A DNA stretch of 64,000 bases, taken from positions 4,384,001 to 4,448,000 of the forward strand of contig OZ244042.1 of the NCBI GenBank assembly GCA_965215015.1. The letters are read 5' to 3'. The stretch is from Candidatus Poribacteria bacterium. GTDB taxonomy: Bacteria; Poribacteria; WGA-4E; PCPOR2b. Position numbers and translations under genes: made by a program. Below the pieces are notes generated by a model. That model saw only the letters and a program-made list of their open reading frames with translations. It did no database searches and was not told the origin of the DNA. Below are positions 1 through 64,000 of this stretch, piece after piece; position 1 is the stretch's first letter; each line of letters starts with the position of its first letter.

Positions 1-157
1 GGATTGCCCCCCCGACGCGGTTTGCCGCTTCGATCAGTTTCACATCAAGGGGAATGCCGCGTTGGGCTGATTCAGTGACTAATCGGTAGCATGTTGTCAG
101 GCCAGCGATACCGCCGCCGATGACGCTTACCTGTTTTCGGTTTGAGGTGTTTACCAT
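1..157 (-). CDS. Protoporphyrinogen oxidase (HemY-type), N-terminal part, runs off the window edge
   Basis: Manual translation MVNTSNRKQVSVIGGGIAGLTTCYRL...VKLIEAANRVGGAI: FAD-binding GxGxxG plus E-x4-R-x-GG; starts 3 bp downstream of the ggt stop. Confidence 0.7.
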   Translation of the reverse strand, partial: MVNTSNRKQVSVIGGGIAGLTTCYRLVTESAQRGIPLDVKLIEAANRVGGAI

Positions 158-160
158 GCC

Positions 161-1897
161 TTACCATCCGATTGCGTACGATGTTGATCTTGGATCCGCC
201 CCGCCCGTACGGACGCCGGTATCGTGATCGACGGTGATAGCGCAGACACAGCTGACCGATCCCCAGTCTTGATTATCGTGGACGATGTGTCCGCGTTCTC
301 TTAAAACCTCTCGTACCCCCGCGTCAACACGCGCTTCAACGGTCACCTCGCCGGGCTGAATACCGTGGGGCCAGAACGAGTTAGGGAAACTGTGCGTAAC
401 AGCGCGGGGTGCCTCGATAGCCTCCTGCGGCTCCATCCCAAATTCGACGATATTGAGGAAGACCTGTAGCATCCCCTGAACCTGTGCATCTCCACCGGGG
501 CAGCCGAAAGGCATGAACGGCTTTCCATCCTTGAGAGCCAGCGCGGGGTTCGGTGTGAGGCGTGGACGCTTCCGCGGCTGCAGACAACACGGATGCTCCG
601 GATCGAGCCATGTCTGTGTGCCACGCGACGAGATTGGGAAGCCCAAGCCCGGAATGACAGGTGTTCCCCCAACGCCGTCTGAGGGCGTTGCTGAAAAGGC
701 GTTGCCGACTTCATCAACCACGCAGATGTAGCTGGTATCCGTTTCCCATTCGGATGTATATTCCGGTCGGGGACAATCCGGATTCAAAGTTGGGAAGGGA
801 CCATTTTCGCGACGGGGTTCGGGATGGAATCGCCACGGATTGCCGGGCACCGGCATATCGGGCGCAGCGTGTTGTGGGTCAATTGCTCTGCGCCTTTCGG
901 CGGCATATCTTCCATCTAGTAATCCCGCCATTGGCACCTGCACAAAATCAGGGTCGCCAAAGTAGGCGTGCCTATCTGCAAAGGCGAGCTTGAGGGATTC
1001 GACCATGGTGTGGAGATAGTCCGCGCTGTTGTGTCCAACCGCCTTCAGATCAACCCCTTCGAGGATTTTCAACGCCATGTTTAGTGTGGGACCTTGACAC
1101 CAGGGTCCGCAGGTGTAAACATCATAGCCTTTGTAGGTGATATGCTCCGGCGGCTCGACGCGCACTGAAAACGATGCCAGATCCTCGTAAGTCAGCAGAC
1201 CACCCTCTGCCCGATAGAAATCGGCGATTTCGTGGGCGATTTCACCCTTGTAGATTAGGTCACGTGCCGCATGGATACCGGCATGTCGATCTCCACTATT
1301 TTTGCGTTCGGCTTCGATCATCCGCTTGAAAGTTTCTGCGAGGTCTTTTTGGACAAAGATCTCTCCAATGTGGGGTACATGTCCACCGGGGTTGTACACC
1401 GCGGCGGTTGAGGGGCAATTTCTGACGCTGTCCCCACTTACAAGTCCGTAAAACTGGTCATCGACGGGTCTCCCGTTTTCCACAAGGTCTAAGGCGGGTT
1501 GGATGACCTGTTCAAACGTCATTGTGCCGAATCGCGCAAGTGCCGTCAGCCATCCATCGGGAGCTGCGGGGGTGACTGTACGCAGAATCCCGGCGGGCAG
1601 ATCTCCGCTGTGATGTTTGTGGAAGTAGTCCATCGTTGCAGCTTGGGGCCATCGTCCGAGCCCGCTAACCGTTTCAACGGGTCCACCTGACGCTGGACAG
1701 TAGATAATCGGCGCGACGCCACCAAAGTGTGCAGAACCGGGCTGCAGGACGTTGATACAAATGCCAGTCGCTACACCGGCGTCGGCGGCGTTGCCTCCAC
1801 TTTCGAGGATGCGAACTCCCGCCATCGTTGCGAGATAGTGAAGCGATGAGACAAGATAACGTTTCCCTCGTACTGAGGGGCGGTGACTGTTTGGCAT
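161..1897 (-). CDS. ggt: Gamma-glutamyltransferase family protein
   Basis: GGNAADA, N-terminal nucleophile T in DTSYICVVD, PRKRPRLTPNP, C-terminal GGADPR; start moved to MPNSH after an AGGAG RBS. Confidence 0.9.
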   Translation of the reverse strand: MPNSHRPSVRGKRYLVSSLHYLATMAGVRILESGGNAADAGVATGICINVLQPGSAHFGGVAPIIYCPASGGPVETVSGLGRWPQAATMDYFHKHHSGDLPAGILRTVTPAAPDGWLTALARFGTMTFEQVIQPALDLVENGRPVDDQFYGLVSGDSVRNCPSTAAVYNPGGHVPHIGEIFVQKDLAETFKRMIEAERKNSGDRHAGIHAARDLIYKGEIAHEIADFYRAEGGLLTYEDLASFSVRVEPPEHITYKGYDVYTCGPWCQGPTLNMALKILEGVDLKAVGHNSADYLHTMVESLKLAFADRHAYFGDPDFVQVPMAGLLDGRYAAERRRAIDPQHAAPDMPVPGNPWRFHPEPRRENGPFPTLNPDCPRPEYTSEWETDTSYICVVDEVGNAFSATPSDGVGGTPVIPGLGFPISSRGTQTWLDPEHPCCLQPRKRPRLTPNPALALKDGKPFMPFGCPGGDAQVQGMLQVFLNIVEFGMEPQEAIEAPRAVTHSFPNSFWPHGIQPGEVTVEARVDAGVREVLRERGHIVHDNQDWGSVSCVCAITVDHDTGVRTGGADPRSTSYAIGW

Positions 1898-2041
1898 GGG
1901 TATTTCTCCTCTCTTAAGAAGTTCATTAAACTGATGGACCATGTACGTTGTGTTCAGGCATCACGTTTCACGCATTCTATAGACATATCTCATCACTCAG
2001 AAAGTGTGTGGAGAATATAGCTCATGGGATTCTTGGCTAAA

Positions 2042-3028
2042 TCAAGCGTCCGGCACTTCCCAATCGAGCAGCACCCCCAGTGCCTCATTCATTCGGGTGT
2101 AGAGCAGGTCAAATGCGGCAGCAGCTTCGGTGTAAGGGAAGCGGTGGGTCGTCATTTTCTCTGTCTGGATAACCCCTGAACCGAGCAGCTGCATCGCTCG
2201 CAGTGCTACGCCGGCGGGAACAACTTGGCCATAATAGCCGCCGAGGAGTCTCCGCCGTTGGATCTTGCTCGACATGAGCGGCAACGGTTGATCTTCATAT
2301 AAGCCAATCAGATGTAGCAACCCACCGACCGCTAGCATATCCAAGCCCTGATCGAAGGCTTTCGGCCCCGCCGGTCCACCGACAGCGTAAGCCACTATGT
2401 TCGCGCCGACTCCGTTGGTCAATTTCTGGACAGCTCGGACGGGATTTTCGTCGCTGGCATTGATGACTGCGTCTGCCCCTAACTCCTCGGAGAGTGTGCA
2501 TCGGCTATCAAGTGTGTCCACTGCAATAATACGCCCACGTCCATTGGCTTTTGCGACCTGCATCAGGAGGCTGCCGACTAACCCCTGTCCAATAATGACC
2601 ACCGTATCGTAAGGCTGGATGTCCTCGATGTCTATCCAAGACACGGCACCGGAGGTCAGCGGATAGTAGGTTGCTTGGTCGAAATTCACCGACGGTAGCA
2701 TGGGGACAACTTGGGCTTGGTCTTGGGGCGAGCTCAAATGGACGGGCCGAACGGTATATTGTGCATGTGGTGCTGAAGCGACAACGCGATCACCTATAGC
2801 GTAGTGTTCAACTCCATCGCCGACGGCGTCGACGATTCCTGCGAGTGAATATCCCATGCTTTCGGGATTGACCGCATATTCGCGGGTATACCGTCCTCCC
2901 ATCTCTGAGCCTCGACTGATGAGGCTCCGCACGGCTTTGACACGGACCTGGCCGGGACCGGGTTCAGGCATCGGTGCATCTTCGATAACAACGTTAAATT
3001 TCCCTTCTGGCTTGGCGACTCGTTTCAT
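2042..3028 (-). CDS. Zinc-binding/MDR alcohol dehydrogenase family
   Basis: GroES-like N-terminus (SLISRGSE, MGYSLAG) and Rossmann GQGLVG. Confidence 0.85.
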   Translation of the reverse strand: MKRVAKPEGKFNVVIEDAPMPEPGPGQVRVKAVRSLISRGSEMGGRYTREYAVNPESMGYSLAGIVDAVGDGVEHYAIGDRVVASAPHAQYTVRPVHLSSPQDQAQVVPMLPSVNFDQATYYPLTSGAVSWIDIEDIQPYDTVVIIGQGLVGSLLMQVAKANGRGRIIAVDTLDSRCTLSEELGADAVINASDENPVRAVQKLTNGVGANIVAYAVGGPAGPKAFDQGLDMLAVGGLLHLIGLYEDQPLPLMSSKIQRRRLLGGYYGQVVPAGVALRAMQLLGSGVIQTEKMTTHRFPYTEAAAAFDLLYTRMNEALGVLLDWEVPDA

Positions 3029-3065
3029 TCAGTATTCCTTTCCATTCCGCGTTAGCGTTTGTCCA

Positions 3066-3400
3066 TTAGGCCTTCTTCCTCGGTTTCCATTCACGCGCCA
3101 AACGCTGGGCTTCCGCAATTTGAGCAGGAGTCATCGCTTCAGCGATTCTATCGCGCTCTTCGTAGGCTATCTCCATACCTGATATTCCCGCGAGATTATA
3201 CCACATATGCGCGATGACGAGTTTTGAGCAACACCCCTACCATTTTTATACATCGCACCAAGTTTAAACTGTGCCAAGAAATAATCTTGCGCTGCGGTTT
3301 TGTAATCTCCTCGTTTATAAGCATCCATACCCGCCTGATAGTTCACCCACACAGACGCAGCAGTAGATAAGCACATCATCAAAACAGAAATTACACCCTG
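3066..3400 (-). pseudogene. Degraded Sel1-repeat protein
   Basis: GMDAYKRGDYKTA..AQFKLGAMYKNGRGVAQN in one frame, then AHMWYNLAG..RDRIAEAMTPAQIAEAQRLAREWKP* in another; internal deletion and frameshift. Confidence 0.75.
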
Positions 3401-3648
3401 CAGCGTTGAATAGCATACAATTTGCCCCCAATCTTGATGGGACTGGGGACTTTGCACACGTTGTTTCGCACCCTTAGTTCTCCACACATTTTTTGCCCTC
3501 GTGAATCACCTTCCTTTTGTTAATGTTGACACAAGTTAATACCGAATAATTGTGTTGGGTAAATTGTATAAACCTGATACAATAAAAATATACCACGATG
3601 AATAAACCGAGTCAATTGAAATATCCAAATTATACAGGAGGGTGTTTG

Positions 3649-4806
3649 ATGAAGATTACTGATATTAAGGCGTTTCCGGTGCGGGTAGGCGGCACCCAAC
3701 TTGTGGTGAAAGTGGAGACTGATGCGGGGATTTATGGGGTGGGTGAAGCTGGCATACCCAGCCGCGCTTTGGCTGTGAGTGGAGCCGTTCGGCATTATCG
3801 TGAATTTCTGGTCGGTCAAGATCCGATGCGTATCGGGGCTTTGTGGCAGGAGATGTATCGGAGCCAATATTTTGAGGGCGGCCGTGTCCTCACCGCCGCC
3901 ATCGCTGCAATTGACATCGCGCTTCATGACATCGCCGGTAAAGCTTTGGGGGTTCCGGTCTATCAACTGCTTGGTGGGAAACAACGGGATTATGTCCCTT
4001 GCTTCGCGACAACCCACGCCCAATCGGCAGAGCAGCTGATCGCGGATGCCAATTTATTGATTGAAAATGGGTGGAATGTCATCCGGACATGGATAGCGCG
4101 GGGGGCGGAGGGACCGAATCAAAATATTTTCGAGCCTCGCGAATCAATTGCGCTGACAGCGACGTGGCTGACACAGCTGCGAGAGGCTATTGGTCCTGAA
4201 CCTGTCCTCGGCGTTGACTACCATCATCGTCTCAGTGTTGCGGAAGCGGCTTCTTTCTGTCATCGGATGCCTCCCGGCACCCTTGATTTTTTGGAGGAAC
4301 CAATCCGAGATGAGACGCCGGAGGCCTATGAATCGTTGCGAACGATGGTAGATGTGCCCTTCGCGATTGGGGAGGAGATTTCGAGCAAATGGGATTTTCT
4401 TCCTTACATTGAACGGGGGATTACCAATTTTGTTCGTCTTGACGTTTGCAATGTTGGGGGGTTGACAGAGGCGATGAAGGTTGCTAGTTTGGCGGAAGTG
4501 CACTACATTGACCTCATGCCGCATAACCCCTTGGGAACGGTTTGTACTGCAGCGACAATTCACTTGGCGGCGGCGGTGCCCAATTTTGCATGGCTCGAGA
4601 TAAGGGAATCGCCAACGGAACGTTCGGGACGCTATGATACGGACCTATTTCCTGTCCAACCGCAGCCTGAAGGCTCGCGCTTTCCAGTTCCCGAGTTACC
4701 GGGGCTTGGGGTCGAGTTCAATGAGGACTTGGCACTTGCAAATCCTGCGGGGATTGGGCAGGGACCTCTCCTCCGCCGACGCGATGGATCTGTTACCAAT
4801 GCGTAA
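3649..4806 (+). CDS. Mandelate racemase/muconate lactonizing enzyme family (galactonate dehydratase-like)
   Basis: MKITDIK start, VETDAGIYGVGE, DIALHDIAGKALGVPVYQLLGG, metal ligands D/E/E (VDYHH, LEEP, IGEE), PHNP. Confidence 0.9.
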   Translation: MKITDIKAFPVRVGGTQLVVKVETDAGIYGVGEAGIPSRALAVSGAVRHYREFLVGQDPMRIGALWQEMYRSQYFEGGRVLTAAIAAIDIALHDIAGKALGVPVYQLLGGKQRDYVPCFATTHAQSAEQLIADANLLIENGWNVIRTWIARGAEGPNQNIFEPRESIALTATWLTQLREAIGPEPVLGVDYHHRLSVAEAASFCHRMPPGTLDFLEEPIRDETPEAYESLRTMVDVPFAIGEEISSKWDFLPYIERGITNFVRLDVCNVGGLTEAMKVASLAEVHYIDLMPHNPLGTVCTAATIHLAAAVPNFAWLEIRESPTERSGRYDTDLFPVQPQPEGSRFPVPELPGLGVEFNEDLALANPAGIGQGPLLRRRDGSVTNA

Positions 4807-4920
4807 AGGTTGGGTTGTTCTGAATGACCTAAGTTGCTCCTTAAAACTCCAGTGGGGGGGTCATTTTCAGCAACTCCCGATGTGGCTCAACTGGAATCTC
4901 AAGAAGTAAGGGAGAAACAG

Positions 4921-5040
4921 ATGAGTATGATAGATACCTTCAAAATGAATAAGAGTGTCCTTTCAGTAATAGCACTTTCTGACAGGTCAGACGAAAGGGA
5001 ATATTACGCCACAGGAACACTTAGAAGCCGTTGAGTTGAT
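4921..5040 (+). pseudogene. Fragment of a small hypothetical (antitoxin-like) protein
   Basis: MSMIDTFKMNKSVLSVIALSDRSDEREYY, then frameshift to PQEHLEAVEL; truncated at a REP half-site near 5049. Confidence 0.4.
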
Positions 5041-5059
5041 CTGCACTGCCCCCGCTTGC

Positions 5060-5459
5060 AGAACACCATCAACTTGTGAAACGGGGGACAGAGTTGATAA
5101 TAGATGAGGAAAAGTCGGTTGGCGGAGGCCTCGGACGACCGTCGGGGGCGCGGTTCCGTACCTATGAACGGCTGAAGCAGTACGCCAACGAGGTAAAAGG
5201 AATGCTATTTGATACGCAAGACCTCGGACGAGCCATTGAAGACATCAATCGATACCCGTTGCGTCAGGAGGCGACCGACGCCCTGAATCGCCAACTGCGT
5301 AGCGATATTTCCGATCAAGCCCTGGCGGAACGGGTAATCGCGCTGCGGAACGAAGATCGGCTCTGTATTATTCAAGAGGAGGCGCGAACACGAGAACCGC
5401 AGATTATCTGTTCATTGGGGCTTGCCGCCAGCGAAGGAGAGAACACCGATGCCAATTAA
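5060..5459 (+). pseudogene. C-terminal remnant of the helicase-related partner of the methyltransferase
   Basis: GGGLGRPSGARFRTYERLK...EPQIICSLGL resembles C-termini of SNF2-type helicases upstream of Eco57I-like MTases; overlaps the MTase start; no credible own start. Confidence 0.6.
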
Positions 5460-8400
5460 TCGCGACCAAACCTGCCAACTCCTTGGAGACTTTGAATTTG
5501 AAACGCTCCTGATTGAAGAGCTCGGTTGGGATTACCACACACAAAGTCTCAACATTACCATTGATGAAACCGAATACCTATTGATCGCAATTGCCGAGAA
5601 ACGCGGGATGGTTGTCTTTCACTGCCCGGCAAGGACCGATGGAAATATTCCAGATTATGCGACCCGGCGTAAAATTCAACGGGAGGTTGCCAAATCTGTC
5701 CACGAACACCTCATTATTTATACTAACACTGAGAGAACCACACAGATTTGGCAATGGGTCAAACGGGAGCCGGGGAAACCCCTCGCATGTCGTGAACACC
5801 GTTACGATTCTGAACAGTCCGGTGAGTCCCTAATTCAAAAACTGGAAACGATTGCTGTTAGCTTCGACGAGGAAGAAGACATCACACTGCCGGACGTCAC
5901 CGGGCGCGTTCGGGCAGCTTTTGACGTAGAACGCGTGACCAAACGATTCTATGACCGTTTCAAGACGGAACACGCCCAGTTCCTCAATTTTCTCGAAGGG
6001 ATTCCCGATTCAGAGATGGAACGCTGGTACGCCTCTGTGATGCTGAATCGCTTGATGTTCATCTACTTTATTCAGAAAAAGGGCTTCCTGAACGACGATA
6101 TTGAATATTTGCGGACCAAGCTGACAGGAAGCCAAGTCAACGGTAATGATCGATACTACACCGATTTTCTCTGTCCACTCTTCTTTGAGGGATTTGCAAA
6201 ACCAGAATCGGAACGGAGCAGAGAGGTACATCGCTTGCTCGGAAAAGTGCCTTACCTGAACGGCGGCATCTTCCAACGACACCAACTTGAAGAAATTTAT
6301 GGGGAAAGGATTCAAATCGCTGACGCTGCATTCGAGAAGCTTTTTAACTTCTTTGAAGATTACCAATGGCACCTCGATGAACGTCCACTGCGGAACGATA
6401 ACGAGATTAACCCCGATGTCCTCGGTTACATCTTTGAAAAATATATCAACCAGAAGCAGATGGGCGCGTACTACACCAAAGAGGACATCACGGAGTATAT
6501 CAGCAAAAACACGGTGATTCCGTTCCTGTTTGATGCCGCACGCAAGGAGTGTAAAATCGCTTTCGAGGGGGAAGCAAGTGTCTGGGGACTGCTACAAGCC
6601 AACCCAGACCGTTACATCTACGATGCTGTCAAAACAGGTGTCAAAGGAGATCTGCCATCGGAGATTGCGGCAGGGATTGACGATGTATCCAAACGCGGAC
6701 TGTGGAACACACTTGCGCCCGATGAATACGCTTTGCCGACCGAAACATGGCGAGAGACCGTCGCACGGCGGAGCCGATACGAAGCAGTTCGCACCCAGCT
6801 GTCAAACGGCGAAATAGATGAGGTTAATGCACTCATTACCTATAATCTCGACATCCGTCAATTCGCACAGGACGTGATCGAAAATTGTGAAGGGCCCGAG
6901 CTACTGCGCGCCTTCTGGAAAGCCATCACTCAGGTGACCATCCTCGATCCGACCTGCGGTTCCGGCGCGTTCCTATTTGCCGCCCTCAATATCCTTGAAC
7001 CGCTCTACGAAGCGTGTCTGGATCAGATGGAAATATTCCTTGACGACCTACAACACTCGCCCCGCTTGCGGGGGGGTAGAGATTTTCGCAAAATCCTTAA
7101 AAGCATCGATCAACACCCCAACCGCCGCTATTTCATCCTGAAGTCAATTATTATCAACAACCTTTACGGTGTAGACATTATGGAGGAGGCGATAGAAATT
7201 TGCAAGTTGCGGCTCTTCCTCAAAATGGTGGCACAGATCGAGGACGTGCGACAGATTGAACCGCTCCCCGACATCGACTTTAATATACAGGGGGGGAATA
7301 CACTCGTCGGCTATGCGACATACGACGAAGTAGAAAAAGCGGTCACCGAAAACAGAATAGACTTCGACAACACCATGGAAAGCCTCCAAGAAAAGGCAGA
7401 GGATGTCGAGTATTTGTTTGCTCTGTTTCGTCAGCAGCAGACGGAATTGGGCGGGGCCGTCAAGTCTAATGACAAACAGGCCTTACGCGATAAGCTCAAA
7501 GCGTTAGAAGATGAACTCAACCGATACCTTGCCGGAGAGTACGGCGTAGATCCGAACAAGAAAGCTGCTTACCAGAAGTGGCTCTCTTCACACAAGCCGT
7601 TTCATTGGTTCATAGAGTTTTACGGCATTCTCAAGGCCGGTGGCTTTGATGTAATTATCGGCAATCCACCGTATGTAGAATATAGCAAAGTAAAAAAACA
7701 ATACACAGTAATGGAAGCCCAAACCGAAAAGTGCGGGAATTTGTATCCGATGACCATTGAAAGATCTATTAATTTAAATAAAGGGCTAGTTGGAATGATT
7801 GTCCAATTGCCTTTAGTATGTACTGATCGCATGATACCGGCACAATCACTCTTCAAGACACGACACCGAAAAAGCTGGTTTGCCAATTTCGATGACAGAC
7901 CGGGAAAACTCTTTGATGACTTACAGCATATACGTGCCACCATTTTCCTCTCTAAAAAAGAAAAAAACCTGGATATGACTGAACTGTATGCCACGCAATA
8001 TAAAAGATGGTTTACGAAAGCCCGTTCGACTCTCTTTGAGGACATAGCTTATGAAGATATAACCAAAATTTGCTTTAAAGGTGCGTTCCCTAAGATAGGA
8101 GACTCTGTCGGGAAACGCATTGCCACCAAGCTCAAGAATACAAATAGATCTATTTTGAGTTTTAAGACTGGACAATTTCCTTGTTATTTTCATAATTCAC
8201 CCCAATACTGGATCCGTGCTACGGATTTTGTTCCCTATTTCTGGAATGAACGAGATGGCGAAAAAATGTCAACCCAGGTCAAACCTTTGTATTTAACAAC
8301 AGAATTAGATGCAGGCGTAGTCGTAGCAACTTTGAACAGTTCACTCTTTTATTGGTGGTTTATTCTTCTCTCTGATTGCCGCCACTTGAATTTACGTGAG

Positions 8401-8688
8401 ATTAGACATTTCCCAATCGGCGTTGATAGAATAGAAGAGGCAATGAAGCACAGGCTTTGTAGAATTTCCGATGACCTGATGATGGATTTAAGACGCCACG
8501 CCCAGCGCAAGGAGACTTATTACCAAACCACCGGACGCGTCGTCTATGACGAGTTCTATCCGCGTCACTCCAAACCCATCATAGACGAAATTGACCGGCT
8601 GCTCGCCCAACACTACGGCTTAACCGACGAAGAATTAGACTTCATCATCAACTACGACCTCAAATACCGGCTGGGGTTGGGAAACTGA
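5449..8688 (+). CDS. Eco57I-like (type IIG-like) N6-adenine DNA methyltransferase with target-recognition region
   Basis: LGYIFEKYINQKQMGAYYT, motif I ILDPTCGSGAF, LYGVDI, motif IV FDVIIGNPPY, C-terminal YGLTDEELDFIINYDLKYR. Confidence 0.9.
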   Translation: MPINRDQTCQLLGDFEFETLLIEELGWDYHTQSLNITIDETEYLLIAIAEKRGMVVFHCPARTDGNIPDYATRRKIQREVAKSVHEHLIIYTNTERTTQIWQWVKREPGKPLACREHRYDSEQSGESLIQKLETIAVSFDEEEDITLPDVTGRVRAAFDVERVTKRFYDRFKTEHAQFLNFLEGIPDSEMERWYASVMLNRLMFIYFIQKKGFLNDDIEYLRTKLTGSQVNGNDRYYTDFLCPLFFEGFAKPESERSREVHRLLGKVPYLNGGIFQRHQLEEIYGERIQIADAAFEKLFNFFEDYQWHLDERPLRNDNEINPDVLGYIFEKYINQKQMGAYYTKEDITEYISKNTVIPFLFDAARKECKIAFEGEASVWGLLQANPDRYIYDAVKTGVKGDLPSEIAAGIDDVSKRGLWNTLAPDEYALPTETWRETVARRSRYEAVRTQLSNGEIDEVNALITYNLDIRQFAQDVIENCEGPELLRAFWKAITQVTILDPTCGSGAFLFAALNILEPLYEACLDQMEIFLDDLQHSPRLRGGRDFRKILKSIDQHPNRRYFILKSIIINNLYGVDIMEEAIEICKLRLFLKMVAQIEDVRQIEPLPDIDFNIQGGNTLVGYATYDEVEKAVTENRIDFDNTMESLQEKAEDVEYLFALFRQQQTELGGAVKSNDKQALRDKLKALEDELNRYLAGEYGVDPNKKAAYQKWLSSHKPFHWFIEFYGILKAGGFDVIIGNPPYVEYSKVKKQYTVMEAQTEKCGNLYPMTIERSINLNKGLVGMIVQLPLVCTDRMIPAQSLFKTRHRKSWFANFDDRPGKLFDDLQHIRATIFLSKKEKNLDMTELYATQYKRWFTKARSTLFEDIAYEDITKICFKGAFPKIGDSVGKRIATKLKNTNRSILSFKTGQFPCYFHNSPQYWIRATDFVPYFWNERDGEKMSTQVKPLYLTTELDAGVVVATLNSSLFYWWFILLSDCRHLNLREIRHFPIGVDRIEEAMKHRLCRISDDLMMDLRRHAQRKETYYQTTGRVVYDEFYPRHSKPIIDEIDRLLAQHYGLTDEELDFIINYDLKYRLGLGN

Positions 8689-8708
8689 CCCAACCAAAGG
8701 ATCCTAAA

Positions 8709-8951
8709 ATGAAATTAATCACAGTTTTGAGCGTAATATCTCTACTCTTTGCTATCCCCGCGTTCAGCACCCTGACCGTAGCGGATATTGAGAAGATTCG
8801 CTCAATCATCAAAGCGTTGGACAAACGCCTGACCGGCGAAATCGAAACATTAGGCGAACGATGCCGTGGTCATCGGGATACCACAAATCATCGTCGCCAT
8901 GCAGCGAAAAGATATTTGATTCATATCCTCCTGTTAATCCTTAAATCCTGA
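8709..8951 (+). pseudogene. Frameshifted copy of small signal-peptide/coiled-coil/TM protein
   Basis: Near-identical to 9753..10007 but lacks 44 bp encoding the TM helix. Confidence 0.75.
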
Positions 8952-10060
8952 AAATCCTGATTCAGACTTCATCTCTTTGCTATCCCCGCGTTCAGCACCC
9001 TGACCGTAGCGGATATTGAGAAGATTCGCTCAATCATCAAAGCGTTGGACAAACGCCTGACCGGCGAAATCGAAACATTAGGCGAACGATGCCGTGGTCA
9101 TCGGGATACCACAAATCATCGTCGCCATGCAGCGAAAAGATATTTGATTCATATCCTCCTGTTAATCCTTAACTCCTGAAAATCCTGATTCAGACTTCAT
9201 CTCTTTGCTATCCCCGCGTTCAGCACCCTGACCATAGCGGATATTGAGAAGATTCGCTCAATCATCAAAGCGTTGGACAAACGCCTGACCGGCGAAATCG
9301 AAACATTAGGCGAACGATGCCGTGGTCATCGGGATACCACAAATCATCGTCGCCATGCAGCGAAAAGATATTTGATTCATATCCTCCTGTTAATCCTTAA
9401 CTCCTGAAAATCCTGATTCAGACTTCATCTCTTTGCTGTCCCCGCGTTCAGCGCCCTGACCGCAGCAGACATTGAGAAGATTCGCTCAATCATCAAAGCG
9501 TTGGACAAACACCTGACCGGCGAAATCGAAACATTAGGCGAACGATGCCGTGGTCATCGGGATACCACAAGTCAGCGTCGCCATGCAGCGAAAAGACATA
9601 CGTACACAAGACGAAAAAATTGAAGGCTTGTAGTCGGTATCAATTTGATTCATATCCTCCTGTTAATCCTTAACTCCTGAAAATCCTGATTCAGACTTCA
9701 TCATCAAATACCGGCTGGGGTTGGGAAAATGACCCAACCAAAGAATCCTAAAATGCAGTTAATCACAGTTTTGAGCGTAATATCTTTACTCTTTGCTGTC
9801 CCCGCGTTCAGCGCCCTGACCGCAGCAGACATTGAGAAGATTCGCTCAATCATCAAAGCGTTGGACAAACACCTGACCGGCGAAATCGAAACATTAGGCG
9901 AACGATTAAACCACATCTTTATGCTGGTCATGGCTTTGGTAGTTTTCATTGCCGTGGTCATCGGGATACCACAAGTCATCGTCGCCATGCAGCGAAAAGA
10001 TATTTGATTCATATCCTCCTGTTAATCCTTAACTCCTGAAAATCCTGATTCAGACTTCAT
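8745..10060 (+). repeat. Tandem array of 228-bp units derived from a small membrane-protein gene plus REP-like spacer
   Basis: gct(a/g)tccccgcgttcagc recurs at 8751, 8979, 9207, 9435 (period 228) and 9795; each unit ends in aatcctgaaaatcctgattcagacttcat. Confidence 0.95.
9753..10007 (+). CDS. Small hypothetical protein: signal peptide, short coiled coil, TM helix
   Basis: MQLITVLSVISLLFAVPAFSA-LTAADIEKIRSII...IFMLVMALVVFIAVVIGIPQ; the only unit without the 44-bp deletion. Confidence 0.55.
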   Translation: MQLITVLSVISLLFAVPAFSALTAADIEKIRSIIKALDKHLTGEIETLGERLNHIFMLVMALVVFIAVVIGIPQVIVAMQRKDI

Positions 10061-10131
10061 CATCAAATACCGGTTGCAGGAGGAGACCAATGATGCCTTT
10101 GTGTGGATTTACCAGTTAGCCTATGATAAAA

Positions 10132-10418
10132 TAACTTAAGTTGCTAGTATTAGGCATACTCCGTATGCCTTAACCTCCGTCCCATGAACCAACATAGCTC
10201 CAACGGGGCGACATGTACTACTTGCGTTAAGATAGGCACTAAAATTTCAGAGTAATTTTCTAAGCACCTTTTTGTGCAAATTTGTGCACAATGCTCAGAA
10301 ATGAGTCATAGCGTAAGTTCTGCCCCTTTTTGGCTTATCAAGTTTTTCGGTTTACTCTGAAAATTCTGAAACTTTCGAGCACTTCTCAACAATGTTTTGC
10401 GGCTAGCAACTTGAGTTA
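10132..10418. mobile_element. MITE-like element, family A (TIR TAACYYAAGTTGCTAG)
   Basis: taacttaagttgctag (10132) and ctagcaacttgagtta (10403-10418) are 15/16 inverted; contains the GGCATAC-TCC-GTATGCC REP. Confidence 0.6.
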
Positions 10419-10520
10419 AAATAGAGTGGTTTAGAACAAATGGAACGGAGATTCCTGTTCCCTACAATTGCTGTAAAATGTTAACATGCTCTAGCAACTT
10501 GGATTACAGAAAGGATTATC

Positions 10521-11387
10521 ATGAACACTAGTCCAATCATACCGGGTGAACCGTTTCATGAAGAAAAGACGCAGCAGATTGTCCAACAGTTCCATCGTGA
10601 TGGGTTTGTGCACATCCCCGGTGTATTGACGCCTGAAGAAATCACTGCGCTGCGTGACACAACCGATAGACTCTTTGCAGATGCGTCTCTTGCTGAAAAA
10701 ACGAATCCTCACCTCGCCGATACGAGGTACATCCAGCTGGGACAGCATGATGAATCCGGGGAGGAGCTTCCGTTCATTTTGAGAAATACAATTGAACTGG
10801 ATCCAATCTTTCGAGATATGCTCCTTCGAGAACCCATTCTCAGTTTGGCTGAAGCTATTGTGGGGAAAGATTGTAAGTTCTGTGGGCAAAATGTCCTACG
10901 AAACCTACCCGGTTTATCTATTGAGCGGTGGCATGTCGATGGTCAGGTGCATTTCCCGCTCCCCAAAGAGGTGCCTCGCTTTGATCCACGGATTAAAATG
11001 CAGGTCTTGTGGATTACTGTCCAGATGGCACTCACAGACATTGAGTCTATGAATCAGGGTCCAACGCAGTACGTTCCCGGTAGCCACTATTCTGGACGCG
11101 GACCGAATGATCAAGATTATCCGGAGTTTGAAGGTCGCGGCCCTACATCGGTGTTCTGTAAGGCTGGGGATATCTACTTGCAAGACCCTCAGTGCTGGCA
11201 TCGCGGGGCGCCCAACCGATCCAATCGCACACGCTATATCTTACAATCGCAGTACGCTGCACGATGGGCATATTGGCGCTTTAACTTGTGTAATCAGGTG
11301 CCCGTTCCCGAAGATTACCTACAAACCGCCGATAATCGCTTGCTGAACCTATTGGGACGAAGCCGCCCGGATAGTGTCCACAATTAA
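10521..11387 (+). CDS. Phytanoyl-CoA dioxygenase (PhyH) family
   Basis: FHRDGFVHIPGVL, WHVD (HxD), PGSH, WHRG. Confidence 0.9.
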   Translation: MNTSPIIPGEPFHEEKTQQIVQQFHRDGFVHIPGVLTPEEITALRDTTDRLFADASLAEKTNPHLADTRYIQLGQHDESGEELPFILRNTIELDPIFRDMLLREPILSLAEAIVGKDCKFCGQNVLRNLPGLSIERWHVDGQVHFPLPKEVPRFDPRIKMQVLWITVQMALTDIESMNQGPTQYVPGSHYSGRGPNDQDYPEFEGRGPTSVFCKAGDIYLQDPQCWHRGAPNRSNRTRYILQSQYAARWAYWRFNLCNQVPVPEDYLQTADNRLLNLLGRSRPDSVHN

Positions 11388-11439
11388 TCTTTCTTAAAAC
11401 GGACAGGACAAGTTTGGATAGCTAAAAGGAAAGAAAGTC

Positions 11440-14400
11440 ATGAAAGTAAAAGCCACAATACTAGTTAGTTTGACCCTTATGCTGAATATCGTTTGGGGTG
11501 CCTTTGGTCAAGAAGAAGTGGTGGTTGTTCCCGAAATTTTCCTGAGAGGCTACGATCCTGTTACCGTTTTTTTCCTTGAAGGCAGGGGGCAGAAAGCCGG
11601 TGAACCGGCGGATGACCCCGGCGCGCTGCTCCAAATTGAGCCCAATCACCCCGGCGAATATCGATGGTTGGACGCCAAAACTCTACAGTTCTTGCCCACC
11701 GTGCGTTGGCCCGCCCTGCGTCGCTTTAAGATAACTGTCAACAGAGTGGCACATACCCTTGTTACGCTAATGGCAGCACCGAAAAGTATTTCACCCTCTA
11801 ACGGCAGTCGAGAACTGGAGCCGATTCAAGAAATACAGCTATCCTTTGCGGACCGGCTAAATGTTGACGAGTTGAGTGCGATGCTTCGTTTTGAAGTGCG
11901 CCCGACACCGGGGCTAGAAGCTACCAGTGACGGGAAGGTGCCTGCATCTCTACAATTGACGACTCAGGATTTTACCATAAAAGAGATTGAACGGGCATCA
12001 ATTCGGGATGCAGTCCAGTACCAGATTAGTTTTGGCAATCCTATTCCTTATGGTAGGTTGGTCACTATGACGCTGCAGCTCTCGTTAGATGAGCGCTTAA
12101 AGGGGGCACTTGTTCGATACACTTTTGGGACCCAAACCGTTTTTAGATTGACCGGCATCGGTTGTGAGAGTGTCGTCTTTCCTGTTGCCGCTAAAGGTAG
12201 TACCTATCCAATAGAGCAACCCCTTCAAGGTGGAGATGGCGATGAGCCGCTCTTTCTTGAATTCAGCCACGACCTGGGACCTGTTTCGATGGCAGCAGTG
12301 AAGCAATTGGTTCGATTTGAGCCCACTGTGAGGAATTTCCGTTTTAAGATTTCTGGAAAGCGACTCAATCTCCACTTTAGTCCCGAAAGAGAGCAGATTT
12401 ACCGATTAACTCTTCAAGAAACGGTTTTAAGGGACAGAAACGGCAGAGATCTATCGACATTTGGTGACACCGCCCTCTATTTTTACTATACCCAGGCCGA
12501 TCCTTACCTGCGATGGCGGCAAAGCAGGGGAATCCTTGAACGCTATGGGGCGCAGAAATTTCCGATGGAGGGACGTGGTGAAGAACAGGTCGATTTGCGG
12601 GTTTATAAGCTAGATCCACTGGATCGAAATTTTTGGCCTTTCCCGGGCAGGCCTGTGACAGTCAATGAGGAAGCCCGCCCCCCGGGGCCGGGTGAAGAGC
12701 CCGCTTTTGCCACAAATATGTCAAAACAGATCCAGCTACTTGGGAGTCCGCTCGTTTCGCGGTTGGTTCCGCTGCCGATGAAGGATCGAATGGGCACCCT
12801 CCGATTTGGTCTCAATCTGAAATCTTTATTGGCAAAAATCTCCGGCGAAAACCGACCGGGGACGTACCTCTTGGGCTATCGTAAAATCGGCAGCAGCACC
12901 CAACGAAATTATGCTCGTATTCAAGTGACCGATTTGAGCCTCAGCACGGTTGAGGAAGACTCAGCGGTGAACTTTGTCGTAACTGCTTTGAGTACCGGTA
13001 CGCCTGTGGTTGGGGCAAAGGTGATTGTCGAAGGACGGTATCATAGCGATTCAGAAAAGGTCTGGATGCCGATTATTTCAGGCATCACCGACAGCACAGG
13101 ACAGTTCCGTTATGAGCACAAAGAGGAGATTAAAGCCGTTCTACGCCGCATCGTGGTTAGTCACGAAGGGGACGTGCTGACACTTAATCCCGCTAAGCCA
13201 CCGCCCCATTTTCTGGACAACCACTGGTATAGTTCACGCAGAAGTTGGCTTGCTTGGCTAGAGAGGTCTCCACGCCAAGTCAAAGACAAGCCGGTGCGAA
13301 AGGCCCATATTTTTACAGAACGCCCTGTGTATCGCCCGGAAGAACCTGTCCACATCAAAGGATATTTGCGGCTGCGACATAGGGGCAGCCTCAAATATGA
13401 GGGGCATCGTCCCAGAACTCTGCGGATGGAAGGACCGGGAGATAAAAAGTGGACATATCCGCTCACCTTTACGGAGCTCGGCAGTTTTTATCATAAATTT
13501 GATGAGAAAGATTTGCCCACAGGAAGCTATCGAGCGAGCCTTCTCGATATCAGCGAGAATGAATTGGCTGCTGTAACCTTCAAAAAGGAGAGTTATCGTA
13601 TCCCTCGCTTTGAGGTTCAACTGTCCGGACCGGATATCGTTCCGACAGATAGGGCATTCACATTAACGATGACCGCTGACTACTATGCCGGCGGCAGGGT
13701 GGTCGATCAGGAGGTTACTTGGCGGGTTACACAGCAGGCCGATGGCTTCGGTGCACCAACCGAATACGCCGGGTTTCTATTTTCAACAGATCAGCGTTTT
13801 AGTGACGGGGCTCCTTTCCGCGCAGGAAGCATCACCAAAAAGGAGGTCACAGACAAAAACGGTTCTGCAACGCTGGAACTCAACCCTGCCTTGGAACCGG
13901 ATGGCAGATCCCGTCTATATGTGGTGGAAGCGACGGTGCGTGGTGCCGATGAACAGACGGTCACAGCCGCTAAAAGTGTGTTGGCGGCTCCTGCTTTTGT
14001 TTTGGGGTTGAAACTAGATCGATTTCTCAAGGATACACTAGTTATCAATCCACAGGTGCTGGTGTTGAACCATGAGAGAAAGCCGCTGGAAGGGTTGGAA
14101 TTCCATTTGCGTCTGATGCACCGTCAGTGGCATTCGTACCTCAAGGAGAGCGATTTCACGACAGGAAGGGCTGAATATGTAACCGACGTGGTAGATGTTC
14201 CTTTGATCCAACAAACGCTGGTTTCAACCACTGAACCGATGACACTATCATTGCCTGTCGAAGCGGCAGGCATTTACGTCGTTGAAATTGCAGCTCACGA
14301 CAGACTTGGCAGGCGACAAAGTGCATCCGCCGATCTGTACGTTGCTGACGATACCGCCGTGGCGTGGGAGAAGCCGCAGGCGAATGTCTTTGAAACTACA

Positions 14401-17187
14401 CCGGACAAAACTGCATACGATCCGGGGGAGGTAGTCAACCTGCTCCTAAAAAGTCCATTTCAGCAGGCAAGTGCCCTGATTATCGTGGAAGCTCCGAAAG
14501 CCAATCAGTACCATTGGGTTAATATTGAAAACGGTCAGGGGATTTTCCCTATACCGATTACCGGAGACATGACACCACGTATGCCGGTACATTCGCTGCT
14601 TTTGCGTGGACGGCTTGAAGGGATAGAGATGGCTGATGCGAGCACAGTTGATGTTGCCAAACCGATTACCATGGCAAGCACCGCTTGGGTTCAAGTCAAC
14701 CCGCGGGATAATCAACTCAAGATTGAATTAGAGCATCCCACTCAAAACCTGCCCGGCGCATCCATGCCGATGACAATCAAACTCAGCGATCCCGATGGAA
14801 ATCCGCTAAACGGTGAAGTTACCCTCTGGCTAGTCGATCGGGCTGTCCTTGCCCTCGGTCATGAGCAACGATTGGATCCTTTACCCTCCTTCATTGATGA
14901 AGTGAAAGCCCACATTCGTATCCGTGACACTCGGAACGAGGTTATCGGAGATTTAACCGTGAACGAGGTGCCCGGTGGGGATGGAAGACTTGGGTTTGAC
15001 GCAATGGCCGCACGATATGCGCTGTTTGGCAAGGTAACGGTGCGGAAAAACTTCCAGTCCGTTCCCTATTACAACCCCCTTGTGGAGGTGGTTGAAGGTG
15101 TTGCAACACTCACCATTGACCTGCCTGATAATCTGACAGACTTTGCTGTGCGAGCGGTGGTGACTGACGGTGCTGCCCGTTTCGGTTACGCCAAATCCGT
15201 CCTCTCCATTCGTTTGCCGCTGATCGTTCAATCTGCGCTGCCGCGCTTTGTGCGTCCGGGGGATAATTTTGTCGCGGGCGGCATTGGTCGAATCGTCGAA
15301 GGCGAAGGGGGGCCAGGACAGGTTGAGCTTCAGGTAGAAGGATTGGAGGTCGACGGTAAGATGCAGCACTCGGTGGACTGGGTGAAGGATCAGCCCAAAC
15401 AGCTCTACTTTCCGATGAAGGTCACTGCATCAGCCCCTACTGATGATAAAACCAGTGAGGTGAAGGTGCGCCTCGCTGTTAAGCGAGAAGTTGATGGAGC
15501 GATGGATGCTTTTGAAGTGACGTTGCCGGTCAAAAATGACAGCGAAAGACGCCGGTTAGAAGCCTTCGTGCCGCTCACGCCGGCTGAGACAATCTTTTTC
15601 CCGTCCCTCGAAGAAGAACCTAGGCCCGGAAACGTTCGCCAATCTGTGCTATTGACCTATCAACCCGCATTGGTGAAGATGCTATCGGGGCTCGATTACT
15701 TGACGCGTTACCCGTATGACTGCACGGAGCAGCGCATCAGCCAGTTGATGTCTGAGCTGGCACTCAAAAACCTGCTCGATCAGATTGGTCGAGGAGATCG
15801 TACCGAAGCCATTGACTTGTCAATGCGAGAGAACTTTGCCTATCTGGAGAGTGTGCTGCACCCCAGTGGGCTTTACAGCTGCTGGCCTGGCTCCCGTAGC
15901 TATGTCAGTCTAACCGCTTATGTGGTAGAGTTTCTGTTGATGGCAAAAGCACAGGGTTACGAATTTGATGAGAAACTCTTGGAAAAAGGGCTTAGTGGTT
16001 TGAGAGCCTCCCTGCGCTCGGATTATAGTCATTTTATTAATGGCAGGTCCCATGTCGAGCGTGCGGAAGCCCTTCATGCGTTGGCGATGGCTGATGACTT
16101 TCAAGATGCCTACGCGCACGACCTGCTTGCACGTGCCCTGACAATGGATCTCTATAGCGAAGCTAAAATCATGTATGCTTTTCTTAGAAAGGCACGAGAG
16201 GAAACCGAGTCAATTAATCGGCTCAGCCAGGATCTCTCAAAAAGTTTGGTCTTCGCGATTCAAAACGGGGAGGAGGTCTACCAAGGATTGCAGTATCGGG
16301 CAGAGAGCTGGGGTGGGTTAATCAATTCCAGCGAGGTCAAGACGCTTGCTAGCGTCGCTAGATCGCTTTATACCGTTGAGCCAGAAGGTCTGAAAACAGA
16401 GCTGCTCTTTGACGAACTGATTGCGCGTGGGGAAGCAAGCGGCTGGGGAAGCACCAATGCCAACGCCGCTGCCTTGCTCGCCTTGGGCGAGGTGTTTCGA
16501 CTGCAAACACCACCATCAACGGGTCATCAGTTTGTCCTGCAATTTGGAGATGCGTCTGTAGAAATCGACACGGCCGGAAAGGTTATCAGTCAATACGAGA
16601 CGATCGCTGCTAGCCCCGGTGGGGTGACGTGGAAATCGGGTCCCACCGATATACTGCCTTATGCACGGTTGAGACTGGACTATATGCCCGCGGCGAGCGG
16701 CGATCAGGTTGATGGCAAAAACGAGGGATTTGTCGTCGAGCGGTGGATTCAGATTGTCCGAGGCGAAAATGAACCACCTGTCGGGCGTCCGGTCAAAGCG
16801 GGAGAAGCCCTTGAAATAGAGATGGGAACTATTGTAGAGGAACACATCCGCGTGGTGAACCCGGAAGTGCGGCATTATGTTGCAGTGGCTGCGCCGTTTG
16901 CCGCCGGCTTTGAACCGATGAATCCAAATCTTGCCACCGCCTCACAGGCAGCCAAACCTGCCGGGACAATGACGCAGGAGCCTGCCTATGCACAATATCA
17001 GGATGACCAGGTCATCTTCTATTACGATACCCTCCCAAAGGGAACCTATGACTTTTACTTCCGGCTGAAGGCGAGTATTGCGGGGAGTTTCGTCCATCCA
17101 CCGGCAAAGGCAGAGATGATGTATAAAGAAATGGTCCGTGGTCGCTCTGATGGGACGCGCATCGTCGTTACACCTGATCGTAGATGA
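11440..17187 (+). CDS. Bacterial alpha-2-macroglobulin
   Basis: Signal peptide, MG domain FTERPVYRPEEPV, LPDNLT, LPRFVRPGD, thioester motif YPYDCTEQ, WGST, C-terminal PPAKAEMMY. Confidence 0.92.
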   Translation: MKVKATILVSLTLMLNIVWGAFGQEEVVVVPEIFLRGYDPVTVFFLEGRGQKAGEPADDPGALLQIEPNHPGEYRWLDAKTLQFLPTVRWPALRRFKITVNRVAHTLVTLMAAPKSISPSNGSRELEPIQEIQLSFADRLNVDELSAMLRFEVRPTPGLEATSDGKVPASLQLTTQDFTIKEIERASIRDAVQYQISFGNPIPYGRLVTMTLQLSLDERLKGALVRYTFGTQTVFRLTGIGCESVVFPVAAKGSTYPIEQPLQGGDGDEPLFLEFSHDLGPVSMAAVKQLVRFEPTVRNFRFKISGKRLNLHFSPEREQIYRLTLQETVLRDRNGRDLSTFGDTALYFYYTQADPYLRWRQSRGILERYGAQKFPMEGRGEEQVDLRVYKLDPLDRNFWPFPGRPVTVNEEARPPGPGEEPAFATNMSKQIQLLGSPLVSRLVPLPMKDRMGTLRFGLNLKSLLAKISGENRPGTYLLGYRKIGSSTQRNYARIQVTDLSLSTVEEDSAVNFVVTALSTGTPVVGAKVIVEGRYHSDSEKVWMPIISGITDSTGQFRYEHKEEIKAVLRRIVVSHEGDVLTLNPAKPPPHFLDNHWYSSRRSWLAWLERSPRQVKDKPVRKAHIFTERPVYRPEEPVHIKGYLRLRHRGSLKYEGHRPRTLRMEGPGDKKWTYPLTFTELGSFYHKFDEKDLPTGSYRASLLDISENELAAVTFKKESYRIPRFEVQLSGPDIVPTDRAFTLTMTADYYAGGRVVDQEVTWRVTQQADGFGAPTEYAGFLFSTDQRFSDGAPFRAGSITKKEVTDKNGSATLELNPALEPDGRSRLYVVEATVRGADEQTVTAAKSVLAAPAFVLGLKLDRFLKDTLVINPQVLVLNHERKPLEGLEFHLRLMHRQWHSYLKESDFTTGRAEYVTDVVDVPLIQQTLVSTTEPMTLSLPVEAAGIYVVEIAAHDRLGRRQSASADLYVADDTAVAWEKPQANVFETTPDKTAYDPGEVVNLLLKSPFQQASALIIVEAPKANQYHWVNIENGQGIFPIPITGDMTPRMPVHSLLLRGRLEGIEMADASTVDVAKPITMASTAWVQVNPRDNQLKIELEHPTQNLPGASMPMTIKLSDPDGNPLNGEVTLWLVDRAVLALGHEQRLDPLPSFIDEVKAHIRIRDTRNEVIGDLTVNEVPGGDGRLGFDAMAARYALFGKVTVRKNFQSVPYYNPLVEVVEGVATLTIDLPDNLTDFAVRAVVTDGAARFGYAKSVLSIRLPLIVQSALPRFVRPGDNFVAGGIGRIVEGEGGPGQVELQVEGLEVDGKMQHSVDWVKDQPKQLYFPMKVTASAPTDDKTSEVKVRLAVKREVDGAMDAFEVTLPVKNDSERRRLEAFVPLTPAETIFFPSLEEEPRPGNVRQSVLLTYQPALVKMLSGLDYLTRYPYDCTEQRISQLMSELALKNLLDQIGRGDRTEAIDLSMRENFAYLESVLHPSGLYSCWPGSRSYVSLTAYVVEFLLMAKAQGYEFDEKLLEKGLSGLRASLRSDYSHFINGRSHVERAEALHALAMADDFQDAYAHDLLARALTMDLYSEAKIMYAFLRKAREETESINRLSQDLSKSLVFAIQNGEEVYQGLQYRAESWGGLINSSEVKTLASVARSLYTVEPEGLKTELLFDELIARGEASGWGSTNANAAALLALGEVFRLQTPPSTGHQFVLQFGDASVEIDTAGKVISQYETIAASPGGVTWKSGPTDILPYARLRLDYMPAASGDQVDGKNEGFVVERWIQIVRGENEPPVGRPVKAGEALEIEMGTIVEEHIRVVNPEVRHYVAVAAPFAAGFEPMNPNLATASQAAKPAGTMTQEPAYAQYQDDQVIFYYDTLPKGTYDFYFRLKASIAGSFVHPPAKAEMMYKEMVRGRSDGTRIVVTPDRR

Positions 17188-17330
17188 GACAGATAATGCG
17201 GCTGACGCGGATAAGCTAGTGACTTAATACGCACCGATCCATAATCTAAGTAGGATTACAGAATTAATACGTCATGCGTAGTATGTGAGGCCCAAATTGC
17301 TTGCGTATTACGCATTATTCTTTCGCTCTT

Positions 17331-19244
17331 ATGCAAAACACGCCTGCCACCTTCCAAAGCGGTCTAACGGTAAAATCCTTTCTACTTGTCCTTGTGCTCA
17401 TCCCCTTCAACATCTGGTGGCTGATCGAGCTTGAAGTGGTTCGCGTTGGCTATCCAACAATCATCCACCCACAGGCGAATGTTATTTTTATTATTTTTTG
17501 GCTACTTTTGATTGGGTATGCCCTTCACAAACTCTCTCCGAAATTGGGTATTTCTCAGCAGGAGTTGTTGACCATCCACTTCATGCTGTGCATTGTCTCC
17601 TGCCTTTGTTCGTGGGATATGTTGCAGATTTTAATGCCAATTATGAGCTATCCGTTTCGATTTGCCACCCCTGAGAACGACTGGCGCAACCTATTTTGGA
17701 GGAATATCCCGGAGTGGCTTACGGTTTCAGACGAAAAGGCCTTACTTGGTTACTATGAAGGGGATTCAAGCCTATACACCGCCCGTTATCTGGAGGCGTG
17801 GTTCACTCCGATTGTCGCATGGAGTTCGTTCATCTTCGTGTTGATGCTTGTGTTGTTGTGCATTAACACGCTATTGCGGATTCAGTGGACTGAGCATGAG
17901 CGGTTAAGTTATCCCCTCACGCAACTCCCGTTAGAAATGACCCATCCTCGGTTGCGTTTTTTTAGGAATCGACTGATGTGGATTGGCTTCAGTATCGCAG
18001 CACTGATTAGTATCGTTAATCTACTCCATTCAATCTATCCTGTCATTCCGTACATCCCAGTCAAACGACAGGGAATCGGTGGAGGCATCCGGGTCTCTTT
18101 CTACCCGTTTGTTATTGGTATGAGTTTTATGATGCCGCGGGATCTCCTATTCTCATGCTGGGCATTTTTCTGGCTCTACAAGATTGAGTTGATGGTCGGC
18201 GATATGATGGGATGGCAAAACCTGCCGCGTTTCCCTTATGCGGCTGAACAAGGGTTCGGCGTGTATATGGGGTTGTTAGTATTTGCGCTCTGGATCGGTA
18301 GGGCGCATTTCATAGGGTTGGTGCGTCATCTATTTACCTCTTCCAAATCCCGCTTTCAACTGGATGACTCCAGCGAGCCGATGCCGTATCGCTTGGCGGT
18401 GATAGGCATCGTGTTTGGTATGATCTTCTTGACAGTTTTTTCCTACAAAGCAGGTATGTCGTTGTGGGTGATTCCTATTTTTTTCGGGATCTATTTCTTA
18501 TTATCGATTATGATCACCCGGTTACGTGCAGAGTTGGGGTTCATCGTCCACGGACACGGTTATCGGCCGGGCATCGATCCGCACACCATGATTGTTACCG
18601 GATTCGGCACTTGGCAACTCACGACCAACACCCTTACTGTTTTTTCAATGTATATGTTTTTCAATCGGGCCTACTGGGTCAATCCGATGCCGGAGCACCT
18701 GGAAGCGTTCAAGATGTCGGAAAGACGAAATATCAATCTGCGCCATACATCAATAGCTATTCTGCTTGCAACGGCGATCGGAGTGGTTGTGAGTTTCTGG
18801 TTTTTGTTGGACAGTTTCTACCGACATGGTCATGACTCCGCACATTTCCATCCGCATTCGCTATGGTATGGCCGTATGGCATACGGCCAACTTGAAAATT
18901 GGCTGAACTATCCTCGTGAGGCTGATGGACCCGCACTGGCGTTTATGGCAGGTGGATTTGGGTTGACAGCCATGCTGATGTTCTTGCGAACACGCTTTCT
19001 GTGGTGGCCCCTGCACCCTTTGGGCTATGTGACAGCGGATAGTTGGGGGATGTTCAATCTATGGTCCTGTATCTTCGTTGCCTGGGTGATTAAATCAATT
19101 ATATTCCGTTATGGCGGACTTGGATCGTATCGTCGAGCCGTGCCTTTCTTTTTAGGTGTTGCGCTCGGAGACTATATTGTGGGGTTTATCTGGAGCATCT
19201 TGAGTATTCTGACCGATACCCCATTGTATAGTTTTTTTCCCTAA
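17331..19244 (+). CDS. Multi-TM DUF6785/DUF6784-type membrane protein (putative transporter)
   Basis: Many TM helices; QWTEHERLSYP, RLRAELG, WWPLHPLGY, PFFLGVALGD; paralogous to 32044 and 34304. Confidence 0.75.
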   Translation: MQNTPATFQSGLTVKSFLLVLVLIPFNIWWLIELEVVRVGYPTIIHPQANVIFIIFWLLLIGYALHKLSPKLGISQQELLTIHFMLCIVSCLCSWDMLQILMPIMSYPFRFATPENDWRNLFWRNIPEWLTVSDEKALLGYYEGDSSLYTARYLEAWFTPIVAWSSFIFVLMLVLLCINTLLRIQWTEHERLSYPLTQLPLEMTHPRLRFFRNRLMWIGFSIAALISIVNLLHSIYPVIPYIPVKRQGIGGGIRVSFYPFVIGMSFMMPRDLLFSCWAFFWLYKIELMVGDMMGWQNLPRFPYAAEQGFGVYMGLLVFALWIGRAHFIGLVRHLFTSSKSRFQLDDSSEPMPYRLAVIGIVFGMIFLTVFSYKAGMSLWVIPIFFGIYFLLSIMITRLRAELGFIVHGHGYRPGIDPHTMIVTGFGTWQLTTNTLTVFSMYMFFNRAYWVNPMPEHLEAFKMSERRNINLRHTSIAILLATAIGVVVSFWFLLDSFYRHGHDSAHFHPHSLWYGRMAYGQLENWLNYPREADGPALAFMAGGFGLTAMLMFLRTRFLWWPLHPLGYVTADSWGMFNLWSCIFVAWVIKSIIFRYGGLGSYRRAVPFFLGVALGDYIVGFIWSILSILTDTPLYSFFP

Positions 19245-19431
19245 TAAACTAACTTTAGAAAAAAATTTAGAGGTTCATATTAAGAAATCGTGCAACAAAA
19301 ACCGTAGGGAACAATTCTCGGTCGTAGACCGGATAACCGTTGTTTCTTACTGCAGGAAAACTCGGTTTCTCTTAGCGTTTGGCACTTTCTTTTAATATAA
19401 GTCATGTTGGAATTACTAAAGGAGGCTCCGT

Positions 19432-20154
19432 ATGGGTAAGCTAGATGATAAAGTTGCCCTCATCACAGGAGGGAATAGAGGGATTGGTAAGGGCATCGCA
19501 CTCGGCTTGGCGGCTGAAGGAGCAGCCCTTGTATTGGCTGCACGGGGTGTTGAAGAATTGAACCAGACCGCTGAGAAATTGAGGGAGGGTGGCACGCCTG
19601 TGCTCACTGTACCAACTGATGTCACCGATGAGGCACAAATTGAAGCATTGTTCGAGCGCACGATGGAAAAATTCAACCGCTTGGATATTCTGGTCAATAA
19701 TTCAGGAGCGTTCGATGGAGGGGCACTTGACGAACTTTCGACAGAAGCGTTGGATAATGTGCTCTCTGTCAACCTCCGTGCGCCTTTCCTGTGTACGCGT
19801 GCAGCGATGCGGATTATGAAGGAGCAGGGCGGTGGACGCATCATCAACATCGGGAGTATATCTGCACAGCGGGTTCGACCGCAGGCAGGACCTTACTGTG
19901 CATCCAAATTTGGTATTTGGGGATTGACTCAGGTGACAGCGTTGGAGGGACGGCCGCACGGAATTGTCGCGAGTTGTCTGCACCCGGGTGCTACGCAAGT
20001 CAGGGAGGTGCCAGATGGCAATGAACAAGCGGACAGAATGCAGGTAGATGAGCTGGCGCAGGCTGCGGTGCTCATGGCAACATTACCGCCGCATGTGAAT
20101 ATGCTTGAAGCAATCGTTCTGCCTGTGCAGCAACCCTATCTCGGTCGGGGGTAA
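19432..20154 (+). CDS. SDR family oxidoreductase
   Basis: TGGNRGIG, NNSG, YCASK. Confidence 0.92.
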   Translation: MGKLDDKVALITGGNRGIGKGIALGLAAEGAALVLAARGVEELNQTAEKLREGGTPVLTVPTDVTDEAQIEALFERTMEKFNRLDILVNNSGAFDGGALDELSTEALDNVLSVNLRAPFLCTRAAMRIMKEQGGGRIINIGSISAQRVRPQAGPYCASKFGIWGLTQVTALEGRPHGIVASCLHPGATQVREVPDGNEQADRMQVDELAQAAVLMATLPPHVNMLEAIVLPVQQPYLGRG

Positions 20155-20432
20155 TGACCTTAGTTGCTATATTCTGTTGACATTTGGCAAATTGAACCCA
20201 TTTCTGTTCCGAGAGTCTGCTGTCTGACGGGTACCTGATAAGGTCGGGATTCAAAACAGCTAGGGCTATGTGCCGGGCAAGATACCCGACCTACTTTGGC
20301 ATACAATGATGGCAATGTACTGGTAGCCACAGGTTTCCTAACCCGTGATCACCGATGCGTAATTTCTATAACAGATGCAATTCCCCTAACGGTATACGAA
20401 GTATGCCCACTACTTTGTGGCAACTTGGGTTA
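20155..20432. mobile_element. MITE-like element, family A, mosaic interior
   Basis: tgaccttagttgcta ... tggcaacttgggtta ends; 20172-20260 matches 44040-44129 inverted; 20335-20390 matches 45080-45135; REP at 20391-20410. Confidence 0.6.
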
Positions 20433-21737
20433 TTATAAATCTTTAGCCACCGCTGCAACGGCTGCTATGGTTTTATCAATCACCGCATCGTCGTGGGCGG
20501 TGGAGAGAAACCAAGCCCCGCGTTCGAGTGCCCGGACGCCGTGAGAGAGTAAAGCCGTCGTAAAATTAACATAACGTGCCTTGTCTGCCCCTAAGGAATC
20601 ACGGTAGTTAGAAAATGGTAAATTGGTGCCCAAAGCGACGTGGAAGATTTGCGGGAAACCTTGTACCTGTGCCTCGACATTGGCATCGGCTAGGGCACCC
20701 TTGATGCCGGTCATCAGTTTCTTGCCCTGTTCTTCTAAGAGGTTGAAGGTTTCGGGTTTATTCAGTTCGTTCAGTGTTGCAACAACAGCTGCCATCGCTG
20801 CCGGTAACGCGTTGTAGCTGCCACCGTGCAAGACCCCACCGGTTGCCATTTGTCCCATTAGATCTCCCCGGCCTGCCAACGCTGAGACTGGAAAGCCGTT
20901 GGCGATAGCTTTGCCAAACGTCGCGAGGTCGGGGATAACACCTAAACGCTGCTGTGCTCCACCGGGAGCCAGCCGGAATCCGGTGATGATTTCATCGAAG
21001 ATGAGGAGGGTTCCTGTTTCACTGCAAACATCGCGCACCCCTTCCAGATAACCTTGCGTCGGGGCGATTGCGCTGGTGTTGCACATCGCCGGTTCCATAA
21101 TCACTGCTGCCACATCGCCACGCCTCAAACGCGCCTCTAGTAAAGCCAGATTATTCCAAGGAAGCACTTCAGTGTGTTGACCGGCGGGTAAGTCCTGTCC
21201 GGCACTCGCAGGAATAGGGGTCGGTGAGGTCTCGGGACCGAACTGATCCGGTGTGGGGGCGATGCTCCAGAGTACATTGTCGAGCCAGCCGTGGTAGTGC
21301 CCCTCGAACTTGACGATGATGGAACGTCCCGTGGCAGCACGAGCCACCCGTAGGGCTGCCTGAACCACTTCGCTTCCCGCACAGTTGAACCGCACCATCT
21401 CCGCACACGGCACAATTTCACAGAACAGCTGCGCCGCTTCAAACTCGATTTCGCTCTGACCGGCATACAGAATCCCGTATTTGAGCTGCTCCGCCACCGC
21501 TTTGAGCACCGGTTCAGGATTATGGCCCAGAATCATGGGGCCCATCCCCAGATAGTAATCGATCAGCTGATTGTCATCGATATCGTAGAGGTAAGGTCCC
21601 TCTGCCCGTTCAAAGATAAGCGGTGTCGGGGAAATTCCCATCCGAAAGTTGCTGTTGACCCCGCCGGGTAGATATGCCGTAAAGTTAGCAAGACGCTTCT
21701 TAGATTGATTAAATTTTTTCATGCTTGAATTCTTCAA
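20433..21737 (-). CDS. Class III aminotransferase (glutamate-1-semialdehyde aminomutase-like)
   Basis: LPGGVNS, GPMILGH, FEGHYHG, FDEIITGFR, ATFGKAIANG (PLP Lys). Confidence 0.88.
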   Translation of the reverse strand: MKNSSMKKFNQSKKRLANFTAYLPGGVNSNFRMGISPTPLIFERAEGPYLYDIDDNQLIDYYLGMGPMILGHNPEPVLKAVAEQLKYGILYAGQSEIEFEAAQLFCEIVPCAEMVRFNCAGSEVVQAALRVARAATGRSIIVKFEGHYHGWLDNVLWSIAPTPDQFGPETSPTPIPASAGQDLPAGQHTEVLPWNNLALLEARLRRGDVAAVIMEPAMCNTSAIAPTQGYLEGVRDVCSETGTLLIFDEIITGFRLAPGGAQQRLGVIPDLATFGKAIANGFPVSALAGRGDLMGQMATGGVLHGGSYNALPAAMAAVVATLNELNKPETFNLLEEQGKKLMTGIKGALADANVEAQVQGFPQIFHVALGTNLPFSNYRDSLGADKARYVNFTTALLSHGVRALERGAWFLSTAHDDAVIDKTIAAVAAVAKDL

Positions 21738-22642
21738 CGGGTGAGGGCGTATGTCACAACGTTCATCCCCTGCTCAAATGCCCATCGCCGCTGTTCCTCG
21801 CCGCCCGGCTCGCACACCCTTCCCTCCCACGCGCAGTTGAGATCGCTTGGACAGAAGTAAACAATGACTCGGTCATCAATCATGATTGCTTCGTCGAAAT
21901 CCCCATAGGGGGTGACCAGCTTGTCACCCCCGAGATATTCATTGTGATCGTAGAGGGTGTGATAGATTGGGTGGGTTATATCAAGCCGTTCAAATTTTTT
22001 GTCTGGAAAAACCTGTTGCATCAGATGATACACCGCAGGGCGCATCCGGTTGATACGGATATCACAATCTTCAACATGAAGGAAACCGCCACGCTCCAGA
22101 TATTCGCGTAATTTTCGGATATTACCCTCGGAAAAACGGACGCCCAAGTGCCCCGTCATAAAAATAAAAGGATAGCTGCAGATGTGATTGATGTCATCCT
22201 CTTCGATTGAAACGTATTGTGGATTCTCGTGGAGCTCAACGTCAATTGAGGTATATTTCGCTAGCACCTCTGTAAACTTTGTATCCGAGGGCCAACGGTA
22301 GTAGTTCACTGCGTTTGTGAACCAATCTCCACCCGGATATTTGAGTCGGACAAAGACAAATTTTTCACTGATTGAACCCGGCGATGGGTGGTGATGCTCG
22401 ATCCAGCCAAAGTGATGTCCATAGTGTGCGTCTCGTGAGGCATCGTATGGAATGTATTCTCTAAAAGGAGCGGCTTGACACCAACCGGCAAATTGATCCA
22501 CGGTGAGGACTGACGCTGCAATTCCGGCCGTCCCCTTGAGGAACGCTCGGCGTGACAAATGTGGACTGACTGCCCCGTTCTCCCAAAGATGGATTGGCTT
22601 GCCTTTAAATATAGTTCTTTTCTCCTTTTTTCTAGCTTCCAT
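21734..22642 (-). CDS. DUF4159-domain protein with Tat-like signal
   Basis: SRRAFLK twin-arginine; RLKYPGGDW, YPFIFMTGH, LREYLERGGFL, GMNVVTYAL. Confidence 0.8.
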   Translation of the reverse strand: MEARKKEKRTIFKGKPIHLWENGAVSPHLSRRAFLKGTAGIAASVLTVDQFAGWCQAAPFREYIPYDASRDAHYGHHFGWIEHHHPSPGSISEKFVFVRLKYPGGDWFTNAVNYYRWPSDTKFTEVLAKYTSIDVELHENPQYVSIEEDDINHICSYPFIFMTGHLGVRFSEGNIRKLREYLERGGFLHVEDCDIRINRMRPAVYHLMQQVFPDKKFERLDITHPIYHTLYDHNEYLGGDKLVTPYGDFDEAIMIDDRVIVYFCPSDLNCAWEGRVCEPGGEEQRRWAFEQGMNVVTYALTR

Positions 22643-22676
22643 AGATATATCCTTCCAAATTGAGGGTGATTATACC

Positions 22677-23618
22677 TCAACACCAGCGATTTTTATCTAC
22701 TACATTCCGCAGTGGTTTGCCGGCGACAAATCGTCGAAGATTTGCCGTTACGACTTCGATACGTCGTTCTGCCGTATAAGGTCCCGATCCCGCAGTATGC
22801 GGCGTGATGATGACATTCTCCATGCCCCAGAGCGGATGGTCGGTGGGGAGTGGCTCCGTTTCAAACACATCGAGCCCAGCACCGGCGATTTCACCCGCCT
22901 GGAGTGCATCTGTCAAAGCCGCAAGGTCCACGACAACGCCCCGCGATATATTGATGAGATACCCTGTTTTTTTCATCCGTTTGAACTGATCGGTGTTGAT
23001 TAGCTTAAAGGTTTCAGGAGTATGGGGTACACAACTGACGACGAAATCGGATTCGGCTAAGAGGTCGTCCAACCGATCTATTCCCCATAACGTATCCACG
23101 AAATCAGGTTTTTCGATCTCCACTGCGTTGCTTGTGATGACACGCATCTCTGCTGCTGCGCCACGCTTTGCTACTGCTGTCCCAATACCACCGAGCCCAA
23201 TGACCCCAAGCGTTTGATCTGCGAGATGGAGGACGGGAACTTCCTTTGCCCAATTTCGCTCAAGTTGCCGACGCAGAAAGATATGAAAGCCGCGGGCAAA
23301 CATCAGGATATATCCCATCACATGGTCTGCGATGTTGTCACTGTAGATGCCTTGCATGTTGGACAATGTCAGGTCACTCTCTGCCAGCGCGGGAAACATA
23401 TAGTGTTCGAGGCCCGCCATCGGGGTCTGGATCCAACGCAGTTTTTTCGCCCGCGCTAACAGCTCCGGGGTGATTCGACCATACATGGCGTCGACTTCGC
23501 CAATGATTTCAAGGGCTTGTGCTTCGTTTTCAACATTCTGCACTTCAACTTCGCTTGAAACGGATTGAATCACTCGTAGTTCGTCTTCACCAATCGCAGG
23601 ATAAATTAGGAATTTCAT
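22677..23618 (-). CDS. D-2-hydroxyacid dehydrogenase
   Basis: GLGGIG, INISRG, GAGLDVFETEPL, ITPHTAG. Confidence 0.92.
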   Translation of the reverse strand: MKFLIYPAIGEDELRVIQSVSSEVEVQNVENEAQALEIIGEVDAMYGRITPELLARAKKLRWIQTPMAGLEHYMFPALAESDLTLSNMQGIYSDNIADHVMGYILMFARGFHIFLRRQLERNWAKEVPVLHLADQTLGVIGLGGIGTAVAKRGAAAEMRVITSNAVEIEKPDFVDTLWGIDRLDDLLAESDFVVSCVPHTPETFKLINTDQFKRMKKTGYLINISRGVVVDLAALTDALQAGEIAGAGLDVFETEPLPTDHPLWGMENVIITPHTAGSGPYTAERRIEVVTANLRRFVAGKPLRNVVDKNRWC

Positions 23619-23897
23619 CGAATACCACCGTATTGTGTTTGCTTAAATTATGGAAGAATTTATATTGATAGTACCCTAATAATAGTATAGCATTTCACCA
23701 CTACTCTGTAAAGGGAAAGGGAGAATTTTCTCATTGCTACTGCTTGATCCATGCTTTGATTTTTTGCTTGATCTTCGTTTTTCTATCACTTATAATCTTC
23801 TTATGGTTGTAGGATATGGGAACACTTTCAGCGAAAACCTGCATCAGGGGTTGACTCCATTGGATTAAACCACAAAACATACAGGGATAGAAGTTTG

Positions 23898-24713
23898 ATG
23901 AAACGTTCCACCCATTTTGTCTCTATAAATGCTCTAGCGCGCAAAATTTTGAAGTTTCAGTTATGGGTTTATGCAATTTTGTTGATTGGTAGCTTGTTTG
24001 GCTGTGCAAAGCCTCCTATACACCTTACCCCTGTCCTTAATCGACCGAATATGGATAGGATCTATTTTGAAGGGAGGAAACTTGCTCTCTCTTTTGGCGA
24101 AAAAAGTTCGGTAGCCGTTTCGGGAACCATTGATGGGGATGAATTGCTATTATTGATACTATGTAAAAGTTTCACAGAAAGAATTGATGTAATTCCAGAA
24201 GACATTAGTGTTTTGGGTTATTATAAAAATACCGGCCCGCAGGATCTGAGTAGTCTGTCAAAGTTTCTAGATTATAACGGGACCAACACTGTGTACTTAA
24301 AAGTTTATCCACCTGGTCAGTATATGGCGGAAAGGCGCAATGCCCAGAAATGGAGCTTGGCGTTGCAAGCACTTTCAGGGGCATTAGACGCTCAACGTGC
24401 AGGCAAATCGACTTCAACGACTTATGGAAGTTATGACGGGAAGTCTTTTTATGAAAAAACCGCAACCGAAGATCGGGAGGCGGTTGATAGGGCACTAGCA
24501 AAGCATAAAGAAAAATTGCGGCAGACTGCCGAAAGCTATGCTCGAAGCAACGCTGCAACAGAGTCAGGATTGCTTCGAGCGAATACAATATTCCGCAACC
24601 AAGCCGTGGGCGGAATAGTAGTTGTTAAACTGTATAGTCGGATTTACCACAAGATCGTGGTCACAGTGCCTTGGGTGAGGAAAGAACCCCATCAGATAAC
24701 CTTAACTCGATGA
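23898..24713 (+). CDS. Hypothetical lipoprotein
   Basis: Hydrophobic stretch ending in lipobox LFGC; AT-rich; no recognised domain. Confidence 0.6.
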   Translation: MKRSTHFVSINALARKILKFQLWVYAILLIGSLFGCAKPPIHLTPVLNRPNMDRIYFEGRKLALSFGEKSSVAVSGTIDGDELLLLILCKSFTERIDVIPEDISVLGYYKNTGPQDLSSLSKFLDYNGTNTVYLKVYPPGQYMAERRNAQKWSLALQALSGALDAQRAGKSTSTTYGSYDGKSFYEKTATEDREAVDRALAKHKEKLRQTAESYARSNAATESGLLRANTIFRNQAVGGIVVVKLYSRIYHKIVVTVPWVRKEPHQITLTR

Positions 24714-24812
24714 GTTGTTCTGTCCCAGGCTAGACCTCAAAAGGTTTCGTCATTCCAGAATAAAGAGAGCTAATACCAAAATCTGTAATTCTCGACACAC
24801 ACGGAGGTGGCT

Positions 24813-25808
24813 ATGCCAGCAAATCTCCCTCCCGAATACTACAAACTAAAGCACGAACTCGAAGCGGCAAGGACTGATGAGGAGCAACTCCAACTGTTAG
24901 AGGAGATGACGCGAATCACGCCGAAGCATAAGGGGACCGAAAAAGTTCGCGCAGATCTCCGGTCTCGGATTTCAAAGTTGAGGAAATCCGCTGGGAAGAA
25001 ACAGTCGAAGAAAGGACACAGTTATCATGTTCCCAAACAGGGAGCGGGTCAACTTGTGCTAATTGGAACTCCTAACGTCGGCAAGTCGCAGATTATTGCT
25101 AGCTTTACGAAAGCAAAGCCAGTTGTCTCTCCAACGCCATATACGACCCAAGAGCCTAGCGTCGGGATGTTGGCTTATGAAAATATTCAATTCCAATTGG
25201 TTGACACACCGCCAATCACTCAGGATTTTGTGCATCCGTGGGTATTTGACCTTGTAAGAAATGCTGATCTCGTTCTACTTGTCGTCAGTCTTGCCAGCGA
25301 TGAAATTCTGGATCAGGTTGAAATCGTTCAATCAAAATTGACTGAGGCAAAAATTCAGATTGCGGGAATCGAGGAGCTGCCGGACGAAGCGGAGGAAGAG
25401 TTCAGCGCGAATTTCACGAAAACGACCCTACTCATTGCCAACCAAGTGGATGAAGGTGGTGCCGCGGATCGGTTAGAGATATTGCAGGAATTTTACGCTG
25501 AACATTTCCAAATTTATCCGCTTTCTGCCATTACCGGCGAAGGGCTTGATCAGTTGCAAGAAGTGGCCTATAAACAGCTCGGTATCTCCCGCGTTTACAC
25601 GAAATCTCCAGCCAAGCCTGTTGATTACGACGATCCAATCGTACTTCCGAACGGTAGCAAGGTGATCGAAGCAGCGATGGCATTGCATAAAGAGTTCGCT
25701 CAAGATTTCAAGTCCGCACGGATTTGGGGGGCTAACTGGTATGACGGGCAGACCGTCAGTCGTGATGATGTGGTTCACGATGGGGATGTACTGGAGTTTC
25801 ATGTGTGA
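24813..25808 (+). CDS. DRG/OBG-family GTPase with C-terminal TGS domain
   Basis: MPANLPPEY, PKHKGTEK, G1 GTPNVGKS, YTT, DTP, TGS (ARIWG...HDGDVLEFH); GGAGG RBS. Confidence 0.88.
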   Translation: MPANLPPEYYKLKHELEAARTDEEQLQLLEEMTRITPKHKGTEKVRADLRSRISKLRKSAGKKQSKKGHSYHVPKQGAGQLVLIGTPNVGKSQIIASFTKAKPVVSPTPYTTQEPSVGMLAYENIQFQLVDTPPITQDFVHPWVFDLVRNADLVLLVVSLASDEILDQVEIVQSKLTEAKIQIAGIEELPDEAEEEFSANFTKTTLLIANQVDEGGAADRLEILQEFYAEHFQIYPLSAITGEGLDQLQEVAYKQLGISRVYTKSPAKPVDYDDPIVLPNGSKVIEAAMALHKEFAQDFKSARIWGANWYDGQTVSRDDVVHDGDVLEFHV

Positions 25809-25876
25809 TTGAGTCGCCTTAAAAACTTACTTGCTTTACGAGTATGAATAATTACTTAACATATGATGGGCAATTA

Positions 25877-25885
25877 TGATATAAT
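25877..25885 (+). promoter_or_regulatory. Extended -10 promoter (TGnTATAAT) for the two-gene cassette
   Basis: tgatataat about 35 bp upstream of the GTG start, which has an AGGAGG RBS. Confidence 0.45.
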
Positions 25886-25918
25886 ATTTAGGCTACTAAC
25901 CTAGTAGGAGGAAACTTT

Positions 25919-26302
25919 GTGCAGTGGTCTGATTACTTTCCAGCTGACTGTCCGCCTCAAGACGCGCAGCCAGCAACAGGTGAAGTTTATCGTTTAGTCA
26001 AGAAGAATCCACCAGAATCAGGGGATTTTATACCCTTCCGCGAAAAGGACCCTACTGCCAATGTTCGTGACGAATGTCAAGCTTGTGGTCTTTCAGTTGT
26101 TAGAGATGCTGAAGATACTCTACGGATAAAGAGAAGAGCTCGTGGAATGAAAAAACGGCTCGTAGCAAAAGGAACGCTGAGCCCTTGTTTTGGTAGAATC
26201 AAACATACACCTAGTAGCGTTTCTGGAAGATCACATCATACGTGGTGGGTTCCGACTGAAGTGCAGCCTTGGCGTGTTTTCCGTGTTGTTCAAATTCCAT
26301 AG
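25919..26302 (+). CDS. Small ADP-ribosyltransferase-fold (Tse2-like) putative toxin
   Basis: VYRLV ... CGLSV ... HHTWW give R-S-H spacing typical of Tse2-like ART folds; strong RBS. Confidence 0.55.
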   Translation: MQWSDYFPADCPPQDAQPATGEVYRLVKKNPPESGDFIPFREKDPTANVRDECQACGLSVVRDAEDTLRIKRRARGMKKRLVAKGTLSPCFGRIKHTPSSVSGRSHHTWWVPTEVQPWRVFRVVQIP

Positions 26303-26310
26303 GAGGGTTG

Positions 26311-26946
26311 ATGATGGGCTATCTTCCACAATTAACACACTTAGGTAGGCTTGAGTTAATCGAGGTATATGAGTTTTATGATCAACCAATTCTTTTCTCT
26401 TGTAGAAATGCTTCGGATGCTATATTTATGGGGGTTTTTGCAGATGAAGATGATAATTGTGAGACCTGGCTTTATATTGGGATATCCCCCCGTCGTTTTA
26501 AGCGAATTCGTTCTGGCGCGATTGACCTGCACGATGCTTTTTCTGAAGTTGAAGATGGCATAATTTTTCAGATTAAAGTGTCTCATGATGAACAGGGGCC
26601 AGTATCAATGCCTATCCCTGCAACCCAAATCCCGGACGATATGTTGCCCTTACCCGGTGAATTCATAAATCTTGACACACCGACTTTACCTGAATTGGAT
26701 GAAGATTTAAAACGGAATGTTGAGGGAACATTAATAGGTGTATTTACCGATACTAAGGCATTTGGAATTCAAGCCCAAGACGGGACTATATATAAGGGCA
26801 AGATATTGGAGGAGGCATTTAATATCGCGAGTAACGCTACTATTGGTGAAAGATACATTGCTACTATCCGAGAGGCTACTTCTATTCAACAGGTAACAGA
26901 TGAAATGAAAACAGATTATTATTTAGTAAAATTAGAGCCAGTCTGA
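26311..26946 (+). CDS. DUF6575-like protein with beta-rich C-terminal domain
   Basis: EVYEFYDQPILFSCRN..WLY..S..R...IRSG.IDL.DAF pattern; AGGAGG RBS overlapping the upstream stop. Confidence 0.6.
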   Translation: MMGYLPQLTHLGRLELIEVYEFYDQPILFSCRNASDAIFMGVFADEDDNCETWLYIGISPRRFKRIRSGAIDLHDAFSEVEDGIIFQIKVSHDEQGPVSMPIPATQIPDDMLPLPGEFINLDTPTLPELDEDLKRNVEGTLIGVFTDTKAFGIQAQDGTIYKGKILEEAFNIASNATIGERYIATIREATSIQQVTDEMKTDYYLVKLEPV

Positions 26947-26998
26947 TAAATACATCTTTCTTAAAATTCTGTTTTGACATCCAAACCTATAGCACACC

Positions 26999-28090
26999 TT
27001 GAATTCCAAAGAAATTACACTATTCCAAGAAAACCTGCTCGTGTGGTTCGAGACCCATCGCCGCAACCTTCCTTGGCGCGACACCGAAGATCCCTACCGC
27101 ATTTGGGTTTCGGAGGTGATGCTCCAGCAAACACAGGTCAAGAAGGTGTTGGAGTATTATCAGAAGTTTGTGAGCAAGTTTCCCGATGTGCAGAGTCTAG
27201 CGGAGGCTGCGCTCCAGGATTTGTTAAAAACTTGGGAAGGATTGGGATACTATGCCAGAGCGCGGAATCTCCACAAAGCCGCCCAGGTTGTCGTCAGGGA
27301 TTTGGAGAGTGAGATACCTGCGGATTATGCTACGTTCCGAAAGCTGCCCGGTGTAGGGGAGTACATTGCTGCCGCGGTGCAGAGCATTGCGTTTAACCGT
27401 CCCCATGCTGCCGTAGATGGCAACGTTAAACGGGTGCTCGCGCGACTGTTTCTTATCAATGCACCGATCAACCAATCCGCTTCAGCAAAGATTTTTCAAG
27501 AGAAGGCGGATCTGTTGCTAGACCACATCGCGCCGGGGATTTTTAATCAGGCGATGATGGAGTTGGGAGCAACCGTTTGTCGTCCGCAATCACCGACCTG
27601 TATCCTTTGTCCGGTGAATACGGTTTGTCGTGCGTTTCAGACCGCTCGCCAAGAAGGATTTCCGGTCAGACGAAAACCGAAACCCCTTTCAGAGTACCAT
27701 ATCGTCGCAGGGGTCATCCACAAAGGCGACCAAGTTTTAATCACCCAACGTAAACCGGACGGCTTACTTGGTGGATTGTGGGAATTCCCCGGTGGAGAGA
27801 TTCACGCGAAAGAAACTGCCGAACAAGCTTGTAGCCGGGTAATTCGAGAAGAAACGAACCTTCTCGTTGAACCGGTCGAATACCTGATCCGCGTCAAACA
27901 TGCTTACACGCACTTTAAGATTACGATGGACGTTTTTCATTGTCATTATCGATCCGGCGAGGTTGTCTTGAACGATGCGGTGGATTATTGTTGGATTACC
28001 GTTGGTCAGATTGATCAGTTTCCATTTCCACGTTCTAACCATAAGTTTATTCCCCTGTTGACTCAGGGCAAGGAGGAGAGTAATGAGTAA
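26999..28090 (+). CDS. mutY: A/G-specific adenine glycosylase with NUDIX-like C-terminus
   Basis: WVSEVMLQQTQV, GLGYYARARNL, HhH LPGVGEY, VDGNV, 4Fe-4S C-x6-C-x2-C-x5-C, GLWEFPGG. Confidence 0.95.
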   Translation: MNSKEITLFQENLLVWFETHRRNLPWRDTEDPYRIWVSEVMLQQTQVKKVLEYYQKFVSKFPDVQSLAEAALQDLLKTWEGLGYYARARNLHKAAQVVVRDLESEIPADYATFRKLPGVGEYIAAAVQSIAFNRPHAAVDGNVKRVLARLFLINAPINQSASAKIFQEKADLLLDHIAPGIFNQAMMELGATVCRPQSPTCILCPVNTVCRAFQTARQEGFPVRRKPKPLSEYHIVAGVIHKGDQVLITQRKPDGLLGGLWEFPGGEIHAKETAEQACSRVIREETNLLVEPVEYLIRVKHAYTHFKITMDVFHCHYRSGEVVLNDAVDYCWITVGQIDQFPFPRSNHKFIPLLTQGKEESNE

Positions 28091-29210
28091 CGATGGTCTT
28101 AAGGTTTACCAAGATTTAGGTGTCAAACCTGTTATCAATGCAATGGGCTTCATGACAGTGCTTGGCGGTTCCCGGCCTTCATCGGGGGTTCAGGCGGCGA
28201 TGAATCACGCGAGCCGCTACTTCGCTGATATGGAGGAACTCCTGAAGAAAACGGGGGCCATCATCGCCGAGCTGCTGGGGGGTGAAGCCGCTTTGGTGAC
28301 ACCCGGTTGTGCGGCAGCACTTGCCTTGAGTTCAGCAACGTGCATGGCTGGAGATGACCCTGATAAGATTCAGCAACTGCCGGATACGACTGGGATGAAG
28401 GATGAAATCATCATCCAAAAATCGCAGCGATACCATTATGACCGGTGTATAACCATTTTTGGTGCCAAGATGATCGAGGCGGGCGATGAGCACACCACCG
28501 CAGCGCAGGTGGAGGCTGCTATCACTGACAAAACTGCCGCGATCCACTACGTCGCCCCTGGAGGTGGTGTAGGTGTTGTGTCGCTAGAAGAGGTTATCAG
28601 TATTGCTCACGCGCATGATATTCCGGTAATCGTTGACGCGGCGAGTCAGGTTTATCCACTAGATCAGATGCGTCGCTATCCGGCATCGGGTGCAGACTTG
28701 ATTGGCTATGGTGCGAAATACTTCGGTGCGTGTAACTCGACGGGTGTGTTATGCGGTCGGAAAGATTTGATAGATGCTGCTTTCGTGCATAGCTTCATCG
28801 GTTATGAAACCCAAGACTCGCGCTCAGTTGGCAGACCCTTGAAACTTGACCGTCAGGAGATTGTCGCCGTTGTTGCTGCGTTACGCGAGTGGTTTTCCAT
28901 GGACCACGCCGCACGAATCGCTGAACATGGGTGGAAAGCACGCGCCATTCAGGATTCCCTCAGTGGTGTTCCTCATATCACCTGTGAACCGGTTTCGGAT
29001 GAGAGGACACTCGGTAATGGGCTTATAGTAAAATTGGACGAGAGTGCGTTGGGTAAAACTGCTAGCGAAGTTGCTGCTGCCTTGCTCGATGGCGATCCGA
29101 GCGTTTATTTGCATGGCGGTAACGGTTCGCTGCACATCGCTGTCCCGAATCTGGTCGAAGATGATGTACAGGTCCTCGCAGATCGAGTGAGAGAAGTGCT
29201 CACAGCTTAG
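28083..29210 (+). CDS. SelA-like/DgaE-family PLP-dependent enzyme
   Basis: LGVKPVINAMG..TVLGGS, VIVDAAS, GAKY, GRPLKLDRQEI. Confidence 0.8.
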   Translation: MSNDGLKVYQDLGVKPVINAMGFMTVLGGSRPSSGVQAAMNHASRYFADMEELLKKTGAIIAELLGGEAALVTPGCAAALALSSATCMAGDDPDKIQQLPDTTGMKDEIIIQKSQRYHYDRCITIFGAKMIEAGDEHTTAAQVEAAITDKTAAIHYVAPGGGVGVVSLEEVISIAHAHDIPVIVDAASQVYPLDQMRRYPASGADLIGYGAKYFGACNSTGVLCGRKDLIDAAFVHSFIGYETQDSRSVGRPLKLDRQEIVAVVAALREWFSMDHAARIAEHGWKARAIQDSLSGVPHITCEPVSDERTLGNGLIVKLDESALGKTASEVAAALLDGDPSVYLHGGNGSLHIAVPNLVEDDVQVLADRVREVLTA

Positions 29211-29269
29211 GAAAATCGGTTATTGTAGCAGCAGGGAACAACAATCGTTGTTTCCTCGTTGGAAAACTA

Positions 29270-29612
29270 GGGCGTGTTGATATTTTGCTGTCGCCAATCC
29301 TGCAAACGCTGTAAGCCGAATCTGTCAAATGTGAACGGGCTCAGCCTGTAGGTCGAGATTCATATCTCGACAAAACACTATAACGCAATGTTGTAGGTAT
29401 TGTCGATTTTGGAAAATCAACCGACGATAGGGCTCCCCCAAATACCCGGTGGGTTGTCCGTCAACTCTAGGCGCATTGAGCCTGTTTCCCCTCCGCTTGC
29501 GGGGGGTTAGGGGGCTGATACCGTGTGGGTCAGGATTAGAAGGGGGTGCCTGGCCAAAATACTGCCTTAAGTGCATTAATAGTGATTCAATTTGTCAAAT
29601 GTCAACAGAACC
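29270..29612. mobile_element. Remnant MITE(s), family B (TIR GGTTCTGTTGACATTT), CTAG-flanked
   Basis: ctag-ggcgtgttgatatttt at 29267; tgtcaaatgtgaacgggc at 29323; tttgtcaaatgtcaacagaacc-tag at 29591-29615; contains the ccgcttgcgggggg REP. Confidence 0.55.
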
Positions 29613-29679
29613 TAGGAACCTGTTCTTGCAATCCTTACAAGGGTTGTGGGCACTTTTGTTTTCTACAAGGAGATTATTT

Positions 29680-30624
29680 ATGCCACTATGGGAAAGGCAA
29701 ATCGAGGAATGGCTTACCGAGAAACCGCAAAGCACAGCGGCACCTGATTTTGAAGCGTTCTGGGAGGAAACACAATCGTTGGCTCAATCCCAACCGCTAA
29801 ATCCGGAGGCCGTCTCTGTGGATTACCCCTCAAAGAAGCTATCCGCCTATCAGGTCTCGTTCGATGCCTTTGATCGGGGTCGTATTCAGGCGTGGCTACT
29901 AGTACCTACTGCCTCTACCTCGGAGAAACTCCCCGCACTCCTCCGCTGGCACGACTACCTCGGTTTTCGTGGACGTATCTGCACACACCTGGCGTGGGCA
30001 CTTCAGGGATTCGTCGTGCTCGTGCCGGATATTCGGGGGCACGGGGATTCTTCCGACTTAACGCATTACTCGTGGGGCAACAACAAAGGCTACTTCCCTC
30101 AAGGCATCCAGGATCCGCACGAATACTATTTGCGCGGTTGCATCGCCGATGGGCTGCGAGCGGTTCAGTTTCTCAGTAGTCGTGAGGAAGTCGATGTAGA
30201 TCGGATTGGGATTATTGGAGACGGGTTAGGGGGGGTGGTTAGTTTATGGACCGCAGCATTTAACCCGCAGATCAACACAATTGCCCCAGTTGCCCCGTAT
30301 CCCTGCAATTGGGAGCGACATGTAGTCAGCGCAAGCAGTATTGCCGCGGCTGAAGTCAAGATTTACCTGACGCGCTATCCAGAACAGGAAGAGACGGTTT
30401 GGAATACGTTGAACTACTTTGACCCGGTCAATATCGCTCACCGTGTGAATTGCCCCTCGTTGTTCCCACTCGGTTTACAGGGCAACACCGCACCGCCTCA
30501 AGACTCGGTAGGTATCTACAACTTAGTCCGGGGTGAAAAGGAGCTAAAAGTACTGCCTTACGACGGGCATGGCGCGGGTATTGAAGAGTTGATTGGCTGG
30601 ATGCAAGAACGGTTAAAGCCGTAG
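29680..30624 (+). CDS. Acetylxylan esterase (CE7)-like protein lacking the catalytic Ser and Asp
   Basis: PDFEAFWEET, DIRGHG, TLNYFD; GDGLGG in place of GxSxGG. Confidence 0.8.
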   Translation: MPLWERQIEEWLTEKPQSTAAPDFEAFWEETQSLAQSQPLNPEAVSVDYPSKKLSAYQVSFDAFDRGRIQAWLLVPTASTSEKLPALLRWHDYLGFRGRICTHLAWALQGFVVLVPDIRGHGDSSDLTHYSWGNNKGYFPQGIQDPHEYYLRGCIADGLRAVQFLSSREEVDVDRIGIIGDGLGGVVSLWTAAFNPQINTIAPVAPYPCNWERHVVSASSIAAAEVKIYLTRYPEQEETVWNTLNYFDPVNIAHRVNCPSLFPLGLQGNTAPPQDSVGIYNLVRGEKELKVLPYDGHGAGIEELIGWMQERLKP

Positions 30625-30713
30625 CAAACCGTAAGGCGGTAGGGAGTAATAACCAATGAACTCAATATCTTTACCAACTTACATCAAAGGTTAATAGATA
30701 TTATTCCCTACCA

Positions 30714-30970
30714 TTGACGTACTCCCAAAGCGAAAACATTGGGATTTTTATCCGCTGTGCGAGCCAGATTTACACAAGGACCACTTGAATCTGACACCCA
30801 TGGGGGACGCCATAACCCCAACTACAGGGAATGAACCCTGATACTTTACTCTTTCGATTTCCTATGAACCGAAAGATCAGACAATCATACCATAAAACCC
30901 ACATGAATAAAAGAAAAAGTGCTAAAGCAGAGACTGTATCCCAAACCGAAAGGATTGGGATTTAGCCCTA
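30714..30970 (-). mobile_element. Non-autonomous IS200/IS605-like element (PATE)
   Basis: Minus-strand right end aatcccaatgttttcgctttgggagtacGTCAA; related left-end hairpin atcccaatcctttcggtttgggat; no ORF. Confidence 0.6.
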
Positions 30971-31000
30971 ATGGAAGGTTTTGTTAAGGAGATTTAGGCG

Positions 31001-31963
31001 ATGTGGACATTTGATTTGCCATTAGAAGAGCTGGAAATTTACAAACCACCCCGCACCGCACAGCCGGACTTCGAGGAGTTTTGGGAACGCACGAAAGCGG
31101 AGGGATCAGCACAACCGTTAAACCCTGAATTGGCACCTATTGATTATCCTGTAAAACGGGTTCAGGTCTTTTCTGCGACGTTTGATGGGTTCGCGGGGGG
31201 GAGCGACCAGCCACCACGAGCAGGGGGTTGGTTTTTCATTCCCGAAGACCCTGCCCCACGCCCGGCATTGGTCATCTACCACGGTTATCACGGCTATCGC
31301 GATAGAATCTCGACCCATTTGCCTTGGGCGTTGATGGGGTTCGTCGTGTTAGCGATGGATGTGCGGGGACGTGGCGAGGCACCGGACTGGACTGAGTATG
31401 AAGGGGGGCACGGACTCGGCTGGATGACGCGAGGTATCATGAACAAGGAGGAATACCTTTACCGTTTTGCCTACATGGACTGTGTGCGCGGTGTCGAATT
31501 TATCGCGGGCCGTCCGGAGGTAGATGCCAATCGGATTGGTGTGCTAGGGGGCTCGCAAGGAGGCGCGTTGAGCCTTGCTGTTGCTGCACTTAGCGATTTG
31601 CCCGCTATTGCGATGCCGATGGTTCCCTACCTATGCTACTATCCTGATGCTGTCAAGATGGCGCGAGAGAACCAGTATGGCGAGTTGAACAACTACTTCA
31701 TTCGGTATCCTGAACGGGAAACGGAGGGGATGAAGACGTTGAGTTACTTTGACAATATGAACCTTGCGCCGTGGATAACCTGTCCGACGCTGGTCTCTGT
31801 CGGTTTACGGGACACGACCTGTCCACCTTCTACTGTTTATGCTACCTATAACCATCTCACCTGCGAGAAGGAGATTTTGTATTACCCCTACGACATGCAC
31901 AGCGGTGGCGGCGATGCACACAGGGAACGGGTAATCGAGTGGGCGCATCGGCTGAATCCGTGA
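31001..31963 (+). CDS. Acetylxylan esterase / cephalosporin-C deacetylase (CE7)
   Basis: YHGY, DVRGRG, GGSQGG nucleophile, GLRDTTCPPST, C-terminal His. Confidence 0.92.
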   Translation: MWTFDLPLEELEIYKPPRTAQPDFEEFWERTKAEGSAQPLNPELAPIDYPVKRVQVFSATFDGFAGGSDQPPRAGGWFFIPEDPAPRPALVIYHGYHGYRDRISTHLPWALMGFVVLAMDVRGRGEAPDWTEYEGGHGLGWMTRGIMNKEEYLYRFAYMDCVRGVEFIAGRPEVDANRIGVLGGSQGGALSLAVAALSDLPAIAMPMVPYLCYYPDAVKMARENQYGELNNYFIRYPERETEGMKTLSYFDNMNLAPWITCPTLVSVGLRDTTCPPSTVYATYNHLTCEKEILYYPYDMHSGGGDAHRERVIEWAHRLNP

Positions 31964-32043
31964 ATCGTTGCGACAGCTTCCTAATTGAGAAAACGGGAAA
32001 ACGAGAAAACAGTATCGTCTTGTTTTCCCACTCTATTCTTTGT

Positions 32044-33966
32044 TCAGAACCATGTTGTATACAGAGGCCTCTGCAGAATAATGCTCAGTAAGCCCCAATA
32101 AGTGCCAACGATGAAATCCCCCACTACTAGTCCCATGAAAAACGGGACAACCTTCCGATAGCTCGTCGCCCCGCCATGTTTTAAGATCAGCAGCTTTATC
32201 CCCCAGCAGACAAAGAGCGCGAACCAGTAGACATCAATTGTGCCGGAACTAATCCCCAGAATATATCCCGCTGGGTGAAATGGAAACCATATAAAACGCA
32301 TCCGCATCCAACCTATCATGATTGAAAAAATAGCTGAACCACCAATAATATTTACACCTAGAGTATCAGGTTCTTTAGGGTTCTGTAACCACCCACTTAG
32401 GCTATTGCACGCTTGGGTGCCTGCCGCTAACAATTCCCCTGCAGTTGAGGCTCCGTACCGGTAAAGCATGACCGGAAAAATCCAGAATGCCAGGAGAACC
32501 CCAAAAATTAGGGAAAGCATCATCGCCCAAGTGAGTCGTCGGGTGTTGGTGCCGGTTCCTTCAGCGGACTTAAAGGCTTCCAATTGGTGGGGCATGGGAT
32601 GGCTTCGGTTTAACCGATTGAACCAATAAAACAGCGAGAACATAGTTAAATTCGGCGCACCGATTTTGCGTGTTCCAAACGCAGAAATGAGCACCACTTG
32701 TGGGTTCACGAGGACGATTGCGTGTAAGGGAGGCCCCAATTCTGCCCGCATTCGCGTGAGTGCTGTAGCGATTATAAAGTAAAGTCCGAAAAATGTCGGC
32801 ACAAGCCATAGAGACATCCCCAAACTATTGCAGTAGAATGTCAGGGCGATCATTCCACCGATAAGACAGAGCACCGCTGTCCGATAACGCATTGGCTCAT
32901 CAGAATCATCAAGCGTTGATTTTAGGTTAATAACGTTCTTGAAGATTTCCCAAAAATACCGTCGTCCCATGTAGAGTGTCATCACACATAACCCAATCAT
33001 CGCCCCGGTGGCTTGTTCACCAAAGAAAGGATAGCGTGGCAAGGTGTTCCAACCCATCATCGCACCGATTAGTCGCTCCATTTTGCGAAACAGAAAGAAG
33101 AACCAAGTGGAGAAGGTGAGATCTAAAGGTATCAGGAAGGAGAGACCAATAAGAAATGGGTAGAACCGCATTGGCAACGCGCCGATGGCATTCCACGGTT
33201 CTTCTGTGAAAAAGATACCCAGATTGTAGGTAGGCTCCTTGATTGGGATACGGGGAATCTTCGGATATATAAAGCTTATGCCGTTGATGAGACTGATTGC
33301 ACCCGCAACGCTGAAACCTATCCACATGAGCCGATTGCGAAAGAAACCGTGGGTGGGGTTGGTCATTTCTATGGGGATTTGGATAATCGGATAGGCGAGT
33401 CTCTCATGTTCGATCCACTGCTTCCTAAGGATAACATTGAGACAGATTAGCATAAAAAAGAGGACAGAAATCAGGAATGACCATGCAATGGCGGGCCGAA
33501 TCCAGAATCGGTAGAAACCTGTCACCCAGAAGGCAGATTCGCCTTTGTAGAAATATTCGACAGCGGCAGGGTCTCGGACGAGCAGCACATCCGGAAGGTA
33601 TCTGTGAAAGAGATTAGCCCAGTCGTTTGCAGGCGTGGCGTAAAAATAGGCGTGGGGGATAACCCCCATCATACAGACCATGTTGTCGTGGGCGGTGACC
33701 GCTGTAGTTGCGGAGACAGTACTATAAATCATCAGCAGTTCCGCCTGCGAGAACGGCTCCTTCGACATGAACCGTCCACCGATTTTGTTAAACAAAATTA
33801 GAAAAAAAAGGAAAAAAATTGAGAGCTGTGGGAGGGACATGGAGGTCCAGTGGAGCGAGTGCCATATCATCTCCTCAAGTGCCACAAGGTAGAGGCACAG
33901 GGGCATAAGCAGTAATCCAAACAGAATTGCTTTAATTGAGAGGCGGGAGGTTTCGACTTGTTTCAT
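32044..33966 (-). CDS. Multi-TM DUF6785/DUF6784-type membrane protein
   Basis: QWIEHERLAYP, RMRAELG, HPMPHQLE, WFPFHPAGY; tandem paralog of 34304..36253. Confidence 0.78.
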   Translation of the reverse strand: MKQVETSRLSIKAILFGLLLMPLCLYLVALEEMIWHSLHWTSMSLPQLSIFFLFFLILFNKIGGRFMSKEPFSQAELLMIYSTVSATTAVTAHDNMVCMMGVIPHAYFYATPANDWANLFHRYLPDVLLVRDPAAVEYFYKGESAFWVTGFYRFWIRPAIAWSFLISVLFFMLICLNVILRKQWIEHERLAYPIIQIPIEMTNPTHGFFRNRLMWIGFSVAGAISLINGISFIYPKIPRIPIKEPTYNLGIFFTEEPWNAIGALPMRFYPFLIGLSFLIPLDLTFSTWFFFLFRKMERLIGAMMGWNTLPRYPFFGEQATGAMIGLCVMTLYMGRRYFWEIFKNVINLKSTLDDSDEPMRYRTAVLCLIGGMIALTFYCNSLGMSLWLVPTFFGLYFIIATALTRMRAELGPPLHAIVLVNPQVVLISAFGTRKIGAPNLTMFSLFYWFNRLNRSHPMPHQLEAFKSAEGTGTNTRRLTWAMMLSLIFGVLLAFWIFPVMLYRYGASTAGELLAAGTQACNSLSGWLQNPKEPDTLGVNIIGGSAIFSIMIGWMRMRFIWFPFHPAGYILGISSGTIDVYWFALFVCWGIKLLILKHGGATSYRKVVPFFMGLVVGDFIVGTYWGLLSIILQRPLYTTWF

Positions 33967-34082
33967 TTTAAGTCGATGTCCAATTTTCGTTTCGTGGAGG
34001 GGTGTTTTATACTAATTGCCCGCTTGAGGGCAAATGAACTGCTAAATTGATGAATATTTATCTGAAGCAGGCTTAAAGGATT

Positions 34083-34241
34083 AGGATTTACGCACTTCAG
34101 TAGGGAACATATCGGTGTGCCTTACGGACTCCTTATGGAGCCTCCGCTGTAGTTGCCCAATTCATCGGGCGTTGGGAACAGTGTCCAGCGGCGATGAATC
34201 GCCGAACGACAAGGCTTTGAGCATTCAACTGAGTCAGTCCT
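34083..34241. mobile_element. MITE-like element, family C (TIR AGGACTTACGCA)
   Basis: aggatttacgca ... tgagtcagtcct; shares gatgaatcgccga and ttgagc.ttcaactg with 42064-42255. Confidence 0.55.
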
Positions 34242-34303
34242 AAGGATTTTAAAAATAAAAAACATGATGCCTGAAATGTAAAAGTAATCTTCGCCCCTTT
34301 GTC

Positions 34304-36253
34304 CTAAAACCACGTTGTGTACAGGGGCGTTCCGAGGATGATACTCAGCAGCCCCCAATAAGTGCCGACGATGAAATCTCCAACTACCAATCCCATAAAG
34401 AAAGGCAAAATCTTCCGATAGGTTTTCACTCCACCGTGTCTCAGTACCAGTAGTTTTATCAACCAACAGACGAAAAGGGCGAACCAGTAAACGTCGATTG
34501 TGCCGGAGCTGACACCTAGGATATATCCACCCGGGTGGAACGGGAACCATAGAAAACGCATTCGCATCCATGACATCCACATCGAAAAGAGCAGGGACCC
34601 ACCAATAATACTGCCTGCGACCGGATCCGGTGGGCGTGGGTACTGCAACCATCCGCCTAGGCTATTATATGCCTGCCAGCCTGCGCCCAGCAACTCCCCG
34701 GCGGTTGATGCGCCATATTGGTACAGGACAACCGGGAAGATCCAGAATGAGACCAGAAGACCGACAATCAAGGAGATCATCATCGCCCAGAATAGGCGGC
34801 TGGTGCTAGCGTGAGTGCGTTCTGCTGACTTGAACGCTTCCAATTGGTGCGGCATCGGGTGGCTACGGTTGTATCGGTTGAACCAAAAGAGCAGGGAAAA
34901 CATGGTTAGATTGGCTGTGCCGAGTCTCCGCGTCCCAAGGGCTGCAACAAGGATAACTTGTGGATTCACCAGCCGGATCGGGTGCAAGGGGGGACCCAAC
35001 TCCGCTCGCATTCGTGTGAGTGCGGTGGCAATCATAAAATAGAGCGCGAAGAAGAGTGGCACAAGCCATTGGGACATTCCTAAGTGACCGCAGAATATCA
35101 TCAGCGCAATCATGCCGCCAACTAAACAGAGCACCGCAGTGCGATAGCGCATGGGTTCGTTTGAATCGTCAAGCGTAGATTGCAAGCCAATCACCTTCCT
35201 AAAAACTTCAACGAAGTGTCGGCGACCGAGATAGATTGCTGTGACGCATAGCCCAATCATAGCACCGGTGGCTTGTTCGCCAAAGAAGGGATATTGTGGG
35301 ATGGTGCTCCAACCAACCATCGCACCGACTAATCGCTCCATTTTGCGAAATAGGAAGAAGAACCAAGTCGAGAAGGTAAGGTCTAAGGGAATAAGGAACG
35401 AGAGACCAATAAGAAATGGATAAAATCTCAGGGGCAGTGTGCCGATGGCATTCCACGGTTCCTCGTTGAAATAGACACCTAGATCATAATGTGGCTCTTT
35501 TATCGGTATGCGAGGAACGCTCGGATAGAGGAAATTGAGACCGTTGAGAAGGCTTATCACTCCAGCAACGGTGAATCCTATCCACATCATCCGGTTGCGG
35601 AAGAAACCGGAGCGTAAATCGGTCATCTCCAGCGGAATCTGAATAATGGGATAAGCAAGTCGCTCGTTTTCAATCCACTGCTTCCTGAGAATGACGTTGA
35701 TGCAGAGCAGCATGAAAAACAGGACAGCAAGCAGAAAAGACCAACCGATGGCAGGCTTAATCCAGAATCGATAGTAGCCTGTTGCCCAGAAAGAGGATTC
35801 GCCTCTATAGAAATGGTTCACCGCATTGGAATCACGGATAACGAGCAGATCGGGGAGGTGTTTGTGGAAGAGTGCTGCCCACTCATTTTCCGGGGTAGCG
35901 TAGAAAAAGGCGTGTGTAAGGACCCCCATCATGCAGACCATATTGTCGTGCGCGGTGTATGCTGTGGTTGCAGAGAGGGTCGTATAAATCATCAACAATT
36001 CTGCTTGAGAGAACGGATTTCTGGGCAAAAACCGTCCGGCGACCTTGTTGAGGAGAATTAGGAAAAAGAGAAAGAAGATGGAGAGTTGCGGCAGGGACAT
36101 GGAGGTCCAGTGGAGCGAGTGCCATATCATCTCCTCAAGTGCCACTAAATATGCACACAGCGGCATTAACAGCAATCCAAACAGAATTGATTTTATCGAA
36201 ATACGAGAGGCGTCTGGCTGTTTAGCCTCACCATTTTCGTTCAGGTTCATCAC
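34304..36253 (-). CDS. Multi-TM DUF6785/DUF6784-type membrane protein
   Basis: Highly similar to 32044..33966 over the full length. Confidence 0.78.
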   Translation of the reverse strand: MMNLNENGEAKQPDASRISIKSILFGLLLMPLCAYLVALEEMIWHSLHWTSMSLPQLSIFFLFFLILLNKVAGRFLPRNPFSQAELLMIYTTLSATTAYTAHDNMVCMMGVLTHAFFYATPENEWAALFHKHLPDLLVIRDSNAVNHFYRGESSFWATGYYRFWIKPAIGWSFLLAVLFFMLLCINVILRKQWIENERLAYPIIQIPLEMTDLRSGFFRNRMMWIGFTVAGVISLLNGLNFLYPSVPRIPIKEPHYDLGVYFNEEPWNAIGTLPLRFYPFLIGLSFLIPLDLTFSTWFFFLFRKMERLVGAMVGWSTIPQYPFFGEQATGAMIGLCVTAIYLGRRHFVEVFRKVIGLQSTLDDSNEPMRYRTAVLCLVGGMIALMIFCGHLGMSQWLVPLFFALYFMIATALTRMRAELGPPLHPIRLVNPQVILVAALGTRRLGTANLTMFSLLFWFNRYNRSHPMPHQLEAFKSAERTHASTSRLFWAMMISLIVGLLVSFWIFPVVLYQYGASTAGELLGAGWQAYNSLGGWLQYPRPPDPVAGSIIGGSLLFSMWMSWMRMRFLWFPFHPGGYILGVSSGTIDVYWFALFVCWLIKLLVLRHGGVKTYRKILPFFMGLVVGDFIVGTYWGLLSIILGTPLYTTWF

Positions 36254-36547
36254 TTCCTTATCGCGATCTAGAAGTTCGCACAGTAAAACTGGTAGCTTAT
36301 GTTAAGAAATCGTACAACAGAACCCGAGTTTTTCCGAAAAAAACTCGAGTTCAAATACCAATGGTGCTGTACTCCGATGTTTGGTGAATTAAGCCAAAAC
36401 TGTTGCGCGATGTTCCGGGTATTTACACTTTCTTTTGATATGAGCCAAACTGGTTTGACTCATGTTAGGAAATCGTGCAACTTGGGTAATCGTAAATCGG
36501 AAATTGACATAGAGCTCAACGATTGTTGGAGCCTATGAGTCAACCTA

Positions 36548-37645
36548 CTAGAGTTGTTTAAGTTTTCCCCATAGCGTTGTTAGCTTGTCTTGCGGAGAGA
36601 CAGACAGTGACCCCGGCGTGTACTCGTAAATTGATGGAAACGATTGTACCCCAGCCCGGCCGCCCGGCACATAAATCTTGCCTCCTGCTACGGTAGCAGG
36701 AACCCCGGCTCGCCCTCGCGGTAGTGGAACGGCTTCATCGATGACCCATTCGTCGAGGGCTGGGTTGTAAACATCAACCCTTTTAAGAACTTCATCATTG
36801 CTACCGTCGCTAAATGTGGACAGGCCGCCGATTGTGAAGATTCGACCGCTCAAAGTTGTAATTCCAAAGAGGGCTTTTTGTATTGGCATCGGTTTTTTGG
36901 CTTCCCATGTATCTGTCGCCGGATCGTAGACTTCGACAACATTCAGGACCTCTTCAAGATTCCATCCGCCGATTGCATAAACCTTTCCCTGAAACGCAGC
37001 GGCTCCAAGACCGCCTCTTGGTGTTGGCATATCCCTTTTCTGATCAAAGGTATCTTCTTTCGGATCATACTCAAAAACAGTGCCGTACACCTCTTTCTGT
37101 GCGCCTCTATCCCAACCGCCAATCACATAGATTTTGTCGCCGACCACAGCTGCAGAAGTTGCCGCGAGTGCTTTGGGTAACTTCGCTAGTTTTTTCCATG
37201 CGCCTCGCTCTCCTGCTTCTGGGTTGAATACTTCTACTGCATCAAGTACCTTGCCGCCACGGCTTTGGGCACCTCCAAACACATAAATCATACCATCGAA
37301 CGTAACAGCTACCATGCGTGCCCTTGTTGTTGGCATACTCCTCTTCGGTGCCCATGTATCGGTCACTGGGTCATACCCTTGGACGCGGTCTAGTGTCATG
37401 TCACCGGGGTTCGGAATGTGCGGTGCTCGGTTGACTTCGATGCCACCGATGACGTAGACCTCGCCGCCGACGCTGGCAGCGGCGACACAGCACCTTGACG
37501 ACTCTGGCATGTTTTCTCTTCTTTCCCATTTGTCATCTGCTGCCAAACTACTACCGGTGATGGCTAACAGACCAATCAGGGTCAAGCCTGCGAAAAGGCA
37601 AATGAGATTGGGTTTTATGTTATGTGTTAGTTTATCAATTAACAT
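36548..37645 (-). CDS. Secreted Kelch-repeat beta-propeller protein with C-terminal 'KLTTLWG' motif
   Basis: Six YVIGG/YVFGG...YDP..DTW repeats; signal peptide; ends SVSPQDKLTTLWGKLKQL. Confidence 0.9.
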   Translation of the reverse strand: MLIDKLTHNIKPNLICLFAGLTLIGLLAITGSSLAADDKWERRENMPESSRCCVAAASVGGEVYVIGGIEVNRAPHIPNPGDMTLDRVQGYDPVTDTWAPKRSMPTTRARMVAVTFDGMIYVFGGAQSRGGKVLDAVEVFNPEAGERGAWKKLAKLPKALAATSAAVVGDKIYVIGGWDRGAQKEVYGTVFEYDPKEDTFDQKRDMPTPRGGLGAAAFQGKVYAIGGWNLEEVLNVVEVYDPATDTWEAKKPMPIQKALFGITTLSGRIFTIGGLSTFSDGSNDEVLKRVDVYNPALDEWVIDEAVPLPRGRAGVPATVAGGKIYVPGGRAGVQSFPSIYEYTPGSLSVSPQDKLTTLWGKLKQL

Positions 37646-37746
37646 ATACTATTCTCCTTTTTCAGGGCTTAGACTGGGCCGGGCACAATCGTATGCCTGT
37701 TTCCCAGCATCAACCGTATCCGCACTGCTAGGTCAAGGGGATTTAG

Positions 37747-38919
37747 CTAATTTTTCGATAGTGCACTACGCTTGACCTCGCCAAAGATTGTGAAATGCTT
37801 CTGTTGTGGTTCGACAGAACGAAGCTCGAAGACGGGATTCCATCTTGGATGGGTATCGTTGCCATCAGGGTTATTACTGAGATTTCTTAGCTCACCGCCG
37901 TTGGCATCCATTACATAAATCTCTCGTTTCCCATCTCGTTTGGACTCAAACAAAATTCTTCTGCCTTTGGCGGACCAGACGGCTCCATTATCGCCCTTTG
38001 GATGGTTTGTAAGATTGACCTTGTTATTCCCATCGGGATCCATGCGGTAGATTTCCCAGTTGCCATCACGCTGGGTTTCAAAGGCAATGCCGCCTGTTGA
38101 CCATTCCGCTCGTCTGTCAGTTTTCTCGTGGTTAGTCAACCTTGTCAAATTGTTTCCGTCAACATCCATGACATAGATTTCCGAGTTGCCATCACGCTTT
38201 GACTGAAAGACGATCTGCATACCATCAGGTGAGAAACGTGCCCACTCGTCCGGTGCAATATGGTTGGTAAGATTGACTTGATTTTTACCGGCATTTCTTC
38301 CTTCTGCATCGGCAATAAAGATATCAAATTGAGATTTGTTATCGATCAAATCACGATTGCTCTCAAACACAATTTTTGTACCATCAGGGGACCAGGAGCC
38401 CTTCTGGTCCTTGTTGACGCCTTCACCTTCCGCATTTGTGATATTAACCAACGCTCCGGGTTTGTTACCTTTTTCCAAGGTCAGAAAGCCAACATCCCAA
38501 CTTGCGGCTTGCGGCAATGTCTGAGCATACACAAGGATGCGTGGATCGCCTTCCGGGGCGAATTGAGGTTCATTCAATTTCACACCTAGCGGTTTTCCAG
38601 TCAAGTCGTTGTCTTTTGGTCTTTGTGGGTCTGTCATATCGATGACACGCAAATCGAAATTTTCCCCACCTCGAGTATTTGCGCTGTAGACGATGTACTT
38701 ACCATCGGGAGACCAGTCAGGGGTTAGCGTTTTCGCCTTATGATCTGTGACTTTTGTAACCTCACCGTTATCGTATACCACACAGACTTGGGGGCCGTCA
38801 CCTTGGTCACAAAGAAAAGACGCCATCGGCACCTGCGCTGATGTGTTGTTGACGCTCAGGGAAACAAGCAGAGCCAATAGAATGCCTCCCCAAAATATTA
38901 TAGAATTTTTACCAAACAT
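37747..38919 (-). CDS. Secreted TolB-like (PD40) beta-propeller protein
   Basis: Repeated WSPDG..IVFES.RDG..EIY.M..DG; start MFGKN after an AGGAG RBS; ends SVEPQQKHFTIFGEVK. Confidence 0.88.
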   Translation of the reverse strand: MFGKNSIIFWGGILLALLVSLSVNNTSAQVPMASFLCDQGDGPQVCVVYDNGEVTKVTDHKAKTLTPDWSPDGKYIVYSANTRGGENFDLRVIDMTDPQRPKDNDLTGKPLGVKLNEPQFAPEGDPRILVYAQTLPQAASWDVGFLTLEKGNKPGALVNITNAEGEGVNKDQKGSWSPDGTKIVFESNRDLIDNKSQFDIFIADAEGRNAGKNQVNLTNHIAPDEWARFSPDGMQIVFQSKRDGNSEIYVMDVDGNNLTRLTNHEKTDRRAEWSTGGIAFETQRDGNWEIYRMDPDGNNKVNLTNHPKGDNGAVWSAKGRRILFESKRDGKREIYVMDANGGELRNLSNNPDGNDTHPRWNPVFELRSVEPQQKHFTIFGEVKRSALSKN

Positions 38920-39121
38920 TGTTTTCTCCTTTCGATTAGATTGGAAGTTTACAGTCTGGAGGAAGAAAATTGAACTGCAAAGAAATGGTAGTGGAAGGAG
39001 GACGGGGCCCCGATGTGAAAAGTGTTGACTATAGCGGCAAATGCGATAGGTTTGGGGAGGGAACAGGGAGAAGGCTGTTTTCCCCGTCCCCTTTTCTCCT
39101 TCCAAAAGCTCCAACGTGCTT

Positions 39122-40549
39122 TTATTTTATCACTACCATTCGTCGAGTCTCGGAGAAGTCGTCAGCCAGAAGCTGATAGAAATAAACCCCACTTGCCACG
39201 GATTGTCCGGTGTCGTCTTTACCATCCCAATAGGCTGCACGTTGTCGGTTCATGTAAGCCCCTGCCACCTGCCTTCCAACATCGATAGACCGGATGAACT
39301 CGCCCTTGACATTGTAGATTCGCACGGTTACAGTAGTGGCTTCGGCGAGATAATAGGGTATCCACGTTTCAGGATTGAAAGGATTGGGGAAATTTTGCAT
39401 TAAGCTCGTGCGTTTGATGTCTCCAAGAACCGTGAAGTATTTGCTTTGTGGCTCAACTGAACGAAGCTCAAAAACTGGATTCCATCGGGCATCTGTGTCA
39501 CTCTCAGGATGATTAGTGAGATTCTTCAGACCGGCACCGTCGGCTTCCATGAAGTATATCTCTCGATTCCCATCCCGTTTGGACTCAAATAAGATTCGTC
39601 TCCCTTTAGGTGACCAGATAGGCTTCTGATCACTTTTGGGGTCATTGGTTAAATTAATTTGATTGTTTCCATCGGGGTCCGACTTATAAATTTCCCAATT
39701 ACCATCGCGTTGGCTTTCAAAGACGATACCGCCGGGGGACCAGTCCGCGTTTCGATCAGTCTTCTCATTTTCAGTGATCCGCGTCAGGTTCTCCCCATCA
39801 ATGCCTACCGTATAGATTTCCCAGTTGCCATCTCGCTTCGATTCAAAAACGACCGCTGTACCATCAGGCGACCAACGCGCCCGTCGATCTGCCGCCTCGT
39901 GATCGCTAAGATTTATCTGATTTTTCCCGATACTTCGTTTTTCAACGTCAGCGATGAAAATATCGAACTGGGATCTATCTTTCACTTTCTTGCGCTCGCT
40001 TTCAAAAACAATCTTGGTTCCATCTGGGGCCCAAGAGGCTTCCAGATCTTGTCCGGCCGCTTCGCCATCTGCATTTGTGATGTTAACCAGGTCATCCACT
40101 TTACCTCTTGCATCTAACGTTAGGAGTCCTATATCCCAACCGTTGGCGTTTGGTAGTCCAGCGGCGTAAATAATAATCCGCGAATCTCCGGCAGGATCCC
40201 ATCGAGGACCAGACAGTTTGAGTCCCGGTCCGTCAGGTGGGCCTGTCAGGTTTGACTGTTTCGGTTTCTGAGGGTCGGTGAGATCAACGATAAAGATATC
40301 AAAATTCTCCTCACCGCGCACATTGGTATCGAAAACGATGAAACTACCATCAGGCGACCACTCGGGAGTGAACACCTTGGATTTGTTCTTTGTGAGTTGC
40401 TTAATCTCGCCATTATCATACAAAAGATGAACCTCATCGTCACCGGAGCGGTCCGAGATAAAAGATGCCATAGGCACCTGCGCGTATGCCGAACCGATGA
40501 ACAAGAGGATGAAGCTGCCCAATAGGGTGACAATACCTTTGCGTGACAT
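39122..40549 (-). CDS. Secreted TolB-like (PD40) protein with C-terminal FlgD-Ig/T9SS-like domain
   Basis: PD40 repeats; LMQNFPNPFNPETWIPY...YWDGKDDTGQSVASGVYFYQL. Confidence 0.9.
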   Translation of the reverse strand: MSRKGIVTLLGSFILLFIGSAYAQVPMASFISDRSGDDEVHLLYDNGEIKQLTKNKSKVFTPEWSPDGSFIVFDTNVRGEENFDIFIVDLTDPQKPKQSNLTGPPDGPGLKLSGPRWDPAGDSRIIIYAAGLPNANGWDIGLLTLDARGKVDDLVNITNADGEAAGQDLEASWAPDGTKIVFESERKKVKDRSQFDIFIADVEKRSIGKNQINLSDHEAADRRARWSPDGTAVVFESKRDGNWEIYTVGIDGENLTRITENEKTDRNADWSPGGIVFESQRDGNWEIYKSDPDGNNQINLTNDPKSDQKPIWSPKGRRILFESKRDGNREIYFMEADGAGLKNLTNHPESDTDARWNPVFELRSVEPQSKYFTVLGDIKRTSLMQNFPNPFNPETWIPYYLAEATTVTVRIYNVKGEFIRSIDVGRQVAGAYMNRQRAAYWDGKDDTGQSVASGVYFYQLLADDFSETRRMVVIK

Positions 40550-40597
40550 TGTTAGACTCCTTTCCAGGTGCTCCTACCCCATCCTTTGCAAGCCCTC

Positions 40598-42019
40598 CTA
40601 TTTCATCACTACCATTCGTCGGGTCTCGGAGAAGTCGTCAGCCAGAAGCTGATAGAAATAAACCCCACTTGCCACGGACTGTCCTGTATCATCTTTACCA
40701 TCCCAGTAGACTGCACGCTGCTGGTTCATGTAAGCCCCTGCAGCCTGTCTTCCAACATCAATAGACCGGATGAACTCGCCCTTGACGTTGTAGATTCGCA
40801 CGGTTACAGTAGCGGCTTCGGCAAGATAGTAGGGTATCCACGTTTCAGGATTGAAAGGATTGGGGAAATTTTGCATCAAGCTCGTGCGTTTGATGTCTCC
40901 AAGAGTCGTAAAGTATTTGCTTTGTGGCTCAACTGAACGAAGCTCAAACTGAGGATTCCATCGGGCACTTTTGTCATTACCGGGATCATTAGTGAGATTC
41001 TTCAGCGCACCACCATGTATCATGTATATCTCTCGATTTTTATCCCGTCTAGATTCAAACAAGATCCGCCTCCCTTTACTAGACCAAATAGGGTTCTGAT
41101 CGCTACCAGGGTCATTGCTGAGATTGACCTGATTGTTTCCATCGGGGTCCGACTTATAAATCTCCCAATTACCATCGCGTTTGCTTTGAAAGACGATGCC
41201 GCCGGGGGACCATTCAGCTCTTCGGTCATCCTTATCATTTTCAGTGATCCGCGTCAGGTTCTCCCCATCAATGCCTACCGTATAGATTTCCCAGTTGCCA
41301 TCTCGCTTCGATTCAAAAACGACCGCTGTACCATCAGGCGACCAGCGTGCCCGTTGATCCGGTGCCTCATGATTGCTAAGATTTATCTGATTTTTTCCGA
41401 TAGTCCGTTTTTCTGCGTCCGCAATAAAGATATCCATCTGGGCCCTATCGTTGATTTTGTTACGCTCGCTCTCAAAAACAATTTTGGTTCCGTCAGGAGA
41501 CCATGACCCTTCCTGGTCTTGGCCAACGCCTTCACCATCTGCATTTGTTATATTCACCAGGGCACCCGCTTTGCCCCTTGCATCTATCGTCAGGATTCCC
41601 AGATCCCAATTGTCAGCGTTTGGAAATCCAACGGAGTAGAGAAGAATCCGTGGATCTCCGGCAGGGGCCCATCGGGGTTCAGACAGTTTGACTCCCGGTC
41701 CATCGGGCGGGCCTGTCAGGTTTGACTGTTTCGGTTTTTGAGGGTCAGTGAGATCAACGATAAAGATATCAAAATTCTCGCCACCGCGCACATTGGCATC
41801 GAAAACGATGAAACTACCATCAGGCGACCACTCGGGGGTGAACACCTTGGATTTGTTCTTTGTGAGTTGCTTAATCTCGCCACTATCATACAAAAGATGA
41901 ACCTCATCGTCGCCGGAGCGGTCCGAGATAAAAGATGCCATAGGCACCTGCGCGTATGCCGAACCGATAAACAGGAGAACGAAGCTGCCCAATAGGGTAA
42001 TAATACCTTGACGTAACAT
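40598..42019 (-). CDS. Secreted TolB-like (PD40) protein with C-terminal FlgD-Ig/T9SS-like domain (tandem duplicate)
   Basis: Close paralog of 39122..40549. Confidence 0.9.
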   Translation of the reverse strand: MLRQGIITLLGSFVLLFIGSAYAQVPMASFISDRSGDDEVHLLYDSGEIKQLTKNKSKVFTPEWSPDGSFIVFDANVRGGENFDIFIVDLTDPQKPKQSNLTGPPDGPGVKLSEPRWAPAGDPRILLYSVGFPNADNWDLGILTIDARGKAGALVNITNADGEGVGQDQEGSWSPDGTKIVFESERNKINDRAQMDIFIADAEKRTIGKNQINLSNHEAPDQRARWSPDGTAVVFESKRDGNWEIYTVGIDGENLTRITENDKDDRRAEWSPGGIVFQSKRDGNWEIYKSDPDGNNQVNLSNDPGSDQNPIWSSKGRRILFESRRDKNREIYMIHGGALKNLTNDPGNDKSARWNPQFELRSVEPQSKYFTTLGDIKRTSLMQNFPNPFNPETWIPYYLAEAATVTVRIYNVKGEFIRSIDVGRQAAGAYMNQQRAVYWDGKDDTGQSVASGVYFYQLLADDFSETRRMVVMK

Positions 42020-42063
42020 TGTTAGCTCCTTTCCAAAAATGATAAGCTCCTTTCAACAAAGAT

Positions 42064-42255
42064 AAGACTTACGCATTTCAGTGGTGAACAACGATGGTGT
42101 TCCCGTGCTTTGAATTCCAATCTTATCGGGGAATTGTGTTCTCCGGAGATGAATCGCCGAGGATACCATGACTATAGCTCAATAATCATGGTTCAACCAG
42201 GGGCATTGCGCGTCTTTTCTGGTGTTGGCCTTGAGCGTTCAACTGCGTAAGTCCT
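42064..42255. mobile_element. MITE-like element, family C
   Basis: aagacttacgca (42064) and tgcgtaagtcct (42244-42255) inverted ends. Confidence 0.6.
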
Positions 42256-42349
42256 AAAAGATAAGAGATTTATGGGAAATGATGGTGAAAGTGTAATGGA
42301 AGGCAACAATAGATTTGAAACTCCATTACACCTCACCACACAAATGGTT

Positions 42350-43051
42350 TTACTGAGTAACTGCTGGTGTTCCACCACTTTTTAGTATGCCCCAAGTGGT
42401 TGCAAGTTTCCCTTTGCTCTCAACAGCACGTGGATCTTTTCTAGGAAACTCGGTGGGCCAAGGGTCGTCATCCGGTTGCTCGTCTTGGTCTTGGCTGAGC
42501 AGCATCTGATCAAGATTATGCGGCTGTTGTCTCGGCTGTGAACGTATTACATGGAGACCGCGTTCCTTTGCTTCCCATTCGACAACCGTCAGGGGTGGAA
42601 CGCCTTGGCTGAGCCACTTGTAAATACCAGCATCGAAAACGTCACGCCAATTGCCCAATCCACGACCCATAAAATCCGGGTCCGCGGTATGCTCTGTGGT
42701 ACCGATTTGGTTATCAAATTGTAACCAAAAGGCGTCAGTACCGGTGTTGCCATCGCTTTTGCCTCTTGCCCAGATGTAGTATGTGCCTTCGTCGCACCAG
42801 AACTCAACTTGCCAATACGCTGTTGGATCTGCAACCGGTGGGTTCATAGCACCACCGATAAATTGAAATGCAAGGCCATTGGACGCGTCGGCATCTCGCG
42901 CAAATGCAGTATTTTCTGGCGATGTTTCGCCATAATCTCTAATCGTCTCTGCGCTGATGACAACCTCGGTAATCGCAGCAAAGCTGCTAGAAGCTATGCC
43001 GACAACACAAAGTGCCATAAGCATACAGATTAATAAACTTGGTGCTCTCAT
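42350..43051 (-). CDS. Secreted protein with CBM-like beta-sandwich and C-terminal 'KLATTWG' motif
   Basis: Signal peptide from MRAPS (AGGAGG RBS); GTYYIWARG..DAFWLQFD; ends AVESKGKLATTWGILK. Confidence 0.75.
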   Translation of the reverse strand: MRAPSLLICMLMALCVVGIASSSFAAITEVVISAETIRDYGETSPENTAFARDADASNGLAFQFIGGAMNPPVADPTAYWQVEFWCDEGTYYIWARGKSDGNTGTDAFWLQFDNQIGTTEHTADPDFMGRGLGNWRDVFDAGIYKWLSQGVPPLTVVEWEAKERGLHVIRSQPRQQPHNLDQMLLSQDQDEQPDDDPWPTEFPRKDPRAVESKGKLATTWGILKSGGTPAVTQ

Positions 43052-43609
43052 TATTAAGTAACCTCCTAATAGGCTATTAAACATTTGGTATATAAAAATA
43101 GGTTCTGTTGACATTTTGACAAATTGAACCAATCCTGAATACGCCTTGAGGCAATTTTGAACAACCGCCTCGATTTTGGGCGGATTGCCCAATGATTACA
43201 GCGTTTGCCGAATTGGTGACAGCCAAATGCCAACACACCTTACCTCAACAACATGAGTTTAAGGGAATGCGTTGGCATTCCCTTAAGGGATTCGCTTCAG
43301 AAACAGATAAAACATCACATTTACTATTCTATAGCATTATAATAGAGACTGTCAAGACTTTTTTACCATAATTATTTTTTTAAGGAGAGGAACGATAATA
43401 AGTATACCATTGTTTGTCAAATACCGATAAACATTGGCGCGGGCATCAGGGGTCGCCCGAATAAATCGGTATTTATCTCTGTTCATTCCAAATGGCAAAT
43501 AGTTCAATGTTACCATTAATAAAAAATTGTACGCTAAATCAACAAGCTTAGAGGACGATGGCTAAAACCCAAGCTACCAAAGGGCTTTTGGCAGGTGGAC
43601 GCTTATAAA

Positions 43610-43643
43610 ATAATTCCATAGAATAGTAATTCTATGGAATTAT
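43610..43643. other. loxP-like recombination site (13-8-13)
   Basis: ATAATTCCATAGA-ATAGTAAT-TCTATGGAATTAT; perfect inverted arms, 9/13 identical to the loxP arm ATAACTTCGTATA. Confidence 0.65.
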
Positions 43644-43685
43644 TAGGGGTTATGCACCCGGTCCTGGAAGAGTAATCATGAATGA

Positions 43686-44037
43686 ATCAGCGACGAAACG
43701 GAGAAATTAGTTAAAGCTAGCATCGCAGCGAGCACCGTCGAGACCTATCACCTCGCAATGCAACAGTTGGAAATCTGGTTGGCTGGACGCTTCTTGAGCG
43801 ATAGCCTACTTGCAAATTACATCATGGGGTTATATCAAGATGGACGCTAGCGACAATCAGTAAAATTGTCGCTGTGGTCAAATGGACAGTAAAAAATCAC
43901 GGCGTGGGGATCCCCTTTGAGATCGCGGAGAAGACACTTGCTAGCATTCGACGCAAAGGCAAAGATCGAGCGCGGGGTTAGGTAGATGGCATGATATGGA
44001 GCGAGTCTGTGCGTTTGCCGAAGCGGATAATACCGTA
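43686..44037 (+). pseudogene. Cre-like tyrosine recombinase, decayed N-terminal (core-binding) domain
   Basis: Manual translation across frameshifts: ISDETEKLVKASIAASTVETYHLAMQQLEIWLAGRFLSDSLLANYIMGLYQDGR / ATISKIVAVVKW...AEKTLASIRRKGKDRARG*VDGMIW / MERVCAFAEAD; cut before the catalytic domain by a repeat. Confidence 0.7.
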
Positions 44038-44039
44038 AG

Positions 44040-44129
44040 TTGCTTTGAATCCCGATCTTATCGGGGAGGCATCAGGTCAAGGACTCTCGGAACGGAGATT
44101 AGCGCAATCTGTCAAATGTCAACCGAACC
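44040..44129 (+). repeat. About 90-bp dispersed repeat ending in the family-B TIR
   Basis: Inverted homolog at 20172-20260; partial copy at 42106-42131; opposing TIR at 43101. Confidence 0.7.
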
Positions 44130-44289
44130 TTGTTATTGCACTCAACTAACCGGATTCAGATGGAAATTCCTTGAGTTTGTTATTATTTTTTGATACACTA
44201 CAACAAAGTTGAAATAAGTAAGGACCAATCTATATGTTCACCCTATCAGGGGGTATACACAGATACACGCCGACTTTAAGGAGGTTTGA

Positions 44290-44883
44290 ATGTCAGAAGC
44301 AGTCAGTAACGCGAGAGTCGAAGATTACAAAGGTATCTTGCAACAATATTGTCAGAAACGAGCTTTAGAGAATTTAACCTATGAAACGGATCAACAGGGG
44401 CCTCTCAATGAACCGAGTTGGATTGTCACTGTTAAGTATGGAGAAACAACCTACACCACACCAGCACCGATTCGTGGATCTAAACGCTTCGCGGAAAAGA
44501 TGGCAGCCAAACAGATTCTGGAACAAATAGAATCCCACCAAGAAGCGTTTCTAGTAGGTTGTTCTGAGTCCCGATCGCATCGGAGCGATTCCGTTGAAAC
44601 AACCGAAACGCAGGAGCAGTCAACAGAAGTATCGTCCCCAGAACCCCTCTATGTACCGACTGAGCTTGTTACTACAGTACTTGGCATTGCCAACCACCGG
44701 TTGGCTGGACTGCAGCGCGGCACACGCTACCGCGACTCAGTCGAATCCAAGCAAAGCAACCAAGCATTTGCACAGAACCTAGCAGAGCTCACCATGCAGA
44801 TTGTGCGTGAAATTGCGAATGCTGCAGAAGCTTCCAGTGTCAAATTTGGTGATACATCATCACAACCAGAATCTGATGAATGA
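44290..44883 (+). CDS. Stand-alone double-stranded RNA-binding domain (dsRBD) protein
   Basis: DYKGILQQYCQK...Y....GP...P.W.VTV...GSKRFAEKMAAKQIL dsRBD signature; no RNase III catalytic domain. Confidence 0.75.
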   Translation: MSEAVSNARVEDYKGILQQYCQKRALENLTYETDQQGPLNEPSWIVTVKYGETTYTTPAPIRGSKRFAEKMAAKQILEQIESHQEAFLVGCSESRSHRSDSVETTETQEQSTEVSSPEPLYVPTELVTTVLGIANHRLAGLQRGTRYRDSVESKQSNQAFAQNLAELTMQIVREIANAAEASSVKFGDTSSQPESDE

Positions 44884-45015
44884 CAAGTGATACTAAATCT
44901 GCCTCCAAATGTTACAAAGGCGGCCTTGTGACACGATAATCGAAAGCCCATATAAAAATTCACGCCTCATTCGTCACGTTTCACACGATGCCACAGGGCA
45001 ATCAGGCATATAGTA

Positions 45016-45035
45016 GTAGGCATACTCCGTATGCC
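45016..45035 (+). repeat. GTAG-type REP palindrome GTAGGCATACTCCGTATGCC
   Basis: Copies at about 10150, 45016, 54918 and inverted at 20391. Confidence 0.75.
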
Positions 45036-45427
45036 GTAACCTCTCGTAGCCATAGAGCCTACCCACGATTCATCGGGGTTGCCTAACCGGTGATCTCCGC
45101 TGCGTAATTTCTATAACAGATTCAATTCCCCTACGCTATGCCATTATAGACTTGACAAAAAGCAAGATTGTCCTTAAAATGACTTGGGCTTTCGTATGAA
45201 AGACGGTACAGGCATAGGAAGCTCAATAAAAAAAAACAAGATAGTCTGTCGAGAAACAAAGACAAAGATAAGAATAGAAACTTGAAGGGCATCAATCTAT
45301 ATCAGGACGGGACTCTGATTGTTATTAGTCTTGCTGACCACCACTTTGTTGGGTTTGTTGGATGACGTGATGCTTCCAAAGACCAACGGATACCTCCAAT
45401 TGCACTCCTCATAGAAAGGAATAAATA

Positions 45428-47524
45428 ATGTCTAATAACCCGAAGCATACTAACCGACTCATCAACGAAACGAGTCCCTACCTCCTGCAACATGCACACA
45501 ATCCTGTTGATTGGTATCCGTGGGGTGAGGAAGCAATCGCGCAAGCCACGCAGCGAGATAAGCCCATCCTGTTGAGCATTGGCTATGCTGCCTGCCACTG
45601 GTGCCATGTCATGGAGCACGAATCCTTCGAGAATGAGCAGATTGCCGCGGTCATGAATGAGCATTTCATTAACATCAAGGTTGATCGTGAAGAACGCCCT
45701 GACTTGGATGAAATTTACATGAATGCTGTCCAAATGCTTACGGGGCAAGGGGGTTGGCCCATGACCATGTTTCTGACACCGGATCTAAAGCCGTTCTACG
45801 GTGGCACCTACTTTCCCCCCGATAACCGCTACGGGCGTCCGGGGTTTCCACGGGTGTTGCTTGGTGTTGCAGAGGCGTATAGGGAGCGTCCTGACGCGGT
45901 GGGAGAACAGGCAGATCAGATTATCGCTAACTTGAATCAGTTGTCTGAAATAGAAGGGCATGGTCATCAGTTGACAATTGATATGTTGGATCGGGCATAT
46001 CAGGATTATCTATCACGATTCGATCACCATGACGGTGGATTCGGGAGTGCGCCTAAGTTCCCACCGAGTATGGGACTCTCGCTGTTATTGCGTCACTGGC
46101 ATCGCACAGGTAACCCCAACGCGCTTAACATGGTCGAAGTAACACTGGAAAAGATGGCGCGCGGTGGGATGTATGATCAGCTTGGCGGAGGATTCCATCG
46201 TTACTCAGTTGATGAGAGATGGCTCGTTCCCCACTTCGAGAAGATGCTCTACGACAACGCTTTGTTGAGTGTTGCTTATTTGGAAGCATATCAGGCAACG
46301 GGGAAGGTTTTTTATCGTCAAATCGCCACGGAAACGCTTGATTACGTTTTGTGTGAAATGTACGATGCGGAAAAAGGGGGCTTTTACTCAACACAAGATG
46401 CGGACAGTGAAGGCGTTGAGGGCAAATTCTTCGTTTGGATGCCAGACGAGGTAGAAGGTCTCCTTGGGGAGGAGAAAGCCAAGATCTTTTGCGAATATTA
46501 TGATATTACTGAGCATGGCAATTTTGAACACAAAAACATCCTGCATGTCCGAACACCGCCAGATCTATTTGCCAGAAAACTGGGTATGGATTTGGGTGAT
46601 ATAGAGGATATCCTCACCGAAGGGAGACAGAAACTCTTTGGAGCCCGTGAGGAACGGATTAAGCCCGGCTTGGATGACAAGATTCTCACAAGTTGGAACG
46701 GTTTAATGATTCGGAGCATGGCAATGGGGTATCAGGTCCTCGGTGATGAACGTTATCAGGAAGCCGCAGAAAAATCTGCGAGATTCATTTTATCTGAGCT
46801 CTCCCAAGATAACGGACTGTTGCTCCGTACACACCGTGCGGGCAAAAGCCACCTGAATGCTTACCTTGAGGATTATTCCTACTTCGTTGCCGGTTTAATC
46901 AATCTCTACGAGGCAACCTTCGCCGTTGAGTGGCTGAAAGAGGCTGAACGGTTGAATCAGATCATGATTGATCAATTTTGGGATGAAGCAAATGGCAGCT
47001 TCTTCTTTACAAGCAAAAACCACGAAACTCTCATCGTCCGATCAAAACCGGGGTATGATGGTGCAACCCCCGCCGGTGTGTCGATAGCTATCCATAATTT
47101 GTTGAGACTTGACAAACTCCTCAACTGTCCAGACTTCCGGGAAAAGGTGGAAACTACTCTCGATGTCTATTATCATCAAATCGAGCATTCGCCCAGCGGA
47201 TCGGCGCAGATGCTATGCGAGCTGGATTTTCTACTGTCCACACCCAAAGAAATTGCGATTGCCGGTCAGCGGGAGAACGAGGACACCCAAGCGGCGTTGG
47301 CAGCTATCCATAGCCGCTTCGTGCCAAACAAAGTGCTCGCTTTGGCTAGCGATGGAGAAAATGTCAGCGATTCGATTCCACTCCTTGAAGGTAAAACACA
47401 GATTGATGGTAAGGCGACAATCTATGTATGTGAGAACTACACTTGCCAAGCCCCGACGACAGAGGTGGAAGAATTGGCGGAGCTGCTTCAGTTAGGGGGA
47501 CTGCCCGAGGCGTCCAACCTATAG
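45428..47524 (+). CDS. Thioredoxin-domain protein YyaL/SSP411 (DUF255)
   Basis: [48 protein letters not shown]. Confidence 0.93.
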
Positions 47525-47543
47525 ATGACACAAGGAGCCTACT

Positions 47544-48035
47544 GTGAATGAAGATGAACTTGAACGGAGAGAACAGGCACTACTTTATTTGCTCGAGGGA
47601 GAAGCACACCAGATGCGCGGTGAATTCGGCCGCGCAATTGCGTTGTACATGAAGTCAATTGCCCTCTATCCCACAGCGAAAGCGCACACATGGCTCGGTT
47701 GGACCTATAGCATGATGGGACGTTTCCAAGACTCGATTGATGAGTGTCACAAAGCGATTCGTCTAGATGCTAATTTTGGTAATCCCTACAACGACATCGG
47801 CGCGTGTCTAATTCAACTCGGCGAATATGATGCTGCTATCCCTTGGTTAGAGAAAGCCCTTCAAGCACCTAACTATGAGGCGCGGTGCCATCCCCACATG
47901 AATCTGGGACGTATTTGGGAGCATCGCCTGGAATGGAATAAAGCGATCGAAAGCTACAAACGTGCCTTATATGAAAGCCCCGATTATCAACCCGCATTTG
48001 TCGCACTTAGGAAGTTGCGGGCAAAGTTGAATTAG
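47544..48035 (+). CDS. Tetratricopeptide repeat protein
   Basis: TPR helices AHTWLGW, NPYNDIG, HMNLGRI. Confidence 0.88.
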   Translation: MNEDELERREQALLYLLEGEAHQMRGEFGRAIALYMKSIALYPTAKAHTWLGWTYSMMGRFQDSIDECHKAIRLDANFGNPYNDIGACLIQLGEYDAAIPWLEKALQAPNYEARCHPHMNLGRIWEHRLEWNKAIESYKRALYESPDYQPAFVALRKLRAKLN

Positions 48036-48139
48036 ATTACCATTACCTTACCCTGTTGCCTCGTTGAGGCTACGTTGGTTCCTTAGTTCAAAGGGTTCAT
48101 TATGCCTTAGCAACTTGGGTTAAAATTAAGGAGAAAGCT

Positions 48140-49804
48140 ATGGCAATTTTGGAAGGTGGTCAGATTATTACAAAGGTCCTGAAGCAAGAGAATATAAAAT
48201 ATCTATTCACACTCTGTGGTGGGACGATCGAATCGATTTACGAAGGGTGTCTGAACGACGGCATCCAAATTATTGACACACGGGTAGATCCGTCTGCGAC
48301 GATGATGGCAGATGCGTATGCACGGGTCACCGGGGGCGTCGGTGTTAGCGGTGTCACCCGCGGGCCAGGGCACGCCGCCATGATCTACGGGCTAGCGACA
48401 GCATACATGATGGGCAGTCCGCTGTACTCAATAAGTGGTAATAGCGACGCTGATCAGATTGACATGGGCGGCTCTCAAGAATATAACCAAACCGGGTTGG
48501 TCAAGCCGATTAGCAAGTGGACGCGGTTGGTCACACAGACCGAGCGGCTGCCGGAGTACGTCGGCACAGGATTCCGTAAGGCGTTGGGAGGGCGTCCGGG
48601 GCCCGTCCATCTGAACGTTCCCTACGATGTTTTGTATGACAAGATTGATGATTCAGAGATCGCTTACCCTGAACCAGCGAACTCTCGTATGCAAGCCAAG
48701 GTCCACGGTGATCCGGAGCAGATAGATCGCGCATTGAGGTTGTTGGCACAAGCAGATAGCCCAGTAATTATCGCCGCAGGGGCGATTCACTGGCAGAACG
48801 CTGCGGGGGCACTCTTAGATTTTGTGGAGGCAACGGGGATACCGTTCTTCTCAAGGGGTGCCGATGTCAATGCAATTACCCGCCCATCTCCGCTCTTCTT
48901 TGGCACCGCAACCTCTCGATTCGGCAATGCCTCAAAGGAGCTGTGCAACGCCGATGTAATTCTCGCCTTAGGGGTTAAGTTCGACACAAACATCAGCTAC
49001 GGCGGCCCACCGCTGTTTCACCAAGACGCTAAATTTATCTGCGTCGATATTGATGTTGAGGAGATGGGCAAGAACCGTTCATTTGATGTTGGTATCATCG
49101 GCGATCTACAACCCGTCCTGACCGAGATGACAAACGGCGTTTCCCGACACGATTTTCATGAGCCAACAGATTGGGTTGAACGTCTAAATCTCGTCCGTCA
49201 GGGTTTTCGGCAGCGACTCGCTGAAGCGGAGAACTCCGATGGCATTCCCGTTCATCCGTTACGCATCTGTAAGGAGGTGCGTGAACTCTTCGGGGATGAT
49301 ACCACAATTTCCCTCGATGGTGGAGATGCCTCACTCTTTTCCCACATGGCACTCGATCACTATCATCCCCCCTACCTATTGTTCACAGGTCCCATCGGTG
49401 GTATTGGGCAGGGCGTTCCCTTTGCGCTTGCTGGCAAGGTAGCGAGACCCGATCAGCCAAGCGTCCTGATCACCGGCGACGGCTCCTTCGGTTACGGTAT
49501 CATCGAGTATGATACCGCGCTGAAGCATAGCTTGCCGATTATTTCAGTAGTCTCAAGCGATGAGGCGTGGGGCATTGTGAGGCACCCGCAAATCCAACGC
49601 TACGGTTTGGATCGGGCGGTTGCAACAGATCTTCGAGCGGTTAGTTATGAGCGGCTTGCCGAAGCTTTAGATTGTTATGGAGAGCTTGTGAAGCAACCCG
49701 ATGAAATTGGTCCAGCTCTGCAACGTGCCGCCGATTCAGGGGTGCCAGCGGTGATCAATGTTCCCACAATTTTCACGAGTGCGGCAGCGTACTGCCCGCA
49801 ATAG
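48140..49804 (+). CDS. Thiamine pyrophosphate-binding protein (acetolactate synthase/2-hydroxyacyl-CoA lyase-like)
   Basis: MADAYARVTG, TRGPG, GRPGPVHL, TPP motif GDGSFG. Confidence 0.88.
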   Translation: MAILEGGQIITKVLKQENIKYLFTLCGGTIESIYEGCLNDGIQIIDTRVDPSATMMADAYARVTGGVGVSGVTRGPGHAAMIYGLATAYMMGSPLYSISGNSDADQIDMGGSQEYNQTGLVKPISKWTRLVTQTERLPEYVGTGFRKALGGRPGPVHLNVPYDVLYDKIDDSEIAYPEPANSRMQAKVHGDPEQIDRALRLLAQADSPVIIAAGAIHWQNAAGALLDFVEATGIPFFSRGADVNAITRPSPLFFGTATSRFGNASKELCNADVILALGVKFDTNISYGGPPLFHQDAKFICVDIDVEEMGKNRSFDVGIIGDLQPVLTEMTNGVSRHDFHEPTDWVERLNLVRQGFRQRLAEAENSDGIPVHPLRICKEVRELFGDDTTISLDGGDASLFSHMALDHYHPPYLLFTGPIGGIGQGVPFALAGKVARPDQPSVLITGDGSFGYGIIEYDTALKHSLPIISVVSSDEAWGIVRHPQIQRYGLDRAVATDLRAVSYERLAEALDCYGELVKQPDEIGPALQRAADSGVPAVINVPTIFTSAAAYCPQ

Positions 49805-49806
49805 GC

Positions 49807-50658
49807 TTAATGCGCTTGCCAATCGGTACGCTTCAGGGGGTCATGGACGTTAATCGTCAGGGCCGGACCAAATCCCTCAATTTCCAGACGCAGATTATCC
49901 CCATCCTGAATCGGTGCCAAAGCGTAGTGATGGGTTCCCGTGGATACGACGTTCCCGGGCTCAAGCGTTATGACCTTGGTAACCTCTGCCAACACCTCCG
50001 GTATGAAACGCGCCATGGAGTTCGAGGAGAAGTCATGCCGAAGCTCGTCGTTGACCCAGAGCCGAATGCCGAGTTCGTTTGGATCCGAAACCTCGTCGGC
50101 GGTGACCAACGCTGGTCCCATCGGAGCAAAAGTGTGCCAGCTTTTTCCGAGGAAGAAACCGCCGGGCAGGCCGCGGGCGGACACATCGATAAATTGAGTA
50201 TAGCCGAAAACATGATCCATCGCTTCAGCTTGTGAAAGGTGGCTTGCTGTTTTGCCTATGACTACACTGAGCTCAGGCTCGAAGTGGAAGACGGTCGCGT
50301 CTGTTTCGGGGAGTTGAACCGTATCGTCCTTTCCAATGATGCCGGTGGGGGATTTGAGAAAGGCGTTAAATTCTCCCCGATCGGGGGATGCAGGTTCTAT
50401 GTAATTGCCAGCAAGACAGACTAATTGACCCGGTCTGGGCAGGGGAGCCCTGAGACGAACGCTATCAAGTGCTGTTCCTACATTCCCTTCGGCAGCCTGT
50501 GCAAGTTGGGGTTGTAGGTTACTCCAATCTTGGATAAGTGTTTCGATAAGTTCTTGGGGGCTGTGGTAAGAGAGCCCCCCCAGTGCTGAGGCGACATCAA
50601 CAATCTGATCGCTGCTGATTACACCCAGTTGATAGTCATTGAAAAATGCAAGTTTCAT
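49807..50658 (-). CDS. Fumarylacetoacetate hydrolase family protein
   Basis: FLKSP, HFEPELSVVIG, DVSAR, GKSWHTFAPMGP, TLEPGNVVSTGT. Confidence 0.9.
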   Translation of the reverse strand: MKLAFFNDYQLGVISSDQIVDVASALGGLSYHSPQELIETLIQDWSNLQPQLAQAAEGNVGTALDSVRLRAPLPRPGQLVCLAGNYIEPASPDRGEFNAFLKSPTGIIGKDDTVQLPETDATVFHFEPELSVVIGKTASHLSQAEAMDHVFGYTQFIDVSARGLPGGFFLGKSWHTFAPMGPALVTADEVSDPNELGIRLWVNDELRHDFSSNSMARFIPEVLAEVTKVITLEPGNVVSTGTHHYALAPIQDGDNLRLEIEGFGPALTINVHDPLKRTDWQAH

Positions 50659-50815
50659 CTGATGTTTTTCCTTTCGATCTGTGATGATAGTACAGGTTTG
50701 ATGATTTGCATTATAGCACGAATCGTGAGGATGTCAAGACGCTTTTGAAGCATTTGATATTTCAATCTACACCGTCTAACGGGAGAGGGCAGGAAGGTTT
50801 CCGCCTTACCTAGTA

Positions 50816-51931
50816 TTACATGCAGAACATCTCAATCATCCGTTGATACACATCGACAGCTTCTGAAAGCTGGGCGATGTCAATCCACTCTCCGACGGTA
50901 TGCGCTTGGACGATATCGCCGGGCCCCAAAATGACGAGTTGTAGGTAATTCTTAAAAGCATGTGCGTCTGTGCCGAATGGCACCGTCCCTGGTTTCGTTG
51001 CGCCTGTGGCTTTCAATCCCGCTTGGACAATCTCCGCATCGGGTGAGACGTAGAACGGCGTCCCGTTATGTCCGGAGGCTTCAAGACCGTACTTTTCAGC
51101 GATTTCCGTTATCATAGCAATCACATCGTCGCTACGATCGTTCGGCATCGATCTAAAACTGAGGGTACAGACCGTTTTCGCTGCGGCGACGTTTGGTCGA
51201 CAGCCACCGTCATCAAGCACCATATTAAATCCATTTGTCGGTGGGTCAAACTCCCTATTCATGAAGGATTCATCGGTTTTGAACAGTTTCGCCAACTCCG
51301 CCATCTCAGCGAGGAAAGGCGCAATTAGGAAGTTTGCTGAAACCCCTTTATCTGTGCTCGTATGCGCTGCTCGCCCTTTCGCGGTTACAAAGACCCGTCC
51401 GCCTCCTTTGTGGGCATAAACAGGGGTCAATCGTGTCGGCTCGGCAATGACACCGTGCTTGGGGCGTTCCGCGTTGAAGAGCTGTGACTCCCCTGCAACT
51501 TGGCGCGCTCCCCCACCGCTAATCTCTTCGTCCGCCGTGATGACGATAAAGAGGGGTTTCTTCAAATCGGCGGCGTTGACCTTTGCGCCCGCAATAATTG
51601 TCGCAGCTAGCGGTCCCTTCATATCACAACTGCCACGACCAAACAGGCGACCATCTTGAATCACTGGGTCAAATGGGTCCCACTCCCCCTCCAAGCCAGG
51701 AACGGTATCGGAGTGGGAAAAAAGTCCGAAACCATTGGAACCCTCTCCCTTTTTCCCCACTAGGCTCACCTTTTGCTCACTATTGTCATCAACGTATTCT
51801 AGACGCTCGACCTCAAACTCACATCCCTTTAGTGTATCTTCAAGGAGATCTGAGACCTCCTTATTGCTCCGTTGGCTAACGGAATTAATCGCCACAATAT
51901 CCCTAGTCAGTTGAACAACATCAAGTCCCAT
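50816..51931 (-). CDS. M20 metallopeptidase, acetylornithine deacetylase-like
   Basis: SHSDTVP, GRGSCDMKG, ADEE, AEPT, GTDA, AHTVGE. Confidence 0.88.
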   Translation of the reverse strand: MGLDVVQLTRDIVAINSVSQRSNKEVSDLLEDTLKGCEFEVERLEYVDDNSEQKVSLVGKKGEGSNGFGLFSHSDTVPGLEGEWDPFDPVIQDGRLFGRGSCDMKGPLAATIIAGAKVNAADLKKPLFIVITADEEISGGGARQVAGESQLFNAERPKHGVIAEPTRLTPVYAHKGGGRVFVTAKGRAAHTSTDKGVSANFLIAPFLAEMAELAKLFKTDESFMNREFDPPTNGFNMVLDDGGCRPNVAAAKTVCTLSFRSMPNDRSDDVIAMITEIAEKYGLEASGHNGTPFYVSPDAEIVQAGLKATGATKPGTVPFGTDAHAFKNYLQLVILGPGDIVQAHTVGEWIDIAQLSEAVDVYQRMIEMFCM

Positions 51932-52571
51932 CAAGAATGAACTCCTATCCAAAATTTGACTCATTAATAAAAAAAAATAAACAATCAGGCTCATGAAAAA
52001 AGAGAGTGCAAAACGTAAAAACCGTGAAACGTGGAAACCACTGGTTCACTAGTACATTAATGAACGAGTGAGCCAATGAACTCAATCAGTTTTTGTTACA
52101 TGATTTCTTAACATGAGCCAACAACCATTTATCACATTGTCAGAATGAGTAGTATGCTTTGTGAAATTGCCTTTTGAGAGCAGATGTAGTAATCTCAATA
52201 GATTTGCAACTGTTGGATTAAATTCTCAGGCGGTGGCAACGGCTCCATCGCGCTATGGGTACGGTAAAAGCCTATGCGAATCTCTGGCAGCAGTGTCTCA
52301 CCGTGTCCAAGCAGTCTGGACCTACCTTATCGGCCCGCACTTGTCAAAATCATGCTATGCTATCATATATTTAACAAGAGGTCTATGAAAAAATTAGTTC
52401 GTTGATTTTCGTTGACTTTTCATAAGAATATAGGTAAAATGGTTGATATTGCATATCCTCAGAATTGGCTTGTCAACAACGTTTTTGGCAAAATTTTTCT
52501 GACGAATAGCGAATCGTTCAGAAATCTTAATGCAGTGCACGTTAATAAAATGACCGCAGGAGGGGAAAATA

Positions 52572-53177
52572 ATGAAACGGAAGTTTAGAACTTACTTAAT
52601 CTGCGTGCTATTTGTAGTAGGCTTCATTGCTTGCGGAGGGGATTCGGACGATGACGTAGATCAGCAGCCCACACAACCGTCAACCCAGCCATCAACATCG
52701 GGCGGTGAAGTCCTACAAATTGAAGTTGATTATGCAGCCGAGGAAGCAGCCATTCGAGAGGTTTTTACCCTGCACGCCGAAGGTATTGGAACGAAAGACC
52801 CTGACGTATTTATGCCGTATTGGTTGAAAAGCGAAAGCGAAGATGTCTTTGTCGCTTGGGATTTTTGGGCGGGGGCATTTGAAAAACACCTCGGTTGGCA
52901 AGCGATCAAAAAGGGATGGGTAGGTATTTTTCGCCTACGCAGCGGCAAAATGACCGTTGAATTCGAGAGCATTGCAATCGATAAAATCGGCAAAAATGCC
53001 ACCTTGCGCGGCCGTTATCAATGGGCAGTCAGCGGGGGTCTGATCGCATCAATGAAGAAGGACCGCGAAGAGGGGTGGAAAATTCAGCAAGTTGATTACA
53101 CGAATGAAAAGTTTGGAAAACAGGTTGATGAGCTTAAGGATCCGGCCTATGTGAATCCTCCACCCGAAGAAGAGTAG
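52572..53177 (+). CDS. Lipoprotein with NTF2/SnoaL-like domain
   Basis: Lipobox FIAC-GG, low-complexity linker, EEAAIREV...GWQAIKKGW...WKIQQVD. Confidence 0.7.
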   Translation: MKRKFRTYLICVLFVVGFIACGGDSDDDVDQQPTQPSTQPSTSGGEVLQIEVDYAAEEAAIREVFTLHAEGIGTKDPDVFMPYWLKSESEDVFVAWDFWAGAFEKHLGWQAIKKGWVGIFRLRSGKMTVEFESIAIDKIGKNATLRGRYQWAVSGGLIASMKKDREEGWKIQQVDYTNEKFGKQVDELKDPAYVNPPPEEE

Positions 53178-53297
53178 AAGTGAACGCTGGTTGAATTACT
53201 GATGGATTGAGGGGCGATTAAGACTGCCTTCCTTGGTAGGAGAGGGCGTCCGATTGCCAGTGCACAACCTACACAGAATTTCTATACCCTCGCGTTT

Positions 53298-54194
53298 CTA
53301 ATGTGAAACTAATTGCCGTGAAGGTTCAAGGGTGGGAAGATAATCCGGCGTAATCTCATCACCTTCGCAGAGCACTACCGCCCTCGATATCACCCCCCAT
53401 AATTCTCGAACATTCTCCGGCCAATCATACTTATAAAGTAGGTGCATTGCTGCATCAGATACCTTGGGCGGCTTTTTGCTATCTAATTCTGCTTGTTGTT
53501 CAACGAAATGCGTCACCAAGGCTGGGAGATCTTCAAAGCGTTCTCGAAGTGGTGGGGATTGCACCATACAAACACTCAGGCGATAGTATAGATCCGATCT
53601 AAACTTCCTTTGATCGACAAACTGCTTGAGGTCGCCATGGGTTGTACCGATAATACGAACATTGGCGTAAATCGGTTTTGTTCCGCCAACACGGGTAAAA
53701 TAACCGTTTACCAGAAAATCATGCAATCGATTTTGGGTTTCGAGTGGGAGTGTATCAATTTCATCAAGGCACAGCGTGCCATCATTCGCTATTTCCAGCA
53801 TTCCTTTTTTTTCGCTAACTGCTCCCGTGAAAGCCCCCTGTTCATGACCAAATATTTCACTATTGACAAGGGATGTGCCCGTTGATGCTGTGTGAAAAGG
53901 GACAAAGGGGCCGCTTGCATACTTGCTATTATAGTGGATTATCCGGGCGATCAATTCCTTTCCGGTTCCCGTTTCTCCCTGAATTAGGACAGGCGATTGC
54001 GTTGCTGCAATCTTGTGTAAGTTGGTGCGAAACTGTTGCGTCCATGTACTTGTGCCGACTAACTCAACTTTGGGAATTGATGGCACCGAGGACCGCTGTG
54101 GCGTTTCCATTGCGCTCAAGAGTTCTTCAGCTTCATCGACAGTGACTTTGTGGGCATGAAGCAGAGCGAGTACCTTCCGTTGTGCTGCGTACAT
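53298..54194 (-). CDS. Sigma54-interacting AAA+ activator with N-terminal SHOCT-like helix and no C-terminal HTH
   Basis: GETGTGKE, ESEIFGH-type NSEIFGHEQGAFTGA, LCLDEID, FRSDLYYRL, WPENVREL; ends about 30 aa after sensor II. Confidence 0.88.
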   Translation of the reverse strand: MYAAQRKVLALLHAHKVTVDEAEELLSAMETPQRSSVPSIPKVELVGTSTWTQQFRTNLHKIAATQSPVLIQGETGTGKELIARIIHYNSKYASGPFVPFHTASTGTSLVNSEIFGHEQGAFTGAVSEKKGMLEIANDGTLCLDEIDTLPLETQNRLHDFLVNGYFTRVGGTKPIYANVRIIGTTHGDLKQFVDQRKFRSDLYYRLSVCMVQSPPLRERFEDLPALVTHFVEQQAELDSKKPPKVSDAAMHLLYKYDWPENVRELWGVISRAVVLCEGDEITPDYLPTLEPSRQLVSH

Positions 54195-54253
54195 GATTGT
54201 ACCTCCTAATTTTTTATCGGCAGTCTGTTTCTTAAATTCGGCTATGATTACCC

Positions 54254-54637
54254 CTAAGCGGACTTGTGAAATACACCGCTAAGAGTTTGCATGGCTGCGA
54301 TGCCTTCCTGTGGAGACATCTCACCACACTCGATTGCCTCAAGGATTTCGAGTTGTTCCCGCCGTTTTGCGTGAGGCGCATACCCCAGCGCGTCAATGAC
54401 CTCATCCAGCTTTTTTCGTACCGTTGGGTATGAGATTCCCAGTTCTTTTTCGACCTCTTTAATGTTGCCCCTCGCAACGAGGAACGCTTCAACAAACTGC
54501 TGCTGCTCCGAAGGTAGCAGTCCAAGTTTGGAGATTGGAAAACCTCCTTCCATTGCCATTTCGCAGGAGACGCATTTCAGTTTGACAGGTTCAAGCCGCC
54601 CGTCGCAGATTGGGCAGTTGCTGATTGGTTTGCGCAT
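54254..54637 (-). CDS. DUF2089-family protein (Zn ribbon + HTH + SHOCT-like)
   Basis: CPIC..C..C, GNIKEVEKELGISYPTVRKKLD, ILEAIECGEMSPQEGIAAM. Confidence 0.88.
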   Translation of the reverse strand: MRKPISNCPICDGRLEPVKLKCVSCEMAMEGGFPISKLGLLPSEQQQFVEAFLVARGNIKEVEKELGISYPTVRKKLDEVIDALGYAPHAKRREQLEILEAIECGEMSPQEGIAAMQTLSGVFHKSA

Positions 54638-54681
54638 AAACACTCCTCTTAACAAAAAGGATTTCGATTCTACTGCCGCAT

Positions 54682-54710
54682 ATTATAACCGGCAAAATGA
54701 CAAATGTCAA
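54682..54710 (-). promoter_or_regulatory. Consensus sigma70 promoter of the DUF2089 operon
   Basis: Minus strand TTGACA (54710-54705), 17 bp, TATAAT (54687-54682). Confidence 0.75.
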
Positions 54711-54899
54711 ATATAATAATTAATATCATTAATTATTAACAGATGTTTATCAAGGATATTAATTTTATAAATTGATTTTTAATAAAACAGGTTCCAACTG
54801 TCCGAAATCTATCTGCTCTACTTCGCACCTGTTCCAAATCCTCGCTGAATTGATTTGATTACATGTTTCTATTTTATTTTTGATGACGTTGTACTATAA

Positions 54900-55166
54900 T
54901 TACGCAAGTTGGTAGTAGTAGGCATACTCCGTATACCGTAATCGCCGTTCCATGAACCTATTGAGTTTAAGAGTTCATTAATTGTACAGACGAACCAACA
55001 TAGCCCCAGTGACTTTGAATCTCGAAGATACCTACACCGTCGCGCGATAGAACACCCGGAAACTCACCAGACCGTTCTAGGCTCTATGAACCAGGAACTG
55101 AATGTGTGTAGTCTTAGATGTCGAGTATGGAAACTCGACCTACGGACTATCTAGCAACTTGCGTTA
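54900..55166. mobile_element. MITE-like element, family A
   Basis: ttacgcaagttggtag ... ctagcaacttgcgtta; REP directly inside the left end as at 10132. Confidence 0.6.
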
Positions 55167-55218
55167 TATTAACTCAAATTTGGGAAATTAGGCAATCAAT
55201 CAGTAGAGGAGCGATAGT

Positions 55219-56031
55219 ATGCAGACACGGAAGCTGGCAACGCTTGAGGTGCCGCCTATCGGAATGGGCACTTGGAAAACATTTGATGTCCACTCAGAGA
55301 CAGAAATTGATGTTCGCAAGAAGATTATCACATCCTGTCTCTCAGAGGGTGTTTCCTTTCTCGATTCGTCGCCGATGTACGGCGAGAGTGAAAGCGTGGT
55401 TGGCCTAACAACTGAGGGCAAGCGAGAGCAGTTTCAGTTCGCAACGAAGGTGTGGTGCACGGGACTAGCACAGGGCAGAGCCGAGATCGCCCAATCTTTT
55501 GAACGGTTTCGGACCGACTATATTGACGTCTTTCAAATCCATAATCTCTTGGATTGGGAGACCCACCTACCAACACTAGAGGAATTGAAGGCGGAGAGGA
55601 AAATCGGTCTCATTGGGATCACACACTACCTGACCCAATCCTATCCTGAGATGATTCAAATTATAAAAAGTAAACGGATTAGCACGATTCAGATCCCCTA
55701 CCACGTGTTGGAACGGACGTGTGAGCAGGAGATGCTGCCGCTTGCCGAGGAACTTGGAATCGGCGTGATTGTGATGCAGCCGCTTGGCGTAGGAAAGTTG
55801 GTGACGGGTCTCAAAAGGGAACCGGATCTCTCGCCGCTTCAAGCACATGGGATAGAGACGTGGGCACAGGCATTATTGGCGTGGATTCTCGCGGATGCGC
55901 GGGTGAGCGTGGTAATCCCGGCGACCTCAAAACCAGAACGGATTCGAGAGAACGCTACGGTAGGTCGGTTGCCTGCACTGCCGACGGAGTTGCGGGCATA
56001 TATTGAGAGGGAAGCGCGACGATGCCTCTGA
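55219..56031 (+). CDS. Aldo/keto reductase
   Basis: IGMGTW, DSSPMYG, FATKVW, QIHNL, IPATSKPERIREN. Confidence 0.92.
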   Translation: MQTRKLATLEVPPIGMGTWKTFDVHSETEIDVRKKIITSCLSEGVSFLDSSPMYGESESVVGLTTEGKREQFQFATKVWCTGLAQGRAEIAQSFERFRTDYIDVFQIHNLLDWETHLPTLEELKAERKIGLIGITHYLTQSYPEMIQIIKSKRISTIQIPYHVLERTCEQEMLPLAEELGIGVIVMQPLGVGKLVTGLKREPDLSPLQAHGIETWAQALLAWILADARVSVVIPATSKPERIRENATVGRLPALPTELRAYIEREARRCL

Positions 56032-56079
56032 CCGATTTTTTGCAAAGTATAACTTGACCTTGCATGAAAGGAATTTCAC

Positions 56080-56450
56080 ATGCTGACACAAGAGCAGACC
56101 GACCTCTATCAAACCAACGGTTATATCGCCGTTGAAAACGTGATTTCAGCGAAAGATATCGCGGAGCTCCGCAAGATTACTGATAAATTTGTCATAAATC
56201 CCGCGAGGGCACTGAACATACCAACGTTTTTGACCTTGAGCCCTTGCATACGCCAGAAGCACCTCAGTTGCGGCGTCTCAAAATCCGGCACCTCTGCAGC
56301 CAATTTACGACCGGATGCTGCGGCACGACTATCTTCTCGATAGTGCTGCCCAATTGATTGGATCGAATATTCGTTATGACACCTCCAAACTTAACATGAA
56401 ATCTGCCGAATTCGGTAGCCCGGTTGAATGGCATCAGGATTTGGCGTTTG
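56080..56450 (+). pseudogene. PhyH-family dioxygenase pseudogene
   Basis: MLTQEQTDLYQTNGY..., then frameshifted FDLEP.HTPEAPQLRRL and SKLNMKSAEFGSPVEWHQD; truncated. Confidence 0.75.
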
Positions 56451-56613
56451 GGGGATCTGAATTTTGCTTGACACTTTAGGAGACATTTGCTACCATTTTC
56501 ACACATCTTCATAGTAACCTTTGGAGCGGATAAATGCGGATAACCTCCTTATTGCATCGGTAGTTTGCCACACAACGATTAAGAATTTGTATCAATGCGG
56601 GGGGATGACCTCG

Positions 56614-57312
56614 ATGAAATCTAATAGTGTTCTATTAATAGCTCTCATGCAGATTGTCGTTTTGATGTGCGGGACGACTAGTTTCGCAGGTACATGGCGC
56701 GACGATTTTGAAGATAGAATTACTAGGGAATGGAAAATTTACAATTTAGACCGTCAGGTTGAAAATTGGTGGATCAATAAAGGCGAGGCAGTTGGACGAA
56801 TTTTTAAGCGTGGGTTCATCAGTTTGTGGTTGACAGGGAAGTTGGATTGGGAGAATTACTCTGTTTCGTGTCGAGCAAAATTGGTCAAGGAGCGTAATGA
56901 TCCGGCGCGTGTCGGACTCACCTTACACGACAGAGGTGATGAGCACAGCCGTTATCTTTTCTTTATCAATTTCTTTTTTGGGACTGTGTCAATCACTAAA
57001 GCGGCTCCAAATGTATGGTCTACGCGGGACTTCCCTTTTGTCTCGGACATTGATACATGGTATCAACTGAGGGCAACTGTTAGTGAGGGGTTACTCGAAT
57101 TTCAGGTCAATGATCAGGTCTTTACAGCAGAAGATCCGTCTCCCCTCAAGCCCGGTCAAGCAGGGCTTGTGGTCGGTAACGCAGAAGGTCGCTTTGATGA
57201 CGTTGCAGTCACGGGATCAAGCATTAAAAACGGCGGGCCGGGGCGTCAGCGTGCTGTGAACAAATGGGGGACACTTACGACAACATGGGGACAAATCAAA
57301 CGTAACGAGTGA
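56614..57312 (+). CDS. Secreted DUF1080/concanavalin-like protein with C-terminal 'TTTWG' motif
   Basis: Signal peptide, GTWRDDFED, WYQL...GQAGL...FDDVAVTG; ends AVNKWGTLTTTWGQIK. Confidence 0.7.
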   Translation: MKSNSVLLIALMQIVVLMCGTTSFAGTWRDDFEDRITREWKIYNLDRQVENWWINKGEAVGRIFKRGFISLWLTGKLDWENYSVSCRAKLVKERNDPARVGLTLHDRGDEHSRYLFFINFFFGTVSITKAAPNVWSTRDFPFVSDIDTWYQLRATVSEGLLEFQVNDQVFTAEDPSPLKPGQAGLVVGNAEGRFDDVAVTGSSIKNGGPGRQRAVNKWGTLTTTWGQIKRNE

Positions 57313-57665
57313 AACGTAGGTACTGTGTTTGACTTGCTGATGATTCTTCTCGTGTGAATTAGTGGCTGAGAAAACGTCCATCTAGGTGCATTTAGTTTTC
57401 GGTTTTCTCTCTGTCTGAGCGGTGTGTCGGGATTCGGAAATCCCGCTCCGTTCCGAGCGTTTTCAACCGACAGGCGCACTCAATACCCCGTTCCCCGGAG
57501 GTCGGGCATCTTGCCCAATTCATGCCCCAATGCACCGAGTATCGAGATGGGGAAACCCCTCCTACTGGAAAATTGAATGCCCCTAACGTCCATCAGATTG
57601 TGCTTGCATGGACCGAGGAATTGTGTTACAATGAGATAGATTTTTGCGATAAAGGAGGCTATTGT

Positions 57666-58118
57666 TTGAGAAGCGTTGATAATCAACCGTCCGGTTTTAC
57701 ATCTACACAACTCCTCATTGTGATTGTTATTATTGGGATTGTGGTCGCTGTCGTTCTAGCGTCAGGCTTACTGGGGCAGGCAGGGAAGGCGGATCAGGCG
57801 CAAGCGGCAGAGGAAATCGAAACTATCGGCATCGCACTGGATACCTATGCGAAAGACAATGGGGATTATCCATCAACCGAGCAAGGATTGGTAGCACTCT
57901 GGGAGAAGCCTGAACAACCGCCAACTCCTGTCAATTGGAAGGGACCTTATTTGAAGGTTCCCATCACCACGGATCCATGGGGAAACATTTACATCTACAT
58001 CCGGCCCGGTGTCCATGATCGATACGGGTACGATCTTGTCTCTTTCGGTAGCGATGGACGCGAAGGTGGGACCGGCGACGCAGAAGATGTGGTCAGTTGG
58101 ATTCGTCCGGATGAGTAA
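57666..58118 (+). CDS. gspG: Type II secretion major pseudopilin GspG-like
   Basis: G|FTSTQLL prepilin site, ALDTY..DNG.YPSTEQGL.AL, WKGPYL, DPWG..Y.Y..PG, S.GSDG.EGG.G. Confidence 0.85.
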   Translation: MRSVDNQPSGFTSTQLLIVIVIIGIVVAVVLASGLLGQAGKADQAQAAEEIETIGIALDTYAKDNGDYPSTEQGLVALWEKPEQPPTPVNWKGPYLKVPITTDPWGNIYIYIRPGVHDRYGYDLVSFGSDGREGGTGDAEDVVSWIRPDE

Positions 58119-58159
58119 AGTGTAGAGCGGAAAATTTAAGGGGTGTTGTTAATTCGTCC

Positions 58160-58873
58160 CTAGCAGGTAGCAGCGATTGCAGCTTTCAAGTCTAAGGCCC
58201 CTGTATAAAGTGCTCGACCAACGATTGCCCCATGAACTCCTATTGCTCTGAGATCTTCAACATCTTGAATTGAGGTAATCCCACCGGAGGCGATGACCTT
58301 TACCGAGACAGCGTCGGCGATGGCTCCCGTCGTTTCCAAGTTGGGCCCTTGGAGCATACCATCACTTTTGATGTCTGTATAGATGATGGTTTGAACCCCA
58401 CAATTCTCCATTTCTTTGGCAAATGCGAGGGCAGGTTTTTCAGACACATCAAGCCAGCCCCCTGTGGCGACCATCCCATCCTTTGCATCGATACCGACGG
58501 CGATTCGGGAACCGTACTTTTCACATGCGACTTCGACCAACGGTGGATTTTTGAGTGCAGCTGTTCCCAGAATTGCCCTTGTCACACCGAGTAATAGAAC
58601 CTCCTCTAGTCTTTCCATCGTCCGGATACCACCCCCCAGTTGGACGGGGATTTGAAGCGTCTCGACAATCTTCTTAACAATGTGAAGATTATCGGATACT
58701 TTACCAAATGCGCCATCAAGGTCTACAAGGTGAAGGTATTGAGCACCACCTTGTTGCCACTGTTCCGCCATTTCCACAGGCTGATCTGAGAAGATGGTTT
58801 CCTCTCCTGCTCGTCCCTGCACCAAATTTACACATTTTCCATTTCGGAGATCGATTGCTGGTAAAATTAACAC
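58160..58873 (-). CDS. hisA: ProFAR isomerase
   Basis: ILPAIDL..GKCVNLVQG, LHLVDLDGA, VQLGGGIR, YTDI..DG.LQGPN, IASGG, IVGRALY. Confidence 0.95.
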   Translation of the reverse strand: MLILPAIDLRNGKCVNLVQGRAGEETIFSDQPVEMAEQWQQGGAQYLHLVDLDGAFGKVSDNLHIVKKIVETLQIPVQLGGGIRTMERLEEVLLLGVTRAILGTAALKNPPLVEVACEKYGSRIAVGIDAKDGMVATGGWLDVSEKPALAFAKEMENCGVQTIIYTDIKSDGMLQGPNLETTGAIADAVSVKVIASGGITSIQDVEDLRAIGVHGAIVGRALYTGALDLKAAIAATC

Positions 58874-58970
58874 GATTGTTATGACTCCCTGTTTTGGAGT
58901 GAGAAAGTAACCATTCAGGTGGTATCGATTGTACGGATTTGAATGATTCGATGAAAGAAAGGAATCGCAG

Positions 58971-59699
58971 ATGCGTCCAGTTATTGGCATTACTTGCAGT
59001 TTAACGGCGAGCCCTATCGGTGACTCTATATATCCCCTTGAGCGCAACATAATCGCGCGCGATTATGCCCGCGCGATTGAATACGCTGGGGGCACCCCGT
59101 TCCTCGTGCCACACGTTGGAGATATGGAGTGCATTAATCAATACTTGGGAGTGCTTGACGGGCTTATTCTCTCCGGCGGTGGTGACATCGATCCGTTACT
59201 ATATGGTCAGGAGCCGCATCAAAATATCGGCAGTGTTGACCGGGTGCGCGATGAGATGGAACTTCAACTCACTCAAAAGGCATTAGCCCAAGACCTGCCG
59301 ATTCTCGCAATTTGTCGTGGCATCCAGATGCTAAATGTGGCTGCGGGAGGCACGATCTATCAAGATATCGCCGCTGAAATGCCGCAGCCAACTTTGTGTC
59401 ACTCGCAAAATGGTGCAGGCTGGTATGCTTCCCATACCATTGATATTTTGTCCGATAGCCGTCTGCTGCAAATTTTCGGCAGTCCAACCGCCCGTGTTAA
59501 TTCGTTCCACCATCAAGCGGTGCGCGATGTTGGCGAAGGCTTTATGATAACTGCCAAAGCGAAGGATAACGTCATTGAAGCCATCGAAGCCCCGACTCAT
59601 CGATTTGCGATTGGTGTGCAGTGCCACCCTGAGATGATGTGGGAGCACCATCCGGAAGTACTGAATCTGTTTACGACATTTTTGAAGGCGTGCCAATGA
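58971..59699 (+). CDS. Gamma-glutamyl-gamma-aminobutyrate hydrolase family (peptidase C26)
   Basis: MRPVIGI, LSGGGDIDP, AICRGIQ, VNSFHHQ, QCHPE. Confidence 0.92.
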   Translation: MRPVIGITCSLTASPIGDSIYPLERNIIARDYARAIEYAGGTPFLVPHVGDMECINQYLGVLDGLILSGGGDIDPLLYGQEPHQNIGSVDRVRDEMELQLTQKALAQDLPILAICRGIQMLNVAAGGTIYQDIAAEMPQPTLCHSQNGAGWYASHTIDILSDSRLLQIFGSPTARVNSFHHQAVRDVGEGFMITAKAKDNVIEAIEAPTHRFAIGVQCHPEMMWEHHPEVLNLFTTFLKACQ

Positions 59700-59798
59700 C
59701 CAATCTGTAGGATAGCTCGATAGATGCTTATCAGCTATTCATTGAAGAAATCCGCTCAGATTTCTCAGTTTGTTCAGCACCTGACCTACATATTTCCG

Positions 59799-60584
59799 CT
59801 ACGCCCAAATCTTGCTTTCACGCCCTTCCACCCGATGATCATACAATAATTTTGTATCTTCTGGAAACGTATCGAAAACCTCCGCCGGAATAGGTGCTTG
59901 ATTGACGCCGTAGAGCTCCAAATTGAGCCACCACGGTGCATAGCGCACTACCACTGCAGTTCGCGGTTTTTCACTAGGACTGGCTGCATTTGAATGCCAG
60001 ATACGGCTATCCATTATCAGTACGCTGCCGGCGTCGCCTGTCGCTTGCAATTCGCCCGGAATTGGGGCGAACTCATCGATACCATCGTTTTCGCCCCTCG
60101 GATTTTTCTGACTTACATGGGTGCCGGGTACAACCCATGTGCCACCGTTGCTGGTTGTGAACGGGGTGAGCATCCACAATGTTGTGATGCCGAGGGCCGC
60201 CTTGGGAAAAGGTTGGCTAACATGCCACGGCTGTTTGAGGTCGTGTGGGAAGTCCGAATGATAAGCGCGGTTCAGCTCGTAGTGTGGTGGGCGAATCTTG
60301 TATTCGGTTTGGGAGATTCGTACTTGCGGTCCCAATATCGCTTTAACGACGTTTAACAGGCACTTGTTAGATAGGTGGGGTGCTAAGGACGGGAAAAAGG
60401 CGATAACATTTTTGGACCATCGATCATGTTCTTCGCTAAATTTTTTATATAATGGCTCAGATGTCTCTACCTCTTCACGTACCGCATCCACTTCATCTGC
60501 GGGGATAACGCCTTCTATCACACACCATCCCTCTTGCTCCAACTGTGTAACATACTTATCGGTTGCCCGATCTAATCTATCCAT
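59799..60584 (-). CDS. PhyH-family dioxygenase
   Basis: EGWCVIEGV, YHSD, NGGTWVVPGTH, WHS. Confidence 0.88.
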   Translation of the reverse strand: MDRLDRATDKYVTQLEQEGWCVIEGVIPADEVDAVREEVETSEPLYKKFSEEHDRWSKNVIAFFPSLAPHLSNKCLLNVVKAILGPQVRISQTEYKIRPPHYELNRAYHSDFPHDLKQPWHVSQPFPKAALGITTLWMLTPFTTSNGGTWVVPGTHVSQKNPRGENDGIDEFAPIPGELQATGDAGSVLIMDSRIWHSNAASPSEKPRTAVVVRYAPWWLNLELYGVNQAPIPAEVFDTFPEDTKLLYDHRVEGRESKIWA

Positions 60585-60622
60585 AACATATACTCCCTTT
60601 CTTGAAAACTAGTTGAAAAACT

Positions 60623-61101
60623 TTAACGATACGTCAAGCGCGGTTCCTCACGCCGCTTCTTTAAACCGCTGACAATGATCTTGTTGTTCGGTTCCTTAGC
60701 GTCTATCCCGACAGGTTTCATCTCCAACGCATGGTAACCGATCCGGACTGATTTTCGCCATTGGTCTGTCTGGTTGACGTTGGACCAGTGAATCGTGCAA
60801 TAGCTGAAGAAGATGACGTCCCCTGCCTTGGCAGGGATTGGCACGGTTTCGATTTTGTCCGGATGGTACTTCTCAGGGGGTAGATACGAACGGGTATGCT
60901 CCCCAGTGATGTGCTCAAGGGGCCCATTAGTATGGCTGCCGGGAACAATGCACAGACAACCGCTGCTTTCCTCCCCCACCAGTCTTCGATTATCAAGTTC
61001 ATGGCAGAGTTTAACTCCTTAACCTCTTCCTGTGTGAAGAGGTCCTTAACCTTGAGATAGCCGTCCTGTTTATATGCTTCGACCTGCTTTTCGGTCAGCA
61101 T
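60623..61101 (-). pseudogene. PhyH-family dioxygenase with internal deletion/frameshift
   Basis: N-terminus MLTEKQVEAYKQDGYL joined out of frame to EESSGCLCIVPGSH...AGDVIFF..TIHWS; HxD region missing. Confidence 0.75.
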
Positions 61102-61131
61102 CTTTTTCCCTCCTCGCCTATGAAATAACGG

Positions 61132-62154
61132 CTATGCTGCGAGTGCTTCCATCTGTTGGGTATATTTGCCGTAACGCGCAGCACTGTTACACTTTGCTCG
61201 ATGGTAAAAGATTTTCTGCGCCTTGGAGGCATTGGCAGCATTTCCACCCCATGCTTCAAGCGTTGGACCCTGCAGTGCCCGGCCATAAGAGAAGCTAAGC
61301 TCCCAGGGGCAGTTACCTATGGCGTTCATGGCGTTGAGATGTTCTGTTGCCAATTTCGCACTTTGACCACCGGAGAGGAAGACAATCCCAGGCACCGCGG
61401 TGGGTACAGCTCGGCGGAAACAGCGCACAGTTGCCTCGGCGACCTCTTGGACACCTGCTTGCACCGGGCAGTTCGTCCCCGATAGAACCATATTGGGCTT
61501 GAGCAGTGTTCCCTCAAGGATAACGCGGTGTGCATGGAGTTCAAAATAGACGCGCTTCAATGTTGCTTCCGTTATCTCCTCGCAACGTTCGATAGTGTGA
61601 GTTCCCTCCATCAACACCTCCGGCTCAACAATGGGGACCAGTCCAACCTCTTGACAGATGGCTGCGTAACGCGCTAGCGCATGGGCATTGGCATCAATAC
61701 CAGAGCGCGTCGGAAGACCATCACCGACGTTGATAACAGCTCGCCACTTACCGAATTTTGCTCCGAGTTCTCGGTATTCGGCGAGGCGTTCACGAAGTCC
61801 GTCAAGCCCCTCCGTCACTGTTTCGCCGGGGAAGCCAGCGAGATCTTTTGGACCAGTGTCAGCCTTGATGCCGGATATAATGCCTTTGTTCGTAAGCAGT
61901 TCGGGAAAAGGTGTACCGTCTTGCGTTGTCTGACGGAGGGTCTCTTCAAACAGAATGACGCCGCTGATAAATTCTTCTGTTCCCGGTGTAGTGAACAACA
62001 TCTCGCGGTAGGCACGACGATTAGTCTCAGTGCATTCAACGTTAATACTATCGAAACGCCTTTTGATAGTAGCGGAACCCTCATCCGCGGCGAGGATACC
62101 TTTGCCCGCAGGAACGAGTGCTTGGGCGATAGACTCAAGTTCGTAAGTTTTCAT
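61132..62154 (-). CDS. Fructose-bisphosphate aldolase class I (eukaryote-like type)
   Basis: GKGILAADE, KWRAV, LVPIVEPEV, Schiff-base LLKPNMV, FLSGGQS, SFSYGRALQ. Confidence 0.95.
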   Translation of the reverse strand: MKTYELESIAQALVPAGKGILAADEGSATIKRRFDSINVECTETNRRAYREMLFTTPGTEEFISGVILFEETLRQTTQDGTPFPELLTNKGIISGIKADTGPKDLAGFPGETVTEGLDGLRERLAEYRELGAKFGKWRAVINVGDGLPTRSGIDANAHALARYAAICQEVGLVPIVEPEVLMEGTHTIERCEEITEATLKRVYFELHAHRVILEGTLLKPNMVLSGTNCPVQAGVQEVAEATVRCFRRAVPTAVPGIVFLSGGQSAKLATEHLNAMNAIGNCPWELSFSYGRALQGPTLEAWGGNAANASKAQKIFYHRAKCNSAARYGKYTQQMEALAA

Positions 62155-62406
62155 GGATGCAGACTCCTTTTAATAGTGTGAGGTATGCAGATAGATTAAG
62201 TAGATAGACAGAAATTCTTGTGCTTATATCCGGGGTCGATTTCACAGCTAATAACCAATGGTGCTAGTTTACAATTGTTGAGACACTTTCCGGTCAAAAG
62301 CCAAGTGCGAAACGTGAAGGTATGGCGCAATGCACCCATGCCCCCCTGTACTGTTTACCGCTTGAGCGATGTGTAAACGATAGCCTCACCAGCTCGCGCC
62401 AAAGGT

Positions 62407-63444
62407 TTAATACTCTCGTTCAATAAGAAAATCGATTAGATGCAGAAAGATATCTTTGGCTTGGGTTGCCGGCAAATAGGAAAATGTCTGATTAAACTGG
62501 GTATATGCCTCCTGTGCGAGTGTCTTGGCACGTTGCTGAGCGTACTGAATCGATTCATAATCTTCCATGAGATTTAATACCTCTTGAATCTCATCCTGAT
62601 GTTTTTCTGCCCGGTGCTGACTCATAATTTTAATGATGCGGTTTGCCTCCATCTGTGAGCAAACATTCAGCAGGTGGATGAGAATAAGGGTACGCTTTCC
62701 TTCGCTGATGTCTCCCGCAATCTCTTTTCCATACAGCTTTTCTTCACCGATGAGGTTGAGGACATCATCCTGAATCTGGAAGGCAACCCCAAGGTTCATG
62801 CCGATATCGACGAATAGGTCTATCTCGTTTTTGGACACCCCCGCGATGCGTGCACCGACGCGACAGGGGGTAATGCAGGTGTAAGAAGCAGTTTTCTTGA
62901 TACACATCGTCCAGTAGTCCGCTTCCGTTAGATCCCAGCGATTACTCTCAACCCAACTCAATTCAATGTGTTGCCCTTCGACGATACTATTGCTGAGTTT
63001 CGCAAATTCCGACGCAATCTCAAAGGCGAGTTCATATCCGAGCAGATCTGCGTTTCGGTTCAGCATCTCCCACATTTTACAGTGAAGTCCATCGCCCACA
63101 TTAATAGCAATCGGAATCCCATATTTCTGGTGGAGGCACGGCTCCCCACGACGCAAGTCAGAACCGTCCTCAATATCGTCGTGGATCAGTGCCCAGTTTT
63201 GCAAGAGTTCAAGCGCGGCGGCGGTATTGATAGCCTTCTGTGGGTTTCCACCGAACGCCTCGCAAATCAACAGACAGATTGCTGGGCGTAACCCTTTGCC
63301 CGCTCGGAGCGGGTAGTCTAGCATCATTTGATAAAACTGATGCACTTCAGGGTGATCGTGCTCACTGGGTAGAAAATCAAAGATATGTGCATCAATTTGC
63401 TTTTTTGTCTCTTTGAGAAATTCGAGCGGCTGGACTTTTGACAT
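62407..63444 (-). CDS. Polyprenyl synthetase (GGPP synthase-like)
   Basis: GKGLRP, LIHDDIED..LRRG, GQ, KKT, FQIQDD. Confidence 0.92.
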   Translation of the reverse strand: MSKVQPLEFLKETKKQIDAHIFDFLPSEHDHPEVHQFYQMMLDYPLRAGKGLRPAICLLICEAFGGNPQKAINTAAALELLQNWALIHDDIEDGSDLRRGEPCLHQKYGIPIAINVGDGLHCKMWEMLNRNADLLGYELAFEIASEFAKLSNSIVEGQHIELSWVESNRWDLTEADYWTMCIKKTASYTCITPCRVGARIAGVSKNEIDLFVDIGMNLGVAFQIQDDVLNLIGEEKLYGKEIAGDISEGKRTLILIHLLNVCSQMEANRIIKIMSQHRAEKHQDEIQEVLNLMEDYESIQYAQQRAKTLAQEAYTQFNQTFSYLPATQAKDIFLHLIDFLIEREY

Positions 63445-63834
63445 AATGAGTTATTGCCTTCTCAAGAGGGGTTTGGTATAATGTTGTATAGGGAGGGAAA
63501 TCTTGCACGTGAAATTGCCTTGATATCGCTCTCTAAAATTATACCCTATGTTTCCTCAATTTTTCAATGCCTGAGTTCCACTCTTGTAAGAAATTATGGT
63601 GACAGTTTTCGGTAAGAATGGTATACTACTTTTTATGCACGGTCAACCTGTGTATCCTACACCGTCTGCCCTTAAATTATTCTTTCACTAAAACCTAGAA
63701 AATCTTTCTGCTTGTGGGAGCAGTCTCACGGCATCATGAATAAAGCGTGAAACCAAAGGGTAGGATTCAGTTGTTCTGTAATAGCTTGAGTTACTATTTT
63801 ATGTTTCATAGCGAACAGTATCAGGAGAAAGAAT

Positions 63835-64000
63835 ATGCCCAATGTAGCACCCGAACGGTTGCGTAAAATCACTGCGGACATCTTTGAAGCAGCAAATGTC
63901 CCCGCCGAAGAAGCACAGATTATCAGCGAAATCCTTGTAGATGCCAATCTTGCAGGACACGATTCACACGGTGTCATTCGCATTCCACAATATATGGGCT
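63835..64000 (+). CDS. Ldh_2 family oxidoreductase, partial
   Basis: MPNVAPERLR...LVDANLAGHDSHGVIRIPQY; AGGAG RBS; runs off the window. Confidence 0.85.
   Translation, partial: MPNVAPERLRKITADIFEAANVPAEEAQIISEILVDANLAGHDSHGVIRIPQYMG

Follow-up and report, generated by a model that had tools for sequence, protein, structure and literature searches.

In the window, the whole 64-kb stretch of Candidatus Poribacteria DNA analysed here, a perfect palindrome stands just upstream of a decayed recombinase gene. We consider it probable (roughly 75%) that this palindrome is the gene-proximal site of an inverton, a promoter cassette of approximately 300 bp that belongs to Poribacteria-specific Cre-like recombinases. 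Recombination between two inverted 14-6-14 sites (arm, spacer, arm) that share a 6-bp crossover spacer would flip the segment between them, and a single promoter would read into the recombinase gene or, when flipped, outward over the left site to a divergent gene. The window would then hold the flipped product, with its promoter aimed left at the gene for a 233-aa secreted-type protein. On this reading the neighbouring recombinase would carry out the inversion, the promoter predicted from the letters would be active, flipping would be frequent enough for phase variation and the left gene would be expressed in the flipped state. An inversion switch explains what otherwise looks like an orphan perfect palindrome next to a pseudogene. 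The coordinates of the features are given in Table 1.

Table 1 Features of the module in the window and of its left neighbour gene.
Feature	Position	Strand	Remarks
233-aa secreted-type protein gene, divergent left neighbour	42350..43051	-	signal-peptide-like N-terminus; ATG 43051
Conserved flank of the module, left of the partner site and not part of the invertible segment	43240..43306	.	forward blastn to homologs, alignment A2, pair counts
Partner (distal) site, inverted orientation	43307..43340	.	20 nt, 90% complementary to 43610-43629
Partner site, outer-left arm	43307-43320		ATAAAACATCACAT; resembles homolog consensus ATAAAGCGTTACAT
Partner site, spacer	43321-43326		TTACTA, reverse complement of TAGTAA
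Predicted sigma-70-type promoter	43326..43355	- (faces left)	TTGACA-18-TAGAAT, 11/12 consensus positions
Invertible segment	43327..43623	-	297 bp, inner arm to inner arm; opposite orientation to 23/23 intact homologous loci
Partner site, inner arm	43327-43340		TTCTATAGCATTAT; carries the -10 box, minus strand, in the present orientation
Weaker promoter-like site, upstream	43420-43392	-	TTGACA-17-TATCGT
Gene-proximal recombination site	43610..43643	.	homologous site upstream of 23 intact genes
Gene-proximal site, inner arm	43610-43623		ATAATTCCATAGAA
Gene-proximal site, 6-bp spacer	43624-43629		TAGTAA
Gene-proximal site, outer arm	43630-43643		TTCTATGGAATTAT
Cre-like tyrosine recombinase relic	43679..44037	+	N-terminal domain only (~residues 1-136 of ~303)
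Short dispersed repeat	44038..44069	+	starts exactly at the end of relic homology

A sequence-only reading of this DNA had described a perfect 34-bp inverted repeat, and re-reading the letters (ATAATTCCATAGA-ATAGTAAT-TCTATGGAATTAT) agrees; complementarity in fact continues unbroken beyond 34 bp (16-4-16, 43609-43644). Comparison with homologs divides the 34 bp into 14-6-14 instead of 13-8-13, with an overall geometry equal to that of loxP. The arm match to loxP that it reported was recounted by eye and holds, with 9/13 positions equal to the annotated lox 3' repeat of the phage P1 record (TATACGAAGTTAT). No other perfect short-range inverted repeat in the whole 64-kb window has arms of more than 12 nt; the runner-up, with 12-nt arms (43259-43286), is part of the same module, and a single copy of the core TAGAA-N6-TTCTA is present in the window, versus 0.03 expected. 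Neither tRNA genes nor Rfam families were found within the 64-kb window, which therefore has neither an integration site of the tRNA type nor a known RNA. A perfect 16-4-16 could fold in RNA, but no T-run follows the hairpin, a terminator scan makes no call there, and the homologous repeat is imperfect yet conserved in position, all of which argues against a mere terminator or repressor operator lying by chance beside a pseudogene.

The relic begins with an ATG 35 bp past the palindrome, and its coding sequence is spread over three frames up to approximately position 44037. With the intact homolog P0001 as query, tblastn gives a joint E of 1e-44, and aa 7-64, 67-118 and 116-139 map to 43674-43847, 43850-44005 and 43987-44058, respectively. 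Because of a 5' indel, the ATG and the conserved ISDETE motif stand in different frames; frameshifts lie near 43848 and near 43990-44005, an in-frame TAG occupies 43979-43981, and the 3' truncation after approximately residue 136 has removed the entire catalytic domain. Judged by these lesions, the window copy is a non-functional relic of a member of a tyrosine recombinase family, and the sequence-only reading was right to place a frameshifted ORF approximately 40 bp downstream of the palindrome and to call the local gene dead. A search of the 64-kb window for another recombinase copy found none at E <0.1 (tblastn, three query proteins). Pfam and NCBIfam searches with the separate relic pieces, which are too short, gave no match even at E up to 10. 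Further copies of the dispersed repeat that starts at the end of the relic occur at 42106-42132 in the window and at L024, L001, L015, L017 and L008.

The same reading had likened the translation to the N-terminal domain of Cre-type recombinases and had asked whether the peptide has tyrosine-recombinase homologs, and whether intact homologs have a similar palindrome beside them. A 54-aa piece of the relic has 36 protein matches at 74-87% identity, 33 of which are 299-334 aa long and carry PF00589, and a related inverted-repeat site lies at the same upstream place in front of intact homologs. The domain (Phage_integrase) was found in 4/4 homologs run on Pfam, with E from 2.7e-17 to 1.8e-13. Among solved structures Cre is the nearest relative: at E ≤0.01, phmmer with P0001 against the PDB returned only Cre and its engineered derivative Tre (17/17 sequences, best 1.7e-12), and profile A1 gave Cre 2e-11 and the next family, XerA, 2e-5, which places Cre/Tre first by six orders of magnitude in PDB sequence searches. 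An intact homolog is 24% identical to P1 Cre (BLASTP, E 7e-15), and the alignment pairs its R150, K173, H250, R253, W276 and Y285 with R173, K201, H289, R292, W315 and Y324 of Cre, six catalytic residues that are invariant or nearly so in A1. Foldseek was run on an AlphaFold model of a homolog built from a 56-sequence alignment (pLDDT 73.2; an earlier run on 33 close sequences reached 45.6 and was discarded), and Cre/Tre took ranks 1-31 (E 2.6e-11, TM only 0.51), followed by XerA (3e-8) and IntI (2e-7). In sequence and fold, the resemblance of the intact homologs to Cre exceeds that to enzymes of the Xer, IntI or lambda-Int types.

Two other roles for such an enzyme were considered and rejected. 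Dimer resolution of the Xer/dif kind is contradicted by scores far under the cut-offs of the NCBIfam XerA, XerC and XerD models (55-67 bits versus 220-335) and by several gene copies per genome, each with paired sites; an integron looks improbable with IntI ranking well below Cre in Foldseek, and no cassette array was noticed. In GTDB species genomes we found 147 relatives and kept 80 loci, of which 78 are titled Candidatus Poribacteria, and several genomes carry more than one family locus. The recombinase family is thus almost confined to Candidatus Poribacteria MAGs.

At 23 mapped loci with intact genes, the right site (14-6-14) lies 41-55 bp before the ATG and is imperfect in sequence although its position is kept. 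Scanning the 900 bp in front of the gene for an inverted partner revealed, in 23/23 loci, a left site in inverted orientation 281-298 bp upstream of the right site. The order from left to right is a divergent surface- or secreted-protein gene, approximately 95 bp of conserved flank, the left site, a segment of approximately 290 bp with an A-tract and, at its right end, a predicted TTGACA-N18-TAGAAT promoter, then the right site (its inner arm and first spacer base supply the -10 box), a ribosome-binding site and the recombinase gene. The left spacer is the reverse complement of the right spacer in 23/23 loci, compared with 104/506 non-self pairings, although the loci are related as orthologs and paralogs and the 23 matches amount to approximately six independent co-changes. 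Seven different 6-bp spacers occur across the 23 loci, and they differ in six of eight same-genome pairs. All 23 loci therefore combine two inverted sites with a nearby recombinase gene, as invertons do, and the window has the corresponding pair (43307-43340/43610-43643); in the window as in the 23 loci, the 34-bp site with two inverted arms and an asymmetric core near the gene is Cre-like. The proposal of a lox-type target site therefore survives, but not as a lone site: it is one of an inverted pair around a putative invertible promoter.

In the window, the flank left of the partner site includes the perfect 12-4-12 palindrome at 43259-43286; RNAalifold on this flank did not recover the conserved palindrome, and pair counts on the pre-specified hairpin gave modest support. 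One locus, L017, has an IS66-like element inside the segment. At the other 54 of the 80 loci (48-62% identity) the promoter motif is absent and no clear partner site was found within 3 kb, hence the architecture is specific to one clade. Some of these 54 have other palindromes approximately 30 bp before the ATG, such as 15-6-15 at L035 and 13-6-13 at L051.

The paired sites also bear on another proposal, a plain lox-type site through which a mobile element is excised, integrated or resolved from dimers, in the way of Cre/loxP on P1, with no role in inversion. Its 34-bp geometry, the 9/13 arm match to the P1 lox repeat and the Cre-like family would suit such a site, as would the presence of the module several times per genome beside unrelated genes and with IS elements nearby. 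However, a directly repeated partner was not found within the window, whereas 23/23 loci have an inverted one with a reverse-complement spacer within the 900 bp searched. No phage or plasmid context was seen, and tblastn of the two relic pieces against a plasmid collection gave one weak match (E 0.5) for one piece and none for the other. We regard this explanation as very unlikely.

The inversion itself can be read from the alignments. By blastn, the matches of window positions 43322-43633 to the 300 bp preceding homolog genes are confined to the reverse strand. Global identity of the interior (segment alignment A3) is 0.74 as the reverse complement and 0.60 forward, and the reverse complement is better in 23/23 loci, whereas the flanks are better forward (left 21/23 loci, right 23/23). 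Compared with all 23 loci, the window segment is turned around, and the breakpoints fall at the two sites. A second, independent natural flip is provided by L022 and L054, which are orthologous (same 302-aa recombinase, same 435/436-aa right neighbour): positions 2747-2947 of L022 match 2936-2735 of L054 on the reverse strand, between forward-matching flanks. Both orientations are thus seen when loci are compared with one another, and also when orthologous loci from separate genomes are compared. Among the 80 loci no ortholog of the window locus was found, and only the C-terminal sorting domains of the neighbours matched. That the orientation difference is an artefact of assembly or alignment, and the palindrome a chance hairpin, is the explanation to which we give least credence. 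L022, one of the two flipped loci, does come from a short-read MAG, but the inversion lies between flanks that match forward on both sides in two independent cases, and repeats as short as 11-20 nt would not lead an assembler astray unless real heterogeneity were present.

Turning the window segment back in silico would make the gene-proximal site imperfect, as it is in the homologs. The palindrome is perfect because inversion set the distal inner arm beside the outer arm and the arms are identical at this locus; its perfection is therefore a by-product and no evidence of selection.

In the window, the predicted promoter is the best promoter-like site in 42900-44300, and its -10 box consists of the last 5 nt of the inner arm and the first spacer base. 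In the 23 intact loci it is the right site that carries the -10 box of a conserved predicted promoter reading into the recombinase gene, and TTGACA and TAGAA are invariant in A3. In 24 of the 80 loci the motif is a plus-strand element that precedes the start codon by 82-98 nt, and only in L022 is it on the minus strand. All promoter calls are consensus predictions. In the flipped window the promoter points at the 233-aa gene with a leader of approximately 270 nt. A scan of 42900-44300 found no terminator-like site on the minus strand left of 43574, and hence none between the flipped promoter and that gene.

Wherever the promoter lies next to the gene, the recombinase gene is intact (25/25 such clade loci), and both flipped cases are disabled switches, the window with its dead recombinase and L022 with an IS that interrupts the left-site core. 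The flipped promoter of L022 faces this IS and not a surface gene. Hence, flipping may be rare, strongly biased, or seen in consensus assemblies only once fixed. The same pattern would also fit inversions that are real and site-specific but rare events in evolution, with no working phase-variation device; the site pair and promoter would mainly serve expression and autoregulation of the recombinase, bound over its own -10/+1 region, and the true targets would lie elsewhere. In 25/25 clade loci whose recombinase gene is intact and whose left site is uninterrupted, the promoter faces the recombinase; the two flipped cases are broken switches; and the overlap of the site with the -10 box and the probable transcription start is typical of an operator. 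Autoregulation, however, has no need for an inverted partner with the same spacer approximately 290 bp away, kept through seven spacer variants; nor does it account for two independent inversions that break exactly at the sites, and it leaves the consistent divergent surface-protein gene unexplained. We judge it unlikely.

With the inversion switch preferred, we take the copy in the window to be a fossil stuck in the flipped orientation. Its recombinase has decayed, and the switch is therefore probably locked unless a paralog acts on it in trans; such action looks plausible from the letters, because paralogous loci share arms (the outer arm TTCTATGGAATTAT of the window is identical to that of L018).

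The genes that a flipped promoter would face were compared across loci. The nearest credible left gene is on the opposite strand in 22/22 loci with enough upstream DNA, of the 23. Pfam was run on 21 of these 22 left neighbours, and the protein of L008 was classed by its near-identity to that of L007. Leucine-rich repeats (LRR), with or without Big_12 or T9SS-tail domains, occur at eight loci (at L001 the gene lies behind an IS and at L018 behind a 123-aa fragment), Big_1/invasin at two, cadherin at one, LDL-receptor-B/dockerin at one, di-haem oxidoreductase lipoproteins at three, YtkA-like lipoproteins at two and DUF5683 at one. Four loci have no family above the curated Pfam cut-off, three of them with no match at all; the left neighbour of L021 shows nothing beyond sub-threshold matches to coiled-coil and membrane proteins. 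Most left neighbours have signal-peptide-like N-termini by a heuristic, simple hydrophobic-run rule, and they appear to be mostly surface or secreted proteins. They are heterogeneous, and the three di-haem oxidoreductases are of periplasmic type and not adhesin-like. The 233-aa gene of the window has AGGAGG before its ATG and no Pfam domain; homologs of its protein are up to 91% identical, and some of them carry a fused LRR or cohesin domain.

Compared with Cre/loxP, the Poribacteria system shares the nearest solved enzyme by sequence and fold, the aligned R-K-H-R-W-Y residues including the Cre-type Trp, and a 34-bp site with inverted arms and an asymmetric core (the six central bp vary) that adjoins the gene. 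It differs in that the proteins are only 24% identical, with approximately 303 aa versus 343 in Cre, and in that its sites form a chromosomal inverted pair approximately 290 bp apart around a predicted promoter; the P1 record, by contrast, has just one annotated lox site, approximately 420 bp from cre. Degeneracy of the outer-left arm and a -10 box within the site are further differences, and the host replicon is the chromosome of a sponge symbiont instead of a phage or plasmid. The fimS element of E. coli is an invertible promoter element of approximately 300 bp with short inverted repeats that is flipped by the adjacent tyrosine recombinases FimB and FimE and controls a surface structure; its repeats are 9 bp, accessory proteins are needed, and its promoter drives the fimbrial gene only. 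The Poribacteria module resembles it in having a segment of approximately 300 bp with a predicted promoter between inverted repeats and an adjacent tyrosine recombinase gene. In contrast to fim, the recombinase gene would itself be under this promoter in the orientation usually seen, full 34-bp lox-like sites stand in place of short repeats, and the recombinase is of the Cre-like kind. Weinacht et al. 2004 reportedly described invertons with tyrosine recombinases that serve outer surface proteins in Bacteroides fragilis; a recombinase gene beside an invertible promoter and the control of outer-surface proteins would be common to both, but phylum and recombinase clade are different. In one account of invertons, tyrosine recombinase genes adjoin invertible promoters of outer-surface proteins in host-associated bacteria (PMC11602134), and "Poribacteria" and "sponge" each have 0 occurrences in its main text. 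In the literature covered, which leaves out most subscription journals, we found no report of invertons or tyrosine recombinases in Poribacteria or sponge symbionts.

A wider form of the inversion-switch reading is offered more tentatively, at somewhat less than even odds. The family would comprise insulated pairs of Cre-like invertases and sites, each shifting one promoter between its own gene and a divergent surface gene. Such a phase switch would be self-committing: a flip would turn a host-interaction protein on and, together with it, the flip-back enzyme off, and return would be possible only via leaky expression or paralogs. The divergent targets would be eukaryote-like or surface genes (LRR, cadherin, LDL-receptor repeats, Ig-like), and differing spacers would block cross-reaction of paralogs at the crossover step. 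The window would represent the surface-gene-on state, fixed after loss of the recombinase.

Dre, Vika, Nigri and Panto are Cre-like recombinases obtained by mining. Target sites are usually the difficult element to find. For recombinase engineering, the loci described here offer approximately two dozen Cre-like enzymes, each with a natural 34-bp site pair, spacer variants included, and the natural inversion products are sequence-level evidence of the position of exchange. Eukaryote-like surface proteins are thought to mediate host interaction. If the inversion switch holds, it would be the first indication we have found that uncultivated sponge symbionts place such proteins under DNA-inversion control.

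The sequence-only reading had described a perfect 13-8-13 lox-type palindrome beside a dead Cre-like recombinase gene. Its sequence agrees exactly with the window, and the proposed match of its arm to loxP is borne out: 9 of 13 positions agree with the lox 3' repeat that the phage P1 record annotates. Complementarity extends beyond the 34 bp, and this is the sole perfect short-range inverted repeat with arms longer than 12 nt across the 64-kb window (runner-up, 12-nt arms). The TAGAA-N6-TTCTA core occurs once in the window versus 0.03 expected, and by simple arithmetic chance would yield a short-looped perfect hairpin of 16 nt about 2e-4 times per 64 kb. The frameshifted gene is likewise present, with a start codon 35 bp past the site and three frames, reaching to about 44037, that encode the N-terminal part of a recombinase. 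P0001, an intact 303-aa homolog, matches these pieces by tblastn with a joint E of 1e-44, and the relic lacks any catalytic domain. Its DNA homology to related loci stops at about 44036 (blastn), Pfam and NCBIfam searches with the separate pieces gave no match, and tblastn with three query proteins found no further recombinase copy in the window at E <0.1. A dispersed repeat of about 30 nt with a small hairpin (TCCCGAT...ATCGGGGA), also present in the related loci L024, L001, L015, L017 and L008, has one window copy that begins exactly at the end of the relic homology, and its two window copies are direct repeats that enclose everything from the left gene through the switch to the relic. The 197-aa protein directly right of the relic was not found beside homologs.

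Features of the proposed switch region in the window and in related loci (L handles)
Feature	Position	Strand	Details
Left site	43307-43340		typical outer-left arm, spacer TTACTA, inner arm with TAGAAT on complement
Interior segment	43327-43623
Right site	43610-43643		now carries the arm usual at the distal end
Extended palindrome	43609-43644		perfect 16-4-16
Left-flank palindrome	43259-43286		perfect 12-4-12
Top promoter-like site in 42900-44300	43355-43326	minus	TTGACA-18-TAGAAT, 11/12 consensus positions, facing left
Second promoter-like site	43420-43392	minus	TTGACA-17-TATCGT, 10/12, about 65 bp upstream of main promoter
Weak promoter-like site at palindrome	43596-43624	plus	TGGACG-17-TAGAAT, 9/12, faces relic
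Match to homologs' left flank	43240-43334	forward	blastn
Match to 300 bp upstream of gene	43322-43633	reverse only	blastn
Match to recombinase gene	43686-44036	forward	blastn
Relic start codon	43679		ATG
Relic, P0001 residues 7-64	43674-43847		84% identity, tblastn
Relic, P0001 residues 67-118	43850-44005		77% identity, tblastn
Relic, P0001 residues 116-139	43987-44058		42% identity, tblastn
Relic lesion, 5' indel			ATG out of frame with conserved ISDETE motif (upstream-region alignment)
Relic lesion, frameshift	near 43848
Relic lesion, in-frame TAG	43979-43981
Relic lesion, second frameshift	near 43990-44005
Relic lesion, truncation			past residue ~136
Dispersed repeat copies	44038-44069; 42106-42132
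197-aa protein	44290-44883	plus	dsrm (double-stranded RNA-binding motif), E 4.5e-10
233-aa ORF, start codon	43051	minus	AGGAGG ahead of ATG
Paralogous secreted-type genes left of switch	36548-42019 (minus); 32044-36253		Kelch-repeat protein, PD40 and DUF6785/DUF6784 paralogs
Right site, 23 loci			inner arm consensus ATAATTATGTAGAA, 6-bp spacer (e.g. TAGCAT), outer arm TTC....GAATT.T
Left site, 23 loci	281-298 bp upstream		outer arm consensus ATAAAGCGTTACAT, spacer, inner arm TTCTATGGT.TTGA
Inverted segment	L022 2747-2947		matches L054 2936-2735, reverse strand
IS with DDE transposase	L022 1713-2746		apparent 5-6-bp duplication
IS66-like transposase gene	L017 682-2130		within invertible segment
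DDE_Tnp_1 transposase	L001 1438-2442		separates switch from LRR gene
Distant-member palindrome	L035 497-532		15-6-15
Distant-member palindrome	L051 2909-2940		13-6-13
Distant-member palindrome	L056 2922-2945		9-6-9
Distant-member palindrome	L065 2938-2961		9-6-9

One 54-aa piece of the relic retrieved 36 proteins at 74-87% identity, 33 of them 299-334 aa long with PF00589, a domain that Pfam confirmed in all four scanned. Sequence searches, catalytic residues and fold match all bear out the suggested resemblance to Cre-type enzymes. Among all solved structures, every P0001 match at E <=0.01 was to Cre or to Tre, an engineered derivative of it (17/17 sequences, best 1.7e-12), a profile of the 33 members found Cre at 2e-11 with archaeal XerA the next family at 2e-5, and BLASTP against the P1 Cre translation gave 24% identity over 270 columns (E 7e-15). 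P0001 residues R150, K173, H250, R253, W276 and Y285 align with Cre R173, K201, H289, R292, W315 and Y324; at the W position Cre has a tryptophan where most relatives carry histidine. A first AlphaFold model was set aside as too poor (pLDDT 45.6), and the model used for the fold match, built from a 56-sequence alignment, is of medium confidence (pLDDT 73.2); with it, Foldseek ranked only Cre/Tre at 1-31 (E 2.6e-11, TM ~0.5), followed by XerA, IntI, XerH, XerD and lambda Int. NCBIfam Xer models scored far under their cut-offs, and together these results therefore justify the label 'Cre-like', at a distance. A scan of GTDB (one genome per species) found 147 relatives; 80 loci were kept, several genomes containing more than one, and 78 are titled Candidatus Poribacteria. 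The other two, L045 and L068, lie in metagenome-assembled genomes titled Flavobacteriales and Nitrosopumilus and, given the otherwise exclusive distribution, may be binning errors or transfers.

Intact homologs do carry a related site upstream, as had been anticipated: the homologous counterpart of the palindrome there is an imperfect inverted repeat that has TAGAAT inside. In the clade closest to the relic (26 loci at >=65% identity: L001-L023, L030, L037 and L054), the A-tract, TTGACA, 18 nt and TAGAAT are conserved in all but L022, L054 having a 17-nt gap and TACAAT, and a ribosome-binding site and start codon follow about 40 nt past TAGAAT. Across all 80 loci, a regular expression for A-tract plus promoter matched the plus strand 82-98 nt 5' of the start codon in 24 and the minus strand in L022 only. 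It missed L018, in which the A-tract differs and TTGACA is visible in the upstream alignment, matched at other positions in L043 and L066, and found nothing in the remaining 52. The TTGAC block of the window's second promoter-like site is conserved in the segment alignment.

Both sites could be written out in 23 loci, and in every one the left and right spacers are exact reverse complements, versus 104 of 506 non-self pairings. There are seven distinct spacers, which differ in 6/8 same-genome locus pairs; because the loci are related, the 23 matches amount to roughly six independent co-changes. The stretch shared by the two sites is typically the spacer plus the adjacent TTCTA only (11 nt), and strand exchange by a tyrosine recombinase requires just such identity. 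The same 19-nt repeat is found in L017, yet a transposase gene lies within its invertible segment. In more distant members at ~55-58% identity (L035, L051, L056 and L065), palindromes of other kinds lie about 30 bp 5' of the start codon, with 6-nt spacers throughout; these loci show no A-tract/TTGACA motif and no partner site within 3 kb, and their palindromes may represent separate families of site that are used differently.

When window positions 42000-46000 were compared with the loci by blastn, the two flanks matched forward and the DNA between them only in reverse. In global alignments the reverse complement of the interior was better in 23/23 loci (mean identity 0.74 vs 0.60), the flanks were better forward (left 21/23, right 23/23), and the orientation switch points fall within the two sites. 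Judged from these alignments, the window shows the flipped product of the site pair. The palindrome is perfect because the distal-end arm, now in the right site, equals the outer arm at the window locus; since the arms joined decide it, and since 36 bp would easily escape mutation, its perfection is not evidence of selection. No ortholog of the window locus was found among the 80 loci. A second, independent flip is seen between L022 and L054, orthologous loci from two genomes that share a 302-aa recombinase and a 435/436-aa right neighbour, where the inverted stretch lies between forward-matching flanks and, in L022, an IS sits exactly in the left-site core.

Left of the switch, the conserved flank of the window runs for about 95 bp and is followed by the 233-aa ORF, which has a hydrophobic N-terminus by a simple, crude hydrophobic-run rule and no Pfam domain; no terminator-like site was found on the minus strand between switch and ORF. 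Homologs of 233 aa share up to 91% identity with it, and some homologs carry a fusion to LRR or cohesin domains. Beyond the ORF, on the same strand, lie three PD40 beta-propeller paralogs, two with a FlgD_ig tail domain, and a Kelch-repeat protein, with two DUF6785/DUF6784 paralogs in the run. The nearest credible left gene is on the opposite strand in all 22 mapped loci whose upstream DNA reached far enough (it was too short in L009). Pfam scans covered 21 of these neighbours, the L008 protein being nearly identical to that of L007, and the assignments are LRR with or without Big_12, FlgD_ig or Por_Secre_tail (eight loci, L001 behind an IS and L018 behind a fragment), Di-haem oxidoreductase lipoprotein (three), Big_1/invasin (two), YtkA-like lipoprotein (two), and Cadherin, LDL-receptor class B with dockerin, and DUF5683 (one each); four had nothing above the curated cut-off (three no match, L021 sub-threshold matches only). 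The left flank (43240-43306) also holds, just outside the segment and 320 bp from the main palindrome, the 12-4-12 palindrome, which homologs keep as GGAATGC-GTTG-GCATTCC. In this hairpin 88.9% of cells are paired versus 33-52% when slid, three pairs changed on both sides, but 48-50 of 500 shuffles reach these values; RNAalifold on the left flank did not pick it, and its role may be that of a leader hairpin or of a site bound by protein.

The simplest reading of the site pair and promoter is most likely an inverton, in which a candidate Cre-like invertase encoded by the adjacent gene would recombine two inverted 34-bp sites. The promoter lies beside the gene in 25 clade loci, in all of which the recombinase gene is intact, whereas the two flipped loci are both disabled, the one in the window by its dead gene and L022 by its split left site. 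This distribution would also suit a site pair that mainly serves autoregulation, the main rival, but inverted spacers that match and a divergent surface gene that is always present speak against it, and we consider it unlikely. Under the inverton reading, flipping may be rare or biased, or a flipped minority may be hidden in consensus assemblies.

Literature searches on Poribacteria tyrosine recombinases, invertible elements and phase variation found nothing relevant, most subscription journals lying outside the search, nor did searches on sponge-symbiont invertons, Cre-like invertons, or invertible promoters with a tyrosine recombinase and leucine-rich repeat. The main text of a large inverton survey (PMC11602134) mentions neither Poribacteria nor sponges. 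This silence is an absence within the searched literature and not proof of novelty. The likeness to Cre/loxP lies in a Cre-like enzyme and a site with loxP geometry, whereas the system as a whole would work like classical tyrosine-recombinase promoter switches, such as the fim switch of E. coli or those that govern outer surface proteins in Bacteroides fragilis, reportedly described by Weinacht in 2004. It differs from these in having full lox-like sites, the inner arm forming the -10 box, in a promoter that in the common state would drive the recombinase gene itself, and in its uncultivated sponge-symbiont host phylum with eukaryote-like surface-protein cargo. Recombination would shift one putative promoter between the invertase gene and a divergent secreted or surface-protein gene, and the window would show the second state, fossilised once the recombinase gene had decayed.
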